NCBI GenBank assembly: GCA_963745025.1
Contig: CAVUWD010000016.1
Location: 864,001-928,000 of the forward strand
Length of the DNA: 64,000 nucleotides
Direction of reading: 5' to 3'
DNA from: an uncultured delta proteobacterium
GTDB lineage: Bacteria; Desulfobacterota; Binatia; JACPRU01
Shown: in pieces, positions 1 to 64,000 of the stretch
How the letters are laid out: each line of letters begins with the position of its first letter
How positions within the stretch are numbered: the stretch's first letter is position 1
Notes under the pieces: generated by a model
Told to the model about the DNA's origin: nothing
Databases searched by the model: none
The model's input: only the letters and a program-made list of their open reading frames with translations
Translations under genes and position numbers: made by a program

Positions 1-1494
1 TCCAGTTGCTGCGCTCGCCCATCGTCGCGCTGGTCGCGTCGTCGACGATGGGCCGTGTCGCGGCCCGCTTGCCAGCCACCGCCCATCGCCTTGTAGAGGC
101 TGATCAGGCTCTGCGCGATGCCGCCCTTCGTCGCCACGAGGCGCTCCTGCTGGCTGAAGAGCGCGCGCTGCGAATCGAGAACTCTCTCGAAGTCGACCAG
201 GCCCTCGCGGTACTGCACGTCGGCGATGTCGAGGGAGCGTCTCGCTGCCTGCACCGACTCGTCGAGGATCGCCACCTGCGTACGGAGCTGCGCGAAGCCG
301 ATGGCGGCGTCTTCGATTTCCCTGGCCGCGCGCAGCACCGTGTCCTGGTACTGCTCGTAGAGCTGCTGGAAGCGGGCATCCTCGACGAGCACCTGATTCG
401 TCAGGCGGCCGTGATCGAAGATGTTCCAGACGAGGGCGGGGCCGAGTGCCCCGTCGAGCGTGTACGGCGAACCCATGACCGACGAGGCCGACAGGACGAC
501 CGTAGCCCGTGAGCGCGATCGCAGGATAGAGCTCCGACTCGCTCACTCCGATCAGCGCCGACTGCGCGGCCATCTGCAGCTCGGCCGCGCGCACGTCGGG
601 CCGGCGGCGCAGCAGGTCGGCGGGAAGCTCCGCGATGATCCCGAGGTCCGCCTCGGGAATCCGCTCCCGTCCGGCCTCCATCTCGGGCAGCGGCCCCGGC
701 GGTCGCGCCAGCAGAATCGCGAGCGCGTTCTGCGCCTGGCGCAGGCTGCCCTCGATCTCGGGAATCGTCGCGAGCGTGCTCAGGTAGAGCGTGCGCGCCT
801 GCTGCACGTCGAGCTCGGACTCGTTGCCGCTGCGGAACAGGCGCTCGGTGATCTCGAGGCTGCGCTTCTGCAGCGCGGCGTTCTCGTGCGCGATGCGCAG
901 CCGCTGCTCGAGGGTGCGAATCGTGGCGTATGAGATCGCGGCTTGCGCCGCGACCAGGACCTGCAGATCGTCGTACTGCGCGATGCTCGCGAAATAGCCG
1001 GCGTCCGCCGCCTCGATGCCGCGGCGGAACTTGCCCCAGAGGTCCAGCTCCCAGCCGACGTCGAGCCCGACGGCGCCGGTCCAGAAGTCGCGATCGGGAC
1101 CGTCGCTCCGCTTCTTTGCGACGTACAGGCCCGCGGCGTTGAGCTGCTGCAGTTGCGGGTACAGCCCGCTGCCGGCGATGCCGAGCTGCGCGCGCGCCTC
1201 GAGGATGCGCATGCCCGCGGTGCGCACTCCGGGGTTGAGGCGCTGGGCTTCCTCCACCAGCTTCTCGAGAACCGGGTCGTCGAAGTTGCGCCACCACTCG
1301 TCGAGCTGCACCGGAGGCCGCCCGACTTCCTGCGACTCCGCCTCCGCCGACTGCAGCGCGTCGGCGGACCAGCCGTCGAGCCACGGCACCTCCGGGGGCT
1401 CGAAGTCGGGCCCGACCATGCACGAGGCGAGAAGAACGGGAGCGAGCAGGACGAGCGCGCGCGTCGGCGAAGACGTCGGCTGGACGGCCGGCAT
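1..1494 (-). CDS. NodT/TolC-family efflux outer-membrane lipoprotein (runs off left edge; one frameshift near 503)
   Basis: ATG at 1494 gives MPAVQPTSSPTRALVLLAPVLLASCMVGPDF (lipobox followed by VGPDF). Contains WELDLWGK, LLRRRPDVRAAE and, after a 1-base shift, LYKAMGGGW. Confidence 0.9.
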   Translation of the reverse strand, partial: MPAVQPTSSPTRALVLLAPVLLASCMVGPDFEPPEVPWLDGWSADALQSAEAESQEVGRPPVQLDEWWRNFDDPVLEKLVEEAQRLNPGVRTAGMRILEARAQLGIAGSGLYPQLQQLNAAGLYVAKKRSDGPDRDFWTGAVGLDVGWELDLWGKFRRGIEAADAGYFASIAQYDDLQVLVAAQAAISYATIRTLEQRLRIAHENAALQKRSLEITERLFRSGNESELDVQQARTLYLSTLATIPEIEGSLRQAQNALAILLARPPGPLPEMEAGRERIPEADLGIIAELPADLLRRRPDVRAAELQMAAQSALIGVSESELYPAIALTGYGRPVGLVGHGFAVHARRGTRPRPRLEHLRSRPPDESGARRGCPLPAALRAVPGHGAARGQGNRRRRHRLRAAPYAGGDPRRVGAGSETLPRHRRRAVPRGPGRLRESSRFAARALQPAGAPRGDEGRHRAEPDQPLQGDGRWLASGPRHGPSSTTRPARRWASAATG

Positions 1495-1498
1495 CGAT

Positions 1499-2629
1499 TC
1501 AGTCGGCCTGGGAAGCTCCGCCTTCCGGATGTGTTCGAGGCGCATCGGGATTCGTCGCGACCCATCCCATGAAGATCTGGTAGCCGAGCGCGAGAAGCGT
1601 GGCGCCGACGAACATGCCGAGGATGCCTGCCGCGGCCATGCCGCCGAGAGCGCCGAGAAGGATGACCGGCATCGGCGCATCCACGCCGCGGCCGAGCATC
1701 AACGGCTTCAGCACGTTGTCGGCCATGCCGGAGACGACGAGGAGGACCGTGTAGAGGATGGCAGCGCCGGTGCCGTAGTTGCCGCTCGACCAGAGGTAGC
1801 CGATGGCCGGCAGCGTGACGATCAGCGCCGGCACCTGCGCGATGCCGAGCACGAGGACGATGACTGCCAGCACGCCTGCCCACGGTATGCCGGCGATGAG
1901 CAGGCAGATGCCGACGATGATGGCCTGCAGGAACGCGACGCCGAGCACGCCCTTGGCGACCGCGCGGATGGTCGCCGTGGACAGGTCGACGAACTCCCCT
2001 CCGCGGTTCCCGTCGGCGACTCTCTCGAAGATCGAGCGGATCGCGCGCGCGCCGCCCTCGCCGAAGGCCATCATGATGCCGGCGACGGCGAGAGACGCGA
2101 GGAACTGCAACAGCCCGCCACCGATGCCGGCGACGAAACCGAGCGCCGCCTTGGCCAGGTTGCCGATCTTCGGCTGCATGCTCTGCACCAGTGCGGGCAG
2201 ATCGGTGTGCGCCTTCGTCCAGAACGCGTGCACCTTCTCGCCGACCAGCGGCCACTCGGCGACGCCTTCTCTTGGCGGTGGCACCTGGAGCGTGTTGTTC
2301 TGCACGTCGTTGATCAGTCGGTGCACCGAGTCGCCGAGCGAGTTCATCAGCGCCGCGGTCGGCACGACGACCACTACGACTCCGAGCAGAACGAGCAGCG
2401 TCGCGGCCAGTCCCTGACGGCCGCCGATCTTCGCGGCCACCGACTGGTGCAGGGGATAGAGAGTGACTGCCAGAATCAGAGCCCAGGTCATCAGGCTCAG
2501 GAACGGAGAGAACACCTGAAAGCAGAGCATGGCCAGGGCCAGGACGAGGCCGGCGCGAATGAGGACATCGAGAAGGAGGTCGGCGAGTCGTCTTTCGAAC
2601 TCGGGATCGGGATCGTGCAGTGTGCTCAT
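1499..2629 (-). CDS. AI-2E family transporter
   Basis: 376 aa polytopic membrane protein with ADNVLKPLMLGRGVDAP...GILGMFVG C-terminal signature. Confidence 0.9.
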   Translation of the reverse strand: MSTLHDPDPEFERRLADLLLDVLIRAGLVLALAMLCFQVFSPFLSLMTWALILAVTLYPLHQSVAAKIGGRQGLAATLLVLLGVVVVVVPTAALMNSLGDSVHRLINDVQNNTLQVPPPREGVAEWPLVGEKVHAFWTKAHTDLPALVQSMQPKIGNLAKAALGFVAGIGGGLLQFLASLAVAGIMMAFGEGGARAIRSIFERVADGNRGGEFVDLSTATIRAVAKGVLGVAFLQAIIVGICLLIAGIPWAGVLAVIVLVLGIAQVPALIVTLPAIGYLWSSGNYGTGAAILYTVLLVVSGMADNVLKPLMLGRGVDAPMPVILLGALGGMAAAGILGMFVGATLLALGYQIFMGWVATNPDAPRTHPEGGASQAD

Positions 2630-2984
2630 AAGGTGTCCCCGTCATGGATGGCCAGATCGACCATCGGCTGGCCCCGCGCGGGATCCGAGTTGCGCTAGCG
2701 GAGGATCCTCAATCCGCACGGGTTGTCAAGGTGTCGAGACCACGAAACTGAACGTGCAGCTATGGGGCTTCAGGGCGATCAGGCGGCGCGGCTCGAGACC
2801 CAGCGCCGCGCGAGCCGGGGATATCGGGGCAAGGGCAGGGGTGAGCGGCTGATATAGAGGCGTTCGGTGAACTTTCCAGGCTTGTCGCGCCTACGGCCCG
2901 TGCTGCCTACGGGCGGAGCTCTGCATAGCCGGGGTAGGTCCAGATCCCGCGGTGGTGCGAAGAATCCTCACTCACCTTGGCACT

Positions 2985-3227
2985 TCAATTACAGCCTTGG
3001 TTATTTTCCGTCCTGACACAGGTTTTACCACCGGGGCTCTTATAGACGCCCTTCCCGTTTTTTGTCTTGGCTTCTCCTCCCCTACTCGACTTCCTCGTCG
3101 TGACCCCAGCATCGTTCCTCTCTGACGACACGTCGACATCAGTTCTGTCACCACGCGTCCTAACGCGCTCAGCGAACACGTTCGAAGAAAACATCATCAC
3201 CATCAGTATTATCACCGTAATTCGCAT
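2985..3227 (-). CDS. Small secreted basic protein, 80 aa, copy 1
   Basis: Signal peptide ending VFA, GAAGGAGG RBS upstream, two C-terminal Cys, 74/80 identical to copy 2. Confidence 0.75.
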   Translation of the reverse strand: MRITVIILMVMMFSSNVFAERVRTRGDRTDVDVSSERNDAGVTTRKSSRGGEAKTKNGKGVYKSPGGKTCVRTENNQGCN

Positions 3228-3429
3228 GACTACCTCCTTCTGTTGGGCGACGCACCGTGCTCAACCCCTTCTCAAATCGTCGGATCGCGGGACCGCGTCG
3301 ACGCAAACCCCGCTATTATGCCCGCACACCCGCACCGCGCAAGGCTTCCGCGTACCCATGCGAAAACCCGTATGGGGCGCGGCTTTCCGCGCATATCTTC
3401 GCAAACCCGTATGGGGCGCGGATTTTCGG

Positions 3430-3553
3430 TGCGGAGCAGACCGGCGTCGCGGCAACGACGTTGCTCAAGCGCTACGGCAAGTTCATTCACACGCTCGACG
3501 CGGACCGCGCCGAGCTTTCGAAGATCGACGGTGAAGGCGGTACAGATTGCCCA
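3430..3553 (+). pseudogene. Possible C-terminal remnant of a tyrosine recombinase
   Basis: AEQTGVAATTLLKRYGKFIH resembles the integrase box II tail (xxQxG...xxxY). No upstream part of the gene is present. Confidence 0.4.
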
Positions 3554-3724
3554 CGGTCTGCCCACGACGACGAGGGGGAAAACTCAACCGCTGAAGTGCG
3601 TGCCGCCGCCCGCTGCCCTCGACTCGATCACCCGCTTGTGCGCCCCGTCGAAACGGGCGTAGAGCGAGCGTGTCTGCGTCCGATATCAACTGCGCTAGGT
3701 AGCTTTCAGGTCCTTGTGGCCGCT

Positions 3725-4083
3725 ATCCGCCGACTGTTCTCGTCGCGTAGCGTCTGCACTTCCGGCGCCGTCGCCTCCCGCGTCGTGTCGCCAAGCAGCC
3801 GCTTCTTTCCCGCCTCCAGAAACTCCTTGCTCCAGCGGTAGTACAGGTTCGGCGCCAGCCCCTCGCGCCGACAGAGCTCCGCGATGCTCTCCTCGCCGCG
3901 CAATCCTTCGAGGATGATCCGGATCTTCTCTTCCGCCGAAAACGTCGGCGCGTGCGGCGGTGAATCTCCCGCACGACCTTCTCACTGCTTGCTCCCTTGC
4001 CCATCGTTCCCTCCTCGCGTTGCGGCCGGGAGTGTCTCTTAGTTTACGAACGGCCGTGGTCCAAATTCATCTGAACCCGAACA
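3725..4083 (-). mobile_element. Truncated IS3-family element (left end plus frameshifted orfA)
   Basis: RRRFSAEEKIRIILEGLRGEESIAELCRREGLAPNLYYRWSKEFLEAGK is an IS3 OrfA HTH. The end begins 5'-TGTTCGGGTTCAGATG at 4083. No orfB. Confidence 0.85.
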
Positions 4084-4181
4084 GGCTTGACCGCTCCTGT
4101 AAGATGACGGCCGTTGGAAGTTAAGGGCGCGGCCCTACTCCTTGGCGAGAAACCGATCCGGTCCCGAATTGGGGGAGGCAC

Positions 4182-5768
4182 ATGGACTTCATCAATACCT
4201 CACTCGAACAGCAGCCGCTCATGGCACTCTTCCTGACGATCGCGATCGGATACCTGTTGGGAGAAGTCAGTGTCGGGGGACTATCGCTGGGGGTGGGAAT
4301 GGTCCTATTCGTCGCGCTGGGCATGGGTTGTTTGGCGCCGAAGGCGGCACCCCCAGCGATGCTGGGGAACTTCGGTCTCGCACTCTTTCTCTATGCGGTC
4401 GGCATTCAGTACGGGAAGCAGTTCTTCATCGGAGTTACGAGCGCCTCGGGACTCAAGGACAATCTGGTGGCCCTTACCGGAGTGATGATCTCCGGGGCTG
4501 TCGCGCTCCTTTTCGTCAAGTTCCTGAACCTCAAGACTGCCTATGCCCTCGGCCTCTTCACGGGCTCGGGAACGTCCACCCCGGCGCTCCAGGCCGCAAT
4601 CGCGGCGCTCGGGAATGACGACCCCGCGGTGGGATATTCGGTCGCCTATCCGTTCGGTGTGGCCGGCCCTATCCTGTTCCTTTTTCTAGCCTTCACGCTG
4701 CTGAAGCCTAAGATCGACGTGCCCGCGGGCGCCGGGATGGAGCTGCTCGAGTTCGCCCTCAAACGGCCCGAGTATTTCGGCAAGCGTCTGAGCGAGGTGA
4801 CGGCCGTGCTCCCCCCCGAAGTGCGGATCGTGGCCCTCCGCCGCGAGCAGCAGAATCAACCCGCGTCTCCAGAGCTTGTCCTCCGCGAAGGCGACGTGTT
4901 GCTTGGCGTGGCACCCTCCCGGGCGATGCTCGATCGGCTGGAGAAGACCCTCGGCGAAGCGGTGCCCGGCAGTATGACTGTGGATCGCCGGCACCTCGAC
5001 TATCTGCGCGTCTTCGCCTCGCGGGCTACCGTAGTGGGCCGGACGCTCGGCGAGCTCGTGTTGCCGGCCGACAAGGCGTCAATCGTGGTGCAGGTCCGCC
5101 GCGGCGATACCGATCTCCTCCCGGAGACGGAGCTCGTATTGGAGTACGGCGATCGCGTCGGGCTTCTGGCTCACCGCGCCGACTTCCCGGCCCTGCGCGC
5201 GTACTTCGGGGATTCCATCAAAGCGGCGGCGGAGTTCAGCTACATCTCCATCGGACTGGGGATGGCTTTGGGTTTCATCGTCGGTGCGATCAAGATCCCG
5301 CTGCCAGGGATCGGCCGGGTCAGCATGGGATTGTCGGGAGTGCTGATCGTCGCGTTGATCCTGGGATCCCGCCGCCGCAGCGCCGGCCTGAGCTGGGTCA
5401 TTCCTCTTCCCGCCTCGATCGTACTGCGCAATCTCGGGTTGACGGTGTTTCTCGCGCAGGTCGGGATGGCGTCCGGCCCCAAATTCGCGGCGACAGTCTT
5501 GGATACCGGTCTCCTGATGCTTAGCCTGGGGGCGATAGTCTTGGCGGCGATGGTCCTACCAATCTTGCTGCTCGGCCTGTTCGTCTTCCGGATGCCCTTC
5601 GACCGCGTGATGGGGATCATCGCGGGCACCTGCGGCAACCCCGCAATCCTGGCCTATATCAACCGGTTGGTGCCGAACGAAAAGCCGGACCTCGGGTACG
5701 CCACGATCTTCCCCGGCATGACCATCGTCAAAATCCTGTTCGTCTCGATCGTCCCGGCCTTGATGTGA
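4182..5768 (+). CDS. YidE/YbjL (AspT-type) transporter with TrkA-C domains
   Basis: Duplicated membrane halves ([18 protein letters not shown]) flanking two RCK_C-like domains. Confidence 0.9.
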
Positions 5769-5785
5769 CGGGCCCGTCTCAGTAC

Positions 5786-6046
5786 GTCGCCTACGAGTCA
5801 GTGTGGGCAATCGGCACGGGGCGCGCGGCGACGCCGGCGCAAGCCGAAGAGGTGCATGCGAAATTGCGAGAGGTCGTCGCGGAAGTCACGGACGGAAATG
5901 AAGCGCAACGATTGCGAATTCTCTACGGAGGTAGCGTCAAACCGGAAAACATCGATGCGCTGACGGCGCAGCCCGACATCGATGGCGCGCTGGTCGGGGG
6001 CGCGAGTCTCGATGTCGAGAGCTTCGCGCGCATCGTCGAATTCTAG
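5786..6046 (+). pseudogene. tpiA: 3' fragment of triosephosphate isomerase
   Basis: [12 protein letters not shown]...LYGGSVKP...[10 protein letters not shown]. The N-terminal ~160 aa are absent. Confidence 0.9.
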
Positions 6047-6054
6047 AGGATACC

Positions 6055-6171
6055 GTGGTCATTGTCGTCGTCACCGTACTTCACCTGGTCGCCTGCGTGT
6101 TCTTGATCCTCGTCGTTCTCTTGCAAACCGGCAAAGGCGCCGAGATGGTCGCAGTCGGCGGCGGCGGGTAG
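6055..6171 (+). pseudogene. secG: 5' fragment of preprotein translocase SecG
   Basis: GAGGA RBS, then GTG start of VVIVVVTVLHLVACVFLILVVLLQTGKGAEMVAVGGGG*. Directly follows tpiA, as in the usual tpiA-secG order. Confidence 0.85.
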
Positions 6172-6257
6172 CAAGCGACGAATTCGTCGAGATCGGCGCG
6201 AGTGAGTCGGTTCTCCTTCAGCGTGAAGTGGTGGTTCGTGCGGAAGTCGTAGAACCA
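6168..6257 (-). pseudogene. Internal fragment of a type I R-M methyltransferase (HsdM-like)
   Basis: WFYDFRTNHHFTLKENRLTRADLDEFVACY matches a remembered HsdM C-terminal block (WxYDxRTNxHFTLK). Confidence 0.65.
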
Positions 6258-6363
6258 CGGCGGTCAGGAAGCGGACCTTGTCGTCGACGAGCACGTAGTG
6301 CTCGGCCGGATGGCGCCGCTCGACGTCGCCGAGCTCCTGCTCGTTGTGGATGTAGATGAGGAC
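6256..6363 (-). pseudogene. Internal fragment of a HAD-family hydrolase
   Basis: VLIYIHNEQELGDVERRHPAEHYVLVDDKVRFLTAV, with a motif IV-like hydrophobic-DD. Confidence 0.6.
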
Positions 6364-6392
6364 TCGTCATCTCATCCTTCGCCGCCGTAGGA

Positions 6393-6427
6393 AACGGCCG
6401 CGTCCCCCAGGCGGGGGCGCGGCCGTT
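6393..6427 (-). terminator. GC-rich hairpin downstream of the OmpA gene, probable terminator
   Basis: AACGGCCGCG(T)CCCC...GGGG(G)CGCGGCCGTT inverted repeat ~30 nt after the stop. The U-tract is short. Confidence 0.5.
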
Positions 6428-6454
6428 CTCAAGCTGAACCGGGGCTTTCTCGGC

Positions 6455-6958
6455 CTACTGGGCCGGTACTAGCTCGACGCGGCGGTTCTGGGCTCGGCCC
6501 TCTGCCGTGTCGTTGGTCGCGACGAAGTCCGTCTTGCCGAACCCCTTCGGTACCAGGCGGTCTTCCGGAATTCCGGCCTTCACCAGGTACTTCACGACCG
6601 ATTCCGCTCGACGCTCCGACAGCTTCTGGTTGTACTTCACGCTGCCGACTGCGTCGCAGTAGCCGTTGACGTTCACGGTCACGCCCGGATTGGCCTTGAG
6701 CGCCGAAGCAGCCTCATCCAGTACGGCAGCATCACCCGGACGGATGTTCGACTTGTTGAAGTCGAAGTGCACTCCGCGTAGAACCAGCTTCTCCTTGGCC
6801 GGCGGTGGAGCCGGCGGAGGTGGAGCCGGAGCCGCAACCTTGGGTGGCGGTGGTGGAGGCGTTGGCGGATGAGCGCAGCAACTAGCGAGCATGCTACCCA
6901 TCAAGGCGGCTACCACGATTCCAGCGACGGACTCTACGAATTTTGGCTTTACTTCCAC
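6455..6958 (-). CDS. OmpA-family peptidoglycan-binding lipoprotein
   Basis: Lipobox LASC, Pro-rich linker, FDFNKS...NQKLSERRA...AQNRRVE. Confidence 0.95.
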   Translation of the reverse strand: MEVKPKFVESVAGIVVAALMGSMLASCCAHPPTPPPPPPKVAAPAPPPPAPPPAKEKLVLRGVHFDFNKSNIRPGDAAVLDEAASALKANPGVTVNVNGYCDAVGSVKYNQKLSERRAESVVKYLVKAGIPEDRLVPKGFGKTDFVATNDTAEGRAQNRRVELVPAQ

Positions 6959-7113
6959 CTTATTCCTCCTCGTCTAGACCCCTGTCTTGCGGCCGAAACT
7001 ACTCCTTTGATATCGTCAATCGACCCGAAGGCAATCCACTCAACAAACCTCCACGGACAGATCCCGCGCTCCCCGCGCTCGACATCCCGCGTTTCTCTCG
7101 AGTGCGCAGATGG

Positions 7114-7797
7114 TCACCACACCGGAGGGCAGAAGTAGAATCTGAAGCCACCGCCGATCAGCTGCTGACCGAATCGACGATTACCGTCGCCGAGGTCCAG
7201 GGCCACGTACTCGAGGTAGTTGTACTCGACGAAGGTACTGATCTGGGGTGTCAAGTAATAATCGACCCCGGCGATGCCACCCCAAGCGAGGGAACCGCTG
7301 TTGCCGCCGCCGACGGTAAAAGTTTGGCCGCCCACATGCACATCACTGCTCCCGGTTTCCGCATAATAGGCTCCGATGCTGGGACCGAGGTAGGGCTGAA
7401 ACTTATCGAAGGCGAACCTCAAAATAAAGTTCGTCATAGCCGCTCCGGAGTTAATCATATTGCTATGGTCGGCGATCTCAATCCCATTTTGCTCGATGTG
7501 GGAGCCGGTCGAGAGGCCGTTGTAGAACACGTCTTCTTCAAGGGCGAAGCGATACGGGCCTGTCCCGAAGACGTAGCCGAGCTTGATTCCACCATACCCG
7601 CCAACGTTGTGATCGATATGGAGCGAAGTTCTCCCAACGGAAAAGCTGTCGTCAAAGCTCTGATAGACATTGGCGCCCCCATGCAAAGCCACGTACCCGC
7701 CGGTACCAGGCGCCGGGGTGCCCGCCGGGGTGGCCGCGAATACGGGACTAGCGAGCAGTGCGGCCACGCTGATTAAGGTAACGTAAACGCTTTTCAT
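7114..7797 (-). CDS. Small outer-membrane beta-barrel protein
   Basis: Signal peptide MKSVY...VFA, amphipathic beta strands, QPYLG, near-terminal GFRFYF. Confidence 0.85.
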   Translation of the reverse strand: MKSVYVTLISVAALLASPVFAATPAGTPAPGTGGYVALHGGANVYQSFDDSFSVGRTSLHIDHNVGGYGGIKLGYVFGTGPYRFALEEDVFYNGLSTGSHIEQNGIEIADHSNMINSGAAMTNFILRFAFDKFQPYLGPSIGAYYAETGSSDVHVGGQTFTVGGGNSGSLAWGGIAGVDYYLTPQISTFVEYNYLEYVALDLGDGNRRFGQQLIGGGFRFYFCPPVW

Positions 7798-7841
7798 TTT
7801 TGTTCTCCCAATCTCGTAGCGTTGCGGCAGTGACGCGATGC

Positions 7842-8315
7842 TCACGGCCGATGCTCGGCGAAGACCTCGAGCTTACCGTCCTTCTGCACGGCGAGGACCG
7901 AATAGGCCTGCGGGTTCGGGCCGTCCATGCCGGGTGATCCGATCGGCATTCCCGGAACGGCGAGCCCGGAGATATCCGGATGCTCGGCGAGCAGACGAGA
8001 GATGTCTTCCGGCGGTACGTGTCCCTCTATGAAGTAGCCGCCGACGACGGCGGTATGGCAAGACTCGGCCTCGGACGGGACGCCAAGTTTGCGCTTCACT
8101 GAATTCATACCCAGGACGTTCGAAACGGCCACCTTGTAGCCTCGGCTCCGCACGTAGTCAACCCACCTCTGGCAACAACCGCACATTGGCGGCCTGTAGA
8201 CCTGGATGACCTGCGGATCGGCTTCGGTTGGATGGGCGTGAGGCGTGACACAGCCCGCGAGGACCAGTCCCCCGATAGCTGAGAGGACCATCGCCAAGTG
8301 CCTCATCGGATTCAT
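7842..8315 (-). CDS. DUF411 metal-binding protein (possible lipoprotein)
   Basis: CGCC, SCHTA, IEGHVP and GLAVPGMPIGSPGM motifs; LAGC lipobox. Confidence 0.9.
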   Translation of the reverse strand: MNPMRHLAMVLSAIGGLVLAGCVTPHAHPTEADPQVIQVYRPPMCGCCQRWVDYVRSRGYKVAVSNVLGMNSVKRKLGVPSEAESCHTAVVGGYFIEGHVPPEDISRLLAEHPDISGLAVPGMPIGSPGMDGPNPQAYSVLAVQKDGKLEVFAEHRP

Positions 8316-8631
8316 TATCAAAACCGGACGGGGCCGGGTCAACGAAGTCTTATGGGTCTTGGACGTGAACGCAAGGGGGTATGTTACATGCCGTTAAAAT
8401 CCGCGAACCGAGTTCGAGACGCGGCGTAGCTTGCCGGCGCCCTCGAACGCGCGGAGCACGGAGATCGATTCCGCTCGACTACCGTCGGTGTCGTGAACGC
8501 CCAGCCCTCGACGGCGTCCGTGACGGTGGCGTCGAACTGGGCTGCCGGCTCTTGGGATTCAGACCTGCACACGGGGGTCCGAGACGAGGCTCTCCGCGAT
8601 CATCAGATCGTGCGGCTCGTCACCGGCTATT

Positions 8632-8781
8632 CGCCCGATTGAAAGGCTTCCGCGATATGAAGCGGCTCATCGCCGCTCTCGATGGCCTCGATACCAACTC
8701 AGGAGTGCAACAGAGGAAACAAGTCGCCTAAAAACTGCGACCCAGGAACCGCCACCGTTCAAACAGCGAACGGGACATCCC
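8632..8781 (+). mobile_element. 3' remnant of an IS256-family element
   Basis: RLKGFRDMKRLIAAL...QVA* followed by AACAGCGAACGGGACATCCC, resembling IS256-type right ends. Confidence 0.55.
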
Positions 8782-8816
8782 CGGGCGATGCTTCTAAGAT
8801 TCCTTGATCCCAACTA

Positions 8817-9359
8817 CACTTCAATTGCAGCCTTGGTTATTTTCCGTCCTGACACAGGTTTTACCACCGGGGCTCTTATAGACGCCCTTCCCGTCTTTAG
8901 TTTTGGCTTCTCCCCCCCTACTCGACTTCCTCGTCGTGACCCCAGCGTCGTTCTTCTCTGACGACACGTCGACATCAGTTCTGTCACGACGCGTCCTAAC
9001 GCGCTCAGCGAACACGTTCGAAGAAAACACCATCACCATCAGTAGTATCACCGAAATTCGCATGACGACCTCCTTCTGTTGGGCCTGTTGGGCGACGCAC
9101 CGTGCTCAACCCCTTCTCAAACCGTCGAATCGCGGAACCGCGTCGACGCAACCCCCCGCTACTATGCCCGCACCCCCGCTCCGCGCAAGGCTTCTGCGTA
9201 CCCATGCGGAGACCCGCATGGGGCGCGGATTTTCGGTGCGGAGAGACCGGCGTCGCGGCAACGACGTTGCTCAAACACTACGGCAAGTTGATTCACACGC
9301 TCGACGCGGACCGCGCCGAGCTTTCGAGGATCGGGGGTGAAGGCGGTATAGATTGCCCA
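8817..9359. repeat. Direct repeat copy 2 (copy 1 at 2981-3553)
   Basis: Same alignment as copy 1. Has an extra CTGTTGGGC duplication and lacks one AAACCCGTATGGGGCGCGG unit. Confidence 0.95.
8821..9063 (-). CDS. Small secreted basic protein, 80 aa, copy 2
   Basis: Paralog of 2985-3227 with intact RBS and signal peptide. Confidence 0.75.
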   Translation of the reverse strand: MRISVILLMVMVFSSNVFAERVRTRRDRTDVDVSSEKNDAGVTTRKSSRGGEAKTKDGKGVYKSPGGKTCVRTENNQGCN

Positions 9360-9599
9360 ACCATTATGTAACTTTTCAGGTCCTTGTGGCCGCCTTCCCC
9401 ATGTGGCCTGCGCACCCGCTCCTTGAATCCCCGTAACCAGCAGGTCTATGCGTGCTAGCACGATCCCCGAAGGTCGGACAAAATGGATCTGCGACGAGGC
9501 AACCACTTTGAGAACATGAGGAGAAGTCGCGTGCCATTCGATGAGTTGAGCAAGACATGCGGCACCGACCTGACGATCGCGCGCGCCATGAGGACACCT

Positions 9600-10454
9600 A
9601 TGAAGACGAAACGACACCTGATGATACCTGCGACGCTGTGTGTGGTGGTCTTCGCGGTAACGATCGTCTCGGCTGAGAACCAGGCGGTGACGCGTCCGGA
9701 GCCTGCGGCAACCAAGGCTCCGGCGACGCAAGCGGCGGTCGAACCAGAGGCTAGGGATATCCTCGTGCGTATGGCCGAATTCCTGGCGAAGACCCCGCGG
9801 TTCAGCGTGAACATCAGGTCTAACTACGACGTGCTCCAAGAATCCGGGCAGATGATCGAATTCGCAGAAACCCGCAGCATCACCCTGAGCCGGCCCAACG
9901 GGCTGCGCGTCGAGGTCGAGCAGAGCGACGGCGACAAGCAGCTCGTGCTGTACGACGGCAAGCAAATCACCGCGTTCAGCTCGTCTCAGAACGTCTATGC
10001 GCAAGTTTCCAAACCCGGTGATATCGATTCGGCGGTCATGTATTTTGTAAAGGATCTCCACATGAGGCTGCCGCTCGCCGGGATCGTGCTCAGCCGGTTT
10101 CCTGCCGAGATCGAGCGCCGAACTCGGTCGCTCGACTATGTCGAAAGGACTTTGATGGATGGGAAACCGGCCCATCATCTGGCGGGACGCACCGCGACCG
10201 TGGACTATCAGTTTTGGATCGCGGACGGTCCGCAGCCTTTGTTGCTTCGTGCGGTCTTGACCTACAAGAATGCAGAAGGCGACCCCCAGTTCCGGGCCCA
10301 GCTCTCCGACTGGAACCTTGCGCCCGAGATTCGGGACACCGAGTTTGTCTTCGCCCCCCCCCAAGGAGTGCGGAAAATCGCCTTCGTCGCGCAGCTGCCT
10401 CAAACAGCCTCCGACAAGACGACAGAGGCGGAGAAAACCGGAGCGCAGAAATGA
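9600..10454 (+). CDS. DUF2092 periplasmic protein (LolA-like fold)
   Basis: Signal peptide; RPNGLRVE...YDGKQIT...HHLAGR..VDYQFWI..GPQPL...WNL pattern. Confidence 0.85.
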   Translation: MKTKRHLMIPATLCVVVFAVTIVSAENQAVTRPEPAATKAPATQAAVEPEARDILVRMAEFLAKTPRFSVNIRSNYDVLQESGQMIEFAETRSITLSRPNGLRVEVEQSDGDKQLVLYDGKQITAFSSSQNVYAQVSKPGDIDSAVMYFVKDLHMRLPLAGIVLSRFPAEIERRTRSLDYVERTLMDGKPAHHLAGRTATVDYQFWIADGPQPLLLRAVLTYKNAEGDPQFRAQLSDWNLAPEIRDTEFVFAPPQGVRKIAFVAQLPQTASDKTTEAEKTGAQK

Positions 10455-11233
10455 CCACCAGAGCTTCTTTGATCGTGACCGCGATTGCGGTCACATTGCT
10501 TTTCCTGATGGGAACCGTGAATGACGCAAGCGCTCGCGGAGGCGGCGGTGGTCGGGGCGGCGGTGGCCGAAGCGGGGGCGGTGGCGGGGGTGGCGGTTAT
10601 TCTCGCAGCGGCCCCGCCTCGAGCGGCAGCCTCTCGTCCAGCGCGAGCTCGGCCTCCTCGCAAAGGTCGGCGCAGCGCTCTCAGACTGCGTCCGCTAACC
10701 AGCAAGCGCGATCGTCCGACCGACAACAACAGCAACAATCGATGCAGCAGGGCCGACAAGAGCAGCAACAGCAAGCCCAGCAGGCGCGCTCGGAGCAGCA
10801 GCAGGACCGCCAGTCGACCTCTTCTCAGAATCAGGCGCAGCGGCAGCAATACTCGAATGAAAACGCCGAAGCCCGCCAGCAGACCGCCAACGAACGGCAG
10901 GACAATCGGCAAGATTACGCGGAGGACCACTATCACGGCGGGGCGTACTATCATGATTACGACGACGACTGGGACGATGGCGAAGTCGCGGCCGTGGCGC
11001 TCGGCGCAGCGGCGGTCGGCGCCGTGGGCGGCTATGCCGCCGGCCAGTCATCGGCCACTCAGACCACGACCTCGACGGTCGCTTACGTGCAGGACTCCGC
11101 CCTGCCCTGCAGCAATCCAAACGTGACCGAAATCCAGGGCGTCACCTACTATCAGTGCGGCTCCACCTGGTACACCCAGGCTTACGGAAACACCGGTGTC
11201 ATTTACATGCCCGTACCCCGGCCTTCGGAATAA
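10451..11233 (+). CDS. Secreted Gly/Ser/Gln-rich protein with C-terminal YYQCGSTWY domain (DUF6515-like)
   Basis: ATGA overlap with the DUF2092 gene; signal peptide, RGG tract, poly-Gln region, short hydrophobic Gly/Ala segment, two-Cys C-terminal domain. Confidence 0.75.
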   Translation: MTTRASLIVTAIAVTLLFLMGTVNDASARGGGGGRGGGGRSGGGGGGGGYSRSGPASSGSLSSSASSASSQRSAQRSQTASANQQARSSDRQQQQQSMQQGRQEQQQQAQQARSEQQQDRQSTSSQNQAQRQQYSNENAEARQQTANERQDNRQDYAEDHYHGGAYYHDYDDDWDDGEVAAVALGAAAVGAVGGYAAGQSSATQTTTSTVAYVQDSALPCSNPNVTEIQGVTYYQCGSTWYTQAYGNTGVIYMPVPRPSE

Positions 11234-11570
11234 TTGCGCGGTGGTACAGGGTCGGGTGATCCCTCCCTTCTCTGGAAGAGTGGTCGAAGGCCGGTTCACT
11301 GCTGATGCCGCGCGCGGGGTTCGCTCTTGCATCTTGATCAGAATCCAAGAAGCAAGACGCTGGAAAATCTGGGCATTCGATGGCCGACGGCGTCGTCGGC
11401 GTAGACCTGCCGCCCGATGGCATCGATCGCCACGATCCCCACGGGGACGCCCTCGACGAGCGTTGCGGGGAGATGTCTACCGAGGCGCAGCCCGGCCTGA
11501 AACGAGTCGCGCCGGAGAGTAGGAGTTCCTGGAGGCGCATCCCAGGGCTCCCTGCTCCCCGGCGCGGGGG

Positions 11571-12521
11571 TCACTTCTTGATTTTCAAGCTCATCCCAGA
11601 AGCGGCCAACGCGAATTTCAAGCCTTGGGTCGTGGACAGAATGTTTATGACCACGCCGTTCTGGTTCTGCATGGCGGTCGCGGAGCCACCTCCCGCTATC
11701 GTGATTCCGGCGGTCGCGGCTGTGTAGTTGCCGTCGAAGTCAGCAAGCTTGCCCAGGTGGTAGACGCTGCCAGACGCCTCTATCTTGGAAGCGCCCACGT
11801 CCGCGATGGAGAGACCCGACAGCTCGACCGGGTAGGTTTTGCCGTTATAGGTAAGAGTGCCTCCACCCCACGTGTACCCGATTCCGACGGCCACAGAGCC
11901 GCCGCTCAGTTCGAGCGTCGCATCGGGGCTGTTCGCGTCGGTCACGGAGATTGCCAGCGCGCGGGTATAGGTGATCTGGACCTGGTCGCCGACGCTGACG
12001 GCGTCGAGCTTCTTCGGGTCCCTGATCTTCACGCTGACCTTGTTGCCTTCGGGCCCCTTCAACGTGACCCTCGAGTTGGCCTTGTCGATCGCGTCGATCG
12101 TCGCCGTCGCGGACGTGACCTCGGCGACAGCGCCGCCTGGCTTCTCGCCAGCCTTCGCTCTCTCGGCAGCCACCACGTTTTTCGCGGGCGGCATTTCCGT
12201 CCCAGCTTTGTACACGTCGGCGGCGATCGCCTCGTGATACGTCGCCACCACCCGGTCGCCCTTCTTGAGCTGCGGCAAGTTCCGCACCTCCTTGGAAACC
12301 GCGAGCTCGGTGACCGTTCCGTTCTCGCCCTTCAGGGTGACGATCCTCTTCTCGAGGTCGACTGCCTCGACTGTCGACGTCACGGTGACGGTTCCGGACA
12401 CTTTCCCGCTGGTGACGTAGCCCGACGACGCTGGCTCCTCCGCGATCGCCTTGGCCGCGAACCCGGCGACCGCAGCGACGATGGCCGCCAGTGCGACGCT
12501 CCTTCCGATCGTTATCTTCAT
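11571..12521 (-). CDS. Secreted protein with two OB-fold-like repeats and a C-terminal DUF1134/EipA-like domain
   Basis: Signal peptide; two TVEAVD..RxVTLKG..G...xVGD.V..TY repeats; C-terminal GIGYTWGGGTL...DFDGNY...NQNGV. Strong GAGGAGG RBS. Confidence 0.75.
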   Translation of the reverse strand: MKITIGRSVALAAIVAAVAGFAAKAIAEEPASSGYVTSGKVSGTVTVTSTVEAVDLEKRIVTLKGENGTVTELAVSKEVRNLPQLKKGDRVVATYHEAIAADVYKAGTEMPPAKNVVAAERAKAGEKPGGAVAEVTSATATIDAIDKANSRVTLKGPEGNKVSVKIRDPKKLDAVSVGDQVQITYTRALAISVTDANSPDATLELSGGSVAVGIGYTWGGGTLTYNGKTYPVELSGLSIADVGASKIEASGSVYHLGKLADFDGNYTAATAGITIAGGGSATAMQNQNGVVINILSTTQGLKFALAASGMSLKIKK

Positions 12522-12743
12522 TCGTTTCCTCCTCGTGAGCTGAGTGGATTCTCGCTCGTTGCTCCCCGGTTACTATCGGTTCTCATGAAATCTTCAACTG
12601 GGCATCCGGGGAGGACCGAAGCAAAAGCGGAATCGTGCAACGCCGCCGCGACCTTCCGGCCGGTGCCCGGTGCGACTCGATCGGTCTTCGCGAGCGTCGG
12701 CGGCCGGGTTCGAGGGTGCCCCAGGGAGCCTCGAAAGGGGTGG

Positions 12744-12764
12744 ATTGTCCCACCGTGGGACAAT
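12744..12764. promoter_or_regulatory. Perfect palindrome ATTGTCCCAC-C-GTGGGACAAT, candidate operator or enhancer
   Basis: 10-bp perfect inverted repeat with a 1-nt spacer, ~220 bp upstream of the start at 12521. Confidence 0.5.
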
Positions 12765-12886
12765 TTAGGGTGCCCACCCAGCCCTTTAGCCTGTGTTAGG
12801 TCGCGCGGCTTACCCCGGGGAACATGCGTGTCCACAAAGGCGACTCAGAAAGCAACGAAAACAAGCTTGCCGTGCTCGAGGTCGCC

Positions 12887-13213
12887 GAGCAGTTCTCGCG
12901 GTGTGACGTTCCCTCTCGCCGAGGGCGAGACGGCGATCGCCGCCACGTGCGAGCTCGGCTACCACACGCTGCCCCTGCGCGACGCCGGCCTGCCGCACAC
13001 GGCCGAGGCGCGATGTGCAAGTGGCGGGGCTCGAAGACGGCGGTCGACGTCATCCACCAGTGTCTACTGACACACGGCCACTACGGCTGGTCGCTGGATC
13101 CTCCTCACCAGCAGCGGCTTCGCGACGTCATGGGCATCGAGATCGGCGACGGCACGGCGCAGATCATGAAGATGATCATCGCGCGGAGCCGCCTCGCGGC
13201 GGCCGGATCGTGA
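12887..13213 (+). pseudogene. 3' remnant of an acyl-CoA dehydrogenase (cyclohexanecarboxyl-CoA dehydrogenase-like)
   Basis: GVTFPLAEGET...LRDAGLPHTAE / MCKW...IHQCLLTHGHYGW...LRDVMGIEIGDGTAQIMK across frameshifts. No 5' part. Confidence 0.8.
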
Positions 13214-13490
13214 GCATGGGAGCGGGCGCGGCTCCAGTGTCGGGCCGACGCGCCCCGTGTAGTCTGTCATCGCCGCCGGGGCTGGTCCTTTCGCTGCGGG
13301 CCAGATAAGCTCCGGCGAACACCGATTCCAGCTACGGCCTACGGGGCCGCGAGGATGGCGCGGCTCGGGCCCGTGAGGCCTGAAGTCCGGAGCCCGACGT
13401 CTGAAGTCGTCGGCCGCGCCACGATAACTTGCTTCATTCGTTGAAGTTGGTTACGGAAGAAGTCCGACAATCAGGACGAAAGGACGCGCC

Positions 13491-14129
13491 ATGCGCCGGT
13501 ACGCCGTGGAATTCATCGGGACGTTCTTTCTCGTGTTGACAATCGGCTGCACGGGGCTCGCAGCGGCTCCGGGCGTGATTGCTCCGCTGGCCATAGGGTC
13601 CGTGCTGATGGCGATGATCTACGCGGGCGGCCACATCTCGGGCGCCCATTACAACCCGGCAGTCACGCTCGGGGTGTTCCTGCGGGGGCGGTGTCCTGCC
13701 TCGGACGTGCTGCCATACTGGGGGGCGCAACTGCTCGGTGCCGCCGGTGCGGCCTGGATCGTCGGCTTCGCCCTTCGGGGCGCGCCGGTGAGTCCATTCC
13801 ATGCCCCCGTATTTGGGGCGTTTCTGGCCGAGTTCCTTTTCACGTTTGCGCTGGTGTACGTCGTGTTGAACGTGGCCACGGCCGACGCAACAGACGGGAA
13901 TTCCTACTTCGGTCTCGCTATCGGCTTCACGGTCCTGGCTGGCGCATTCGCCGTCGGCCAGGTGTCGGGAGCGGCCTTCAACCCGGCCGTCGCCATCGGC
14001 GCCTCGATCCGGGGCCTGCTCCCGTGGTCCAACTTGTGGCTCTACATCGTTGCGGAACTGCTGGGAGGGGCCGCGGCGGCGTTCGTCTTCAAAGCGCTCA
14101 ACCCAACCAGCCGGCCCGGGACCGCATAG
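13491..14129 (+). CDS. MIP family channel (aquaporin Z-like)
   Basis: Two NPA motifs (SGAHYNPAVT, GAAFNPAVA). Confidence 0.95.
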   Translation: MRRYAVEFIGTFFLVLTIGCTGLAAAPGVIAPLAIGSVLMAMIYAGGHISGAHYNPAVTLGVFLRGRCPASDVLPYWGAQLLGAAGAAWIVGFALRGAPVSPFHAPVFGAFLAEFLFTFALVYVVLNVATADATDGNSYFGLAIGFTVLAGAFAVGQVSGAAFNPAVAIGASIRGLLPWSNLWLYIVAELLGGAAAAFVFKALNPTSRPGTA

Positions 14130-14256
14130 TACCGGGCAGCAGCCCGGCAAGTCCCGGGGGGGCAGCATTGCCGGCAAAGCGGGCGTAGAGCGGTAGAGTG
14201 GCGGTGCTGGTGTGGGAGATCCGGCCCACCAAGCGCAACTGCCTGCGGCTCTACTA

Positions 14257-14809
14257 CTACTTCATGGACCGCCAGCTCGGTCGAATCCACGTGAAGATCC
14301 AGACCTGGTTCCCGTTCCCGATCCAGGTCCATCGGAGCTCGTGAACGTCCGCCATCATCGGCCGTGACAGAATCGTGACAATGACGAGCGCGAGTATGAT
14401 CAGCCAGGGAACCCAATGTTCGCGCAGACGAGCCACATCGCGACGCACCGCTTCGTAGCGCGACCGTGCCGATTCGTCGAGGAGACCGACGTGATGAAGT
14501 ACGGAATGACGCGGTTCAGCATCGTCTGGGTCGTCGCATCCGCGATCACCAGCAGCGAGATCGCGACGAGACTACGCACGTGCACCCCGAAGTGCTCGAA
14601 GAGCGGCTCGGCGACGGTGTAACCGAGGGCCCGACCCGTTGCAATCGCCCAGACGACCAGCGGCAACCAGCTGATCCCGCGATCAGAACCGCCCGCCGGA
14701 CGACTCCGAGCCCACCGTAATGCCCGACCGCCCGCTGCAGCCGGAACAGCGGGTCCCCGCGAATCAGGAAAAAGGCCAAGGGCGCGTCGTCGTGATTCGG
14801 TTCACCATT
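14257..14809 (-). pseudogene. Degraded membrane protein gene
   Basis: Three short hydrophobic frames in succession (FFLIRGDPLFRLQRAVG; PLVVWA...HFGVHVRSLVAI; WLIILALVIV) broken by frameshifts and truncated. Confidence 0.55.
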
Positions 14810-14882
14810 CCCGTTCGGCTTGCCGATCGAAGCGCTCCGGTGCTAGCAGGTTTCGTACGACCGATCCAAACGGGAGGATCCC

Positions 14883-15458
14883 ATGGGCGAGCCACGTCCG
14901 GCCTTCGCTAGCATCACTCAGGGAAGTCACGTTCTTGGCCTCTCGTTGATCGGCCTGGGCATCCTCTCGGCTCTCGCGCCCGCGATCGCCGGCGCGCCCA
15001 TGATCATCTTGGTGGGGCTGCTGGTCACCATCGCGGGCATAGTCCGCGGCGTGTTCGGCTGGCGCGCCTGGTCGGAAGGCAAGGGACCGATGGGTCTCGT
15101 GGTCGGAGGCCTTGCCATCGCCTGCGGGCTCGCTCTCGCTTTCAACCCGGTATCGACGCTCGGCGCGGTGTCTTCGCTGGTGGCGGTTTACATGGTCGTG
15201 GACGGGATCTCCGAGCTACTGTTTTCATTGCGGCTCGATGAAAGCGAGGGGCGCGCCTGGATGCTGGGCGATGCGCTGCTGTCCGTCGGCCTCGGCATCT
15301 CGATGTGGGTCGGCTGGCCGCTCTCGGGCCTGCGTGCGCTCGGGATCCTCATCGGTGTGAAGCTCGCATCCGCTGGCGTGGTCTTGCTCAGGGTCGAGCA
15401 GGCCATGCGGCGTCTCGGTGCGGGCGTCGCCGCGCTCCGCTCGCGCGCGGGGGGCTAG
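14883..15458 (+). CDS. HdeD/DUF308 family membrane protein
   Basis: 191 aa, six TM segments, WxGWPLSG...LGILIG C-terminal pattern. Confidence 0.85.
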   Translation: MGEPRPAFASITQGSHVLGLSLIGLGILSALAPAIAGAPMIILVGLLVTIAGIVRGVFGWRAWSEGKGPMGLVVGGLAIACGLALAFNPVSTLGAVSSLVAVYMVVDGISELLFSLRLDESEGRAWMLGDALLSVGLGISMWVGWPLSGLRALGILIGVKLASAGVVLLRVEQAMRRLGAGVAALRSRAGG

Positions 15459-15619
15459 CGATTCCACGGGACGACTGGCCTTTCCCTCGTCAATTCGGTG
15501 CGGCGCTGAGTGATGCGCCATAGCATCGAAGTTCGACTGCCCAACTGCCCGGACAATGAGATCTTACGATTTTCCCAGCAGTTGACAGACGAGACCCCGC
15601 GCATGGAATTATCGCCGCC

Positions 15620-16987
15620 GTGTGCGCTCTGGTCGCCGTCGTGGCCCAGGCGGTCGCGGCGGATGAGCCCGTCGAAGCGACTCCGACGCCGGTCGTCGAT
15701 GCGCCGCCCGTCAAAGCCGAGGCGGAGCTCGAGGAGCATCGCGCGCAGCCCGAGAGCGCCGAGGAGGAGGCGGCGGGGAATGCGAGCCCGTCCGGCCCTT
15801 TTGACTTTCGGGTCTACTGGAAACATGGGCTCAACTACGTAGCCCTCCGGCGCGTCCACCTCGAGAGGATAAAAAGGCCCGCCCTCGATGGAACGGTGGG
15901 ACTGAACGGTCGCATCGGGGTCAAGCTCGGTGTCGACACCGCGGGGTACCTCGAGCACGGCTCGCTGCCGGAGCTCGGCACGCGATTCAACCTGCGCCGC
16001 ATCTTCCTCTATACCACCGGCGAGTTCCATCTGCTGTTGCCGATTCTCTTCAAGTTCGATCTCGGCGGCATCGGCGATTCGCTCTATTTCAGCGATTTCT
16101 ACCTCTGGCTTCAGGACGTGCCGTACGTGGGCACGATCAAGCTCGGCCAGTTCGATGCGCCGATGTCGCTCGAGACTCTGACCGGCAGCACCAACCAGAC
16201 CTTCATGGAGTACGGCTCGCCCGTCGAAGCGTTCTCCCCGGGCCTGAAGGCCGGCTTGCAGATCGCCGATCATGCGCGCAACCAGCGGGCGACGTGGGCG
16301 CTCGGGCTCTTCACGGAGGGTCAGCAGGTCGACGTCGGCGATGCGAGCCAGACCGTCGCCCGCCTCACCGGGCGGGCCACCTGGTTGGCGCGCCAGCCGC
16401 GCGACGCGGACGACGTGCTGCTGCACTTCGGTGTCAGCGCGAGCTACGTGCTCTCGTCGGGCGATCGTATCCGCTACAGCTCGCGCCCGGAGAGCTTCCT
16501 CGCGCCGAAGGTCGTCGACACCGGGGACCTCGATACCAACAACGCGTTTCCGTTCGGATTCGAGCTCGCCGCCAAGCGCGGCCCGCTGACGATTCAGGCC
16601 GAGTACCTCGCGTCGGTCGTCGATGCCGGTTCCCTCGGGAATGCTTACTTCGACGGCGTCTACGGCTCGGCGAGCTGGTTCCTCACCGGCGAGCAGCGCG
16701 CTTACGACATGGCCACCGGCAAGATGGGTCCACTGGTGCCGGCGAGCGACGTCAGTCTCCGCAAGCGCCAATGGGGCGCCTGGGAACTCGCGGGGCGGGC
16801 GTCTTGGGTCGACCTCACCGACGGGCAGATCCGCGGCGGCGCCATGACCATCTTCACCGCCGGGATCAACTGGTACTGGAACCGTTACATCCGCGTCCTG
16901 TTCGACTCGAGCTACGCGCGCGTCTACGACAGCCCCAACGACGGCCACATGGTGATCCTGCAGAGCCGGTTCCAGCTCGCGTTCTGA
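15620..16987 (+). CDS. OprO/OprP-type porin
   Basis: KLGQF..PMSLE, SWFLTGEQR.Y, GAWELAGR, T.GINWY and terminal FQLAF. Start uncertain. Confidence 0.85.
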   Translation: MCALVAVVAQAVAADEPVEATPTPVVDAPPVKAEAELEEHRAQPESAEEEAAGNASPSGPFDFRVYWKHGLNYVALRRVHLERIKRPALDGTVGLNGRIGVKLGVDTAGYLEHGSLPELGTRFNLRRIFLYTTGEFHLLLPILFKFDLGGIGDSLYFSDFYLWLQDVPYVGTIKLGQFDAPMSLETLTGSTNQTFMEYGSPVEAFSPGLKAGLQIADHARNQRATWALGLFTEGQQVDVGDASQTVARLTGRATWLARQPRDADDVLLHFGVSASYVLSSGDRIRYSSRPESFLAPKVVDTGDLDTNNAFPFGFELAAKRGPLTIQAEYLASVVDAGSLGNAYFDGVYGSASWFLTGEQRAYDMATGKMGPLVPASDVSLRKRQWGAWELAGRASWVDLTDGQIRGGAMTIFTAGINWYWNRYIRVLFDSSYARVYDSPNDGHMVILQSRFQLAF

Positions 16988-17131
16988 CGCGCCGCGCTCG
17001 GCGGATCGCCGGTAAACCGCGAAGGGCTGAAATCTACAAAACCTCCGGTCTCGGACGCATCAGCTCCCGCTCTGACGCCCAATTCGACCGCGTGGCGGCG
17101 AGCGCGGAACGACCGCCGGCTGCCGCCGTGC

Positions 17132-18754
17132 TCAGAAGGACAGCTCGAGGTTGGCGCTGAAGATCGACCCGGTCCCACCGACCACCTGGGGGACGGCCGT
17201 GTAGCCGATCGGCGACTTGTAGTCGTAAATGTACTCGAGGTTCAACCGTACCTCGCGGCGCTGGAAGAGCCACCAGTTGGCACCGGCGGCGATCTCCCAG
17301 GGTTCGCCGAACTCGCCGAAGACCGCCGATCCCGTCGTGTAGAGCTGAAGCGTCTTCGGGACGGCCATCGCCGAGGCCAGGACCTGGAATCCGTGATCGA
17401 ACGTGTGGTCGATCGGCAGGGGCCCGTCGGCCTTGAAGTCGTTCAACCAGCGCAGGTAGTACTCGCCCTCGAGCGCGAAGCCGCGGTATTTCAGGCCGGC
17501 GTCGAAGGCGGTCATGTAGTAGTCCACGTCGCTCACCGCCACGCCTGGGGCCAGGGCGCCCGGTGTGAAGATGATGGTGCCGTTCGACAGCCGGATCTGC
17601 GTGTTGTCGATGTCTTCGGTGTTCGGCTGTGACTGCCGGTCCTCCGGGCTGAAGGTGAAGTGCACGCCGAGCCGCGTGGCGACGTCCTCATGCTCCTCGT
17701 AGTCGCCGAATCCGGAGCGAGGTCCGAACTCGCCCGTCGTCGGCATCCACCAGACTGCCGTCGAGGTGGTGGTGAGATCCTGGTCCAGCTGCCCGGCGTC
17801 CACGCCGAGGATGCTCAGGTTGTTCGACAGCATCGTGTAGTAGGCGACGCCCGGAAGCGGGTTGCCCATGGCGAAGAAACCGGAAGCGTACGATCCGCGG
17901 AAGAACTCGTCGGCGATGGTGCGATGATCGACGGTGAGCCAGTACGGGAAGTTGCCCGACGTGGAGCGCGTCGTCGGCAACGACAGGATGCCGGCGCCGA
18001 CCATGAGAGACTTGTCGAAGACGTATTTCAGGTTGCCGCCGACGACGACCTGTGCGCCCTGTCCCTGGGCGGCGTTGTTGGTCCACACGTAGAGGACGTA
18101 CTCGAACTTCGGGTCGAGCATCCAGCCTCGGAACTCGATCTTCACCTTGTTGAGCTCGACGTCTTCGCGCTTGTCGATCTTGACGGTCTCTCCCAAGCCG
18201 TTCACGTAGGTGTCGTCGAGGCCCTTCTGGTTCAGGTAGCGGACGTACGTGTAGATCCCGAAGCGCACTTCGCCCCACTCGTTTGCTGCCAGCGTGAAGC
18301 CGCGCCCGGGGTAGTAGCTGCCGATCTTGCTCGTAGGCCGACGCTCGGCTCCATAGCCAAACGGCTTGTCGGACGGCTTGTCGGGCTCCATCTCCCCCAC
18401 GGGCGACTCGGCGATCTCCCGGGGAGCCGGCTCCGGCGTGGCGGCAGGGGCAGGCGCCGCGACCTCGGCCGGAGTGGCCGTGATCGCCGGAACCCCGCCG
18501 GTGACCTGCTTCTCCTTCAGCTCGCGGACCTCGGACTGCAGCTCGTCGATCTGCGTGTCCTTGCCCCGGAGCTGTTCCTGGAGCTCGCGTTGGCTCCTCT
18601 CGAGCTGCTCCAGGCGTTGGAGGATCTCCGCCTGCGACGGGGTCTGGGCAACCGAGCGGGTGGGCAGCGCGGATACGAGGAGGGTGGTTGCCAACGACCC
18701 GACGACCAAGCCGGTCATCCCGCGCGCGCGTTCCATGGAAGTTGGCGAGTTCAT
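17132..18754 (-). CDS. Outer-membrane porin-like protein with N-terminal coiled coil
   Basis: Signal peptide, heptad region, Pro/Ala linker, beta-rich body, terminal LELSF. Start uncertain. Confidence 0.75.
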   Translation of the reverse strand: MNSPTSMERARGMTGLVVGSLATTLLVSALPTRSVAQTPSQAEILQRLEQLERSQRELQEQLRGKDTQIDELQSEVRELKEKQVTGGVPAITATPAEVAAPAPAATPEPAPREIAESPVGEMEPDKPSDKPFGYGAERRPTSKIGSYYPGRGFTLAANEWGEVRFGIYTYVRYLNQKGLDDTYVNGLGETVKIDKREDVELNKVKIEFRGWMLDPKFEYVLYVWTNNAAQGQGAQVVVGGNLKYVFDKSLMVGAGILSLPTTRSTSGNFPYWLTVDHRTIADEFFRGSYASGFFAMGNPLPGVAYYTMLSNNLSILGVDAGQLDQDLTTTSTAVWWMPTTGEFGPRSGFGDYEEHEDVATRLGVHFTFSPEDRQSQPNTEDIDNTQIRLSNGTIIFTPGALAPGVAVSDVDYYMTAFDAGLKYRGFALEGEYYLRWLNDFKADGPLPIDHTFDHGFQVLASAMAVPKTLQLYTTGSAVFGEFGEPWEIAAGANWWLFQRREVRLNLEYIYDYKSPIGYTAVPQVVGGTGSIFSANLELSF

Positions 18755-18805
18755 ACGTGCGGAGTCGATGTCGTCGACAGGTAAGCTCGCCTCCCGACCA
18801 AGCAT

Positions 18806-19902
18806 CTACTCGGGGTTGGGACCGAAGATGTCCACGCCGAGCTTGCCCGAGATGTAGCGAATCGCCTTCAGCGCGCGCACGCTGTTTCCCGCCTCGTTGA
18901 GGCGAGGCGAGAAGGCGGCGATGGCAAGTCGTCCGGGCACGACGGACACGATGCCGCCGCCGACGCCGGTCTTCGACGGCAGCCCCGCTTCGAACGACCA
19001 CAGGCCGGACTCGTCGTAGAAACCCGCCGTCAGCATGATCGACAGCAGCTCGGGGACGCTCGCCTCGTCGAGCAAGCGCTTGCCGGTCTTCGGGTTCGCC
19101 CCCCGGTTAGCGAGCGTGGCCCCCATCATCGCGAGCTCCTTGGTGCTGACGCCGACCGAGCACTCCTTCGTGTAGACTCGCAGTGCCTCCTCGGGATCCG
19201 AGTACAGTCGCTCGTAGTTGAAGAGCAGGTTCGCGATTCCACGGTTGCTCCATGAAGTCTCGTATTCGGATTTGAAGACTTCGTCCAAAAGCGGCAAGTC
19301 GGCGCCGCCGGCGAAGTCTCTCATGTTGGTCAGGACCTTCTGCCAGCGATCGTCCTCGCTGCTCGCCTTGACGAGGCTCACCGCGGCAATGGCGCCGGCA
19401 TTGACCAGCGGGTTGACGGACCGGCCCTTGTAGATCTCGAGCGCCATCTTGGAGTTGAACGGCAAACCCGTGGGCTCCACCCCGATCTTGTCGGCGATCA
19501 CCTGCGGCCCGCCGTATTGCTGCATGACGAGGGCCGCAGTGAAGGGTTTGGCAACGGACTCGATGGCGAACCGGTAGTCGGCGTCGCCCGCGCTATAGAG
19601 CGTGCCGTCTCGCGTCGCGATGACCACGCCGAAGAGCTCCGACGGGATCGTCTTCAGGATCGGTATGTAGTCCGCGTTCTTGCCGTCCTTCACGTCTTTG
19701 AACTTGGCATGTGCCTCCGTCACGACTTTCTGCAATTGCTCGGCGTCGAGCATCGCGACGGCCTCGCCCTCGCCCTTGGCGTGTGCGGCCGAGCAGAAAG
19801 CCAACACGACGGCGGCAACCATCGACAGAGCCGCCAACGATTTCGAATCCGAGATCTCTCGTCTGCTCATTGTCTTCTCCTCCAGGATGGTGGTGTCGCT
19901 CA
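18806..19902 (-). CDS. glsA: Glutaminase A with predicted signal peptide
   Basis: NADYIP, IESVAK (SxxK), GVEPTGLPFNS, NPLVNAGAI, PSKTGVGGGI, FSPRLNEAGNS. Alternative start at 19870. Confidence 0.95.
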
Positions 19903-20994
19903 TCGCAGGTTCGCGGCTTCCCAGGCGCGTACCTTGCGCCGGGCCGTGTCGAACAATCGCTCGTAGTTTCCCGTGCGCAGCTTTTCGCTCACCTCCGCGG
20001 GCAGTGCCTTCCACAGCGGCTCGTACTGATCGTAGATCCGCAAGTAAGTCTTCTGGTCGGGCGGCGCGACCTCGTCCGTGCCGAACAGAAAGCGGTCCGG
20101 ATAGCGCTCGAGCATGGCCACGGTGAGCTCGACCGAGCGCGGAGTTTCGACGACGTACTTCGCGACCTCGGTCCACGAAAGGTCGAAGTAGACGTTGCCG
20201 AGCCCGGATCCTTCAGGATCTCCTCCAGGAGCGCGATGTGCCCCGGGATGGGCTGGATCACGCGCCCGAGTCCCGTGTGCGCCCAGATGATCGTCGTCTT
20301 GGGATGGCGCGCGAGCAGAGCCTTCATCTGCTCGAAGTCGGTGCGCACCTTCTCGGCCTTGCGGAACGGCTGGTGGATGTCGTTGTGGATGATGACGACC
20401 AGGCCGACCTCACCCGCGAAGTCGAGGATGCGGTCGAGCGCCGGGTCGGTCAGGCTCGGGACGTCGCCGGCAATCTTCGAGGACACGAACTCCTTGTGGA
20501 TCGTGAACTCACCGATCCCGGAGAACACGCCGGGAAAGGTCTTGAGCACCCGCCGGATGTGATCGGCCGCGTACATGTCGGCGGGGTTGAAGCCGGTGAT
20601 CATCGGATCGAAGCGGGCCTGCTGCTCCGCCGTCAGCGACTTGTAGGCCATCGCGATGTAGGCGTCCGTGAAGGAGTAGTAGTAGAGGTCCGCGTCGCTA
20701 TCGAGGTAATACTTCGGCGCGTCGTCGCCCGAGACGCGGTACGACCACTGCTTGCTGCAGCGGGATTCCGAACAGCGCGACGCGCCAGACGCGCGAGCCC
20801 ATGATGTCCAGAAACTTCCGGATGTCGGTTCCTTCCTGGATGTAGTTGGTGAGATGGAAGTGACCGTCGTCGAGCTCGTAGCCGGGCGGCGCCGCATGGA
20901 TCGTCGTAGGGACGATCACGAGCCCGAGCAGCGCGGTCGCCGCGAGCCACGAACGCAGCCAGTCCCTAGGAGAAGGCAAGCGTTTCGAGTCCAC
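19900..20994 (-). CDS. Secreted amidohydrolase-superfamily protein (about 2 frameshifts)
   Basis: Signal peptide; DGHFH (HxH), GIGE, IHND, WAHTG and RFLFGTD pieces in three frames, with shifts near 20755 and 20200. Confidence 0.85.
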
Positions 20995-20995
20995 T

Positions 20996-22444
20996 CTAGA
21001 AGATGGAGTACGCGACGCCGACCTGGTTCCGGAAGACGTGACCGGAAGCCCCGCTCTCCTTCTGATTGTTGCCGTAGAGGAGTTCGTAGCCGACGCTGAG
21101 CCGCTCGCGGAGCTGCCAAACGAGGTTGCCGCTCGCGTACTGGGTCTCGTGATACGCGTCCGGTCCCTGCGTGCCCAGGCCGTCCACCTTCACCCAGCCG
21201 AAGGTAGCGGTCGAGCGCCAGCACGAAAGCCAATGATGGGTATAGCTGCCGAAGGCTCCGTAGTACGGCAGGGCCTTCAGATCCCCGCTGCTGTTGAAGG
21301 CGGCGTCGGTGTTGAAGAAGCCGGAATCGTTCCCGTAGCGCCCGAGCCCTTCGCCGTAAGTGAACTGGCCACCGAGCACATCTTCTTTGACGTCGTCCGT
21401 CTTCCAGGGAAGCTTGATGTTGAGAGTTGCGCCGAGGTTGAGGCCCCAGCCGAAGACCGAATCTTTGCCGAGCGTCGCGCTCTTCGCGGAGAGATCGCGG
21501 AACACGGTGCTGAGCTGCACGTGTCCGAGGTCGGCCGACTCGCCGCGCAAGTTGAAGGCGAAGTCTGGCGTATGGTTGATTCCGCTCACCGACGCCCCAT
21601 CGACGTCCGAGGCCTGAGTGTCAGGCTGCGTCAGTCCGGCGTTGAGTGCCCACGCGGAGCCCAACGGGACCTTGTAGCGCACCAGCGGGAAGCGCGCGAA
21701 GATCATCGAGTTCGGACCTTCGTAGTCCACCGTGTCCGGCCAGACGTCGGGGTCCTCGAAGGGACTGAAGGTCTGGCCGATGGTGACGTTGTAGATGCTC
21801 CCGTACAGGTGCTGGATGCGGTAGTTGAACTCGCCCGACCCGGAGCCGAAGAAGTCGTTCTGATAGTAGAAGCGCGGGCTCCCCGCCACGTCCGGCGCGC
21901 GCACGTCGACGACCAGCTGCGAGCCCTTGCCGTTGGCGTTGAACACCGGCCCGTCGCCTTTGGTCGGATCCCCACTCACCGGGATCTTGGCGGTGATGAA
22001 GCGGTTGTCGTCGCCGGCATTGCCGGTGTCGTACGTGAAGTCGACGCGCGGCTTGGCGTTGAATCGCAGCATCACACCCGTGTTCGGGATGCGAACGAAC
22101 CCGCGCAATTTCGGGTCAACCGGCGCCTGGGGACCGATACCTTGTGAGGTGAGCACGGTCTCGAGAGCCTTGGAGGCAGCTTCCTCCGCCGGAGAGGGCG
22201 GCGCCGCTTCCGCCGGCGGCGCGGCGGCCAGCGCTGGCGCAGCGGCGGCCGCGGCCTTCTCCTGCTGTCGTTCCCGCTCGAGCTTATCGATCTTCTGGTT
22301 GAGCGTGTTGATCGTCTGCTGCATCTGCTCGACGGACTTCTTGAGAGCGTCGAGCTCCGCGTCGTCCGCACGTACAGCGGGTGCGACGAGCATCACGATG
22401 ACAGCCGCCACGCTCGCCCACCGAGTCACGATGTTTGCGCGCAT
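20996..22444 (-). CDS. DcaP-family outer-membrane channel
   Basis: Signal peptide, coiled coil, GQTFSPFEDPDVWPDTVDYEGP, Y.HHW...WRST, terminal YSIF. Confidence 0.85.
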   Translation of the reverse strand: MRANIVTRWASVAAVIVMLVAPAVRADDAELDALKKSVEQMQQTINTLNQKIDKLERERQQEKAAAAAAPALAAAPPAEAAPPSPAEEAASKALETVLTSQGIGPQAPVDPKLRGFVRIPNTGVMLRFNAKPRVDFTYDTGNAGDDNRFITAKIPVSGDPTKGDGPVFNANGKGSQLVVDVRAPDVAGSPRFYYQNDFFGSGSGEFNYRIQHLYGSIYNVTIGQTFSPFEDPDVWPDTVDYEGPNSMIFARFPLVRYKVPLGSAWALNAGLTQPDTQASDVDGASVSGINHTPDFAFNLRGESADLGHVQLSTVFRDLSAKSATLGKDSVFGWGLNLGATLNIKLPWKTDDVKEDVLGGQFTYGEGLGRYGNDSGFFNTDAAFNSSGDLKALPYYGAFGSYTHHWLSCWRSTATFGWVKVDGLGTQGPDAYHETQYASGNLVWQLRERLSVGYELLYGNNQKESGASGHVFRNQVGVAYSIF

Positions 22445-22531
22445 GAGCCTATGCCTCCGATACCGTGATCGATTGGTGCACGACGCGCGCACCATGACGC
22501 AGGGCGACTAGCGGATCCGCGTCCCATCGGG

Positions 22532-23053
22532 TTAGTTCGCCGTGACCGTGACGTCCGTGCTCCAAATGATGTCAACGCGGTCGCCAACCTTGACCTTGTC
22601 GAACACCGTCGGATCGAAGACACGTCGGCTGTATTTCCAGTTGTCCGGTCCGACAATGGTGATCGACGATGTGCTCTTGTCGATATCGGTGACGGTCGCC
22701 GTCATGATTCGGAGCATGGATGCGCTTCCGAAGTCTTTATCCACGTAAGCACGATCGACCGCCGCCTCGTTAGGCTCTTTCAGTCGCACCTTGATGTGGT
22801 CGTCATACGTTACCTTCACCTTGTCGCCGACCTTGAGCTCGTCGAACCCCTTCACACTCTGGGGCACGTCAATGGTGACGAAGCCGCCCGAGTCCTTCTT
22901 GATGGTCAAGTGGCGCCTGGGACTGTCAATCGCCTCGACGGTACCAGCAACGGTGACGGTCTGTTTCGCCTCTTTTGTCACTTGCGCCCAACTGGACATG
23001 GCAAGAGCCAAGACCAATCCCCACCAGCTCAAGATGATCGTTGCGCGCTTCAT
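22532..23053 (-). CDS. Secreted protein with two OB-fold-like repeats
   Basis: Signal peptide; TVEAID..R.LTIK...LKVGDKV.VTY repeated; similar to the N-terminal part of 11571-12521. Confidence 0.75.
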   Translation of the reverse strand: MKRATIILSWWGLVLALAMSSWAQVTKEAKQTVTVAGTVEAIDSPRRHLTIKKDSGGFVTIDVPQSVKGFDELKVGDKVKVTYDDHIKVRLKEPNEAAVDRAYVDKDFGSASMLRIMTATVTDIDKSTSSITIVGPDNWKYSRRVFDPTVFDKVKVGDRVDIIWSTDVTVTAN

Positions 23054-23207
23054 GTATTGTTTTCCTTTCGTCTCACATTGCCGGGGAGCGATTGCCGAAG
23101 AATGCCACGTCGGCCACAGGTTGGCCAGCGCCCCGGCCTTACGCCCCCCGCGGTCCAGCACCGCCTCGCTCCCGTCCAAGAGATCCTTCAACACGTTGCT
23201 CCGGACC

Positions 23208-23779
23208 TCACTTGACGTCGAGCTTCTTGAACCGCGAGCCCTGGAAGGACACATCCCCTATGAGCCCTTTCTCGCCGAAGACGAAGACAACGATCGCTGT
23301 CTTCAGATTGGTCGTATCGATAGTGGCGCCAGCGCCGAGTTTGGCCACGGCCAGCGACGCATCCACGCCCAGCTCCCACTCGCGCGTGCCGCCGGTGAAC
23401 TTGGCCAGCGCGTCGTCCGTGTTCAGCACCAGGATCATCGAGTGCTTTTCGATGCCCGCGAGGAATCCCGCCTTGAGCGCGCTCGTCCCGTAGTAGAGCG
23501 GCGTTGCGGCACCCTTGGTCAGCACGCACTCGCCTGACTCCACGCCGACGAGAAGCCCCCCTTGGTGATGCTCGGGCACACCAGGACACCCTTGGCGTTG
23601 GCGAGCACCGCATCGGCGCCCTTGGTCTGTGCCTCGAACTTCGCCAGCGTGGCTTTCGCATCGGCCTCCAGCTTGGCCGCTTCCTGGGCCGTGAAGGCCG
23701 CCATGGCCTGACCCGACAGGGCGAGACCAAGGGCCACGACCCCGCTCATCACGCGTAGCTTGATCCTTCGATTGAACAT
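23208..23779 (-). CDS. YSC84/SYLF lipid-binding domain secreted protein (frameshift near 23555)
   Basis: AKGVLVCPSITKGG(F)-(L)VGVESGE...WELGVDAS...KGLIGDVSFQGS joined across a 1-base shift. GGAGGGAGG RBS. Confidence 0.85.
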
Positions 23780-23928
23780 GCGCCTCCCTCCTCTTTCTTA
23801 GTTAGTGGTAGAACTCCTCCCCTATGTCACTCGTACCCAACGTGAACGAGTGGTAAGACCCTTCGTCTCCCTACGAAGCCGGGAGGCAAGCAAAGCCTGG
23901 TTCGAAGACACGAGTTGCCGAAGTGAGT

Positions 23929-24348
23929 ATGCACGGCTCCATCAAAGTGACGCTCGGTGTTCTCTCGCTGAACGTAATGACGCTCTGCGGGTGTGAGGAC
24001 CTAGTTGTGCGCGACGTGTCAAGCCTGCTCATCCCCAGGTTTCAACGGTCTGAGATCCTTGGATTCACAGCCGGTTTCGGAACGACCTTCGCTGCGGTGC
24101 CAGACCTGATCACGATGCTCAGGCGCCGGTCAAGCGCAGGTATGAATCCGAGGATGGCGGGAATCATGGGCATCTTTCAGATCGTCTGGGTCTACTATGG
24201 TTTGTTGATTGCTTCGCGACCGGTGATCGCATGGAATGCGGTTGCCGTCGTGATCAATTTTCTGAGCGTCGGCGCATACGTCCATTTCGTGCGCAGGGAA
24301 CGGAAGCAAACGATGGAGTCGACGGGTTTGTCAAGCGGCGCTTCTTAA
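23929..24348 (+). CDS. SemiSWEET/PQ-loop-like transporter
   Basis: GF.AG.GTTFA.VPD...RRRS...WVYYGLLI...PVI.WN three-helix pattern. Confidence 0.75.
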   Translation: MHGSIKVTLGVLSLNVMTLCGCEDLVVRDVSSLLIPRFQRSEILGFTAGFGTTFAAVPDLITMLRRRSSAGMNPRMAGIMGIFQIVWVYYGLLIASRPVIAWNAVAVVINFLSVGAYVHFVRRERKQTMESTGLSSGAS

Positions 24349-24496
24349 CTGACCAAGGGTTGGCGAGAAGCGTTTCACGCCAATCGCGGGCGGATCCGCG
24401 GGCGGCGCTGCCGAGCGTTGCAGCGGCTTCGCGCTGTTTCGAAGCCTCACGCAGCGACTGGCTGGTGACGGCCGGGACAATGTCGCGGCGCGCGGC

Positions 24497-24705
24497 AGCG
24501 TGAGGCTGCGCACCACGAGCAGTGCCAGCGTCGGGACCGCCACCAGCACCGCGAACAACGCGCGCGTCACCAGTCCCGGATTGCGTCCCACGCGGCGGAC
24601 CTCGCGTACCACGATGCCCAGGCCAAGGGTCAACATCACGCAGAAGATCGTCGCCGCGGCAGCCAGCGTGAGCACGCGCTCGGGGATCGGGCCATCGACA
24701 ATCAT
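24497..24705 (-). pseudogene. 5' remnant of a bile acid:Na+ symporter-family gene
   Basis: TIFCVMLTLGLG...RNPGLVTRALFAVLVAVP.LA, then breaks off. Confidence 0.65.
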
Positions 24706-24759
24706 CCAGCCACTCCCGCAGGCTCGCGGCCCCCCGATCGCCTGTGCGTCACGCCCGCC

Positions 24760-26148
24760 TTAGCGGCGACTCCGCGCGGCCGAGCCACCCAGGCCCTGCA
24801 CGTCCGGCGTGCGTGCCAGTGCCAGCTCGTCGGGCCGCGTGAAGACCGCCTCGATCGCCGCGTCGAGTCGCTGCTTTTCCTGCAGCAAAGGCGCGTGGCG
24901 ATATGCCGGCAGCAGCGCGAGCAGGTTGTCGATCATCGCCCGCAAACGGCGCGCGATTTGCAGCGAGTTGGCGCCACAGGCGCGGATCTCGGCGCACGCC
25001 ACCAGCACGAAGTCGTCCCAGTCGGGCGTCCGCTGGACCAGCCGCACGCGGCCGCTGGCATCGACCACTTCGTCCGAGTGCAGGCGCCGCTTGCCCGCCA
25101 CCCGCAGCAGTCGGTGGATCTGGTCGATGGCGAGCACAGCGGTCGTCGGGTCGTTGATCGCCGGCGACAGCGCCTTCAGGGCGATGTCGACCAGGATGCG
25201 GAACGCGAACACCGGGTCCTGCTCCATGGTCCTCTCGTCGCCGAAGGCCACCGCGGCACGCAGCCGGTGGTCGTCGATCGCTGCTGCGCTCGCGTATAGG
25301 CGGAATAGCGGCTCGTCCGGCGTGATGAAGTCGCCGATCTGCGGCACCAGTTCGATCACGCCATCGTGACGCCGCGCCTCCTCGATCAGGGACGCCAGCT
25401 CGACCGCCAACAGGATCTTCGACCGCCCGGTGTGCATGACTTCGCGGGCCGCCGCGGGCAGCTGCACGTGGGTGCGCGTGCGTTCGTCGTGATCGGCACT
25501 CGCGAGGCTCGGATACATCGCTTGCAGCACCTCGATGCCCTGGTTGCCCACGTGCGCCAGGATGCTCACCGGGCGCAGCATGCGAGCCGCGTAGTCGATC
25601 AGGAACAGGAACACCATCAGGCAGGCGACGCCGAGCACGCCGACCAACGTGGTCACCAGGTGCGGTACGGTGGTGCCGAGGCGATTGAGCCCGGCGACCG
25701 CCAGCAGCAGCGTGAAGACGAACAGGCCCACGCTGAAGCGCACCACGTTGTCGCGCAGCAGCGTGGTGGCGATCACACGCGGCGTCAGCTGGCCACCGGC
25801 GATCTGGATGGCCACCAGCAGCGAACCGAAGGTGAAGACGAGGAACGACAGCGCCAGCGTGATGACCGTCTGGTACAGCGCGGCCGCGCCCGACACTCCC
25901 AGCCCGGTCACGTTCCAGTCGAGATAGCTGTCGAGCCAGCGCATGAGCGGCGCCAGCAGGTAGATCAGCACGATCGCCACGATCGGCGTGACCCAGAGCG
26001 CCGAGCGCACGTAGCTGGCGGCCCGGTACATCCGGCCCCAGGTGAGCCGCGCCCTGATGAACTGCGCCACACCGTTGTCCGGCCGCTTCGCCGCCTGCGG
26101 CCGTGGCGTGCCGGACGAAGCTACGGTGGTCTGGCCGTGGGTTGTCAT
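24760..26148 (-). CDS. DUF2254 membrane protein
   Basis: QLTPRV, ERTMEQD..F..R.LVDIALKALSPAINDPTTA signature. Confidence 0.9.
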   Translation of the reverse strand: MTTHGQTTVASSGTPRPQAAKRPDNGVAQFIRARLTWGRMYRAASYVRSALWVTPIVAIVLIYLLAPLMRWLDSYLDWNVTGLGVSGAAALYQTVITLALSFLVFTFGSLLVAIQIAGGQLTPRVIATTLLRDNVVRFSVGLFVFTLLLAVAGLNRLGTTVPHLVTTLVGVLGVACLMVFLFLIDYAARMLRPVSILAHVGNQGIEVLQAMYPSLASADHDERTRTHVQLPAAAREVMHTGRSKILLAVELASLIEEARRHDGVIELVPQIGDFITPDEPLFRLYASAAAIDDHRLRAAVAFGDERTMEQDPVFAFRILVDIALKALSPAINDPTTAVLAIDQIHRLLRVAGKRRLHSDEVVDASGRVRLVQRTPDWDDFVLVACAEIRACGANSLQIARRLRAMIDNLLALLPAYRHAPLLQEKQRLDAAIEAVFTRPDELALARTPDVQGLGGSAARSRR

Positions 26149-26226
26149 GTTTTCGCGAATTGACGTCCACCCCGAAGAGGACGGCAAGTCGAAACTAGAG
26201 TATCGTACCGACCTGTTTGTCAACTC

Positions 26227-27639
26227 CTAAGAAACAACGACAGTAGGGGTTTGTAATTGCACGAGTTGGAAGCCGAGAGAGGCGGCGCGCTTGGAGAGAG
26301 AGCGGACGGTGCGCTCGCGGAATTTGAGTTCGTAGTAATCGATGCCGAGATCTTTGTAGGGTTGGCGGTGCTTCCACATTCGGTAGAAGATGCGCGAGAG
26401 CTTGTGGGCGGTGGCGGTGATGGCCTTGGGGGGCCCGAGTCGGGCGCGCATGCGGCGATGAAAGGCACCCAGAGCGGTGTGGCTGTTGCCGGCAGACTGA
26501 GCGGCTCGGCGTAAGGCAGTGGCCACACGGTTGGAGGCTTTTCGGGTCTTGGAGCTTTTCACTTCTCCTCCGGTGACACGGTTGTCGGGGCACAGCGCAA
26601 GCCAGGAGGCGAAGTGCTTCTCGGAGGGAAACTTCGAGGGATCGAGGCCGACCTCGGAAAGGATGGTCTGCACGGTGAGGGCATCGAACCCCGTGATGGC
26701 GGTGAAGTCGACGCCTGAGATTCGATAGAGGTGGGTGCGCAGGTCGAAGCCAGCCTCGTTGCGCTGGGGCTTGCGGTGGGTGGCCTTGGGTTGTCCCAGG
26801 GGCGTGAGAGCAGGGTCGACTTGGGTGTCGAAGCCGCCCAGGCATTGCTCGATCCGCAGGTCGCAGTCGGCAATCATGCTGCGGTAGGTGTCATAGAGCG
26901 AGAGGCATTGCTCAAGTGCGAAGAGGTGCTCGGGTCGGTAGTCGCCCTGGAGGGATTGGGCGATGCGCTCGGAGGTGCTCTTGATGCGATGATCGCGCAT
27001 CGCGGCCAGAAGCTGTGGATCTCGCTCACCGGCGAGGATGGAGCGAATGATTCTCATGCCGCTGACGCCGGTGATGTCACTGATGACCTTGTGAAGCTGG
27101 ATGTTCATCTGGGTCAGGGCCTTCTGCATGCGCTGCACGTGAGCGGCCGCGTCGCGGATGAGAGTATCGCGCTGGCGGATGTAGCTGCGCAGCACGCAGG
27201 TCTGATCGTCGGGACGAAACGATCCCGAGAGTAGACCAAAGGTGTGCAGCTGCTGGAGCCACTGGCAGTCCTGGATGTCGCTCTTTCTGCCGGGCAGGTT
27301 TTTGACGTGGCGGGCGTTGACGAGCTTGACCTCGAAGCCGCGCGTCTCGAGGATCTGAAAGAGCGGGATCCAGTAGACTCCGGTGGATTCCATGACCACG
27401 GTGTCGACTCCGCACTGCTCGAGCCAGTCAGCCAGACGGTGCAAATCGGCGGTGAAGCACTCGAAGCGGCGCACGGGCTGCGGATCGCGGTCCTCGGGAA
27501 CCGCCACGTAGTGCTCGGCGGATCCGACATCGATGCCGGCGGCGTTGAGGTGCACAGCCTTGAGGCTCGCGGGCAACCCCGTTCCTCGCGCGACGCTCTT
27601 TCTCTTTCGGCCTGCGCCGGGTTTGATAGACTCCTTCAT
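26227..27639 (-). CDS. IS110-family recombinase/transposase (470 aa)
   Basis: DEDD RuvC motifs GIDVG, MESTGVYW, KSDIQD; Tnp domain FPSEKHFASWLALCP...TGG and AITATAHKL. AAGGAGG RBS 8 nt before the ATG at 27639. Confidence 0.97.
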   Translation of the reverse strand: MKESIKPGAGRKRKSVARGTGLPASLKAVHLNAAGIDVGSAEHYVAVPEDRDPQPVRRFECFTADLHRLADWLEQCGVDTVVMESTGVYWIPLFQILETRGFEVKLVNARHVKNLPGRKSDIQDCQWLQQLHTFGLLSGSFRPDDQTCVLRSYIRQRDTLIRDAAAHVQRMQKALTQMNIQLHKVISDITGVSGMRIIRSILAGERDPQLLAAMRDHRIKSTSERIAQSLQGDYRPEHLFALEQCLSLYDTYRSMIADCDLRIEQCLGGFDTQVDPALTPLGQPKATHRKPQRNEAGFDLRTHLYRISGVDFTAITGFDALTVQTILSEVGLDPSKFPSEKHFASWLALCPDNRVTGGEVKSSKTRKASNRVATALRRAAQSAGNSHTALGAFHRRMRARLGPPKAITATAHKLSRIFYRMWKHRQPYKDLGIDYYELKFRERTVRSLSKRAASLGFQLVQLQTPTVVVS

Positions 27640-27843
27640 CGAGTACACCTCCTTGGAGTTGGGATGTGCTCGGGCCGGGTGGGTCGAAGGTGAGAAATCT
27701 CCTAAACGGGATAACCCTCCGTGCGAGGGAGGGCTTCACCAATGAAACAACCGCAAGCCCCCCGGAACCATGCTAACCCACGGGCGCGAAGGCACCATTG
27801 GCGCTACGGTCTTAGCTACCCGAGCACATCCCGGTGTACTCGA
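27639..27843 (-). ncRNA. Predicted bridge/seek-like guide RNA with target-binding and donor-binding loops
   Basis: Closing stems 27639-27649/27833-27843 and 27661-27674/27819-27832 are perfectly complementary. Two ACGGG...CACCA(A/T)T modules are flanked by segments matching the two junctions. Strand inferred from the CDS orientation. Confidence 0.8.
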
Positions 27844-28159
27844 CGCACACCGGCGCAGCAAAGACACTCAGGTTTCTTCCATCAACAACACCGCGCCTCG
27901 CGCGGGGTCAAATGCTAACCCGACGCTGCGGACTGCGTTCGACTACGCGGTCCAGCACGGCCAAACGAGCTCCGGCGCGGAGCGGGTAGTTCCTCGGGTG
28001 ACGGGAACTTGGGCAGAGAGGCTGGCCCAAACCGACATTGTACTTCCCGGCTGCAAGCGCTATTTGGGGTAGCTCAGCCCTGCGACGCGCGCGACCGCGT
28101 GTCGCGAGCTGAGAAGAAAAGGGAACTAGGTTCGTTCCCCACAACCTGCGAGGTGCCGT

Positions 28160-29773
28160 ATGTCAATCCGATCCGACGACGACGCTCCCATCCTCGAACC
28201 AGAGCTGATGTCCGCGGAGACCCCGGCGGGTATCGACCGCCGGAGCTTCATCGTGCGGTCCGCCATGATCGGCTCTGTGGCTGTCCTGTCGGGCAGCAAG
28301 GCTGCGACCGCGAAGGAGACCGCCGACCAGGCCGCTTCCGCACCTCCCGTTCAACCGCGCGTCAAGCTCTCCCCCGACCTCGAGGTCGTGAAGAAGTCCA
28401 AGGGGCCGGTGATGACCACCGTCGAGGAGTTCTACAAGGTGGGCCCCGGACCGTCGAGCTCGCACACCATCGGGCCGATGCGGATCACCTACGACTTCTA
28501 CCAGCGCTGCACGAAGCTGCCGCCGGACCAGCTCGCCAAGGCCACCGCACTCACGCGTCCATCTGTACGGCAGCCTGAGCGCCACCGGCAAAGGACACGG
28601 CACCGAGCGCGCCGCGCTCGCCGGCATCATCGGCAAGGAGCCGGCGACGATCGATCCGCTGTTCCTCGACGAGATGGCCGCCAAGCCCGACCAGACGTTT
28701 CCGGTGACAGCTCGGCAGCGCCACCTTCAACGCCTCGCTCAAGGACATCATCTACGACGCGCCCAAGGGCGACTTCCCGCACCCCAACACGATGACGTGC
28801 AAGCTGATGGCCGGCGAGACCGTGCTGCTCGAGCAGGAGTACTACTCGGTCGGCGGCGGGTTCATCGAGTGGAAGGGCTACCAGCCGCCGAAGAAGGGCC
28901 AGCCGAAATACCCCTACTCCACGATGAAGGAGCTGCAGGAGCACGCCGCGAAGAACAAGCTCACCATCGCCCAGGTCGCGATGGCCAACGAGGTGGCGGT
29001 CTCCGGCAAGACCGAAGCGGAGATCAACGCCTTCCTCGACAAGATCTCGACCGCGATGGTGAACATCGTGAAGTCGGGGCTCGCCGCGCCGCGAATCCAC
29101 GCTCCCCGGGCCGATCAAGCTCAAGACCAAGGCCGGCGACGTCTACAAGCGGGCGCAGGACGACAAGTACGCAGCGCAGCGCGGGGTCGGCGTGGTTTCC
29201 GCCTACGCGCTGGCCGGCTCGGAGGAGAACGCCCGCGGCCACCTGGTTGTCACCGCCCCCACGGGCGGCTCGGCCGGCGTCATGCCGGCCATCGTGTACG
29301 TTCTCGGCGAGGGCGGCCGCAAGCTGCCGCAGGAGAAGATCCGCGAAGGCCTGCTGGCCGCCGCCGTGATCGGCTACCTCTGCAAGCACAACGCGACGCT
29401 CGCCGGCGCCGAGGGCGGCTGCCAGGCGGAGATCGGCGTGGCGTCCGCCATGGGCGCGGCGCTGATCGCCCAGGCGCACGACTTCGACCATCAGGTGATC
29501 GCCAACGCCGCCGAGTCGGCGCTCGAGCACCATCTCGGCATGACCTGCGACCCGGTCGCCGGCTACGTGCAGGTGCCCTGCATCGAGCGCTGCGCCTACG
29601 GCGCAGTCAAGGCGTGGACCGGCTTCATGATCGCCAGCAACGAGATCCCAGCCAATCGCCGCGTCGACTTCGATACGACGGTCGTCGCGATGGCGCTCAC
29701 GGCCAAGGAGATGAACTCGAAGTACAAGGAGACTTCCGAAGGCGGTCTGGCCGTCTCCGTGGTGCTCTGTTAG
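28160..29773 (+). CDS. sdaA: Fe-S L-serine ammonia-lyase with N-terminal Tat-like signal (about 3 frameshifts)
   Basis: VGPGPSSSHTIGPM, LYGSLSATGKGHGT, YYSVGGGF, TAPTGGSAGV, GGCQAE, GMTCDP, PCIER, YKETSEGGLA; N-terminal DRRSFI. Confidence 0.9.
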
Positions 29774-29869
29774 GCCCACTAGCGAGGAGCGAGCAATCCC
29801 GGAGGCGAACCCGTTCCACGTGAGCGGCGCCGCGAGGCGTGGTGCTCTTCCGGGTTGGCACGGAGGGAC

Positions 29870-29990
29870 TGAATCTCGCGCCGTACCAGGCCACTTTCAA
29901 GCCGCTCCTTTACGAGGTCGGACTCGCCATCGTGCTCACACTACTACTCGAGGAGACGGGGCCGGCCGCGCGGCGGCCCTCGCGGAGGCC
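29870..29990 (+). pseudogene. Possible C-terminal remnant of an MFS transporter
   Basis: YQATFKPLLYEVGLAIVLTLLLEETGPAAR: a last TM helix followed by the xET motif typical of MFS C-termini. Confidence 0.45.
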
Positions 29991-29995
29991 AGACC

Positions 29996-30932
29996 ATGAC
30001 GCAACCTGGAACCGGTAAGTACGAACGGCTGCTGGAACGCTGCCGGGGCCTGGCCCCGATCCCGACGGCGGTCGCCTGGCCCTGCGAGGAGACGGCGCTG
30101 GCCGGCGCGATCGATGCCGCCAAAAAGGGACTGATCATGCCGATCCTGGTCGGGCCCGACGGCGACGATCGCCGAGCTCGCCAAGGCCAAGGGCATCGAC
30201 CTCGGCGGCGACCGAAGTCGTGGACGTCGCCGACAGCCACGCCGCCGCCGCCAAGGCGGTGGAACTGGTGCGCGAGGGCAAGGCCGAGCTGCTGATGAAG
30301 GGGAGCCTCCACTCCGACGAGATTCTCGGCGCGGTCGTCGCGCGAGGAGACCGGCCTGCGCACCGGCCGGCGCCTGAGCCACGTCTTCCTGATGGACGTG
30401 CCGACCTATCACAAGGTCCTGATCGTCACCGACGCCGCGATCAACATCGCGCCGACGCTCGAGGACAAGGTGGACATCTGCCAGAACGCGATCGACCTGG
30501 CGAGGTCGTTCGGCGTGGAGCGGCCGAAGGTGGCGATCCTCGCCGCGGTCGAGACGGTGAACTCGAAGATGCCCGCCACGCTCGACGCCGCCGCCCTCTG
30601 CAAGATGGCCGAGCGCGGGCAGATCAAGGGCGGGCGTGCTCGATGGGCCGCTGGCGTTCGACAACGCCATCAGCCGCGATGCGGCGAAGATGAAGGGGAT
30701 CAACTCGGAGGTGGCCGGCGATCCCGACATCCTGCTGGCGCCCGACCTCGAGGCCGGCAACATGATGGCCAAGCAGCTGAGCTTCCTGGCCAACGCCGAC
30801 AGCGCCGGCCTGGTGCTGGGCGCCCGGGTGCCGGTCATCCTGACCAGCCGCGCCGACAGCCTCCGCTCGCGGATCGCCAGCTGCGCCGTCGCGGTGCTCG
30901 CGGCCCACGCCCGGCGCCAGCCGCCGCGCTGA
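29996..30932 (+). CDS. pta: Phosphate acetyl/butyryltransferase (multiple frameshifts)
   Basis: LMKGSLH, TDAAINIAP, PKVAILAAVE, DGPLAFDNA, PDLEAGN, VILTSRAD. Confidence 0.9.
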
Positions 30933-30949
30933 GCGAGACGAGGCGGGCC

Positions 30950-32151
30950 ATGGACGACTACGCACTCGTCCTCAACGCCGGCTCCTCGAGCCTGAAGTTC
31001 TGCGTGTACCGCCGGCCCGACGAGGACGCGTGGCGGCTCGAGGCGCGCGGGCCAGATCGACGGGATCGGAACCTCGCCCCGCCTCACCGCCAAGGACGAC
31101 GCCGGCGCGTCGCTGGCCGACGAGAAGCTGGACGCGTCGGTGACGGACGGCCGCGCCGCGCTCGACGTCCTGGCCGGATGGCTCCGCGCCCGCTACGGCG
31201 GGTCGCGCGTGCTCGGCGTCGGCCACCGCGTGGTGCACGGCGGCGCGAAGTACGCCGGCCCCTGCGTCGTCACGCCCGAGGTGCTCGACGATCTTCGCGC
31301 GCTGATCCCGCTGGCGCCGCTCCACCAGCCCTACAACCTCGCCGCCATCGAGGCGGTGAGCGAGCGGCTGCCCGGCGTGCCGCAGGTGGCCTGCTTCGAC
31401 ACCAGCTTCCATCGCGGCCAGCCGGCGGTGGCGGAGCTGGTGCCGCTGCCCGAAGGCCATCCGCGACACCGGCGTGCAGCGCTACGGCTTCCACGGGCTC
31501 TCCTACGAGTACATCGCGTCGGTGCTGCCCGAGGTCGCGCCGGAGATCGCCGACGGCCGCGTGATCGTCGCCCACCTCGGCAGCGGCGCCAGCCTCTGCG
31601 CGCTGAACGCGGCGGAAGAGCGTGGACAGCACGCTCGGCTTCACCGCGCTCGACGGGCTCTGCATGGGCACGCGGCCGGGGTCGGTCGATCCGGGCGTGA
31701 TCCTCCACCTGTTCCAGACGATGGGGCTCTCGGCGGCCGAGGTGGAGAACGATGCTCTACAAGCAGTCCGGGCTGCTCGGGATCTCGGGCATCAGCAACG
31801 ACATGCGCGACCTGCTCGACAGCCCCGACCCGGCGGCGCGCCTGGCGGTGGACTACTTCGTCTACCAGGCCGCGAAGCAGATCGGCGCGCTCGCCGCCGT
31901 GCTCGGCGGGGTCGACGCGCTGGTCTTCACCGCCGGGATCGGCGAGCACTCCGCCGAGATCCGCCGCCGGATCTGCGAGGCGTCCGCGTGGCTCGGCGTG
32001 ACGCTCGACGCCGACGCCAACGCCGCGCACGGACCGCAGGATCTCCACCGCCGGCAGCCGCGTCTCGGCCTGGGTCATCCCGACCAACGAAGAACTGATG
32101 ATCGCCCGGCACACGGGCGCGCTGCTCGGCATTGCCGGTCGCCGCGCTTGA
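30950..32151 (+). CDS. ackA: Acetate/propionate kinase (multiple frameshifts)
   Basis: [64 protein letters not shown]. Confidence 0.95.
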
Positions 32152-32177
32152 CGGCGCGTGCGCCAATGGAGTCTGAC

Positions 32178-34457
32178 ATGACCGCTGACCGCACCGAAGC
32201 CGACTACGAAGAGCCATCCTGAAGTCGCCATGGGAAGGATTCAGCGGGGCCCTCTGGCAGAGGGAGATCAACGTCCGAGCCTTCATCCAGCTGAACTACA
32301 CGCCCTACGAGGGGGACGAGACCTTCCTCGCGCCGGCGACCGCGCGGACGAAGCAGATCTGGGAGACGCTGACGAAGCTGTTCGTCGAGGAGCGCAAGAA
32401 AGGCGTCCTCGACATCTCCCAGATCCCGAGCTCGATCACGGCGCACGCGCCCGGCTACATCGACAAGGACAACGAGATCATCGTCGGGCTCCAGACCGAG
32501 GCGCCGCTCAAGCGCGCCATCATGCCGAACGGCGGGTTCCGCATGGTGCTCGAGCGCCCTCAAGGCCTACGGCTACGAGCCCGACCCGCACGTCGTGGAG
32601 GCGTTCACCAAGTACCGAAAGACCCACAACGAGGGCGTCTTCGACGCCTACACCGCCGACATCCGCGCGGTGCCGGAGCTCGCACGTGCTCGACCGGGCT
32701 GCCGGACGCCTACGGCCGCGGCCGGATCATCGGCGACTACCGGCGCGTGGCGCTCTACGGCGTGGACCGCCTGATCGAGCACAAGAAGCAGGAGAAGCTG
32801 GCGCTCGATCCCGAGCCGTCCACCGAGGAGATCATCCGCGACCGCGAGGAACTGTCGGAGCAGATCCGGGCGCTCGAGGAACTGAAGAAGATGGCGGCGA
32901 GCTACGGCTACGACATCTCGGGCCCGGCCCGCACCGCGCGCGAGGCGGTGCAGTGGCTCTACTTCGGCTACCTGGCCGCGGTGAAGGAGCAGAACGGCGC
33001 GGCGATGTCGCTCGGCCGCTGCTCGACCTTCCTCGACATCTACTTCGAGCGCGACCTCAAGGCGGGCCGGCTGACCGAGGAGCAGGCCCAGGAGATCATC
33101 GACGACTTCGTCATCAAGCTCCGGATCGTGCGCTTCCTCCGCACGCCGGAGTACGACGAGCTGTTCGCCGGCGATCCCACCTGGGTGACGGAGTCGATCG
33201 GCGGCATGGGGGACGACGGCCGCTCGCTGGTGACCAAGACCAGCTTCCGGATGCTGCAGACGCTCTACAACCTGGGGCCGGCGCCGGAGCCCAACCTGAC
33301 CATCTGGTATTCCGCGCGGCTGCCCGACGGCTTCCGGCGGTTCGCGGCGAAGGTGGCGATCGACACCAGCTCGCTCCAGTTCGAGAGCGACGAGATCATG
33401 CGGCGCACCTGGGGCGACGACGGCGCCGATCGCCTGCTGCGTGTCGCCGATGCTGGTCGGCAAGCAGATGCAGTTCTTCGGGGCGCGGGCCAACCTGGCC
33501 AAGTGCCTGCTCTACGCCATCAACGGCGGCCGCGACGAGATCAGCGGCAAGCAGGTCGGGCCGGCGTCGGAGCCGGTGCAGGGCGAGTACCTCGACTTCG
33601 ACGACGTGGCTACCCGGTTCGAGAAGATGATGGACTGGCTGGCGGGCGTCTACGTCAACGCCATGAACGTCATCCACTACATGCACGACAAGTACGCCTA
33701 CGAGCGGATCGAGATGGCGCTGCACGACTATGCGCCGCTCCGGACGATGGCGTTCGGCATGGCCGGCCTCTCGGTCGTGGCCGACAGCCTCTCGGCGATC
33801 AAGTACGCCAGGGTCAAGGTGATCCGCGACGAGACCGGGCTGGTGACGGACTACCAGACCGAGGGCGAGTTCCCGGTGTTCGGCAACAACGACAACCGGG
33901 TGGACCAGATCGCCGCCTGGGTGGTCAGCACCTTCATGAGCGAAGCTCCGGAAGCACCCGACCTACCGCAACGCCATGCACACCCAGTCGATCCTGACCA
34001 TCACCTCGAACGTGGTGTACGGAAAGGCGACCGGAAACACGCCGGACGGACGGCGCCAGGGCGAGCCGTTCGCGCCGGGCGCCAACCCGATGCACGGCCG
34101 GGACAGCCACGGGATCCACGCCGCCGCGGCCTCGGTGGCCAAGATCCCCTATCGCGACGCGGCGGACGGCATCTCGCTGACGACGACGCTGGTGCCGACG
34201 GGGCTCGGGCGGGTCGCCGAGGACCGGATCACCAACCTCACCGGCGATGCTGGACGCCTTCTTCAGCGCCACCGGCTATCACATGAACGTCAACGTCCTG
34301 AACCGGGAGACGCTGCTCGACGCGATGGACCATCCGGAGAAGTACCCGAGCCTGACGATCCGGGTCTCGGGCTACGCGGTGAACTTCGTGCGGCTCACCC
34401 GCGAGCAGCAGATGGACGTCATCAACCGCACCTTCCACGGAGAGAGCCAATGTCTGA
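32178..34457 (+). CDS. pflB: Pyruvate formate-lyase (multiple frameshifts; exact ends uncertain)
   Basis: [31 protein letters not shown] active-site cysteines, TIRVSGYAV glycyl-radical motif. Confidence 0.95.
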
Positions 34458-35287
34458 GACCCAGACCGTCCCGCTCGAGGCGAAGAGCCCGTTCGAGCTC
34501 CGGGTCCACCTCGGCGACGACGTGCCGGAGCAGAGCGTGCGCGAGGCGCTCGCAACCGGCGACATGGGATTCCTCCATTCCTTCACGACCGGCTCGACGG
34601 TGGACGGTCCGGGGGTGCGGGTGGTGGCGTGGACCACGGGCTGCATGTGGCGCTGCCGGTACTGCCACAACCCCGACACCTGGACGCTGACCAACGGCAT
34701 CCCCGTCTCGGTGGCGAGGGCGGCGGAGGAGCTCGGGAAGTATCGCCACGGCCTCAAGGTCATGTCGGGCGGCTTCACGCTGAGCGGCGGGGAGCCGCTG
34801 ATGCAGCACCGCTTCGCGGCCAAGCTACTGGCGGCCGCGAAGCAGATGGGGATCCACACCACGATCGAGACCAACGGCTACTACGGCGACCGGCTCAGCG
34901 ACGCCGAGCTCGACACCATCGACCTGGTGATGCTGGGGATCAAGACGTGGGACCCGGCGCGCCACAAGGCGCTCACCGGGATGGACGTCGCACCCCACGC
35001 TCGCGTTCGCGCGTCGGCTGGCGGCGCGCCGCCGGCCGATCTGGATCCGGTTCGTGCTGGTGCCGGGGCTGACCGACGATATGGAGGACCTGGCCAAGAC
35101 GGCGGAGTTCGCCGCCGGCCTCGGCAACGTCGAGCGGGTGGAGGTGCTGCCGTTCCACCAGATGGGCCGCTTCAAGTGGGAGCGGCTCGGCCTCGACTAC
35201 ACCCTGCGCGACGTCGAGCCCCCGACGGCGGAGGCGGCGGAGCGGGCCTGCGAGGTGTTCAGGGAGGCCGGCCTGAAGGCATCCTAG
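34450..35287 (+). CDS. pflA: PFL-activating radical SAM enzyme (frameshift near 34990)
   Basis: [46 protein letters not shown]. Confidence 0.95.
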
Positions 35288-35393
35288 TCCTGTGCTCTCC
35301 AAGCGGTGAGCGCCATCCGGTTATGTAGTTTTCGGCCGCTTGTGCCGGCTAGCCTCCACCAGGCGAACGTCCGATCCCATCATTGGTAGATGG

Positions 35394-36239
35394 CTAAATG
35401 CGCGCCTGGTCCCCGGTCGGTGTCCGCACCGCCGGGCGTTGCTTGCGTGTCTTCGAGCGACGCTTCTCCTGCAGCTCGTGAGAGTAGAACTCGAGGGCTG
35501 TCTTCGTCTTGGTCTCCTGGACGCTACTGATCGTTACCCCGTGCTTGGTGACGTAGGCCCGCAACTGGGTTGCGACGTTGAAAGCATCTTCCGGCAAGCA
35601 CTTGGTCGAGATCTCGAGCAGGCGCGAACCGTCGGGATAAAGCCAGAACTCTGCCACGACTTTTCTGTTCATGCCCTTTGGCCAGAACACCATCTTCAGA
35701 GCGAAGATAGGGCCGAGCGTCGCAAGGGAATCTAGCCGGATCTTTCTTGGAGCGTGTTTCTCGTAGAACGCCCGTTGCTCCTTACTGAAGAGCTTGCGAA
35801 GTGGCATCGCTCTCGCGGCCACGTCGCGCACCTGATCGCCGCGTGCCTTGCCCTTCAGGGAGCCCGAACAAACGAAACCGCCCGGCAAGCAGTCTACCTC
35901 TACTTTGAAACTCCCCGACTTCCGGAGGTCATCCGGAAGCTCCGCGGGTACGACCGGCCGCAACTTGACGACGGTGTCCGCGCCGCCACCCGGGACGCGA
36001 CGAGCGCGCACCACCACACCAGCCTGGTTCAGCGCGAGATCGGGAGTGTCGAAAAAAAACACCTGCCTCGGCTCGGCTTCGACGGGATCGAGGGGAAGCG
36101 CGGCGATCGTGGCTCTGTGCTCTGTCGCCTGCACGGTGAGTTTGAGCTCCACACTGTCGGCGCCGTGGATCAGCGCCATGACCTGCAAGAGTTGCGCGTG
36201 CGTCAAGCGCGTTTCGTTGCTGGTTGGCGGCTTTCTCAT
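35394..36239 (-). CDS. CYTH-like (triphosphate tunnel) protein
   Basis: SVELKL, FFDTPDLAL...GVVVRAR....DTVVKLRP, E.W..PDG...LEIS.K. Confidence 0.75.
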   Translation of the reverse strand: MRKPPTSNETRLTHAQLLQVMALIHGADSVELKLTVQATEHRATIAALPLDPVEAEPRQVFFFDTPDLALNQAGVVVRARRVPGGGADTVVKLRPVVPAELPDDLRKSGSFKVEVDCLPGGFVCSGSLKGKARGDQVRDVAARAMPLRKLFSKEQRAFYEKHAPRKIRLDSLATLGPIFALKMVFWPKGMNRKVVAEFWLYPDGSRLLEISTKCLPEDAFNVATQLRAYVTKHGVTISSVQETKTKTALEFYSHELQEKRRSKTRKQRPAVRTPTGDQARI

Positions 36240-36289
36240 GTCAGACTCCTCGGTTTCAATCTTCGCCCCTTGACGCATACGCGAACCGT

Positions 36290-37783
36290 TCAAGGACCGA
36301 AGCGCTCCATGAGCAGGCCGTGACGGAGCCCGCGATCGCTGACGGTCAAGGACTCTGCGCCGAGCTTCTCCATGATGCTTCGGATGATACAAGCCCCAGC
36401 CAGAATGACCTCAGCCCGCTTGGGCTGAAGGCCGATAATGGAGCGGCGAGCGTCCGCGTCTCGCGAAGCGTAGAGGTCGATCTGTCGGTTGATCTCGTCC
36501 CGGCGAAGGAGGCTGCCTTGCACGACATCGGGATCGTAGGTTGCGAGGCCGTGCATCACCGCAGTGATGTTGGTCACGGCGCCGCCCATTCCTACCAGGG
36601 CGTGCGGCCTGGGGCGGCCGTCGAGCCTGCCGAGATCTGCCGCGAGGGTCGCCAAGACCTCGCGGATGACCTCGGGCGTCACGGCTTTCGCGAGCCCGAA
36701 GCGCTCCGTGTAGCGAACCGCGCCCACGTCGACGCTGAAGCGCTCGTCGACCTCGGTACCGCGACCGAAGGTGAACTGAGAACTCCCGCCGCCCGTGTCG
36801 AACACGACCACGGAGTCGGCCGCAAGCCCCAGCCAGGTCACCACGGCCAGGTAGGCGAGGCGGGCCTCTTCCTCGCCGGGGATGACCTCGACGGAGATGC
36901 CGGTGGCCTCGCGCATTGCGGCCAGGACCGCCTCGCGGTTACCAGCGATGCGCAGGCCTGCTGTGCCTACAGCGGCGATCGCCCTGACCCCATTCTTCTT
37001 CGCTTCGTCGACCATCGCCCGCACGGCAGCGGTTGTGCGGGACAGGGCGACGTTTGAAATCTCGCCGCTCTCTTCGAGGCCCTCGCCGAGACGGGTGACC
37101 TCGGCCCGGTCGGCCACGCTTCGCCACGATCCTTCCCTAACGCGCTGCGCGATGTGGAACTTGACCGAGTTCGTGCCGACGTCGATCACCGCGTAAAGTT
37201 CAGGTTCGGCGTGAATCAGCGCGCCCAGGCCGCGGCGGTAATTCATGTTGGTCCAGCCGCCGAGCCCCATCGCGCTCACCAGAGCAACGACGGCGTTCTG
37301 GTTCTCCGACTCGATGGCGAGGGTTCGCGTGGGCTTGCCGTCCGCTACCACGTCCGACAGTTCGACCATGCACCCGGCGAGCGAGTAACGAACCCTCCTC
37401 TTGTGCACGGATACTGCTCGCAGTGGCCCCCCGGCCCCGGCGAAGTCGCGGATGAAGTCTTCGACGCTCCAGGTTGGCCGTGAAAAGGCCGGCAGGGCGA
37501 GGCGAAGCGCCTCGAAGACCTGCGTCACGTCAGCCACGGACAGCGGGAAGCCCGCCTTCATCACAGGCTCCCAGCGTTCGAGACCGTAGACGTCGACCTC
37601 TCTCAGGAGTTTGATGTCCATCAAGTCGTTTCGCAGCTTGACGATGCCTCCGGCCTCGGAGAGGAAATAAATCTCGTCGCTCTCCTGGACTCCGGTGCTC
37701 TGCTGAGCAGCGAGCCATGCTTCGGCCGACTTCAAACGCGTACCGAAGGTCCGCCACTCCCACCGCGTCATGATCTCCGGCAT
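36290..37783 (-). CDS. Ppx/GppA phosphatase with N-terminal CYTH-like domain
   Basis: C-terminal half has IDVGTNSVK, RLGEG, TAGLR, GEEEA, DTGGGS and GLRHG. The N-terminal ~190 aa have WEWRTF, VKLR..MDIK, VHKRR and LAIESE. Confidence 0.85.
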   Translation of the reverse strand: MPEIMTRWEWRTFGTRLKSAEAWLAAQQSTGVQESDEIYFLSEAGGIVKLRNDLMDIKLLREVDVYGLERWEPVMKAGFPLSVADVTQVFEALRLALPAFSRPTWSVEDFIRDFAGAGGPLRAVSVHKRRVRYSLAGCMVELSDVVADGKPTRTLAIESENQNAVVALVSAMGLGGWTNMNYRRGLGALIHAEPELYAVIDVGTNSVKFHIAQRVREGSWRSVADRAEVTRLGEGLEESGEISNVALSRTTAAVRAMVDEAKKNGVRAIAAVGTAGLRIAGNREAVLAAMREATGISVEVIPGEEEARLAYLAVVTWLGLAADSVVVFDTGGGSSQFTFGRGTEVDERFSVDVGAVRYTERFGLAKAVTPEVIREVLATLAADLGRLDGRPRPHALVGMGGAVTNITAVMHGLATYDPDVVQGSLLRRDEINRQIDLYASRDADARRSIIGLQPKRAEVILAGACIIRSIMEKLGAESLTVSDRGLRHGLLMERFGP

Positions 37784-38146
37784 CGCCGCCTCCTGAAGAG
37801 TCGATGGCGAGTCAGGGCGATCGTGCTGTAAAGGCGCAACACGGTTAGCATCGTCTTCTCCTTCCTCTTAGAGATGTGCGCTCTAGATCTAGTCCTATTT
37901 GGCTGTCGCGTGTTCTGGTCGTGCACCTGCAGGAATGCGGTGCACAGACGGCGACGGCGGCTGCACCGTGGGCCGGCGCCACGGCTGCGCTCGAGGTAAC
38001 GTGCGGCGGTTGCTTCGTTGCCGACAGGCGACACATCAACCCGAATACGCCTGTATCACGGTAGTCCGCCAGGGCCCCAGTGCCAGTGGCCGTGCGGGGC
38101 GTCTTAAAGGCCGGTGGAGAACCACGCTCGACGATCTGATGCGGAG

Positions 38147-40534
38147 TCAGTGCGGGGGTGATGTAACCTCGACAACCCATTCCACGGCCTGATCCAGCGA
38201 CGCGCCCGGCGGCATAACGCCCGCCGAGCGGTCGAAGTCCCTCCAGGTGAGCGGCCCCCGAATCCCCCACGGCCGGAGCGTTAGGGTGCGGCCCACGGGA
38301 TCCACCGTCACGACGACGAAGCTCTGAAAGAACGGCGCGACGTTGTAGTCGAACATCGCCGACAGCCACTCGGGTGACGAAGGCCATGCGCCGAGATTGA
38401 GCGTCCAGAACCATGCCGGCCTCTTCCACCAGGGCGTGTTGACCTGGATCTTCTCGACGACGTCGTGCCGGCTTGGATAGTACGCCCACTGCGGGGTGAC
38501 GGGCTCGGCCGGCCAGGCCAGGGACGTGCCAAAGCTCAGGTAGGCCCCGCCCCCGCCGTTCACCCAATGATGGACGGTGACGGGGCCGGACGGACCATCC
38601 ACGGGCTCCAGATAGTATTCGAGGTCGTGCGTGTCGCCCGCCATCACGACCGGCACGCCGTATTCGCGAAGCACGTTGCGCACGACCATGAACCCTTCGT
38701 CGCCCTTGCCGACGTCCTGGCCGCCGGCAAGGAGCGGGTGCCCGAGGACGGCCATCACCATCTTCCCGCGCGACCTATCGAGTACCGCGCGAAGCCATTT
38801 CAGCTCCTCGTCGTCCACACGCCGCAGCACGCCCGTATCCACGGCGACGAGCGCGAACGCTGGCGTCTGCACCTGAAAGAAGGGCGCCTGCTGGAATCCA
38901 GTGGCCACGCCGTATTCGCGACGCAGGAAGGCCGCCTTCTCTATGAACTCCTCGATCCTCGCGTCCGTCGTGCTGGACAGTCCTTCGTCCGCCGCGATGC
39001 GGGCGCGCATGGCGGCCCGGGCGGCCTCGGGCCGGAAAAACGTAGCCACGAACCCCTCGAGAGCGTCGTACCAGTCGTGATTGCCTGGAATCGCGTAGAC
39101 GGGCTTCGAAACGCCCTTGAAGGGAAGCCAGAATCGAGACTCGTAGTCGCGCATCGCCCCTGTGGGGTACACCACGTCCGACGACAACAGCACGAAGCGC
39201 ACGTCGTCCACCGCCGCAGCGCGAATCAGCGAGTCGCGCAGCACGTCCTGGCTGGCATCACCTTCGCCCGTGTCGCCGATGACGATGAAGGAGAACGGCT
39301 TGGAGTCGGTTAGGCCTTCCGGGCTCACGGTGAAGCCCTTCGCGTCGAGCGTCGTCTGGCCGGCGTCCACCACGGCTCGCACCATCGCGGCGCGCCAGAC
39401 GTCCGTGCGCGCCGCTGCCCAAGAGTTCCAGATCCCGGCGGCCCAGTTCTCGGTGTCGAAATACCAGCTCATGCCCCAGATAGGGACCGAGGCGACGATG
39501 ACGGCGGCCATCGGCAGCCCGATCTGGAGACCCCGTCCAAAGGCGGAGCGCAGCGAATAGCGGGCCGAACGGAGCCGAATCGCGAAACGCATGCGCGATT
39601 CGAGCCAGGCACGGAGGGCGCGCTCGGCCCAGGCCGCTAGACCCGTTCGCGGCGGTGCGTCCAGCACGCGCTCCCACGCCCCGCGTTCGAGTCTGCGGGT
39701 CAGGCGGCGCCCGAGCAGGCGGAGCGGGACGATGATGAAGTACGCCAAGCCGAGCGCGACGACGACGTCACCGATCACGGCGACGAGGGGCGACAGGACA
39801 CCGAGGGCCGACTTGTCGAGGCCCATGCGGCTGACGTGAATCGTGAAGAGGACCGCCAAGAGCGCGGCGATCCACCCGCGATCCGCCGCGACGCGGCTCT
39901 CCTCGTTCGACTGAAGGCGGGCCCCGGTCTCGGTCAAGCGTTCGGGCCGCTCGATACCGATGTCGGCGATGACGCTCTCGTCCGCTTCGCGCTCGGAATG
40001 GACGGGTGCCGTCACGAGATTGGTCGTCGTTCCGACCAGCCGCAGGCCCGCGGCCAGCGCCACGACCCAGTCGACCGCAACCCGGCGGAGCAGCAGCACG
40101 CCGACCATGACCGCCAGGTTCCAGACTGCGGCCCATGCGGCGTGGAGGAACGACTGGCGCCTCGCCGCCTGGCGCAGGGCCACTCCCAACTGTCGGAGCC
40201 CGTCGACCGCGAACGGCACGGCGACGAAGATCGCCAGCGCGCTGACGACCAGCCCGGCGGCGTTCAAGAGCAGGAGCGCGAGCAGCAGTGTGTAGGCGCC
40301 CCCGACCCAGGCGCTGCGCTGCGCGACCGCCGTCCGCCTCCTGAATCCCTGAGTGATCTCGGCCGCTGCGCCGCCCAGAAGAAGCATGCCCGCCATGCGC
40401 GCCGGCTCCGCGGCCCAGATCGGCGTGAGGAGCGCAGCAACGGCTAGGAGCGTCGTGAAGGCGGCCAGTGCCCGCGTGCGCTCGCCAGTGGGTGCTCGGA
40501 GCGACTGAAACACTGTGGCCAGGCGTTGATTCAA
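38147..40534 (-). CDS. Multi-TM membrane protein fused to a calcineurin-like metallophosphoesterase
   Basis: About 9 TM segments, then IGDTG, SSDVVY, PGNHDW, GHP and AGDTH motifs. Confidence 0.85.
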   Translation of the reverse strand: MNQRLATVFQSLRAPTGERTRALAAFTTLLAVAALLTPIWAAEPARMAGMLLLGGAAAEITQGFRRRTAVAQRSAWVGGAYTLLLALLLLNAAGLVVSALAIFVAVPFAVDGLRQLGVALRQAARRQSFLHAAWAAVWNLAVMVGVLLLRRVAVDWVVALAAGLRLVGTTTNLVTAPVHSEREADESVIADIGIERPERLTETGARLQSNEESRVAADRGWIAALLAVLFTIHVSRMGLDKSALGVLSPLVAVIGDVVVALGLAYFIIVPLRLLGRRLTRRLERGAWERVLDAPPRTGLAAWAERALRAWLESRMRFAIRLRSARYSLRSAFGRGLQIGLPMAAVIVASVPIWGMSWYFDTENWAAGIWNSWAAARTDVWRAAMVRAVVDAGQTTLDAKGFTVSPEGLTDSKPFSFIVIGDTGEGDASQDVLRDSLIRAAAVDDVRFVLLSSDVVYPTGAMRDYESRFWLPFKGVSKPVYAIPGNHDWYDALEGFVATFFRPEAARAAMRARIAADEGLSSTTDARIEEFIEKAAFLRREYGVATGFQQAPFFQVQTPAFALVAVDTGVLRRVDDEELKWLRAVLDRSRGKMVMAVLGHPLLAGGQDVGKGDEGFMVVRNVLREYGVPVVMAGDTHDLEYYLEPVDGPSGPVTVHHWVNGGGGAYLSFGTSLAWPAEPVTPQWAYYPSRHDVVEKIQVNTPWWKRPAWFWTLNLGAWPSSPEWLSAMFDYNVAPFFQSFVVVTVDPVGRTLTLRPWGIRGPLTWRDFDRSAGVMPPGASLDQAVEWVVEVTSPPH

Positions 40535-40747
40535 TGCGTCAGAGAGGCTTTAAGAGCGATCATTTCGCGCCTGCGGTCAAGGACGGAATCCAGTACTGTT
40601 CAGGCGTGACCGGGACGTGGCCCGATCACGGCACCATTCACGCGAAGGCTCAAAAGGGGTCGGCTGCGCAGTCTGGGCGATCGGGCTGGGAGCATGCATC
40701 CGGACGCCTTGTCATTCTTCTTCGATCCGTGATCAAAAAAAACGTCT

Positions 40748-41017
40748 ATGAAAAAGCTCTTTGAGTTTGTCATGAGCACGCTCGTTAGGGGCATGCTCTT
40801 CGTGGTCCCGGTTTACCTCTCCATCTTGCTGCTGCTCAAGGCCATGAAATCGGTAGTGGCTCTTGTGCGGCCGCTTGCCATGTTGTTCCCGGAATGGTTC
40901 CCCGCTGAACGCCTTCTCTCTCTTCTCATCGTGTTAGTCGTTTGTTTTCTCGTCGAGGTGGTCCTCCATAGGCGCGGCACTAGGACGCCGGCACTGCCGG
41001 CTCTCCGGCCGCTTTGA
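40748..41017 (+). pseudogene. 5' remnant of a DUF502-like membrane protein
   Basis: STLVRGMLFVVPV...ALVRPLA..two TM helices, then truncated. Confidence 0.55.
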
Positions 41018-41308
41018 CGGATCTCGGCGTTTCTGGATCGCGCGATCATGCTGCGTCGAGCGTGGAGCTCTCCGCCGCGTCCGGATTCGTTCGCACAATT
41101 GGGCGAACACCCCGCGGGATTCCGAAGGGCGGGACGCCCGGCCGGGCGGATTCAACGGAGTTCCCCGCGGAGTTCCCCGCGCTTGACCACTGGCGGGAAA
41201 GCTGCTTAAGCATTGGTGCTTGACGAGTGGTCCACCGCTGTGCGACTCGGATCACGCGGTAGGCGCAACGATCTCCGGCCGACGGGGATCAGAAAGGAAG
41301 GAGAAACG

Positions 41309-41719
41309 ATGAGGGTACGATGGTTGATGGGGGTTCTTGGTTTCGCGTCCGTCGTCTTGATGGGCGTCGTGGGCACGGCCACAGCTAAAGATGCGTGGTT
41401 CGTGCTCAGCGAGCAGACGATCACGGACACCGATCCGAGCGTGAGGATCACTGCCGAAGAAGCAAAATGGATAAAGGAGGACGTCAAGGACGTGAAGATC
41501 TCTGTCGAGGGCGCTGACGTGGACATCAATAAGGTCATCCTCCACTGGAAGAATCGCCCAGACGAGACCATCTGGGCTGTCGGAACCGTGAAGGCGGGAG
41601 GACAAACGGCTGCGAAGTCCGCTCCCGGACACGAGGGGACCCTCGGGTCGGTGACGGTCAACTACAAAATCCTTGGTGGTGCAAAGACGGCCAAGATCAC
41701 AGTTTGGGGATACGACTGA
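41309..41719 (+). CDS. Small secreted beta-rich protein (DUF2541-like)
   Basis: AAGGAG RBS, signal peptide ending ATA, terminal ITVWG. Confidence 0.7.
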   Translation: MRVRWLMGVLGFASVVLMGVVGTATAKDAWFVLSEQTITDTDPSVRITAEEAKWIKEDVKDVKISVEGADVDINKVILHWKNRPDETIWAVGTVKAGGQTAAKSAPGHEGTLGSVTVNYKILGGAKTAKITVWGYD

Positions 41720-42054
41720 GCGTGGTGCGAACGCCACCGCCGAGCAGGTAGCCGCGATCAACGCGCCAACGGCGAAGAGATCACGGTTCGCTTTTGCTGG
41801 AGTCGAGCAGGACTGCGGTGTTCACGTCCCACGGGCACGGGTGGCGAGGCTTCGGCGGATCGAAGCCTCGCCACCTCGGCATGACCGGCTTCAGTATCGA
41901 GTCGATCGTGGTTCAATAATGCCAGCCGAGCGGGCCGAAGCGGAACACAGGCTGGACCACCTGTCGCAACCGGGGTAGTGACCATCCCCTCACGAGGTAT
42001 TGATGACGTCTCGACGTGCGCGGGCGCGCCACCCACCGCACGGAGGATCGTATC

Positions 42055-43608
42055 ATGAGCCTCTTTGATCGAGCGTCACGGCTCGGATGCGGGGCCGGCG
42101 CATTGCTCGCGCTCGCCGTAGCGACTGGTTGCGCGGCCCAATATGCGAAATACCCTCGTTCTCCGTCGACCGCATTTCAGGAGCACCAGGCGACGACGCT
42201 GGGCCGGCTCTTCGAGTCGGCGGCGGCTGAGCACCCTGGGCAGTCGGGTGTCATTTACATGCGCTACGGGTCCAAGGCGCTGGTAGCGCGACTCGCCCTG
42301 ACCGATCTCGCGGAACGGTCGCTCGATCTGCAGTACTACGAATGGGACGCTGACACCACCGGGCACTTGTTCGCCGATCGCGTCATCCGGGCCGCCGACC
42401 GCGGGGTGCGCGTGCGCGTGCTGCTGGACGACAACAGCATCGTCAATCGCGATACCGCGATCGCGCGGCTGTCGGCGCATCCCAACATCGAGATCCGTGC
42501 CTTCAACCCCTTTCGCGCCCGCGGCAACCGCTGGGTGGACTTCCTCACCGACCCGTCGCGCGTCAACCGGCGTTCCCACAACAAACTCATGATCGCCGAC
42601 AACGCGATCGCGATCGTGGGTGGGCGCAACATCGCCGACATCTACTTCGGCGTGCACGGCGAGGCGACCTACCGGGACCTCGACACCGTGGCCGTGGGCC
42701 CGGTGGTTCGCGACGCCTCGGTGGTCTACGACGATTTCTGGAACAGCGCGTTCGCAGTCCCCTACGCGGCCTTCGTCGACACGCCGCCGACCCGCGCGGA
42801 CGCCGACGCCGCAATCGCGGAGATGCGCGCGAAGATGGCGAGCGAGCGGCTCCCGTACCCCATCGACGAGGAGGTCGACACCCTCAAGGCCGAGATGGAG
42901 GATTTCCGCAACTCCCTCATCTGGGCGCCGGTGCGTGTTCTCTACGACCCCCCCGAGAAGGCCGAGGAGAAGGCGAGCCACAACATCTTCAGCGAGCTCG
43001 ATTCGCTGGTCTCCAATGCCCAGAAGGAGGTCCTGATCGAGAACGCCTACTTCGTTCCCCGCGACCACGGGGTCGAGCTCGTCGCCGCGCTCCAGGCCCG
43101 GGGGGTCAAGGTCCGCGTGCTCACCAACTCCCTGGCATCGAACGACGTCCTCGCCGTTCACTCGGGGTACCAGAAGTACCGGGACGACCTGCTCGAGAAC
43201 GGGGTGGAGATCTACGAGCTGCGGCCGGATTCCACCATGGAGCGCCTGCGCTGGTCGGGGTTGACATCTAAGAAGTCGCGCGCCGGGCTGCACGCCAAGG
43301 CGATGGTCGTCGATCGCCGGTACGTCGTGGTCGGAAGCTACAATCTCGACCCGCGCTCGGCCGACATCAACACCGAGCTCGCGCTGCTCGTCGACAGCCC
43401 TGCGTTCGCCGAGCTGGTCGCCGAGTTCTTCGACGATGGGGTCAAACCGGAGAACAGCTACCGGGTCACGCTGGAGGGGGGACGGCTCAGGTGGACGACC
43501 AGCGACGGCGGGACGGTTCGCGTGTACACGGAGGAACCCGAGACCAGCTGGTGGACGCGCTTCAAAACCGATGTGCTGGGTATCCTGCCCATCCATTCGA
43601 TGCTGTGA
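42055..43608 (+). CDS. Phospholipase D family lipoprotein (ClsC/YmdC-like)
   Basis: Lipobox ATGC; two HKD motifs (HNKLMIAD..GGRNI, HAKAMVVD..GSYNLDPRS). Confidence 0.92.
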   Translation: MSLFDRASRLGCGAGALLALAVATGCAAQYAKYPRSPSTAFQEHQATTLGRLFESAAAEHPGQSGVIYMRYGSKALVARLALTDLAERSLDLQYYEWDADTTGHLFADRVIRAADRGVRVRVLLDDNSIVNRDTAIARLSAHPNIEIRAFNPFRARGNRWVDFLTDPSRVNRRSHNKLMIADNAIAIVGGRNIADIYFGVHGEATYRDLDTVAVGPVVRDASVVYDDFWNSAFAVPYAAFVDTPPTRADADAAIAEMRAKMASERLPYPIDEEVDTLKAEMEDFRNSLIWAPVRVLYDPPEKAEEKASHNIFSELDSLVSNAQKEVLIENAYFVPRDHGVELVAALQARGVKVRVLTNSLASNDVLAVHSGYQKYRDDLLENGVEIYELRPDSTMERLRWSGLTSKKSRAGLHAKAMVVDRRYVVVGSYNLDPRSADINTELALLVDSPAFAELVAEFFDDGVKPENSYRVTLEGGRLRWTTSDGGTVRVYTEEPETSWWTRFKTDVLGILPIHSML

Positions 43609-43978
43609 GGCGGGTCGGCTACGGCGTGCAGCTCCTTTCACCGTCGCTCTTCCGTCCCGACAGCCTGGGCTTCGTTCTCCCGGTAAAGTCACGAGCTCAT
43701 CTCGGTCGAAGCTCGACGCCGTAATACTCGAGCCGTAATACTCGAGAAGTCTTGCTCAGCGTCCCGTCAGTACGACTGCGGCCGTTCCTGATAGCGGGTG
43801 CCGCGTGATCGATCACCAGCGCCCAGACCAGGGAGTGCCGACAAATCGACCTCCAACTCCGCGGCCCGATCCTCGGCGGCGGCCTGCGCTTTTCGGCGAG
43901 GCGCTCGGGGTCGGGTGCCCGTTTGTAGCCCCTATCCTCCACCCGCGCGCGGCGCCCGGCGATCTCGGCGGGGAGAGA

Positions 43979-44407
43979 TCATGCCTGGTCGTCTTCGCCC
44001 CCGCCCTGGCAGACGTCTTCGTCCTCACCCTGGTCGTCCTCGTTGGCGATCCCGTCCCCGTCCTCGTCCTCGTCGCCGTCGGCGATGCCATCGTCGTCCG
44101 AATCGGAATCAGTCGGATTGGTGCCGAACGTCTTCACCTCGACGCAGTCGTCGCTGCCGTCGCCATCGGTGTCCTCGTCCTGCGGATCGGTGTGCTTGCG
44201 GAATTCCGTTCCGTTTCGGAGCCCGTCGTGGTCGACATCGCCCCGCGCGTCGTTCACGTACGGGTTGAGGCCGTGCCTCCGCTCCCAACCGTCCGGCATG
44301 CCATCGCCGTCCGAGTCCTTGAACGCCAGCGCTGGCGAGACCAGCCACAGGCAAAAGACAAAGCTCAGGAACACCCGATTGCGCGCACCGCCGAAGATCG
44401 ATCGCAT
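43979..44407 (-). CDS. Small secreted acidic protein with DxDxDG (TSP3-like) repeats
   Basis: Signal peptide ending ALA; DSDGDGMPDGWE, DVDHDG, DTDGDG, DSDDDG, DEDGDG. Confidence 0.75.
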   Translation of the reverse strand: MRSIFGGARNRVFLSFVFCLWLVSPALAFKDSDGDGMPDGWERRHGLNPYVNDARGDVDHDGLRNGTEFRKHTDPQDEDTDGDGSDDCVEVKTFGTNPTDSDSDDDGIADGDEDEDGDGIANEDDQGEDEDVCQGGGEDDQA

Positions 44408-44902
44408 GATGCGTCCTCCTCTGATTTGGGCGGCACCGCCCGCCGCCGTGTCCCGGCGGGCGCCGGCGTCCTGTGATTCCGTTGAACGTGACATGATCCT
44501 TTTTTAGCAGTCGCGACTTAGCGTCGGCAAATATAAAGAAGAGCTTCTCGCTCCCCTGACCCAATTCCACATTCTCCCGTGCAGGCCACTGATTTCATTG
44601 ATGTTCTGGATTTTTCCATCACTACGCTTCGTCCCGTTCAAGCGGGAGGTGGCAGTGGAGGTAGCGGTTCGAGCGGGTAGGGAGTTTGAGTCGCCAGCGT
44701 CCGAGATCGCCCCCTTGTGCCGGCTAAACGCTTCGGCCGCAACCAAGGTGGCCTGAGGCCCAGGCTCCTCTCCAGTACTCAACGCTCTACTTCGAGGCAC
44801 GCGATGTGATGACCCCGTCACTTGAGACGCGGATCCGTCCTCGGGCCGCTAAAGGATCTACCCCGTTGACAAACCCGACACCACGGGAGTCTTCTCCGAC
44901 AG

Positions 44903-47162
44903 GTGAGCGCGCGAGGCCCACTCGGAGAGATTCGCGTCGTCGAGTGCGCGGCGGGGCTCCCGGCCTCCTACGCCGGGTTTCTCCTCGCCGGCCTCGGGGC
45001 CGAGGTGGTGCGGATCGAGCCCGCCGCGACGTCGCTGGGCGCGTCGGGCGACCACGTCTTGCGTCGCGGCAAACGATCGGCGGTGCTCGAGGATGCCGAC
45101 GCGCGAACCACTGCGTGCCGGCATGCGCTCTGCGCTAGCGCCGACGTACTGCTCGCGGACGAGACGGCGCCGGAGGCCGAGCAGGCGGCGGGTCGTATTG
45201 ACTGCCGCGTGAGCCCCTGGGGTGCGGAAGGCCATCCGCAGGGGTTGCCCGCGGACGAGGCGCTGGTCGCCGCGCTCACCGGAGCGCAGGCAATGCAGTG
45301 GTCGTGGGCCCGCAGCCCGGTGTGGCTCGTGACCCCGCTCATCAGCTACATGACCGGCGCGCTCGCCGCTCTTGGTGTCACGGCGGCGCTCCTGGCCCGT
45401 GCGCGGGGAGCGCCGGGACAGCGCGTCGAGGTGAACTCCGTCGGCGGCGCACTCGCCCTCGGCAGCGGCACCTACGTGCGCGGACCGGGCCAGCACGGCT
45501 CGCTCCTCGCGGGCGGAGACCCGCGCGGCGTCTACCCGAACTACGGCGTCTACCGCACGAGCGACGGATGGCTCTTCGTCGGCGCTCTCACGCAGGCGTT
45601 CTGGGTGAAACTCGCGACGCTCGTCGAGCGCGTGGACCTGCTCGTCGATCCGCGCCTCCAGGGACATCCCTTCAGTTTCGGTGCGCCCGACACGAGGGCC
45701 TTCGTGCGCGCAGCGCTCGATCCCATCTTCGCGGCGCGTACCACGGCCGAGTGGCTCGCGCGGCTGCGCGAGGCGGACATCCCCTGTGGCCCCGTCCGTA
45801 CGCGCGACGAGGCGCTCGCCGACGCCGAGGCGCGGGCGCTCGGGCTCGTGATCGGGCTCGACGACCCCGTTCTCGGACCCGACGTGGCAGCCGGCGGAGC
45901 CGGCGCTCTTCTCGGACACGTCGGCGCCGGCGCCGCGTCCCGCGTCGCTGCGCGGTGCGGACACGGGGACGGCGTGCGCCGAGGCTGCACGCCGCGAGCG
46001 CACTACTCCCGCGCGCGTCGCCGCGCCGCCCGCGAGCTGCCTCGCGGGGACGCGCGTCCTCGACCTGACGAGCTACATCGCGGGCCCATTCTGCCCGCTC
46101 CTCCTGGGAGACCTCGGTGCCGACGTGGTGAAGATCGAGACCGCAGAAGGCGATCCCTTCCGAATGGCGGCCTTTGCCTTCGTCGGCTGGAACCGCGGCA
46201 AGCGCTCGCTCGTGCTCGATCTCAAGCGGGTCGAGGGGCGCGACGTTTTTCTCGACCTCGCACGCGCCGCCGACGTCGTGGTCGACAACTTTCGCGGCGG
46301 GGTCATGGAACGGCTCGGCATCGGCTGGGACCGGTTGTCGGCCGAGAATCCGCGCCTGGTCCACACCTCGATCAGCGGCTACGGCACGACGGGACCGCTC
46401 GCCTGCCTGCCGGGCTTCGATCCGGTCTTCCAGGCGCGTTCCGGCCTGATGCTCGCCCAGGGCGGCGACGCGCCCGTCTTCCACATGATCGCCTACAACG
46501 ACTACATGGCGGGCGCGCTCGGCGCGCTGGCAACGGTGGCGGCCCTGGTGGCGCGCGAACGAACGGGGCGCGGGCAGCGGGTCGACGTGAGCCTCTTCCG
46601 CACGAGCTACGTCGCGCAAGCGGCTCACATGATCGACTATGACGGCCGCCCCGCGTTTCCCGCCGGCGGACGGGACTACCTCGGTCCCGCCGCGGCGCGT
46701 CGCCTCTACGCTTGCCACGACGGCTGGCTCTGCGTCGCCGCGCAGGACGCCGCACAGGCAGCCGCGCTCGGCCGGCTCGCGGGCACCGCCCTCGCGCTCG
46801 ACGATCCCCCAGACGGCACCGCGGCCACCGCCGTGGCGACATTCCTGGCGCCGGAAGCGCGCGCCGCCGCACTCGCGCGCCTCGCGGCCGCCGGCGTTCC
46901 GGCGGCCCCGTGCCTCGACTTCGATGAGGTCTTCGTGGAGCCGTACCTCCTCGCGGCGGGCGCGATCACCACGCAGGAGCACCCGATGTTCGGGACGCTC
47001 GAGCTCGCGGGTCCCTTCATGCGCTTCGCGGCGACGCCGATCGCCTACCGTCGATCCGCACCGCTCCTCGGAGCCGACGCCGCGGCGGTGCTCGCCGAGC
47101 TCGGGTATCCGGAGGCCCGCATCGCGGAGCTCGTCGCGGGCGGCGTCGTGGGCACGCCGTGA
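44903..47162 (+). CDS. Tandem double-domain CaiB/BaiF family III CoA transferase (frameshifted near 45880-46040)
   Basis: GPLGEIRVVE...LGAEVVRIE...RGKRS, and a second RVLDLTSYIAGP...LGADVVKIE...NRGKRS unit. Confidence 0.88.
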
Positions 47163-47223
47163 GGGCGTCGCCGGGAGATTCCCCACCGCGCGCCGCAGCT
47201 CGCGACAGACCCACCCAGCCTCC

Positions 47224-47306
47224 GCGCGTGTGGATCGACAACGACCGCCTGATCGCGCACGACCTGACGGTGACCGACGTCGAGGCGGCGCTGTGCCGCG
47301 GCAATT
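47224..47306 (+). pseudogene. Tiny internal fragment of an AcrB-type RND transporter
   Basis: RVWIDNDRLIAHDLTVTDVEAALCRGN resembles the RIWLDPxRL...LTxxDVxxALxxxN block. Confidence 0.55.
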
Positions 47307-47406
47307 TCATCCGTTGCAAAACGACCGGGTCGCGATCTACACCAGGAGGCATCACGCAGTGGTGCTCGGCGGCGGGCGTGTGGGTGCTCGAACGAGGAGG
47401 TGCGCC

Positions 47407-47832
47407 ATGGCCAAGACCGATACCCCGAAGAATCCTTTCCCCGACATCGCCAAGCTGATCGAGCAGCTCAAGGTACCGGGCCTCGACGTGAGCGGGGTCA
47501 TGGAGGCGCAGCGCAAGAACATCGAGGCGCTCACGCAGGCGAATCAGGCCACCTACGAAGGCATGCAGGAGCTCGCCAAGCGGCAGATGGAGATCCTGCA
47601 GGAAACGGTAAACGAGTGGCAGGTGACGATGACGGAGGCCGCCAACCGCGAGAGCACGAACGCGGCGCAGCGGGCCGAGCTGGTGGAGAAGACGTTCGGC
47701 AAGGCATTCGGCAACATGCGCGAGCTGGCGGAGATGGCGGCGAAGGCGCAGACCCAGGCATGGGCGGTGATCCAGAAGCGCTTCCAGGAGAGCCTCGCCG
47801 ATCTCAGGAAGCTGCTGCAGCCGCCGAAGTAG
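47407..47832 (+). CDS. Phasin family protein
   Basis: PGLD....MEAQRKNIEALTQAN...G.Q.LAKRQ.EI; GAGGAGG RBS. Confidence 0.9.
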   Translation: MAKTDTPKNPFPDIAKLIEQLKVPGLDVSGVMEAQRKNIEALTQANQATYEGMQELAKRQMEILQETVNEWQVTMTEAANRESTNAAQRAELVEKTFGKAFGNMRELAEMAAKAQTQAWAVIQKRFQESLADLRKLLQPPK

Positions 47833-47912
47833 CGGGGCCCGCGCGCGGTACCGACCGGCTGGGCGGTCAGCCGTCGATTCGACGTCTCCGTCCGAGACTC
47901 CGGGGGTCGATC

Positions 47913-48776
47913 ATGAGCGAGAAGGCCGGCAGCACGAAAAAACCCGCTCCCGTTCACATCGGCAAGCACGAGGTCAAGCGCGTGCTCATCACTGGCGCCT
48001 CGGCCGGCATCGGCGCGGACCTCGCGCGCGAATTCGCCCGGCACGGGCACGACCTGGCGCTAGTGGCGCGCCGGGGCGACAAGCTCGCCGAGCTCTCCGC
48101 GGAGCTCGGCAAGAGCTTCGGCGTGGACGTGATGACCGTACCGGGGGATCTCTCGAAGCCGTCGGGCCCCAAGGCGGTCGTGGACGCGCTCGATGCCGCG
48201 GGCGAGCAGGTGGACGTCCTCGTCAACAACGCAGGCGTGGTCGAGGTCGGCCCGTTCGCTGCAACCGAGACCGAGAAGGTCCTGAACCTCGTCAACCTAA
48301 ACATCGTCGCGGTCACGCACCTCGCGAGCCTCCTGCTGCCGCGGATGGTCGAGCGCAAGTTCGGCCGCATCCTCAACGTGGCCTCGCTCGCGGCGTTCCA
48401 GCCGGTTCCCTCGATGGCGGCCTACGCGGCGACCAAGGCGTACGTGCTCTCCCTCACCGAGGCTCTGTCGGAGGAGCTGAGAGGGACGGACGTCAAGGTG
48501 ACCGCGCTCTGTCCCGGTCTCGTTGAAACCGACATGGTGGCCGACATCAGGGAGCGCTTTGTGAGCGTGCGCGGCGTGCCCTCGCAGCTCATCTCCGATC
48601 CGAAGGACGTGGCACGCCAGGCCTATGCCGCGCTGGTCCGCGGCCAGGTCGTGCTCGTGCCCGGAATTCCAAACCAGGTGGCCGCGGCGTGGGCGCAGGT
48701 GACTCCGCGTTGGATCCTGCGCTCCTTCACCGGCTTCGCGAGCCGCTACGCGGAGTGGATGCGGGGCGCGCAGTGA
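47913..48776 (+). CDS. SDR family oxidoreductase
   Basis: ITGASAGIG, NNAG, YAATK. Confidence 0.95.
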   Translation: MSEKAGSTKKPAPVHIGKHEVKRVLITGASAGIGADLAREFARHGHDLALVARRGDKLAELSAELGKSFGVDVMTVPGDLSKPSGPKAVVDALDAAGEQVDVLVNNAGVVEVGPFAATETEKVLNLVNLNIVAVTHLASLLLPRMVERKFGRILNVASLAAFQPVPSMAAYAATKAYVLSLTEALSEELRGTDVKVTALCPGLVETDMVADIRERFVSVRGVPSQLISDPKDVARQAYAALVRGQVVLVPGIPNQVAAAWAQVTPRWILRSFTGFASRYAEWMRGAQ

Positions 48777-48820
48777 CGGACGGATGAAGAGAAAACTGCA
48801 GATGCTTCACGTGTTCGTCC

Positions 48821-50827
48821 TCACAATTGCCGGCCGACGATCGTACCCTCGTAGATAGCGTTTAGCACCCGGCGAGGCGCGCGACAGTCGCCGATGTAGT
48901 GCAGCTCCGCCACGTGCCCGTTGAGCGCCCGGTACAGTTCGTCGTTCGGTCGGTTGTGCATGCAGAGGACGACGGAATTGATGCCGTCCATCGTCCACTC
49001 TTTGCCCGAGTAGATGTTGTACACCTGCAACTCGTTCGCCCGGATCGCCTTCACGTGGGTCATAGCGTGCAAACCCGCGCCGTGCCCCAGCAGGCTTTCG
49101 ATGTAGAGCCCCTGCTCGAGGGTCGGCGCCAAGTCCTGAAACACCGCCGCCATCCAGGTGATGAGCTCCACCTGATGCCCCATCTCGGCCAAGTGCTCGG
49201 CGACGACTGGAGCGCGGTAGTTTCCCTCGTCATCGATGACGGCCACATGGTGGCCGATCGGCTTGCTGCCGAGCAGCACGTCTTCCGCGCTGAGCACGTG
49301 GCCCAACTCGACCCCGGGTATGTGGTCAACGTTGGCGGCTACGGTGGAGAACCCGGTCATCTGCGGTCGCGAGCCGGTGGCGCACACGACGGCGTCGTAG
49401 CCGCCGGAGCGCACGGCATCGGCATTCATCTCGACTCCGAGACGAATGTCGCAACCCAGGCGAGTCGCCTCCCGCGCCAGCCATCGGGTGATGTCGCCAA
49501 ATTCCTCGCGCCGCGCTGCGCGCGCATGGATGGCCACCTGGCCGCCGAGCTCGGCGCGGCGCTCGCAGAGCGTCACCGCGTGTCCGCGCAGCGCAGCGAT
49601 CCGCGCCGCCTCCAAGCCAGCCGGCCCCCCGCCGATGACCAGTACCTTCTTGCGGCGCGCCGCCGGCTTGATCGTTCCGATGCCAAGCTCACGCTCGTAG
49701 CCGATGGCCGGATTTTGGATGCAGGTAGCGGCGCGCAAGACGAACAATCGGCCAACGCATCCCTGATTGCAGGCAACGCAGTTGCGGACCTCTTCGATCC
49801 GACCCGTCCGCGCTTTATTCGGCATCTCCGGATCGGAGATGATCGCCCGCGTCATGCACACCATGTCGGCAATGCCGTCGGCGAGGAGCTTCTCCGCTTG
49901 GACCGCGTCCTTGATGCGCCCGAGGGCGATCACCGGGGTGTGCTCCACCGCCTCACGAATCCCGGCCGCCAAATGATCCGCATAGCCCATTGGCATGCGC
50001 ATGGTCGGAATGATCATGAATAGGGTGTGGTAGATCCCGCACGTGGACATGAAGTAGTCGAGCGCGCCCATCGGCTCGAGCTGCTTCACGTTGTAGACGG
50101 CGTCCTCGATCGTCAGGCCGCCCGGGACGTACTCGTCGGCATCGAGTTTCATGCCGACGATGAAGTCCTTGCCCACGGCCCCGCGTACGGCGGCCGTCAC
50201 CTCACGCACGAAGCGTAACCGCCCATCGCGGTCGCCGCCGTACTCATCGGTGCGTTTGTTGGTGTACGGTGAGAGGAACTGGTTCAGGAGGTAGCCGGAA
50301 CCGGCGTGCAACTCGACCCCGTCCACGCCTGCCGCCTTCATCCGGGCTCCGGCCGTCGCGAAGGCATCGACGATCTCTGCGATCTCGCCGTGCGTCATCT
50401 CGTGCGGCATGTCGCGATAGACAATCGACGGCACGGGGGACGGTCCCCACACTTCGCGATAGGAGTCCTGGCTGCTAGCGTTGATGCCACCATGCCAAAG
50501 TTGCACTAGGATCTTGGCACCGTGACGATGCACCTCGTCGGCCAGGCGGCGGTAGTGCGGGATGACGCGGTCATCCCAGATTTGCAGGATCGTGCCGCCC
50601 GCTTCCTTCTCGGGATGCCCGACGCTGGTCGGATGGATGGCGGCCACGCCGGTGATCATCATCCCGACCCCGCCTTTGGCCTTCTCGGCGCAGTACGCGA
50701 TGAATCGATCGCCGGGGACGTGCCGATCCGCCATCATCTCGGCGTGCGCCGAGCTCACGATGCGATTACGGATTTCATTGGACCCCAAGCGAATGGGGCT
50801 GAACAGATGACGGAAGTCCTGTGCCAT
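48821..50827 (-). CDS. NADH:flavin oxidoreductase (OYE/FadH-type with Fe-S and FAD domains)
   Basis: DGVELH..GYLL.QFLSP..NKRTDEYGG, CVACNQGC...C, GGGPAG. Confidence 0.95.
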   Translation of the reverse strand: MAQDFRHLFSPIRLGSNEIRNRIVSSAHAEMMADRHVPGDRFIAYCAEKAKGGVGMMITGVAAIHPTSVGHPEKEAGGTILQIWDDRVIPHYRRLADEVHRHGAKILVQLWHGGINASSQDSYREVWGPSPVPSIVYRDMPHEMTHGEIAEIVDAFATAGARMKAAGVDGVELHAGSGYLLNQFLSPYTNKRTDEYGGDRDGRLRFVREVTAAVRGAVGKDFIVGMKLDADEYVPGGLTIEDAVYNVKQLEPMGALDYFMSTCGIYHTLFMIIPTMRMPMGYADHLAAGIREAVEHTPVIALGRIKDAVQAEKLLADGIADMVCMTRAIISDPEMPNKARTGRIEEVRNCVACNQGCVGRLFVLRAATCIQNPAIGYERELGIGTIKPAARRKKVLVIGGGPAGLEAARIAALRGHAVTLCERRAELGGQVAIHARAARREEFGDITRWLAREATRLGCDIRLGVEMNADAVRSGGYDAVVCATGSRPQMTGFSTVAANVDHIPGVELGHVLSAEDVLLGSKPIGHHVAVIDDEGNYRAPVVAEHLAEMGHQVELITWMAAVFQDLAPTLEQGLYIESLLGHGAGLHAMTHVKAIRANELQVYNIYSGKEWTMDGINSVVLCMHNRPNDELYRALNGHVAELHYIGDCRAPRRVLNAIYEGTIVGRQL

Positions 50828-50835
50828 GACCCTCT

Positions 50836-51130
50836 CTACACCTCCCGGCGGACAGTGAAGCCTTCCCAGATCGCCTCCATCACCAGGCGCGGCTGCACGC
50901 AGTCGCCAATGCGGCGCAGCTCGGGCACTTTGCCTTTCAGGGCGTGATAGAGCGCGTCGTCCGATTTCCTCATGCTCGCAAACACCACCGTATCGATATT
51001 CTCAACGACGCGTTCCTGATTTGTGCCTTTACGGCGCGCACAAGGCGCTCGTCAACCGGCCATGCTCAACCTTACGCGCAGACGGCTGGCAGAGGCCGGC
51101 GCGAATTCGGTGCCGCTTCTCGTTGCCGAC
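50836..51130 (-). pseudogene. 3' remnant of a paralogous OYE/FadH-type oxidoreductase
   Basis: DTVVFASMRKSDDALYHALKGKVPELRRIGDCVQPRLVMEAIWEG...* parallels the C-terminus of the adjacent gene. Confidence 0.75.
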
Positions 51131-51179
51131 GCACGCCACCTGCCTGACAGCCTTCACAACCCCCCTCTTCGACGGCTGG

Positions 51180-51701
51180 TCACTCCTGCGGATAGCGCCA
51201 CGGCTTAGGCGGCTGCTCGGCGTGTTCGTCGATTGTCCACTGCGGAAGCGCGATGCCGGCGGCGACGGCCGTGAAAACCATGCGCACGCGCGTGCCGATA
51301 CCGACCGTGCGGATCACCTCGGGCGGCGCGAAGCGCCCGTCGGGCACCACCAGGTTGCCGCCGACCCGCAGCGCCTCGTGCACCGTCGGCTGGCCCTTCT
51401 GCGTGTCCAGGTCGACCAGCAGGATCATGTACGGCACTTTGTCCTTGAACGAGGGCTGGATCGCGTGATGCACCTCGCCGTAGGAATGCACACTGCCTCT
51501 GCCCTCGACCCGCACCCAATCGTACGCGCGCTCACCGGACCATGGGCAGGCGGTGGTCGGCGGATAGCGCAGCAGGCCGCTGGTCGCGCCGCGCTGCAGG
51601 CGGAATTCGCCCTTCGCGCAATAATCGAAGAACGCGCGATTCTCGCCGTCGAGATCGTCGATCGTGAGCATCATACCCAGGTATTCGCCTCGCACGGGCA
51701 T
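51180..51701 (-). CDS. DUF35 Zn-ribbon/OB-fold protein
   Basis: F.LQR...YPP...CP, G.G.V.SY, PY...LVDL. The ribbon cysteines are partly lost. Confidence 0.85.
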   Translation of the reverse strand: MPVRGEYLGMMLTIDDLDGENRAFFDYCAKGEFRLQRGATSGLLRYPPTTACPWSGERAYDWVRVEGRGSVHSYGEVHHAIQPSFKDKVPYMILLVDLDTQKGQPTVHEALRVGGNLVVPDGRFAPPEVIRTVGIGTRVRMVFTAVAAGIALPQWTIDEHAEQPPKPWRYPQE

Positions 51702-51712
51702 CGTCGTTCTCC

Positions 51713-52987
51713 TCAGCGGTGATCTCGGGCCATCACCATGGCGCTGCCGGCGCCGGGATGCGCCCACCCGAGGTTTGCCGTCAACTCAACCTGCCTGACC
51801 TGCCGGCAGCCGCCCTCGGCGTAATCGTAGGTGTGCTGCCGGCGCCCGTCTGCGCCGATCGGGCAGGAGTCGTCCGCATCGTAACGCAACTGCCGCACGT
51901 TCTCGATCACCATGTTCATGCCGTGGGTATAGCCCTCGCACAGGTGGCCGCCGGCGGTGTTGTTGGGGCGCCGGCCGCCGAGTTCGATGGTGCCGTTGGA
52001 GACGTACTCGCCGCCTTCCCCCTTGGCGCAGAAGCCGTAGTCCTCCAACTGCAACATGGTGGTGAAGGTGAAGGCGTCGTAAGAGCCCGTGACGTCGATG
52101 TCCTGCGGCCCGACGCCGGCATTCGGCCACAGAATGTCGCGCGCGTAGTGGCCGGCGACGGTCGAGATGGGCCCGGCCTGATAGTGCAGATGGATGTCGC
52201 CTTTCGGCTTGCACACGCGCCCGGCCACGGCCTGGATCACCGCGGACGGCCGCGGGCAATCGCGCGCCCGGGCGAGCCGCGTGACGATGACACAGGTGGC
52301 GTTGTCGGTCTCCACACAGCAATCGAGCAGATGCAGCGGCTTGCAGATCATGCGCGATTTGAGCACCTCGTCCACCGTGTAACGCTTCTTGTAATAGGCC
52401 TTGGGGTTATTCGATGCGTGCCTGCTGTGCACCACCTTGACCATCGCCACCTGCTCGGGCCTCGTGCCGTATTCGTACATGTGGCGCATGAAGGTCGGCG
52501 CGAAGAGCTGGCCGGCGCTCTGCCAGCCGTAGGCACGGTGATGGATCTGGTCGCCGATGACGGGCGCCGCAGAGCGCGCGCCGGTACCACCGATGCGCAC
52601 CTGCGAGTAGCCGTTCATCGCGCGATAGATGGCGACCGTGTTGCACATGCCGGCTTCGATGACGCCGATGGCGATGCCGATCAGACACTCGGTCGAGGAA
52701 CCACCCCCGTAGATGTCGGTGTAGAAATTCAGGCGGATGCCGAGGTCCGTCGCGACGTGCGGCGCGAAGGTCGAATCGTTGAACGAGTAGCTCAGCATGC
52801 CATCGATGTCGGCCGCGGTCATGCCGGCATCCGCCATCGCGCTGCCGACCGCCCACGTCGCGAGGGACCGCGTGGTCTGATCGGAGCCCCGCCGGTAGCT
52901 GGTTTCACCGATCCCGCAGATGGCGTACTTCCCGCGCAGGTGGCGCGCGGACGACGTGTCCAGATCGGCAGTGTTGGCTGACGCCAT
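51713..52987 (-). CDS. SCP2-type thiolase-like protein
   Basis: AICGIGET, DCCVETD, YDAFT...LEDYGFC..GEG, NTAGGHLCEG. Confidence 0.9.
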   Translation of the reverse strand: MASANTADLDTSSARHLRGKYAICGIGETSYRRGSDQTTRSLATWAVGSAMADAGMTAADIDGMLSYSFNDSTFAPHVATDLGIRLNFYTDIYGGGSSTECLIGIAIGVIEAGMCNTVAIYRAMNGYSQVRIGGTGARSAAPVIGDQIHHRAYGWQSAGQLFAPTFMRHMYEYGTRPEQVAMVKVVHSRHASNNPKAYYKKRYTVDEVLKSRMICKPLHLLDCCVETDNATCVIVTRLARARDCPRPSAVIQAVAGRVCKPKGDIHLHYQAGPISTVAGHYARDILWPNAGVGPQDIDVTGSYDAFTFTTMLQLEDYGFCAKGEGGEYVSNGTIELGGRRPNNTAGGHLCEGYTHGMNMVIENVRQLRYDADDSCPIGADGRRQHTYDYAEGGCRQVRQVELTANLGWAHPGAGSAMVMARDHR

Positions 52988-53359
52988 GAGTATCCTCCCC
53001 AGTAGCCGCGCAATGGGCGCGAGGACAGTATACGTAAGTGGAGCGGACGGAACATTGCTCGAACGTTGAGGGGCCGTCATCTGCTTTCTTGAAGGTACCC
53101 AGCCGGCCGCGTTGCCGGATCCTGAAATGCAACCCCGCCTTCCCCTTCAATTCGCGGCGGGCGTACATCGAGGCGAGGCGGCATCCAAGCCTTCGCTCGG
53201 TGAGCACCGACTTGAGGGCACACTACGGGGCCGGCGGTCACTCTTCTACGCCGGTTCATTTTCGACGCCTGCCGGGCTGGCGCGGGATTGTGGTAGCGTC
53301 GGACCCGCGGATGACCGTACCCTGCTCAGTGCGAGTGGCCTGCTAGTCGAGCGCCCGCG

Positions 53360-54019
53360 ATGACCGGTGAGCAGCCAGAGATCTCCCTTGCTACGCCCCC
53401 TGCGAAGAATCGTGGCTGCCTCTTCTGGGTGGTCGTTCTGGCGGTGGTGGTCGGTGGCGGCGGCTACCTCGCCTACCGCTACGCGAAACACCGGATCGTC
53501 ACAGCCTACACCGAGACGATCCCACTCGACCTCGGCGAGCTTGCGCTCTCCCCGGCAGAGCTCGGCGCGCTCGACGGACGGCTCGCCGGCTTCGCTCACT
53601 CCGTCCGAAACAAGACTCCGGTGGAGCCGCTCGTGCTCACCAGCGAAGAGCTGACGGCGCTTGTCCTGCGCAGCCCTGGGTTCCGGCGGCTCGGCGGACG
53701 CGCACGCTTCTCGATCGGGGATCGGGAGATCCGGGGCGACCTCTCGGTCCCGCTGGAGCGGATGGGCTATCCGGACCGCTGGTTCAACGGGTCGGTCACG
53801 TTTGCGGTCACCCTGGAGAACGGGGTGCTGGTCGTTACGCTGCGATCGGCCTCGGTCAAAGGAGAGCCCGTCCCCGCATGGATCATTCAGCAGCTGCGGA
53901 ACCGGAACCTGGCGAAGGATTTCTACGACAAGCCCGAAGCCGCAGGATTCATCGCACGGTTCGAGTCGATCGAAGTGGGCCACGGGCGGATCACCGTTGT
54001 GCCGCGCCTGCGGCGGTGA
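53360..54019 (+). CDS. Membrane-anchored hypothetical protein
   Basis: KNRGC followed by a single TM helix and a soluble beta-rich domain. Confidence 0.7.
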   Translation: MTGEQPEISLATPPAKNRGCLFWVVVLAVVVGGGGYLAYRYAKHRIVTAYTETIPLDLGELALSPAELGALDGRLAGFAHSVRNKTPVEPLVLTSEELTALVLRSPGFRRLGGRARFSIGDREIRGDLSVPLERMGYPDRWFNGSVTFAVTLENGVLVVTLRSASVKGEPVPAWIIQQLRNRNLAKDFYDKPEAAGFIARFESIEVGHGRITVVPRLRR

Positions 54020-54080
54020 GCGCATCGAACCTCGACGTTCGGGCGAAGCATCCAAAGAATCTACCTTCAGGAGGACTGAC

Positions 54081-54356
54081 ATGACAATCCTACGAGCACT
54101 CCTCACAGGCTTGTTCTTGGTTACCATGCTTGTCGTGGTGGCGGCGCAGGCCGAAGAGCAAAACCAACCGGCCCCCGCTGTGCCCACGGTCGGCGATCCG
54201 CAGAAAGCGGAAGGTTGCATGCCGGGCGGGGGATGTTGCGGCAATTGCGGTGCGGCCACGGACACTGAGCATAAGCCCGAGGCCGCGAAGGACTCTGCAG
54301 CCGGCGAGTGCCCGTGCAAGAAGAAGATGAAGCAGATGCAGAAGCAAGCGTCCTGA
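54081..54356 (+). CDS. Small secreted Cys-rich protein
   Basis: AGGAGG RBS, signal peptide ending AQA, CMPGGGCCGNC and CPC motifs. Confidence 0.7.
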   Translation: MTILRALLTGLFLVTMLVVVAAQAEEQNQPAPAVPTVGDPQKAEGCMPGGGCCGNCGAATDTEHKPEAAKDSAAGECPCKKKMKQMQKQAS

Positions 54357-54528
54357 GCGGCCGAATCTCGTTCCTCGAATCTCGTTCGCACCGGAGCCGC
54401 GGCACTGTGCTTGGTTCTGGCGACCCGAAGCGCGAGCGAGAATAAGGCACGCCCCCTCATCCCCCGCCAGCAGCGTCACGCGCCGGCGGGCAATTGCCCC
54501 AGGGGGCTCGATTTGAAACACGAAAGGC

Positions 54529-56364
54529 ATGTCCGACCTGCGCACCGCGCGCTGGCTGTTCGCCCTGCTGCTCGGCCTGTACCTACTCGGCGCGCGCGGC
54601 CACTTCCTCTCCACCGACGAGGTCATCCTCTATCAGGTGACGCAGTCGCTCTGGGAGAAAGGCAGCCTGGCGGTCAGCATCGCCGATCAGGAAGAAGCGC
54701 CCCTCGGCAGGGACGGCCGGCACTACGCCCAGTACGGGCCTGGCCAGTCGGTCGCGGCGCTGCCGCTCTACGGGCTCGGCCGCGCCGTCGAGACCCTGCT
54801 GCGCCCCGGGTCGGCTCCCTACCGGGCGTTCCAGCAAGGGCGGGTGTCGCGGCCGGGGGTTCTATGGAGCGGCGAGGTCGAGCTGTTCTTCGTGAGCCTG
54901 CTGAACAGTCTGCTCACGGCGGCAGCGGTGGCGGTGTTTTTTCTCGTCTTGCGCCAGGACGGCATCGAGCCACCGTGGGCGCTCGCCTGGAGCCTCGTTC
55001 TCGGCGCCGCCGCCTACCTGGGATCGCTGAGCAGCTCGTTCTTCCAGCATCCAAGCGAAGCGCTCTTCGCCCTGGCCGCGTTCTACCTCTTTCGCGCCGA
55101 CGAGGCGCGGCCGTCCTGGCGCCGGCGCGCGGCAGCTGGGGTGTCGATCGCGCTGATGCTGCAGTTTCGGCCGCCGGCCGTCTTCGCACTCCCCGGGCTG
55201 GTTCTTCTGCACGGTACGATCGTCCTTCGGCGCGACTCGCGCCGGCTCTCGCGTGTGCTCGGTGAGCTCGCGCCCGTCACCGTCGCGCTGTTCGCCTCCT
55301 TCGCCCTGCTCTACCTCGGCCAGCACGCCAAGTTCGGCGACCGCCCAGCAGGCTACGCGGCGGTCGGCTTCTCGGCCCCGATCCTCCTCGCTGTGAGGGG
55401 TTATCTCGTTAGCCCAGGGCTGAGCCTTTTCTTCTACGCGCCCGTGCTACTGCTTGCCCTCGCGGGCTTGCCCTCCTTCGTTCGAGCCCGCCCTTTGCTT
55501 GCGGCGTTCCTCGCCGTCCACGGCGCAAGCTACCTCGTCGGCTACGGCACCTTCAACGTCTGGCACGGAATGGTCTGCTTCGGGCCCCGCTATCTCTCGC
55601 CGCTCATTCCTTTCCTGCTCCTGCCCGCGGCCCACTGGTCACAGGCCCGTGGCGCGCACGCGTGGCGCTGGCTCGCGCCGCTCGTCGCGCTCGGCGCTTG
55701 GGTGCAGCTGCTCAACGTCGCCGTGAGCTTCTGGGCCGTCGCCCAGCGCGAGGGCTACCTCGACGTGAAGCCGTACGGCGCGTTCCTCTTCTCCTGGACC
55801 AACCCACCTCTGTTGGCGCACGCTCGCGCCCTGCTCGCCTGGGACGATCGCGTCGACTTCTGGCTCGCAAACCTCGCCAGGGTGTGGGGGCCAGCCACGG
55901 CGCTCGTCGTCGCGCTTGCGCCGGCGGCGCTGATGGCGCTGGCGATCGCCAAGCTCGCGGGCAAGCCTGCACCGCGCCCGCGCACCCGGCGCCGTTGGCG
56001 GCTCCCAGCGGGCCTGGCTCTGGTCGCGCTTCTCGTCACCTGGCGCGAGCTCGACCTCCGCCCGGCGCACGAGCTCGCTCCCCCGAACGACCCCCCCGAA
56101 GCGATCGACGCGGGGCTGATGCGCCGGGGCATGGACGCTCTATCGGAGGGCCGCCCACAGGCCGCCGAGCCACTGTTTCGGCGCGTGCTGCGCCGCACCG
56201 TCGGCCACTACGGCGCTCACTTTCAGCTCGCGCGCACCCTCGACGCGCAGCGCCGCCGCGCCGAAGCGCTCGAGCTGTGGCGCGACGTGGCGGTGATGGC
56301 GGAACGCAACCGGGACGACGACACCCTGCAGACGGCCCGCCGCCGCCTCGCCGAAGGACGTTGA
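54529..56364 (+). CDS. GT-C-like polytopic membrane protein with C-terminal TPR
   Basis: TDE after TM1, Y..YG.G.S, GLFFYAP-like segment, W.G...FGPRYL.P, terminal helical repeats. Confidence 0.7.
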   Translation: MSDLRTARWLFALLLGLYLLGARGHFLSTDEVILYQVTQSLWEKGSLAVSIADQEEAPLGRDGRHYAQYGPGQSVAALPLYGLGRAVETLLRPGSAPYRAFQQGRVSRPGVLWSGEVELFFVSLLNSLLTAAAVAVFFLVLRQDGIEPPWALAWSLVLGAAAYLGSLSSSFFQHPSEALFALAAFYLFRADEARPSWRRRAAAGVSIALMLQFRPPAVFALPGLVLLHGTIVLRRDSRRLSRVLGELAPVTVALFASFALLYLGQHAKFGDRPAGYAAVGFSAPILLAVRGYLVSPGLSLFFYAPVLLLALAGLPSFVRARPLLAAFLAVHGASYLVGYGTFNVWHGMVCFGPRYLSPLIPFLLLPAAHWSQARGAHAWRWLAPLVALGAWVQLLNVAVSFWAVAQREGYLDVKPYGAFLFSWTNPPLLAHARALLAWDDRVDFWLANLARVWGPATALVVALAPAALMALAIAKLAGKPAPRPRTRRRWRLPAGLALVALLVTWRELDLRPAHELAPPNDPPEAIDAGLMRRGMDALSEGRPQAAEPLFRRVLRRTVGHYGAHFQLARTLDAQRRRAEALELWRDVAVMAERNRDDDTLQTARRRLAEGR

Positions 56365-56592
56365 GAGCGCGTTCTCTGAACTGAAATCTCTTTGCTCTTT
56401 CTTGGCGGCCTGTTTTCTTTCGATCAGAGCGCGCCGTCTTCGAGTCGCGTCTCCGGCCCCCGGCTGACGTCAATGTCCCGAACCTGCTCCTTGCGGAAGC
56501 AAAGTGGCTCTTTGCAGGGGCCGTCGCGCGAAACTATGTTGGATGCGTATCGTCCTATGAAAACGGAAGCAGCGTTGCGTCGAGGAGAGATC

Positions 56593-58632
56593 ATGATGAG
56601 TGAGATTGAGGAAATCGTCCGCACCACTTGCCCGCGCGATTGCTACGACACCTGCGGAGTTGCCGTTCACAAGCGCAACGGCGCCGTCGAGTCGGTGCGC
56701 GGCGACCCCCGCCATTTCGTAAGCCGGGGCCAGCTCTGCACCAAATGCTCGATTGGCTACAACAACGAATGGCTGGACCCGCGCTCGCGCCTGACCCAGC
56801 CGCTTCGCCGCGTGGGGCGCAAGGGCGAGGGCCGCTTTGAGCCGGTGTCATGGAACGTCGCGCTGGCTGCGATCGCCGACCGGCTCAAGCAGATCGTCGC
56901 GAGCGCCGGCCCGCAGACCATCCTCAATACGCATTACAGCGGCACGATCTCGCTGATCGCGTATCTCTTCCCGATGCGTTTCTTCAATCGGCTCGGCGCG
57001 ACCGAGGTCAGCCCCGACACGATTTGCAACATGGCCGGCCACGTGGCGCTGCATTACGTGTACGGAACTTCGGTGAGCGGCTTCGATCCGCGTACCGGCG
57101 ACGACGCCGCCTGCATCATCGTATGGGGCGCTAACCCGACCGCCTCGGGCCCGCACGTGCAGGAGCACTGGCTCGCGAAGTTGCCCGGCAAGGTCGTGGT
57201 TGTCGACCCGGTGCGGACCGCGACGGCTGCGGCGGCGGACCTCCATCTTCAGCCGTTCCCGGGGAGCGATGCGGCACTGGCGTTTTCGATGCTCCACGTC
57301 ATCCGGCGCGACGGGCTGGTCGATCGCGACTTCGTCGCACGACACACCGTGGGATGGGACGAGCTCGAACCGATGCTCGCGCCGTGTACGCCCGCCTGGG
57401 GCGAGGCCGCGACCGGCGTGCCCGCCCATCTGATCGAGGAGACTGCGCGCGTGTACGGCCGGGGGCCGTCGCTGTTGTGGCTGGGCCAGGCGCTCCAGCG
57501 TCAGCCGACCGGCGGCAACGTGATGCGCGCGTGCTCGCTTCTTCCGGCGGTGACCGGAAATCTCGGCAAGCCCGGCGCCGGTTTCGTGTACCTGAACTTC
57601 GACATGACGCAACGCGGCATCGACGGCGAGTATCTGACCGCGCCGCATCTGAGCAAGAGCGCTCCGCCGTCAGTCAGCCAGATGGATCTCGCGGCCTGTC
57701 TCGAGGACCCCGCGCGTGCGCAGGCCCTGATGTGCTGGAACATCAATATCGCGGCGTCCAACCCGCAGCAGGAGCGCCTGCGCAGGGCGCTGACGCGCGA
57801 AGACCTGATGACCGTCGTGCTCGATCTGTTTTCGACCGACACCACCGACTTTGCCGATTTCGTGCTGCCGGCGGCGAGCTTCCTGGAATTCGACGATCTC
57901 GTGGCGAGCTACTTTCACCTGACCCTTTCGGCGCAGGTCAAGGCGGCGGAGCCGATGGGCGAGGCGCTGCCCAATTCGGAAATATTTCGCCGTCTGGCCC
58001 GCGCGATGGACTTCGCCGAGCCCGAGTTGCACGAGAGCGATTCCGAAATCATCGCCACACTGTTGAAGCGCGCAAACCTCGACGGAGACTTCCGCGCGTT
58101 TTCCGCACGAGCGCCCGTGCACGTTCCCGCCGAACCGGCGATCCAGTTTCGCGATCTGATCTTTCCCACGCCCAGCGGACGTGTCGAAATCGCCTCCGAG
58201 AGCGCCGCGGCTGACGGCCATCCGCGACTGCCACAGCCGCTGGCCGATCCCAGGCCGGCGTCGGGGCGGCTGCGATTGTTGTCGCCATCCTCGTCGTGGA
58301 GCCTGAACGACAGCTTCTCGAACGTGGCCAAGATCGCGGCCCACGTGGGCCCGGCCACGATCGCGATGCATCCGGCCGACGCTGCCGGGCGGGGGCTCGC
58401 CGAAGGCGACCAGGCGTTGGTGGCCAACGAAACTGGCCGCCTGGTGATGCGCGTCACCTTGACCGAGACCGTGCCTCGCGGCGTCGCGCTGTCGCACAAG
58501 GGCCGCTGGCCAAAGCAGGAAACCGGACAGAGAAACGTGAACGTACTCAACGCCGGGCGCAAGGCGGATATGGGGGAAAGCACCGCCGTGCACGGCGTGG
58601 AGGTTACTGTAGGCCCGTTGGCTTCGGCCTGA
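56593..58632 (+). CDS. Molybdopterin (DMSO reductase family) oxidoreductase, cytoplasmic
   Basis: CPRDCYDTC...LC.K Fe-S motif, WGANP, ADFVLPA, HP.DA..RG. Confidence 0.92.
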   Translation: MMSEIEEIVRTTCPRDCYDTCGVAVHKRNGAVESVRGDPRHFVSRGQLCTKCSIGYNNEWLDPRSRLTQPLRRVGRKGEGRFEPVSWNVALAAIADRLKQIVASAGPQTILNTHYSGTISLIAYLFPMRFFNRLGATEVSPDTICNMAGHVALHYVYGTSVSGFDPRTGDDAACIIVWGANPTASGPHVQEHWLAKLPGKVVVVDPVRTATAAAADLHLQPFPGSDAALAFSMLHVIRRDGLVDRDFVARHTVGWDELEPMLAPCTPAWGEAATGVPAHLIEETARVYGRGPSLLWLGQALQRQPTGGNVMRACSLLPAVTGNLGKPGAGFVYLNFDMTQRGIDGEYLTAPHLSKSAPPSVSQMDLAACLEDPARAQALMCWNINIAASNPQQERLRRALTREDLMTVVLDLFSTDTTDFADFVLPAASFLEFDDLVASYFHLTLSAQVKAAEPMGEALPNSEIFRRLARAMDFAEPELHESDSEIIATLLKRANLDGDFRAFSARAPVHVPAEPAIQFRDLIFPTPSGRVEIASESAAADGHPRLPQPLADPRPASGRLRLLSPSSSWSLNDSFSNVAKIAAHVGPATIAMHPADAAGRGLAEGDQALVANETGRLVMRVTLTETVPRGVALSHKGRWPKQETGQRNVNVLNAGRKADMGESTAVHGVEVTVGPLASA

Positions 58633-58740
58633 GCGCCGTTTCCTTTGACCCGTTTCGCCTGGAGGGCTGCCACCGGCGGCCGCGGCGACCGCCAATGAAC
58701 GCCACTGTCGCCGTCGCGAGGGGAGTACCCCGCTCGAGAC

Positions 58741-59445
58741 TCATCCGATCCAGCGGGCGATAGCAAAGGCCGCGGCTGCCGCGAGACCGCCGACGACGGT
58801 CGTCTGTAGAGCACCGCGAAGGGCCGGCACGCCCGTAAAGCGGCTCTTGATCGCGCCGAACGCGGAGAGCGAGAGCAGCGTGACGGCCACCGAGATTGGC
58901 AGCGCGCGGCGAGTGTCCGGCATCATGAGGTAGGCGCTGAGCGGGATGAAACCGCCGACCACGTAAGCGGCCGCAATCGTCAATGCGCTCCTCAGCGCGC
59001 GGCCCGCCTCGGGAGGCTCGAGACCGAGCTCGAAGCGCATCATGAACTTCACCCAATCCTGTGGGCGTTCGCGGAGGGATTCGACGACGCTGACACTCTC
59101 CGCGGAAGTGAGGCCGTAGGTACGAAAGAGGTCGCGGACTTCCCGCGCCTCGGTATCGGGTACGGAGGCGATCTCGGCCTGCTCGCGCGTCAGCTCGTGG
59201 GCATAGTGCTCCGCGTCACTTCGGGCGGCGAGGTAGCCTCCCAGACCCATCGCGATGGCGCCTGCTGCAATCTCGGCCAGACCCGCGGTGACGATGATGT
59301 GGGTCTCCGCAATCGCCCCGGTCAAACCGGCCGCGAGGGCAAAGGGCACGGTCAAGCCATCGGACATGCCGATCACGACGTCGCGAACCGCTTCGCCGGC
59401 GGTGAAGTGCCTTTCAACGTGTCGGGTCGAGGGCAGGTCAGCCAC
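58741..59445 (-). CDS. VIT1/CCC1 iron/manganese transporter
   Basis: RDVVIGMSDGL, AGAIAMGLGGYL, FMMRFELG. Confidence 0.95.
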   Translation of the reverse strand: MADLPSTRHVERHFTAGEAVRDVVIGMSDGLTVPFALAAGLTGAIAETHIIVTAGLAEIAAGAIAMGLGGYLAARSDAEHYAHELTREQAEIASVPDTEAREVRDLFRTYGLTSAESVSVVESLRERPQDWVKFMMRFELGLEPPEAGRALRSALTIAAAYVVGGFIPLSAYLMMPDTRRALPISVAVTLLSLSAFGAIKSRFTGVPALRGALQTTVVGGLAAAAAFAIARWIG

Positions 59446-59544
59446 AGCCTTTACGGGGCGTCGTCGTATGCGAATCGATCCGCGAAGCGGCCCCACGCGA
59501 CGAGCGCGCCGCGCCCGCGCTCGACGGTGCGTGCGCGATGCGGC

Positions 59545-60513
59545 TCAGCCGAGCTTCGGCAGCACCCTGTCAGTGAGCGATAGAAACGTCTGGTGGCTGA
59601 GCGGCGCGCCGATCAAAGAATCGAGATGGATCTCCTCTCGGAGCCTCAGGATCGTTTCGAGCACGGCTTCGGCCGTCCCGTGGATCACGACCGAGTCGAG
59701 GTAGCGTTGCAGCATCTCCTTTGGGTCACCGCGGCCCCCTGGATTCACGTAGGTCTTCAGCAGCCACCTGACGCCGTCGGCGGCGACGTTCTTCGCTTCG
59801 GCGTCGGTCGGCGCGATCGCGATCAACCGAGCCACCGGGATCTCGCGCCCTTCGATCGAATGTCCGTGGCCTTCGAGCTCGCGTTGGTATAGCGCGCGCT
59901 GGCCGCCGATCTCCGCGTGGGTGGGATGCGGGCTCATGAGAATCGAGTGTCCCGCCGCTGCCGCCCATCGGATCGCTTCGTCGGTGGATGCCGCCATCCA
60001 CGCCGGGGGGTGCGGCTGCTGCAGCGGCTTTGGCAGGACTTCGAGATCCTCGAACGAGTGGAAGCGGCCGCGAAAGCTCAATCGCGGATTGCTCCACGCC
60101 CGCATCACGATCTCGACCGCTTCACGGAATCGAGCATGAGTTTCGTTCGCCGGGACGCCGAACGCCTGGAACTCCCGAGGATCGAAGCCCCGCCCCGCTC
60201 CCCAATTGACCCTTCCACCGGAGAGGATGTCGAGCAGGGCGATTTCCTCCGCCAGCCGCACCGGGTGATACAACGCCGCGAGCGTCACCGCCGCGCCGAT
60301 ACGCAGCCGCTTCGTGCGCGCGGCGGCATATGCCCCCATCACCGGAATCGACGGGCAGACGCTGTAGTCGCTGAAGTGGTGCTCGGTGAGCCACACCGCA
60401 TGGTAGCCGCTCCGCTCCATGATCTCGATTCGTTGCAGCGCACGCTCGAACACCGTGGGCAGCGGACCGCGCCGTTCCGGCCAGCTGAAGAATTGAAGAA
60501 TTCCGAGCTTCAC
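59545..60513 (-). CDS. LLM-class flavin-dependent oxidoreductase
   Basis: WLTEHHF, HPVRLAEE.A.LD.LS.GR, PKPLQQPHPP. Confidence 0.95.
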   Translation of the reverse strand: MKLGILQFFSWPERRGPLPTVFERALQRIEIMERSGYHAVWLTEHHFSDYSVCPSIPVMGAYAAARTKRLRIGAAVTLAALYHPVRLAEEIALLDILSGGRVNWGAGRGFDPREFQAFGVPANETHARFREAVEIVMRAWSNPRLSFRGRFHSFEDLEVLPKPLQQPHPPAWMAASTDEAIRWAAAAGHSILMSPHPTHAEIGGQRALYQRELEGHGHSIEGREIPVARLIAIAPTDAEAKNVAADGVRWLLKTYVNPGGRGDPKEMLQRYLDSVVIHGTAEAVLETILRLREEIHLDSLIGAPLSHQTFLSLTDRVLPKLG

Positions 60514-60677
60514 GTGGATCGCCCTGCCCGACGCTCTTCTCTAGCATGAGGTAACTGTTCGGCCCACGCGCTCCGGTTGGATCTTGCGATCGATGTCGCC
60601 CCGCGATTTTGGCTCCTCTGCCCGTGGGGCCCGAAAGGGCTTTTCAGAAGCAGCCTGCTAGAGCGGGGCGAGCCACT

Positions 60678-61490
60678 TCACGAGTGCGCGCCGGTTCCGA
60701 GCGCCACCATCTCGCGGTAGATCGTCGTCGGCCCGCGGCGGCCGTCGAGCTCGACTTCGCCCGGCACTGGGGCGTGGCGCAGCTTGACCACGAGCCGAAT
60801 GTCCTCGTCGCCGGCCGCCCTCGCGACGCGCGTGGAGCGGGTTTCACCACCCCGCTCCACGCGCGTCGCGATCGTCCGCTTCTTCGCGATTTTCTCCAGG
60901 GCCGCGTGCGAGAGGTCGTATGTTCTGCCGCCTGCGCGAACCGCGATCCGATTCCGTGCCTCCTCCGCCATCCGGGGAGACAAGCGGTCGATGACGAGGA
61001 AATTCCCCTCCGACTTCAATCGGCGCGCGAGGCGCTCGATCAGGTGTGCGTCTTCGGCGCGCGCGACTTGCCGCGCTCTCAGAAATCCCAAGGAGAGCAG
61101 CGGAAGGAGAATCACCAGGAACACCGGAAGCGCGATTCGGTACGGCGGCGCGTCGAAGCGAACGGCGCGGTTCACGTCGACCCGCATCAGGTCTAGGGTC
61201 ACCGGAACAGCAACCGACGCGACGACGAGAACGAGGGCGTTCAGCGGGCTCGTCGATTGCTCGACCCCGAGCAAGACGACGACCGAGCTGGCGACCAGCA
61301 GCGACGAGAAGCAGACCGTCGGCGATCGCGGCGAACCGGCGTAGAGGATGGCCGTCAGCAACGAGGGGAGCGCGAGGACGCGCAGAACGCCGTCCATCTG
61401 CGCCTGGGTATAGGCGGCGCTCAGTGCCAGCACGACGAGGGCGGCGCTGACGTTCGCCAGCGCGAGCGCCGCAAACGCCTTGATCCCCAC
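60678..61490 (-). CDS. Hypothetical membrane protein (start uncertain)
   Basis: About 5 TM helices followed by a soluble C-terminal domain. Confidence 0.55.
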   Translation of the reverse strand: MGIKAFAALALANVSAALVVLALSAAYTQAQMDGVLRVLALPSLLTAILYAGSPRSPTVCFSSLLVASSVVVLLGVEQSTSPLNALVLVVASVAVPVTLDLMRVDVNRAVRFDAPPYRIALPVFLVILLPLLSLGFLRARQVARAEDAHLIERLARRLKSEGNFLVIDRLSPRMAEEARNRIAVRAGGRTYDLSHAALEKIAKKRTIATRVERGGETRSTRVARAAGDEDIRLVVKLRHAPVPGEVELDGRRGPTTIYREMVALGTGAHS

Positions 61491-62012
61491 GGCGGCTCCC
61501 AAGTCCCAGCGGAGGAGATGCCACAGACCGCTCTCGCGGTATCGCAGACTGACGTCAATCGCCTGCTCGTCGAGCACCTTGGCCCGACACCGCGCCGGAT
61601 CGTCACAGGCGGTGGCGAGAAACGAGCGCGGTTCATCGGTCCACAGCGGCCATACGCGGCAACGCTCGCAAGACACTCGCAGGAGCATGAGCGGTTCTCT
61701 CGGTACGCGGCGAGTCGGCGCTTGGCTTCGACGAAGCCCGTTCGCGTGCAATCCTTAGACGAACGAGATCAGCGCCCTATTCACCACGTTGCTCCCCCGC
61801 CCGCTCGCGCGCGCGCGGACGGCGTGGAATCTCGGACCTGCCGAGTCACAAAACAGAAGCGCCCCGATCTACCTCTCCACGGGCTCGAGGACGCCTTCGA
61901 GGTGAATCTCGCAGCTGCTCTCGCCGGGAGCGAGGCCGCCACGTCACGAGCGCTTGCGAGTCGCCCGTCCCGGCTGATATCGCATGCCCGGTAACGTGGC
62001 GGAGGATCCCCG

Positions 62013-62333
62013 ATGGCGGAATATCTACTCATCGAATCACGCGACCCGTTCGAATCGAACGAGGTCGGCTACTACTACGATCTGGCCCGGGGCCTCGTCG
62101 ACGAGGGGCATCATGTGACGATGTTTCTCGTCCAGAACGCGGTCCTCGCCGCGCGTCCGTCGAAGGTCTCGGCGGCGCTCTCGGCGCTCGCACGGGCGGG
62201 TGTGAAGGTCCTGGCCGACGACTTCGCGCTCAAGGAGCGCGGCGTCACGAAGCTCGCCGAGGGCGTGACCGTCGCGCCCATCGACGTGGTGTTGGACCAC
62301 CTCGCCGCCAGCCACAAGACGATGTGGCACTAG
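62013..62333 (+). CDS. DsrE-superfamily protein (DsrH/TusB-like, no Cys)
   Basis: FLVQNAV...DDFALKERG...W; GGAGG RBS. Confidence 0.8.
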   Translation: MAEYLLIESRDPFESNEVGYYYDLARGLVDEGHHVTMFLVQNAVLAARPSKVSAALSALARAGVKVLADDFALKERGVTKLAEGVTVAPIDVVLDHLAASHKTMWH

Positions 62334-62343
62334 AGGACGAAGG

Positions 62344-62754
62344 ATGTCCAAGACGACTCTGACCTTCGCACTCATGGATCCGCCGTACGAGTCCGAAAAC
62401 TTGACCACGGCGTTTCGCATCCTCGACGCGGCCGCGCGCCGTGGCTACCACGTCAACGTCTTCGCCTATGAGGGCGCCGCCGGTCTCGCGTTCGTCCGCC
62501 AGACCCCCCATCCAAACCCGGTGCACGGCAAGAACGTCGCCGAGGAGAACCATCCCACCACGAAGGATCAGGTGGCGGCGCTGTTGGTCGAGGCCGAGCG
62601 CAACGGCGGCAAGGTCGACTGGGTGAACTGCGGAATGTGCGTCGATGAGCGCGGTGTCGGCGAGTTCGTCCCCGGAACGCGGCGCGGATCACCCGCCGAC
62701 TTTCACGCGTTCATCGAGGCCTCCGACAACGTCCTGGTCATCCCGACCAAGTGA
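62344..62754 (+). CDS. DsrE/TusD-like protein with CxxC
   Basis: DPPYES, VFAYEGA, CGMCVDERG, SDNVLVI. Confidence 0.85.
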   Translation: MSKTTLTFALMDPPYESENLTTAFRILDAAARRGYHVNVFAYEGAAGLAFVRQTPHPNPVHGKNVAEENHPTTKDQVAALLVEAERNGGKVDWVNCGMCVDERGVGEFVPGTRRGSPADFHAFIEASDNVLVIPTK

Positions 62755-62763
62755 GGCGCTCTA

Positions 62764-63153
62764 GTGGCCAAGAAAACGCTCAACATCGTAGAGTCGGCAT
62801 ACCGGGCCGTCATGGAAGAGCAGGACGACACCGTGCTGTGGCTTCTCGCCGCGATGCAAGGCGCCGGCGCACAGCACACCGTGGTACTGCGCGGCAACGC
62901 CGTGAACTACGCGGTCGCCGGGCAGGGAGCTCCCGGCCTAACCGTCGGCCAGTGGAAGCAGACACAGGCACCGCGGATGGACCGGGACGTCACCGATCTG
63001 GTCGAGAACCGCAAGATCCCCGTTTACGTCATCGAGGAGGACCTCGCCGAGCGTGGAATCGTTCGCGGAGAGCTCGTCCCCGGCGTCAAGCTCATAGGCC
63101 GGGGCACGCTTCCCAAGCTGGTCGCCGAGCACGAAGTCGTTTGCCACTGGTAG
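62764..63153 (+). CDS. DsrE-superfamily protein (DsrF/TusC-like)
   Basis: VLRGNAVNYAV..Q, VYVIEEDLAERG, terminal W. Confidence 0.8.
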   Translation: MAKKTLNIVESAYRAVMEEQDDTVLWLLAAMQGAGAQHTVVLRGNAVNYAVAGQGAPGLTVGQWKQTQAPRMDRDVTDLVENRKIPVYVIEEDLAERGIVRGELVPGVKLIGRGTLPKLVAEHEVVCHW

Positions 63154-63229
63154 CTGCGCGGGCCGACCCGCTCGAGAGCAAGATTCTCCAAGCGTGGCGT
63201 CGGCGCGCCCGCTATCATCGCGACACACC

Positions 63230-64000
63230 ATGACGGCACAAGGCTTTGCGCTTTTCGATACGGCGATCGGCCGGTGCGGCGCCGCGTGGGGTGCGCGCGG
63301 CGTCGCCGGCGTGCAGCTCCCGGAGGCGCGCGAGGTCGAGACGCGTGCGCGACTGCTTCAGCGATTTCCGGACGCGCGCGAAACGCCGCCGCCGCCGGAG
63401 GTCCAGCAAACGCTCGACGGCATCGTCGCGCTGCTCCGCGGCGAGCCGAGCGATCTCTCCGCAGTCGCGCTCGACATGGATCGCCTGCCCGCGTTCCACC
63501 GTCGCGTCTACGAGATCGCGCGCACCATTCCACCGGGCGCGACGCTCTCGTACGGCGAGGTCGCGGCTCGGGTGGGCGCGCCCGGCGCCGCCCGCGCCGT
63601 GGGGCAGGCTCTCGGACGAAACCCCTTCGCGATCGTCGTGCCGTGTCATCGCGTGCTGGCGGCCAGTGGTAAAATCGGCGGATTCTCCGCCAACGGCGGC
63701 ATCACGACGAAGCTCCGCCTCCTCTCGATCGAAGCGGCGCGGGCGAAAGGTCCGCTCTACGATGGCGACGGCGCGCTCGGCTTCGATCCGAGCGCCGCGC
63801 TCGCGCATCTGCGTGCGTCCGACGCGGCACTGGCGGGTGTCATCGACGCCGTCGGCCCCTTTCACCTGCCGCTCAGCAAGACGCCGAATATCTTCATTGC
63901 CCTCGCGGAGGCGATCGTCTACCAGCAGCTGACCGCCAAAGCGGCGTCGACGATCTTCGCACGCGTGTGCACCCTCTTCCCGTACCGCCATGGCGGCCCC
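63230..64000 (+). CDS. O6-methylguanine-DNA methyltransferase fused to an AlkA-like glycosylase (runs off right edge)
   Basis: SYGEVA..G.P.AARAVG.ALGRNP...PCHRV, then in frame AHLRASD..LA.VI..VGP...LAEAIVYQQL..KAA.TI. Confidence 0.88.
   Translation, partial: MTAQGFALFDTAIGRCGAAWGARGVAGVQLPEAREVETRARLLQRFPDARETPPPPEVQQTLDGIVALLRGEPSDLSAVALDMDRLPAFHRRVYEIARTIPPGATLSYGEVAARVGAPGAARAVGQALGRNPFAIVVPCHRVLAASGKIGGFSANGGITTKLRLLSIEAARAKGPLYDGDGALGFDPSAALAHLRASDAALAGVIDAVGPFHLPLSKTPNIFIALAEAIVYQQLTAKAASTIFARVCTLFPYRHGGP

Follow-up and report, generated by a model that had tools for sequence, protein, structure and literature searches.

Bridge recombinases are under development as programmable tools for genome rearrangement and, to our knowledge, nearly all mechanistic knowledge of them comes from IS621-like elements. 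An IS110-family element in a 64,000-nucleotide stretch of DNA from an uncultured delta proteobacterium (contig CAVUWD010000016.1, positions 864,001 to 928,000; hereafter the window) raises the question of whether its guide RNA reads DNA in another way. A sequence-only reading had noticed that both segments of each guide loop are collinear with one strand and lie on one side of a 5-bp repeat, GTCAA, and had proposed a distinct insertion mode with a 5-bp core or duplication. The answer depends on where the element ends and which strand each guide arm would read.

The element proves to be a genuine insertion sequence of the IS110 family and has a two-loop bridge RNA. This part of the sequence-only reading, including the position of the bispecific RNA upstream of the recombinase, is borne out by the protein domains and the covariance-model matches. 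The recombinase has both the N-terminal DEDD RuvC-like domain and the C-terminal Tnp (Transposase_20) domain (Pfam DEDD_Tnp_IS110 PF01548, 5.9e-22; Transposase_20 PF02371, 5.6e-11), and it scores 276 bits with the NCBIfam model NF033542 for the IS110 family RNA-guided transposase, whose cut-off is 140. The start at which an ORF tool placed the gene is a GTG at 27648, giving 473 aa. The protein search returned at least 8000 scored matches in many phyla, and the homologues are 436–504 aa long among the matches listed. The subfamily containing the element, with recombinases of about 460–470 aa, is large and little described.

The element body spans 26226–27914 on the minus strand, flanked on each side by the CT/AG core (Table 1). 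The empty sites of two relatives read GTCAA-CT-AACC (L009) and CTCAA-CT-AAGC (L010), and therefore the crossover is at the CT of each junction. GTCAA is indeed present at 26219–26223 and again at 27907–27911. The former is host sequence and no duplication. Five copies of the element, the window's included, are present in the same genome, and the other four are preceded by ...CAAC, ...CGGC, ...AACG and ...CCAT; at the opposite end GTCAAATGCTAAC is kept in all of them. The ATG at 27912–27914 also belongs to the element, not to the flank. The search for an empty site, which the sequence-only reading had suggested, thus succeeded in two relatives, but the boundary that it gives is CT and not GTCAA, and the core is 2 nt rather than 5 bp.

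Most of the element is present in at least 19 public metagenome runs. The contigs of four metagenome runs break exactly at 26224, and also break at 27920. Neither the circle junction nor the empty site was found in these contigs. Two low-support joints in them had sides of only 21 and 27 letters and were disregarded. One metagenome contig yielded an extra left flank of the window's element. In L076, a tandem pair lying head to tail is joined as right end, AG, left end, so that the core occurs once.

The core is shared by the target, the donor and both RNA loops, and target duplication is absent from the empty sites and the junctions. Among 90 non-redundant loci, the two cores are AG/AG in 85, AA/AA in 4 and mixed in 1. 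As AG or AA, the core covaries between the two loops, and the final base of the target-loop 5′ arm changes with it. Close relatives are scarce in the data searched: 40 related genomes, many of them incomplete, gave no copies of the element, and the metagenome loci gave only four, L105–L108, at 76–81% identity. In one of the four, L106, the target-loop arms are those of the window's element, but its left junction could not be located (2 mismatches at best).

Table 1. Features of the element in window coordinates; sequences are given in element orientation unless stated otherwise.
Feature	Position	Strand	Description
Right target flank start	26219..26223	(-)	TTGAC; first GTCAA of the proposed 5-bp repeat; host DNA
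Core dinucleotide, right-end junction	26224..26225	(-)	AG (CT on the plus strand); from empty sites and contig breaks
Left donor	26226..26230	(-)	TTAGG, last 5 nt of the right end; overlaps the stop codon
Recombinase gene	26227..27639	(-)	470 aa from the ATG at 27639; Pfam, NCBIfam
Left sub-terminal inverted repeat	26229..26235	(-)	GTTTCTT
Bridge RNA	27645..27839	(-)	about 190 nt; covariance model R1, 131.5 bits
Donor loop 3′ arm	27699..27705	(-)	UUAGG and core AG; same sense as left donor and core
Donor loop 5′ arm	27744..27753	(-)	CGGUUGUUUC; in the window equals right end -13 to -6, 8/8
Target loop 3′ arm	27771..27779	(-)	GGGUU (left target -5 to -1), AG core, CA handshake
Target loop 5′ arm	27800..27806	(-)	UAGCGCC; putative family-wide right-target guide, antisense
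Right sub-terminal inverted repeat	27872..27878	(-)	AAGAAAC; left end +37 to +43
Left-end segment, same sense as donor loop 5′ arm	27879..27890	(-)	UGUUGUUGAUGG; GTTGTT common to both, match at +26 to +31
GC-rich left-end hairpin	27891..27905	(-)	CCGCGC-GAG-GCGCGG; scores terminator-like with the U-rich tail that follows
First 8 nt of left end	27907..27914	(-)	CATTTGAC; contains the second GTCAA; common to all five copies
Core dinucleotide, left-end junction	27915..27916	(-)	CT on the plus strand; from five copies and empty sites
Left target	27917..27928	(-)	proximal GGGTT 27917–27921, distal CAGCGTC 27922–27928

The predicted bridge RNA is well conserved. The covariance model R1, built from 21 homologues, finds a match in 77 of 80 genome loci and in 76 of 80 metagenome loci, in every case on the strand of the recombinase gene and upstream of it. 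The two look-alike modules that had been noticed are real and are conserved well outside the window's element. In 79 distinct sequences, three helices of the RNA are 94–99.7% paired and show compensatory changes, and this pairing exceeds all 500 shuffles and all slid controls. The minimum free energy is -83.8 kcal/mol (z = -3.7). An Rfam search matched no bridge-RNA family, its sole match being a chance lncRNA (E = 0.89).

In the predicted fold, the outer stem pairs 27661–27674 with 27819–27832 and encloses the target loop on the 5′ side and the donor loop on the 3′ side. Both loops share one plan, in which an outer stem is followed by the 5′ arm, an inner hairpin of the form A(A/U)UGGUG...CCCG and the 3′ arm, and on the RNA (minus) strand each module runs from the 5′ arm through A(A/U)UGGUG, the hairpin and CCCGU to the 3′ arm. 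A sigma-70 promoter scan for the predicted RNA found 0 sites. The left ends of the homologues start with C-N and often have TTGAC at +4, which was not taken as a -35 box because no -10 box goes with it.

The ends carry 7-bp sub-terminal inverted repeats, GTTTCTT/AAGAAAC, one of them 3 nt and the other about 35 nt away from the core. Their left-end partner, at +29 to +42, is exact in 74 of the 90 loci and within one mismatch in 85, and the variants change in pairs (GTTAGTC/GACTAAC, GTTCCTT/AAGGAAC). A hairpin at the matching left-end place is common in the family. From left-end position 1 to the inverted repeat, the mean fold energy is -9.2 kcal/mol and the mean z is -1.0.

The guides were examined with 90 non-redundant homologous loci for the statistics and with 156 parsed RNA hits for the exact-match counts. 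The agreement of the loop segments with the element end and with the target flank, to which the sequence-only reading had pointed, is well above the chance level. In the target loop, the 5 nt of the 3′ arm plus the core have an exact counterpart in 114 of the 156 hits, at 85–135 nt upstream of the loop, and in the window the proximal left target is matched 5/5. The handshake bases that follow equal left-end nucleotide 1 in 84 and nucleotide 2 in 78 of the 90 loci (35% expected for nucleotide 2). By these matches, the 3′ arm carries the sense of the left target (5 nt), AG and the first two left-end nucleotides. The 10/10 match of ATGCTAACCC at 27770–27779, to which the sequence-only reading had pointed, is the post-insertion left junction, namely 5 nt of left target, the core and the start of the left end in the handshake manner.

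The target-loop 5′ arm behaves otherwise. Taken antisense to core nucleotide 2 and the right target, it scores 3.47/7 versus 2.34 when shuffled (z = 10.2), and none of 2000 shuffles equals this score. The signal stays without the core base (2.57/6 versus 1.51, z = 9.5) and in an alignment-free version (z = 6.6). The last base of the arm is complementary to core nucleotide 2 in 81 of the 90 loci, being C with AG in 77 and T with AA in 4. Being antisense to the right target, the arm would therefore pair with the top strand. The matches are partial in the natural sites, covering about half of the first positions.

These results go against two claims, that the guides are confined to one side of the crossover and that both arms of a loop follow one strand as a rule. 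The 3′ arms contain the core, and that of the target loop runs 2 nt into the element. The target arms would read opposite strands and the 3′ arms hold the core, so the recognition would be dual-strand across a 2-nt core with the IS1111-type arm order. We consider it probable that this is an autonomous IS110-family element whose bridge RNA reads both strands, with a 2-nt core and IS1111-type arm order.

By analogy with IS621, the bridge RNA would link a circular donor junction, running from the right end through AG into the left end, to a target made up of left target, AG and right target. The recombinase would then swap strands at the 2-nt core with no duplication. In the target loop, the 5′ arm would lie on the top strand of core nucleotide 2 and the right target, and the 3′ arm on the bottom strand. 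In the donor loop, the 3′ arm would read the last 5 right-end nucleotides and the core. Both loops carry the same core.

In the alternative that takes up the sequence-only reading, both arms of a loop would pair collinearly with 12–15 contiguous nt on one side of the crossover, the inner hairpin being bulged out as a three-way junction and the right target and right donor remaining unread by the RNA. The matches behind it are genuine in the window. ATGCTAACCC and GGCGCTACGG (27800–27809) agree with 27912–27931 at 18/20, and CTCCTAA (27699–27705) and GAAACAAC (27744–27751) together equal 26224–26238 at 15/15. Even so, of the 18/20 match, the CGG end of GGCGCTACGG (27807–27809, 3 nt), adjoining the 5′ arm, is part of a family-invariant GACCG stem, and ATGCT (27770–27774, 5 nt) is core and element. 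With the core, the two target-loop arms equal the left flank at 13/15, and the 5′ arm matches the distal left target 5/7 in the same sense.

The same-genome copies also lean towards this alternative. Of four occupied sites with enough flank, three carry a collinear distal-left match of at least 5/7, which only 14 of the 817 GTTAG sites in the genome do, placing them within the top 1.7%. After the core, by flank count, only 0–2/7 positions fit GCGCTAC at the canonical register in the five copies, so that none of the five right flanks fits the antisense prediction there; two copies reach 5/7 for the right target only at shifted registers. The copies sit in sites matching mainly the left half (GTT-AG). 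The collinear distal-left matches are not predicted by the canonical model.

Across the family, however, the collinear signal is weak. The same-sense score of the 5′ arm with the distal left target is 2.17 versus 1.86 (z = 2.7) at register 0 and has z = 3.9 at register -1, far below the antisense signal for the right target. It tracks the right-target score (r = 0.24) and the palindromy of the targets around the site (z = 3.4–3.9), and non-palindromic cases such as L079 score 7/7 for the right target and 2/7 for the left target. Among 54 loci the window alone reaches 5/7, and the extra metagenome flank of the same element scores 2/7. The relatives with a changed 5′ arm, L105 and L107/L108, have only 1–2/7 in the distal left target by flank count, and their donor-loop 5′ arms do not match their own right ends. 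Neither of these two links is seen in the close relatives L105–L108. The collinear target match thus stands for three of four same-genome sites and not as a family-wide rule.

The 5-bp core, moreover, is refuted by the same-genome copies and the empty sites. The claim of one-strand targeting with a 5-bp core comes mostly from misplaced element boundaries, and we regard one-strand reading by both loops as very improbable.

The donor loop agrees with the dual-strand reading on one side and departs from it on the other. In 138 of the 156 RNA hits, the right end holds an exact copy of the 5 nt of its 3′ arm plus the core, and the arm covaries with the last 4 right-end nucleotides at 0.98–1.0 versus 0.42–0.59 expected. 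The AG after the left-donor match is present in both RNA loops family-wide. The arm has the same sense as the left donor and the core, and therefore would pair with the bottom strand.

The donor-loop 5′ arm, on the contrary, does not follow the right-end position that it matches in the window, as the same-sense test gives z = -1.8 in the 90 loci and 0.0 in a second test. Such covariation had been named as a check by the sequence-only reading and was not found. On the dual-strand reading, the 15/15 match combines the donor-loop 3′ arm with 8 nt matched by the 5′ arm, and this second part belongs to the window's element alone.

As a canonical right-donor guide, the 5′ arm would be antisense to the first part of the left end, and this candidate was dropped with no signal at any register (z about -0.4). 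An antisense search anywhere in the element gave no preferred place. The donor-loop bases after the core were also tried as a right-target handshake and were near chance, at 27/90 and 35/90. Right-donor recognition in the subfamily thus appears, from the sequence comparisons, to depart from the published rule.

What the arm does resemble is the left end in the same sense. The signal at +10 to +50 has z = 5.9, and exact matches of at least 6 nt occur in 13 of 40 loci, where shuffling gives a mean of 2.6 and the antisense control 1 of 40. In 12 of the 13 matching loci the match is at +20 to +35, a few nucleotides ahead of the right inverted repeat. The arm and the left-end segment change together within one clade (TCGCTG, TCACTGGC, GATCACTG). 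The likeness is partial, and in clades like L042/L053 it extends over only about 4 nt.

Another alternative is a mixed mode, in which palindromic or single-stranded substrates would be preferred. The target-loop 5′ arm would then pair with either the right target or the distal left target's bottom strand, and the donor loop would read two bottom-strand segments, one being the right end with the core and the other the left-end segment before the right repeat. The donor would be folded by the sub-terminal inverted repeats; the inner hairpin of the RNA, the inverted-repeat stem and two RNA-DNA helices could form a four-way junction.

This alternative would accommodate the weak palindromy of the family targets, the left half of such a palindrome at the same-genome sites, and the inverted repeats, which flank both donor segments and covary. 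Single-strand circles and top-strand-only transfer are also reported for other IS110 elements by Xie 2026 and Sun 2025. Its evidence is sequence correlation throughout, however, and the likeness between the arm and the left end, partial as it is, could reflect instead an RNA-level function of the transcribed leader or a terminator-like element. We judge this mixed reading unlikely.

Its narrower form, a single-strand reading of the donor with both donor-loop arms on the bottom strand, and optionally of the target, would seem rather improbable from the same correlations. If true, it would mean a single-stranded or cruciform substrate and a recognition geometry unlike that of the IS621 structures.

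The dual-strand reading places the element near IS621 in most respects. In IS621, the guides are on opposite strands around a 2-nt core with the bottom-strand guide 5′, according to Durrant 2024 (PMC11208160), and handshake guides are described in Hiraizumi 2024 (PMC11208158). Both systems have a recombinase of DEDD and Tnp domains, a left end that holds a non-coding RNA upstream of the recombinase gene, and internal target and donor loops. In both, the 2-nt core is inside the guides, target duplication is absent, the two halves of the target are read from opposite strands, and the handshake bases match the non-cognate partner after the exchange.

The differences from IS621 are several. The IS621 recombinase has 326–328 aa versus 470 aa here, and its structures are only a distant, barely alignable match (E = 2e-4). 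The arm order is reversed, as the window's 3′ arm is the same-sense left guide with core and handshake and its 5′ arm is antisense. The core here is AG, rarely AA, in element orientation. The window's family has the 7-bp sub-terminal inverted repeats, and the canonical right-donor guide is not found in it.

SeekRNA elements of the IS1111 type share other traits. Siddiquee 2024 (PMC11187229) describes an arm order that differs between IS1111-type and IS110-type seekRNAs and a GL-P----S(t)G motif. As in the IS1111-family seekRNAs (e.g. ISEc11) described there, the RNA has its top-strand match on the 5′ side of the bottom-strand one. Sub-terminal inverted repeats are common to both (7–17 bp in IS1111, 7 bp here). 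So is the recombinase motif, here in the form (G/A)L-P----TG, with ALCPDNRVTGG in the window's recombinase and GLCPxNRITGG as the consensus of the family.

By contrast, the RNA and a long non-coding region are downstream in IS1111, whereas the RNA here is upstream in every covariance-model locus; the same source notes a few exceptions whose non-coding regions are upstream. The recombinase is also longer here, 470 aa against the 330–350 aa given there for the IS1111 type. ISEc21, an IS110-type seekRNA element, is similar in that its guide RNA comes from an upstream non-coding region, both target strands are matched and no duplication is made, but its top-strand match is 3′ of the bottom-strand match, opposite to the order here, according to that source.

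Two preprints touch on the target sites. Half-match or off-target insertion is reported for IS621 (Xie 2026), and the same-genome copies here resemble it in matching mainly the GTT-AG half-site. Target stem-loop recognition is reported for ISPpu10, an IS621-like element (Na 2026), and the weakly palindromic targets of the window's family, seen by sequence alone, resemble that. This subfamily may already be among the 86 covariance models of a survey preprint (10.64898/2026.10.21.760802).

In summary, the main outcome is a correction, as the 5-bp core and the one-sided, one-strand guides fail once the boundaries are fixed. The departure in right-donor recognition and the collinear left-flank matches in the window's genome make a concrete, testable question. 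The element belongs to a very large subfamily and is itself well defined, with clear boundaries, five copies and two empty sites. This subfamily unites traits of IS110 and IS1111, with the RNA upstream, what would be the IS1111-type arm order, the sub-terminal inverted repeats and the 2-nt handshake.

We bounded the element by its copies and by sites without it (left, right, top, bottom and arm names follow its minus-strand orientation). The host genome (5.65 Mb, 20 contigs, 65.9% G+C) carries four full copies, one of them 98% identical, an internally deleted one and a fragment at a contig end. All share the low end CTCCTAAG..., preceded by unrelated bases (...TCAA, ...CAAC, ...CGGC, ...AACG, ...CCAT), and the high end ...GGGGTCAAATGCTAAC, beyond which they diverge. 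Two related genomes have an empty site, reading ...TGTTTGTCAA-CT-AACCGGCGC... in L009 and ...TTTGTGCTCAA-CT-AAGCAGACGG... in L010, and the occupied site in the window reads ...GTCAA-CT-[CCTAAG...AAATG]-CT-AACCCGACG.... Filled and empty sites together show that the element inserted, without duplication, at a CT (AG in element orientation). In four metagenome runs, contigs stop at 26224 and 27920, the pattern a repeat should give.

The sequence-only reading had located all its strings correctly and had taken GTCAA as a 5-bp repeat or core. This repeat dissolves on comparison: one GTCAA starts the right target, the other is left-end +4 to +8, and the flanks of the four other copies lack it.

The homologous locus L076 holds a head-to-tail pair of copies, whose joint is right end, AG and left end with a single core. 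They occupy L076:1030-2820, 1611 nt apart, and the joint is identical to the one expected in a circular intermediate. Three other homologous loci (L053, L064, L058) have two RNA matches each, from two copies 1.9–2.3 kb apart. The deleted host copy (L005/L007, G000:C8:103156-104488) aligns to window 26221-27333 and 27698-27919 and lacks about 364 bp, covering the recombinase gene start and the 3′ part of the RNA. The metagenome contigs L107 and L108 share the same 7 nt left of the element and differ in their right flanks; either the left end is longer in that relative or the copies come from half-site recombination.

Features of the element, in window coordinates
Feature	Position	Strand	Basis or remark
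Core dinucleotides	26224-25 and 27915-16		Empty sites and copy comparison
Element body	26226-27914	minus	Between the cores
Recombinase ORF	26227-27648	minus	Single long ORF of the region
Bridge RNA	27839-27645	minus	
Predicted terminator-like hairpin	27891-27905, tail to 27881	minus	GC-rich, then UGUUGUUGAU; points into the element

The bridge RNA holds two modules of one design within a 14-bp outer stem and folds at −83.8 kcal/mol (z = −3.7). A covariance model built from 21 homologues finds it upstream of the recombinase gene in 77 of the 80 loci from named genomes, across many phyla, and matches in 76/80 metagenome loci; an Rfam search gave no model for it. Pairing across 79 distinct sequences reaches 99.7% in the target-loop outer stem, 99.2% in the target-loop inner hairpin and 94.1% in the donor-loop inner hairpin, with numerous two-sided changes. 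None of the 500 column shuffles or the slid controls scores as well as this structure. In the outer stems of the RNA, where the alignment is poorer, pairing is 56–65%.

Four arms were parsed in 156 RNA matches and their junctions then sought; many of the missing junctions reflect loci truncated at contig ends, and both were present at 90 loci whose guides are distinct. The target-loop 3′ arm (5 nt plus core) has an exact copy 85–135 nt upstream of the loop in 114/156, and the donor-loop 3′ arm (5 nt plus core), canonical as CTCCTAA in the window, has one at the recombinase gene end in 138/156, with GTTTC before it. The cores of the two loops are AG/AG in 85 of the 90 loci, AA/AA in 4 and mixed in 1. 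The two target-loop 3′-arm bases after the core equal left-end nt 1 and 2 in 84/90 and 78/90, the chance level of this handshake being 35% for the variable base.

In RNA sense, ATGCTAACCC consists of GGGUU from the left target, the AG core, the handshake CA matching the left end and the U that starts the conserved stem. Its 10/10 match, read earlier as a guide to flanking target DNA, is real but is therefore the post-insertion left junction, as predicted by the handshake principle described in Hiraizumi 2024 (PMC11208158).

Core nt 2 and the right target are matched in antisense by the target-loop 5′ arm, at 3.47 of 7 positions over the 90 loci versus 2.34 in shuffled pairings (z = 10.2; 0/2000 shuffles as high), or 2.57 of 6 versus 1.51 without the core base (z = 9.5). 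This arm ends in C in 77 loci with an AG core and in T in 4/4 with AA. Its same-sense match to the distal left target is weak at these loci (2.17 versus 1.86, z = 2.7; z = 3.9 one register off). A slight palindromy of the targets (distal left target against reverse complement of right target, z = 3.4–3.9) explains this weak signal, and the left-match score climbs with the right-match score (r = 0.24). In the window, GGCGCTACGG joins 3 nt of the invariant GACCG stem to the 7-nt target-loop 5′ arm; the arm matches the distal left flank at 5/7.

Of 817 GTTAG sites in the host genome, 14 have at least 5/7 of the 5′-arm sequence in the same sense at −12 to −6, and 3 of these 14 are occupied; occupied sites with a flank total 4. 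A fifth flank, on a metagenome contig, matches 2/7, and the host right flanks fit the antisense prediction poorly. Possible readings of the left-flank matches are half-site insertion, with hairpin-like targets entered at their left halves, and genuine collinear pairing; as a general rule, the latter is disfavoured by the covariation in relatives. Two occupied sites and the metagenome-contig site fall in one repeat family, so a dispersed repeat seems to be a favoured target. The repeat is GC-rich, with related copies (...GGTTGGAGCGGCCC... / ...GCGTTGGAACGGCCCC...); the sites are the left flanks of the host copies L002 and L003 and a loose contig end at window 27920 in the metagenome run X3. In four cyanobacterial loci (L024, L026, L027, L032), elements whose 5-nt left guides differ all follow one shared ...CCAGGTGCAAG sequence, which points to a conserved host repeat as the target, its additional conserved context reaching past the bases that the RNA matches.

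The donor-loop 5′ arm is unrelated to right end −13 to −6 (2.54 versus 2.70, z = −1.8; 90 loci). In the window this arm is GAAACAAC, whose 8/8 match to the right end is found only in this element among 40 distinct arms tested and is missing in its closest relatives. Part of the match follows from the constant right-end GTTTC, the GTTGTT of the arm and the Val-Val-Ser C-terminus of the recombinase; the GTTGTT comes from the arm's likeness to a left-end segment with the same bases. The headline novelty of the sequence-only reading, a 5-bp core with guides confined to one strand and one side of the crossover, is mostly an effect of where the boundaries were placed.

The left-end segment, lying after the GC-rich hairpin and before the right inverted repeat, resembles the donor-loop 5′ arm in the same sense (alignment-free z = 5.9). 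Exact matches of at least 6 nt occur in 13/40 loci versus a shuffled mean of 2.6 (maximum 7, 300 shuffles) and in 1/40 in the antisense control; 12 of the 13 lie at left end +20 to +35, and at least 8 lineages are represented. Given the same sense, the arm would therefore pair with the bottom strand, which the donor-loop 3′ arm also reads. A 7-bp sub-terminal inverted repeat, at right end −10 to −4 and left end about +35, is exact in 74/90 loci and its variants co-change. A donor folded by these repeats would bring both segments to the donor loop. The left-end hairpin and arm-like segment of the window score as an intrinsic terminator, which could shield the element from read-through, reported to drive excision in IS621 (PMC13626964).

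The recombinase has 470 aa from an ATG at 27639, preceded by an AAGGAGG box. It carries DEDD_Tnp_IS110 and Transposase_20, the Pfam pair typical of IS110-family recombinases, passes the NCBI model 'IS110 family RNA-guided transposase' and bears only a distant similarity to the IS621 recombinase of known structure (E = 2e-4). Its motif, as in the subfamily, is (A/G)LCPxNRxTGG. The element is intergenic (flanking stretches at window 26100-26223 and 27929-28160), between two ORFs pointing apart: a 487-aa membrane-protein-like ORF on the minus strand, its upstream region ending at 26223, and a plus-strand ORF with its start at 28160.

The arm order is the reverse of that described for IS621 in Durrant 2024 (PMC11208160). 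In Siddiquee 2024 (PMC11187229), IS1111-type seekRNAs have the top-strand match 5′, and the group has sub-terminal inverted repeats and a GL-P----S(t)G motif. The subfamily is alike in its arm order, 7-bp repeat and (A/G)LCPxNRxTGG motif, whereas its RNA lies upstream of the gene and its recombinase exceeds the IS1111-type size range in that account by about 120 aa. We class the element as an IS110-family bridge system of mixed character, outside the IS1111 group. Its RNA architecture may be among the 86 models with which a 2026 preprint (10.64898/2026.10.21.760802) surveyed 32,190 bridge RNAs.

In summary, this bridge-RNA element is genuine and well bounded, and it belongs to a large subfamily that is under-described. 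The reversed arm order, the inverted repeats and the odd right-donor relation make this subfamily a variant deserving specialist attention.
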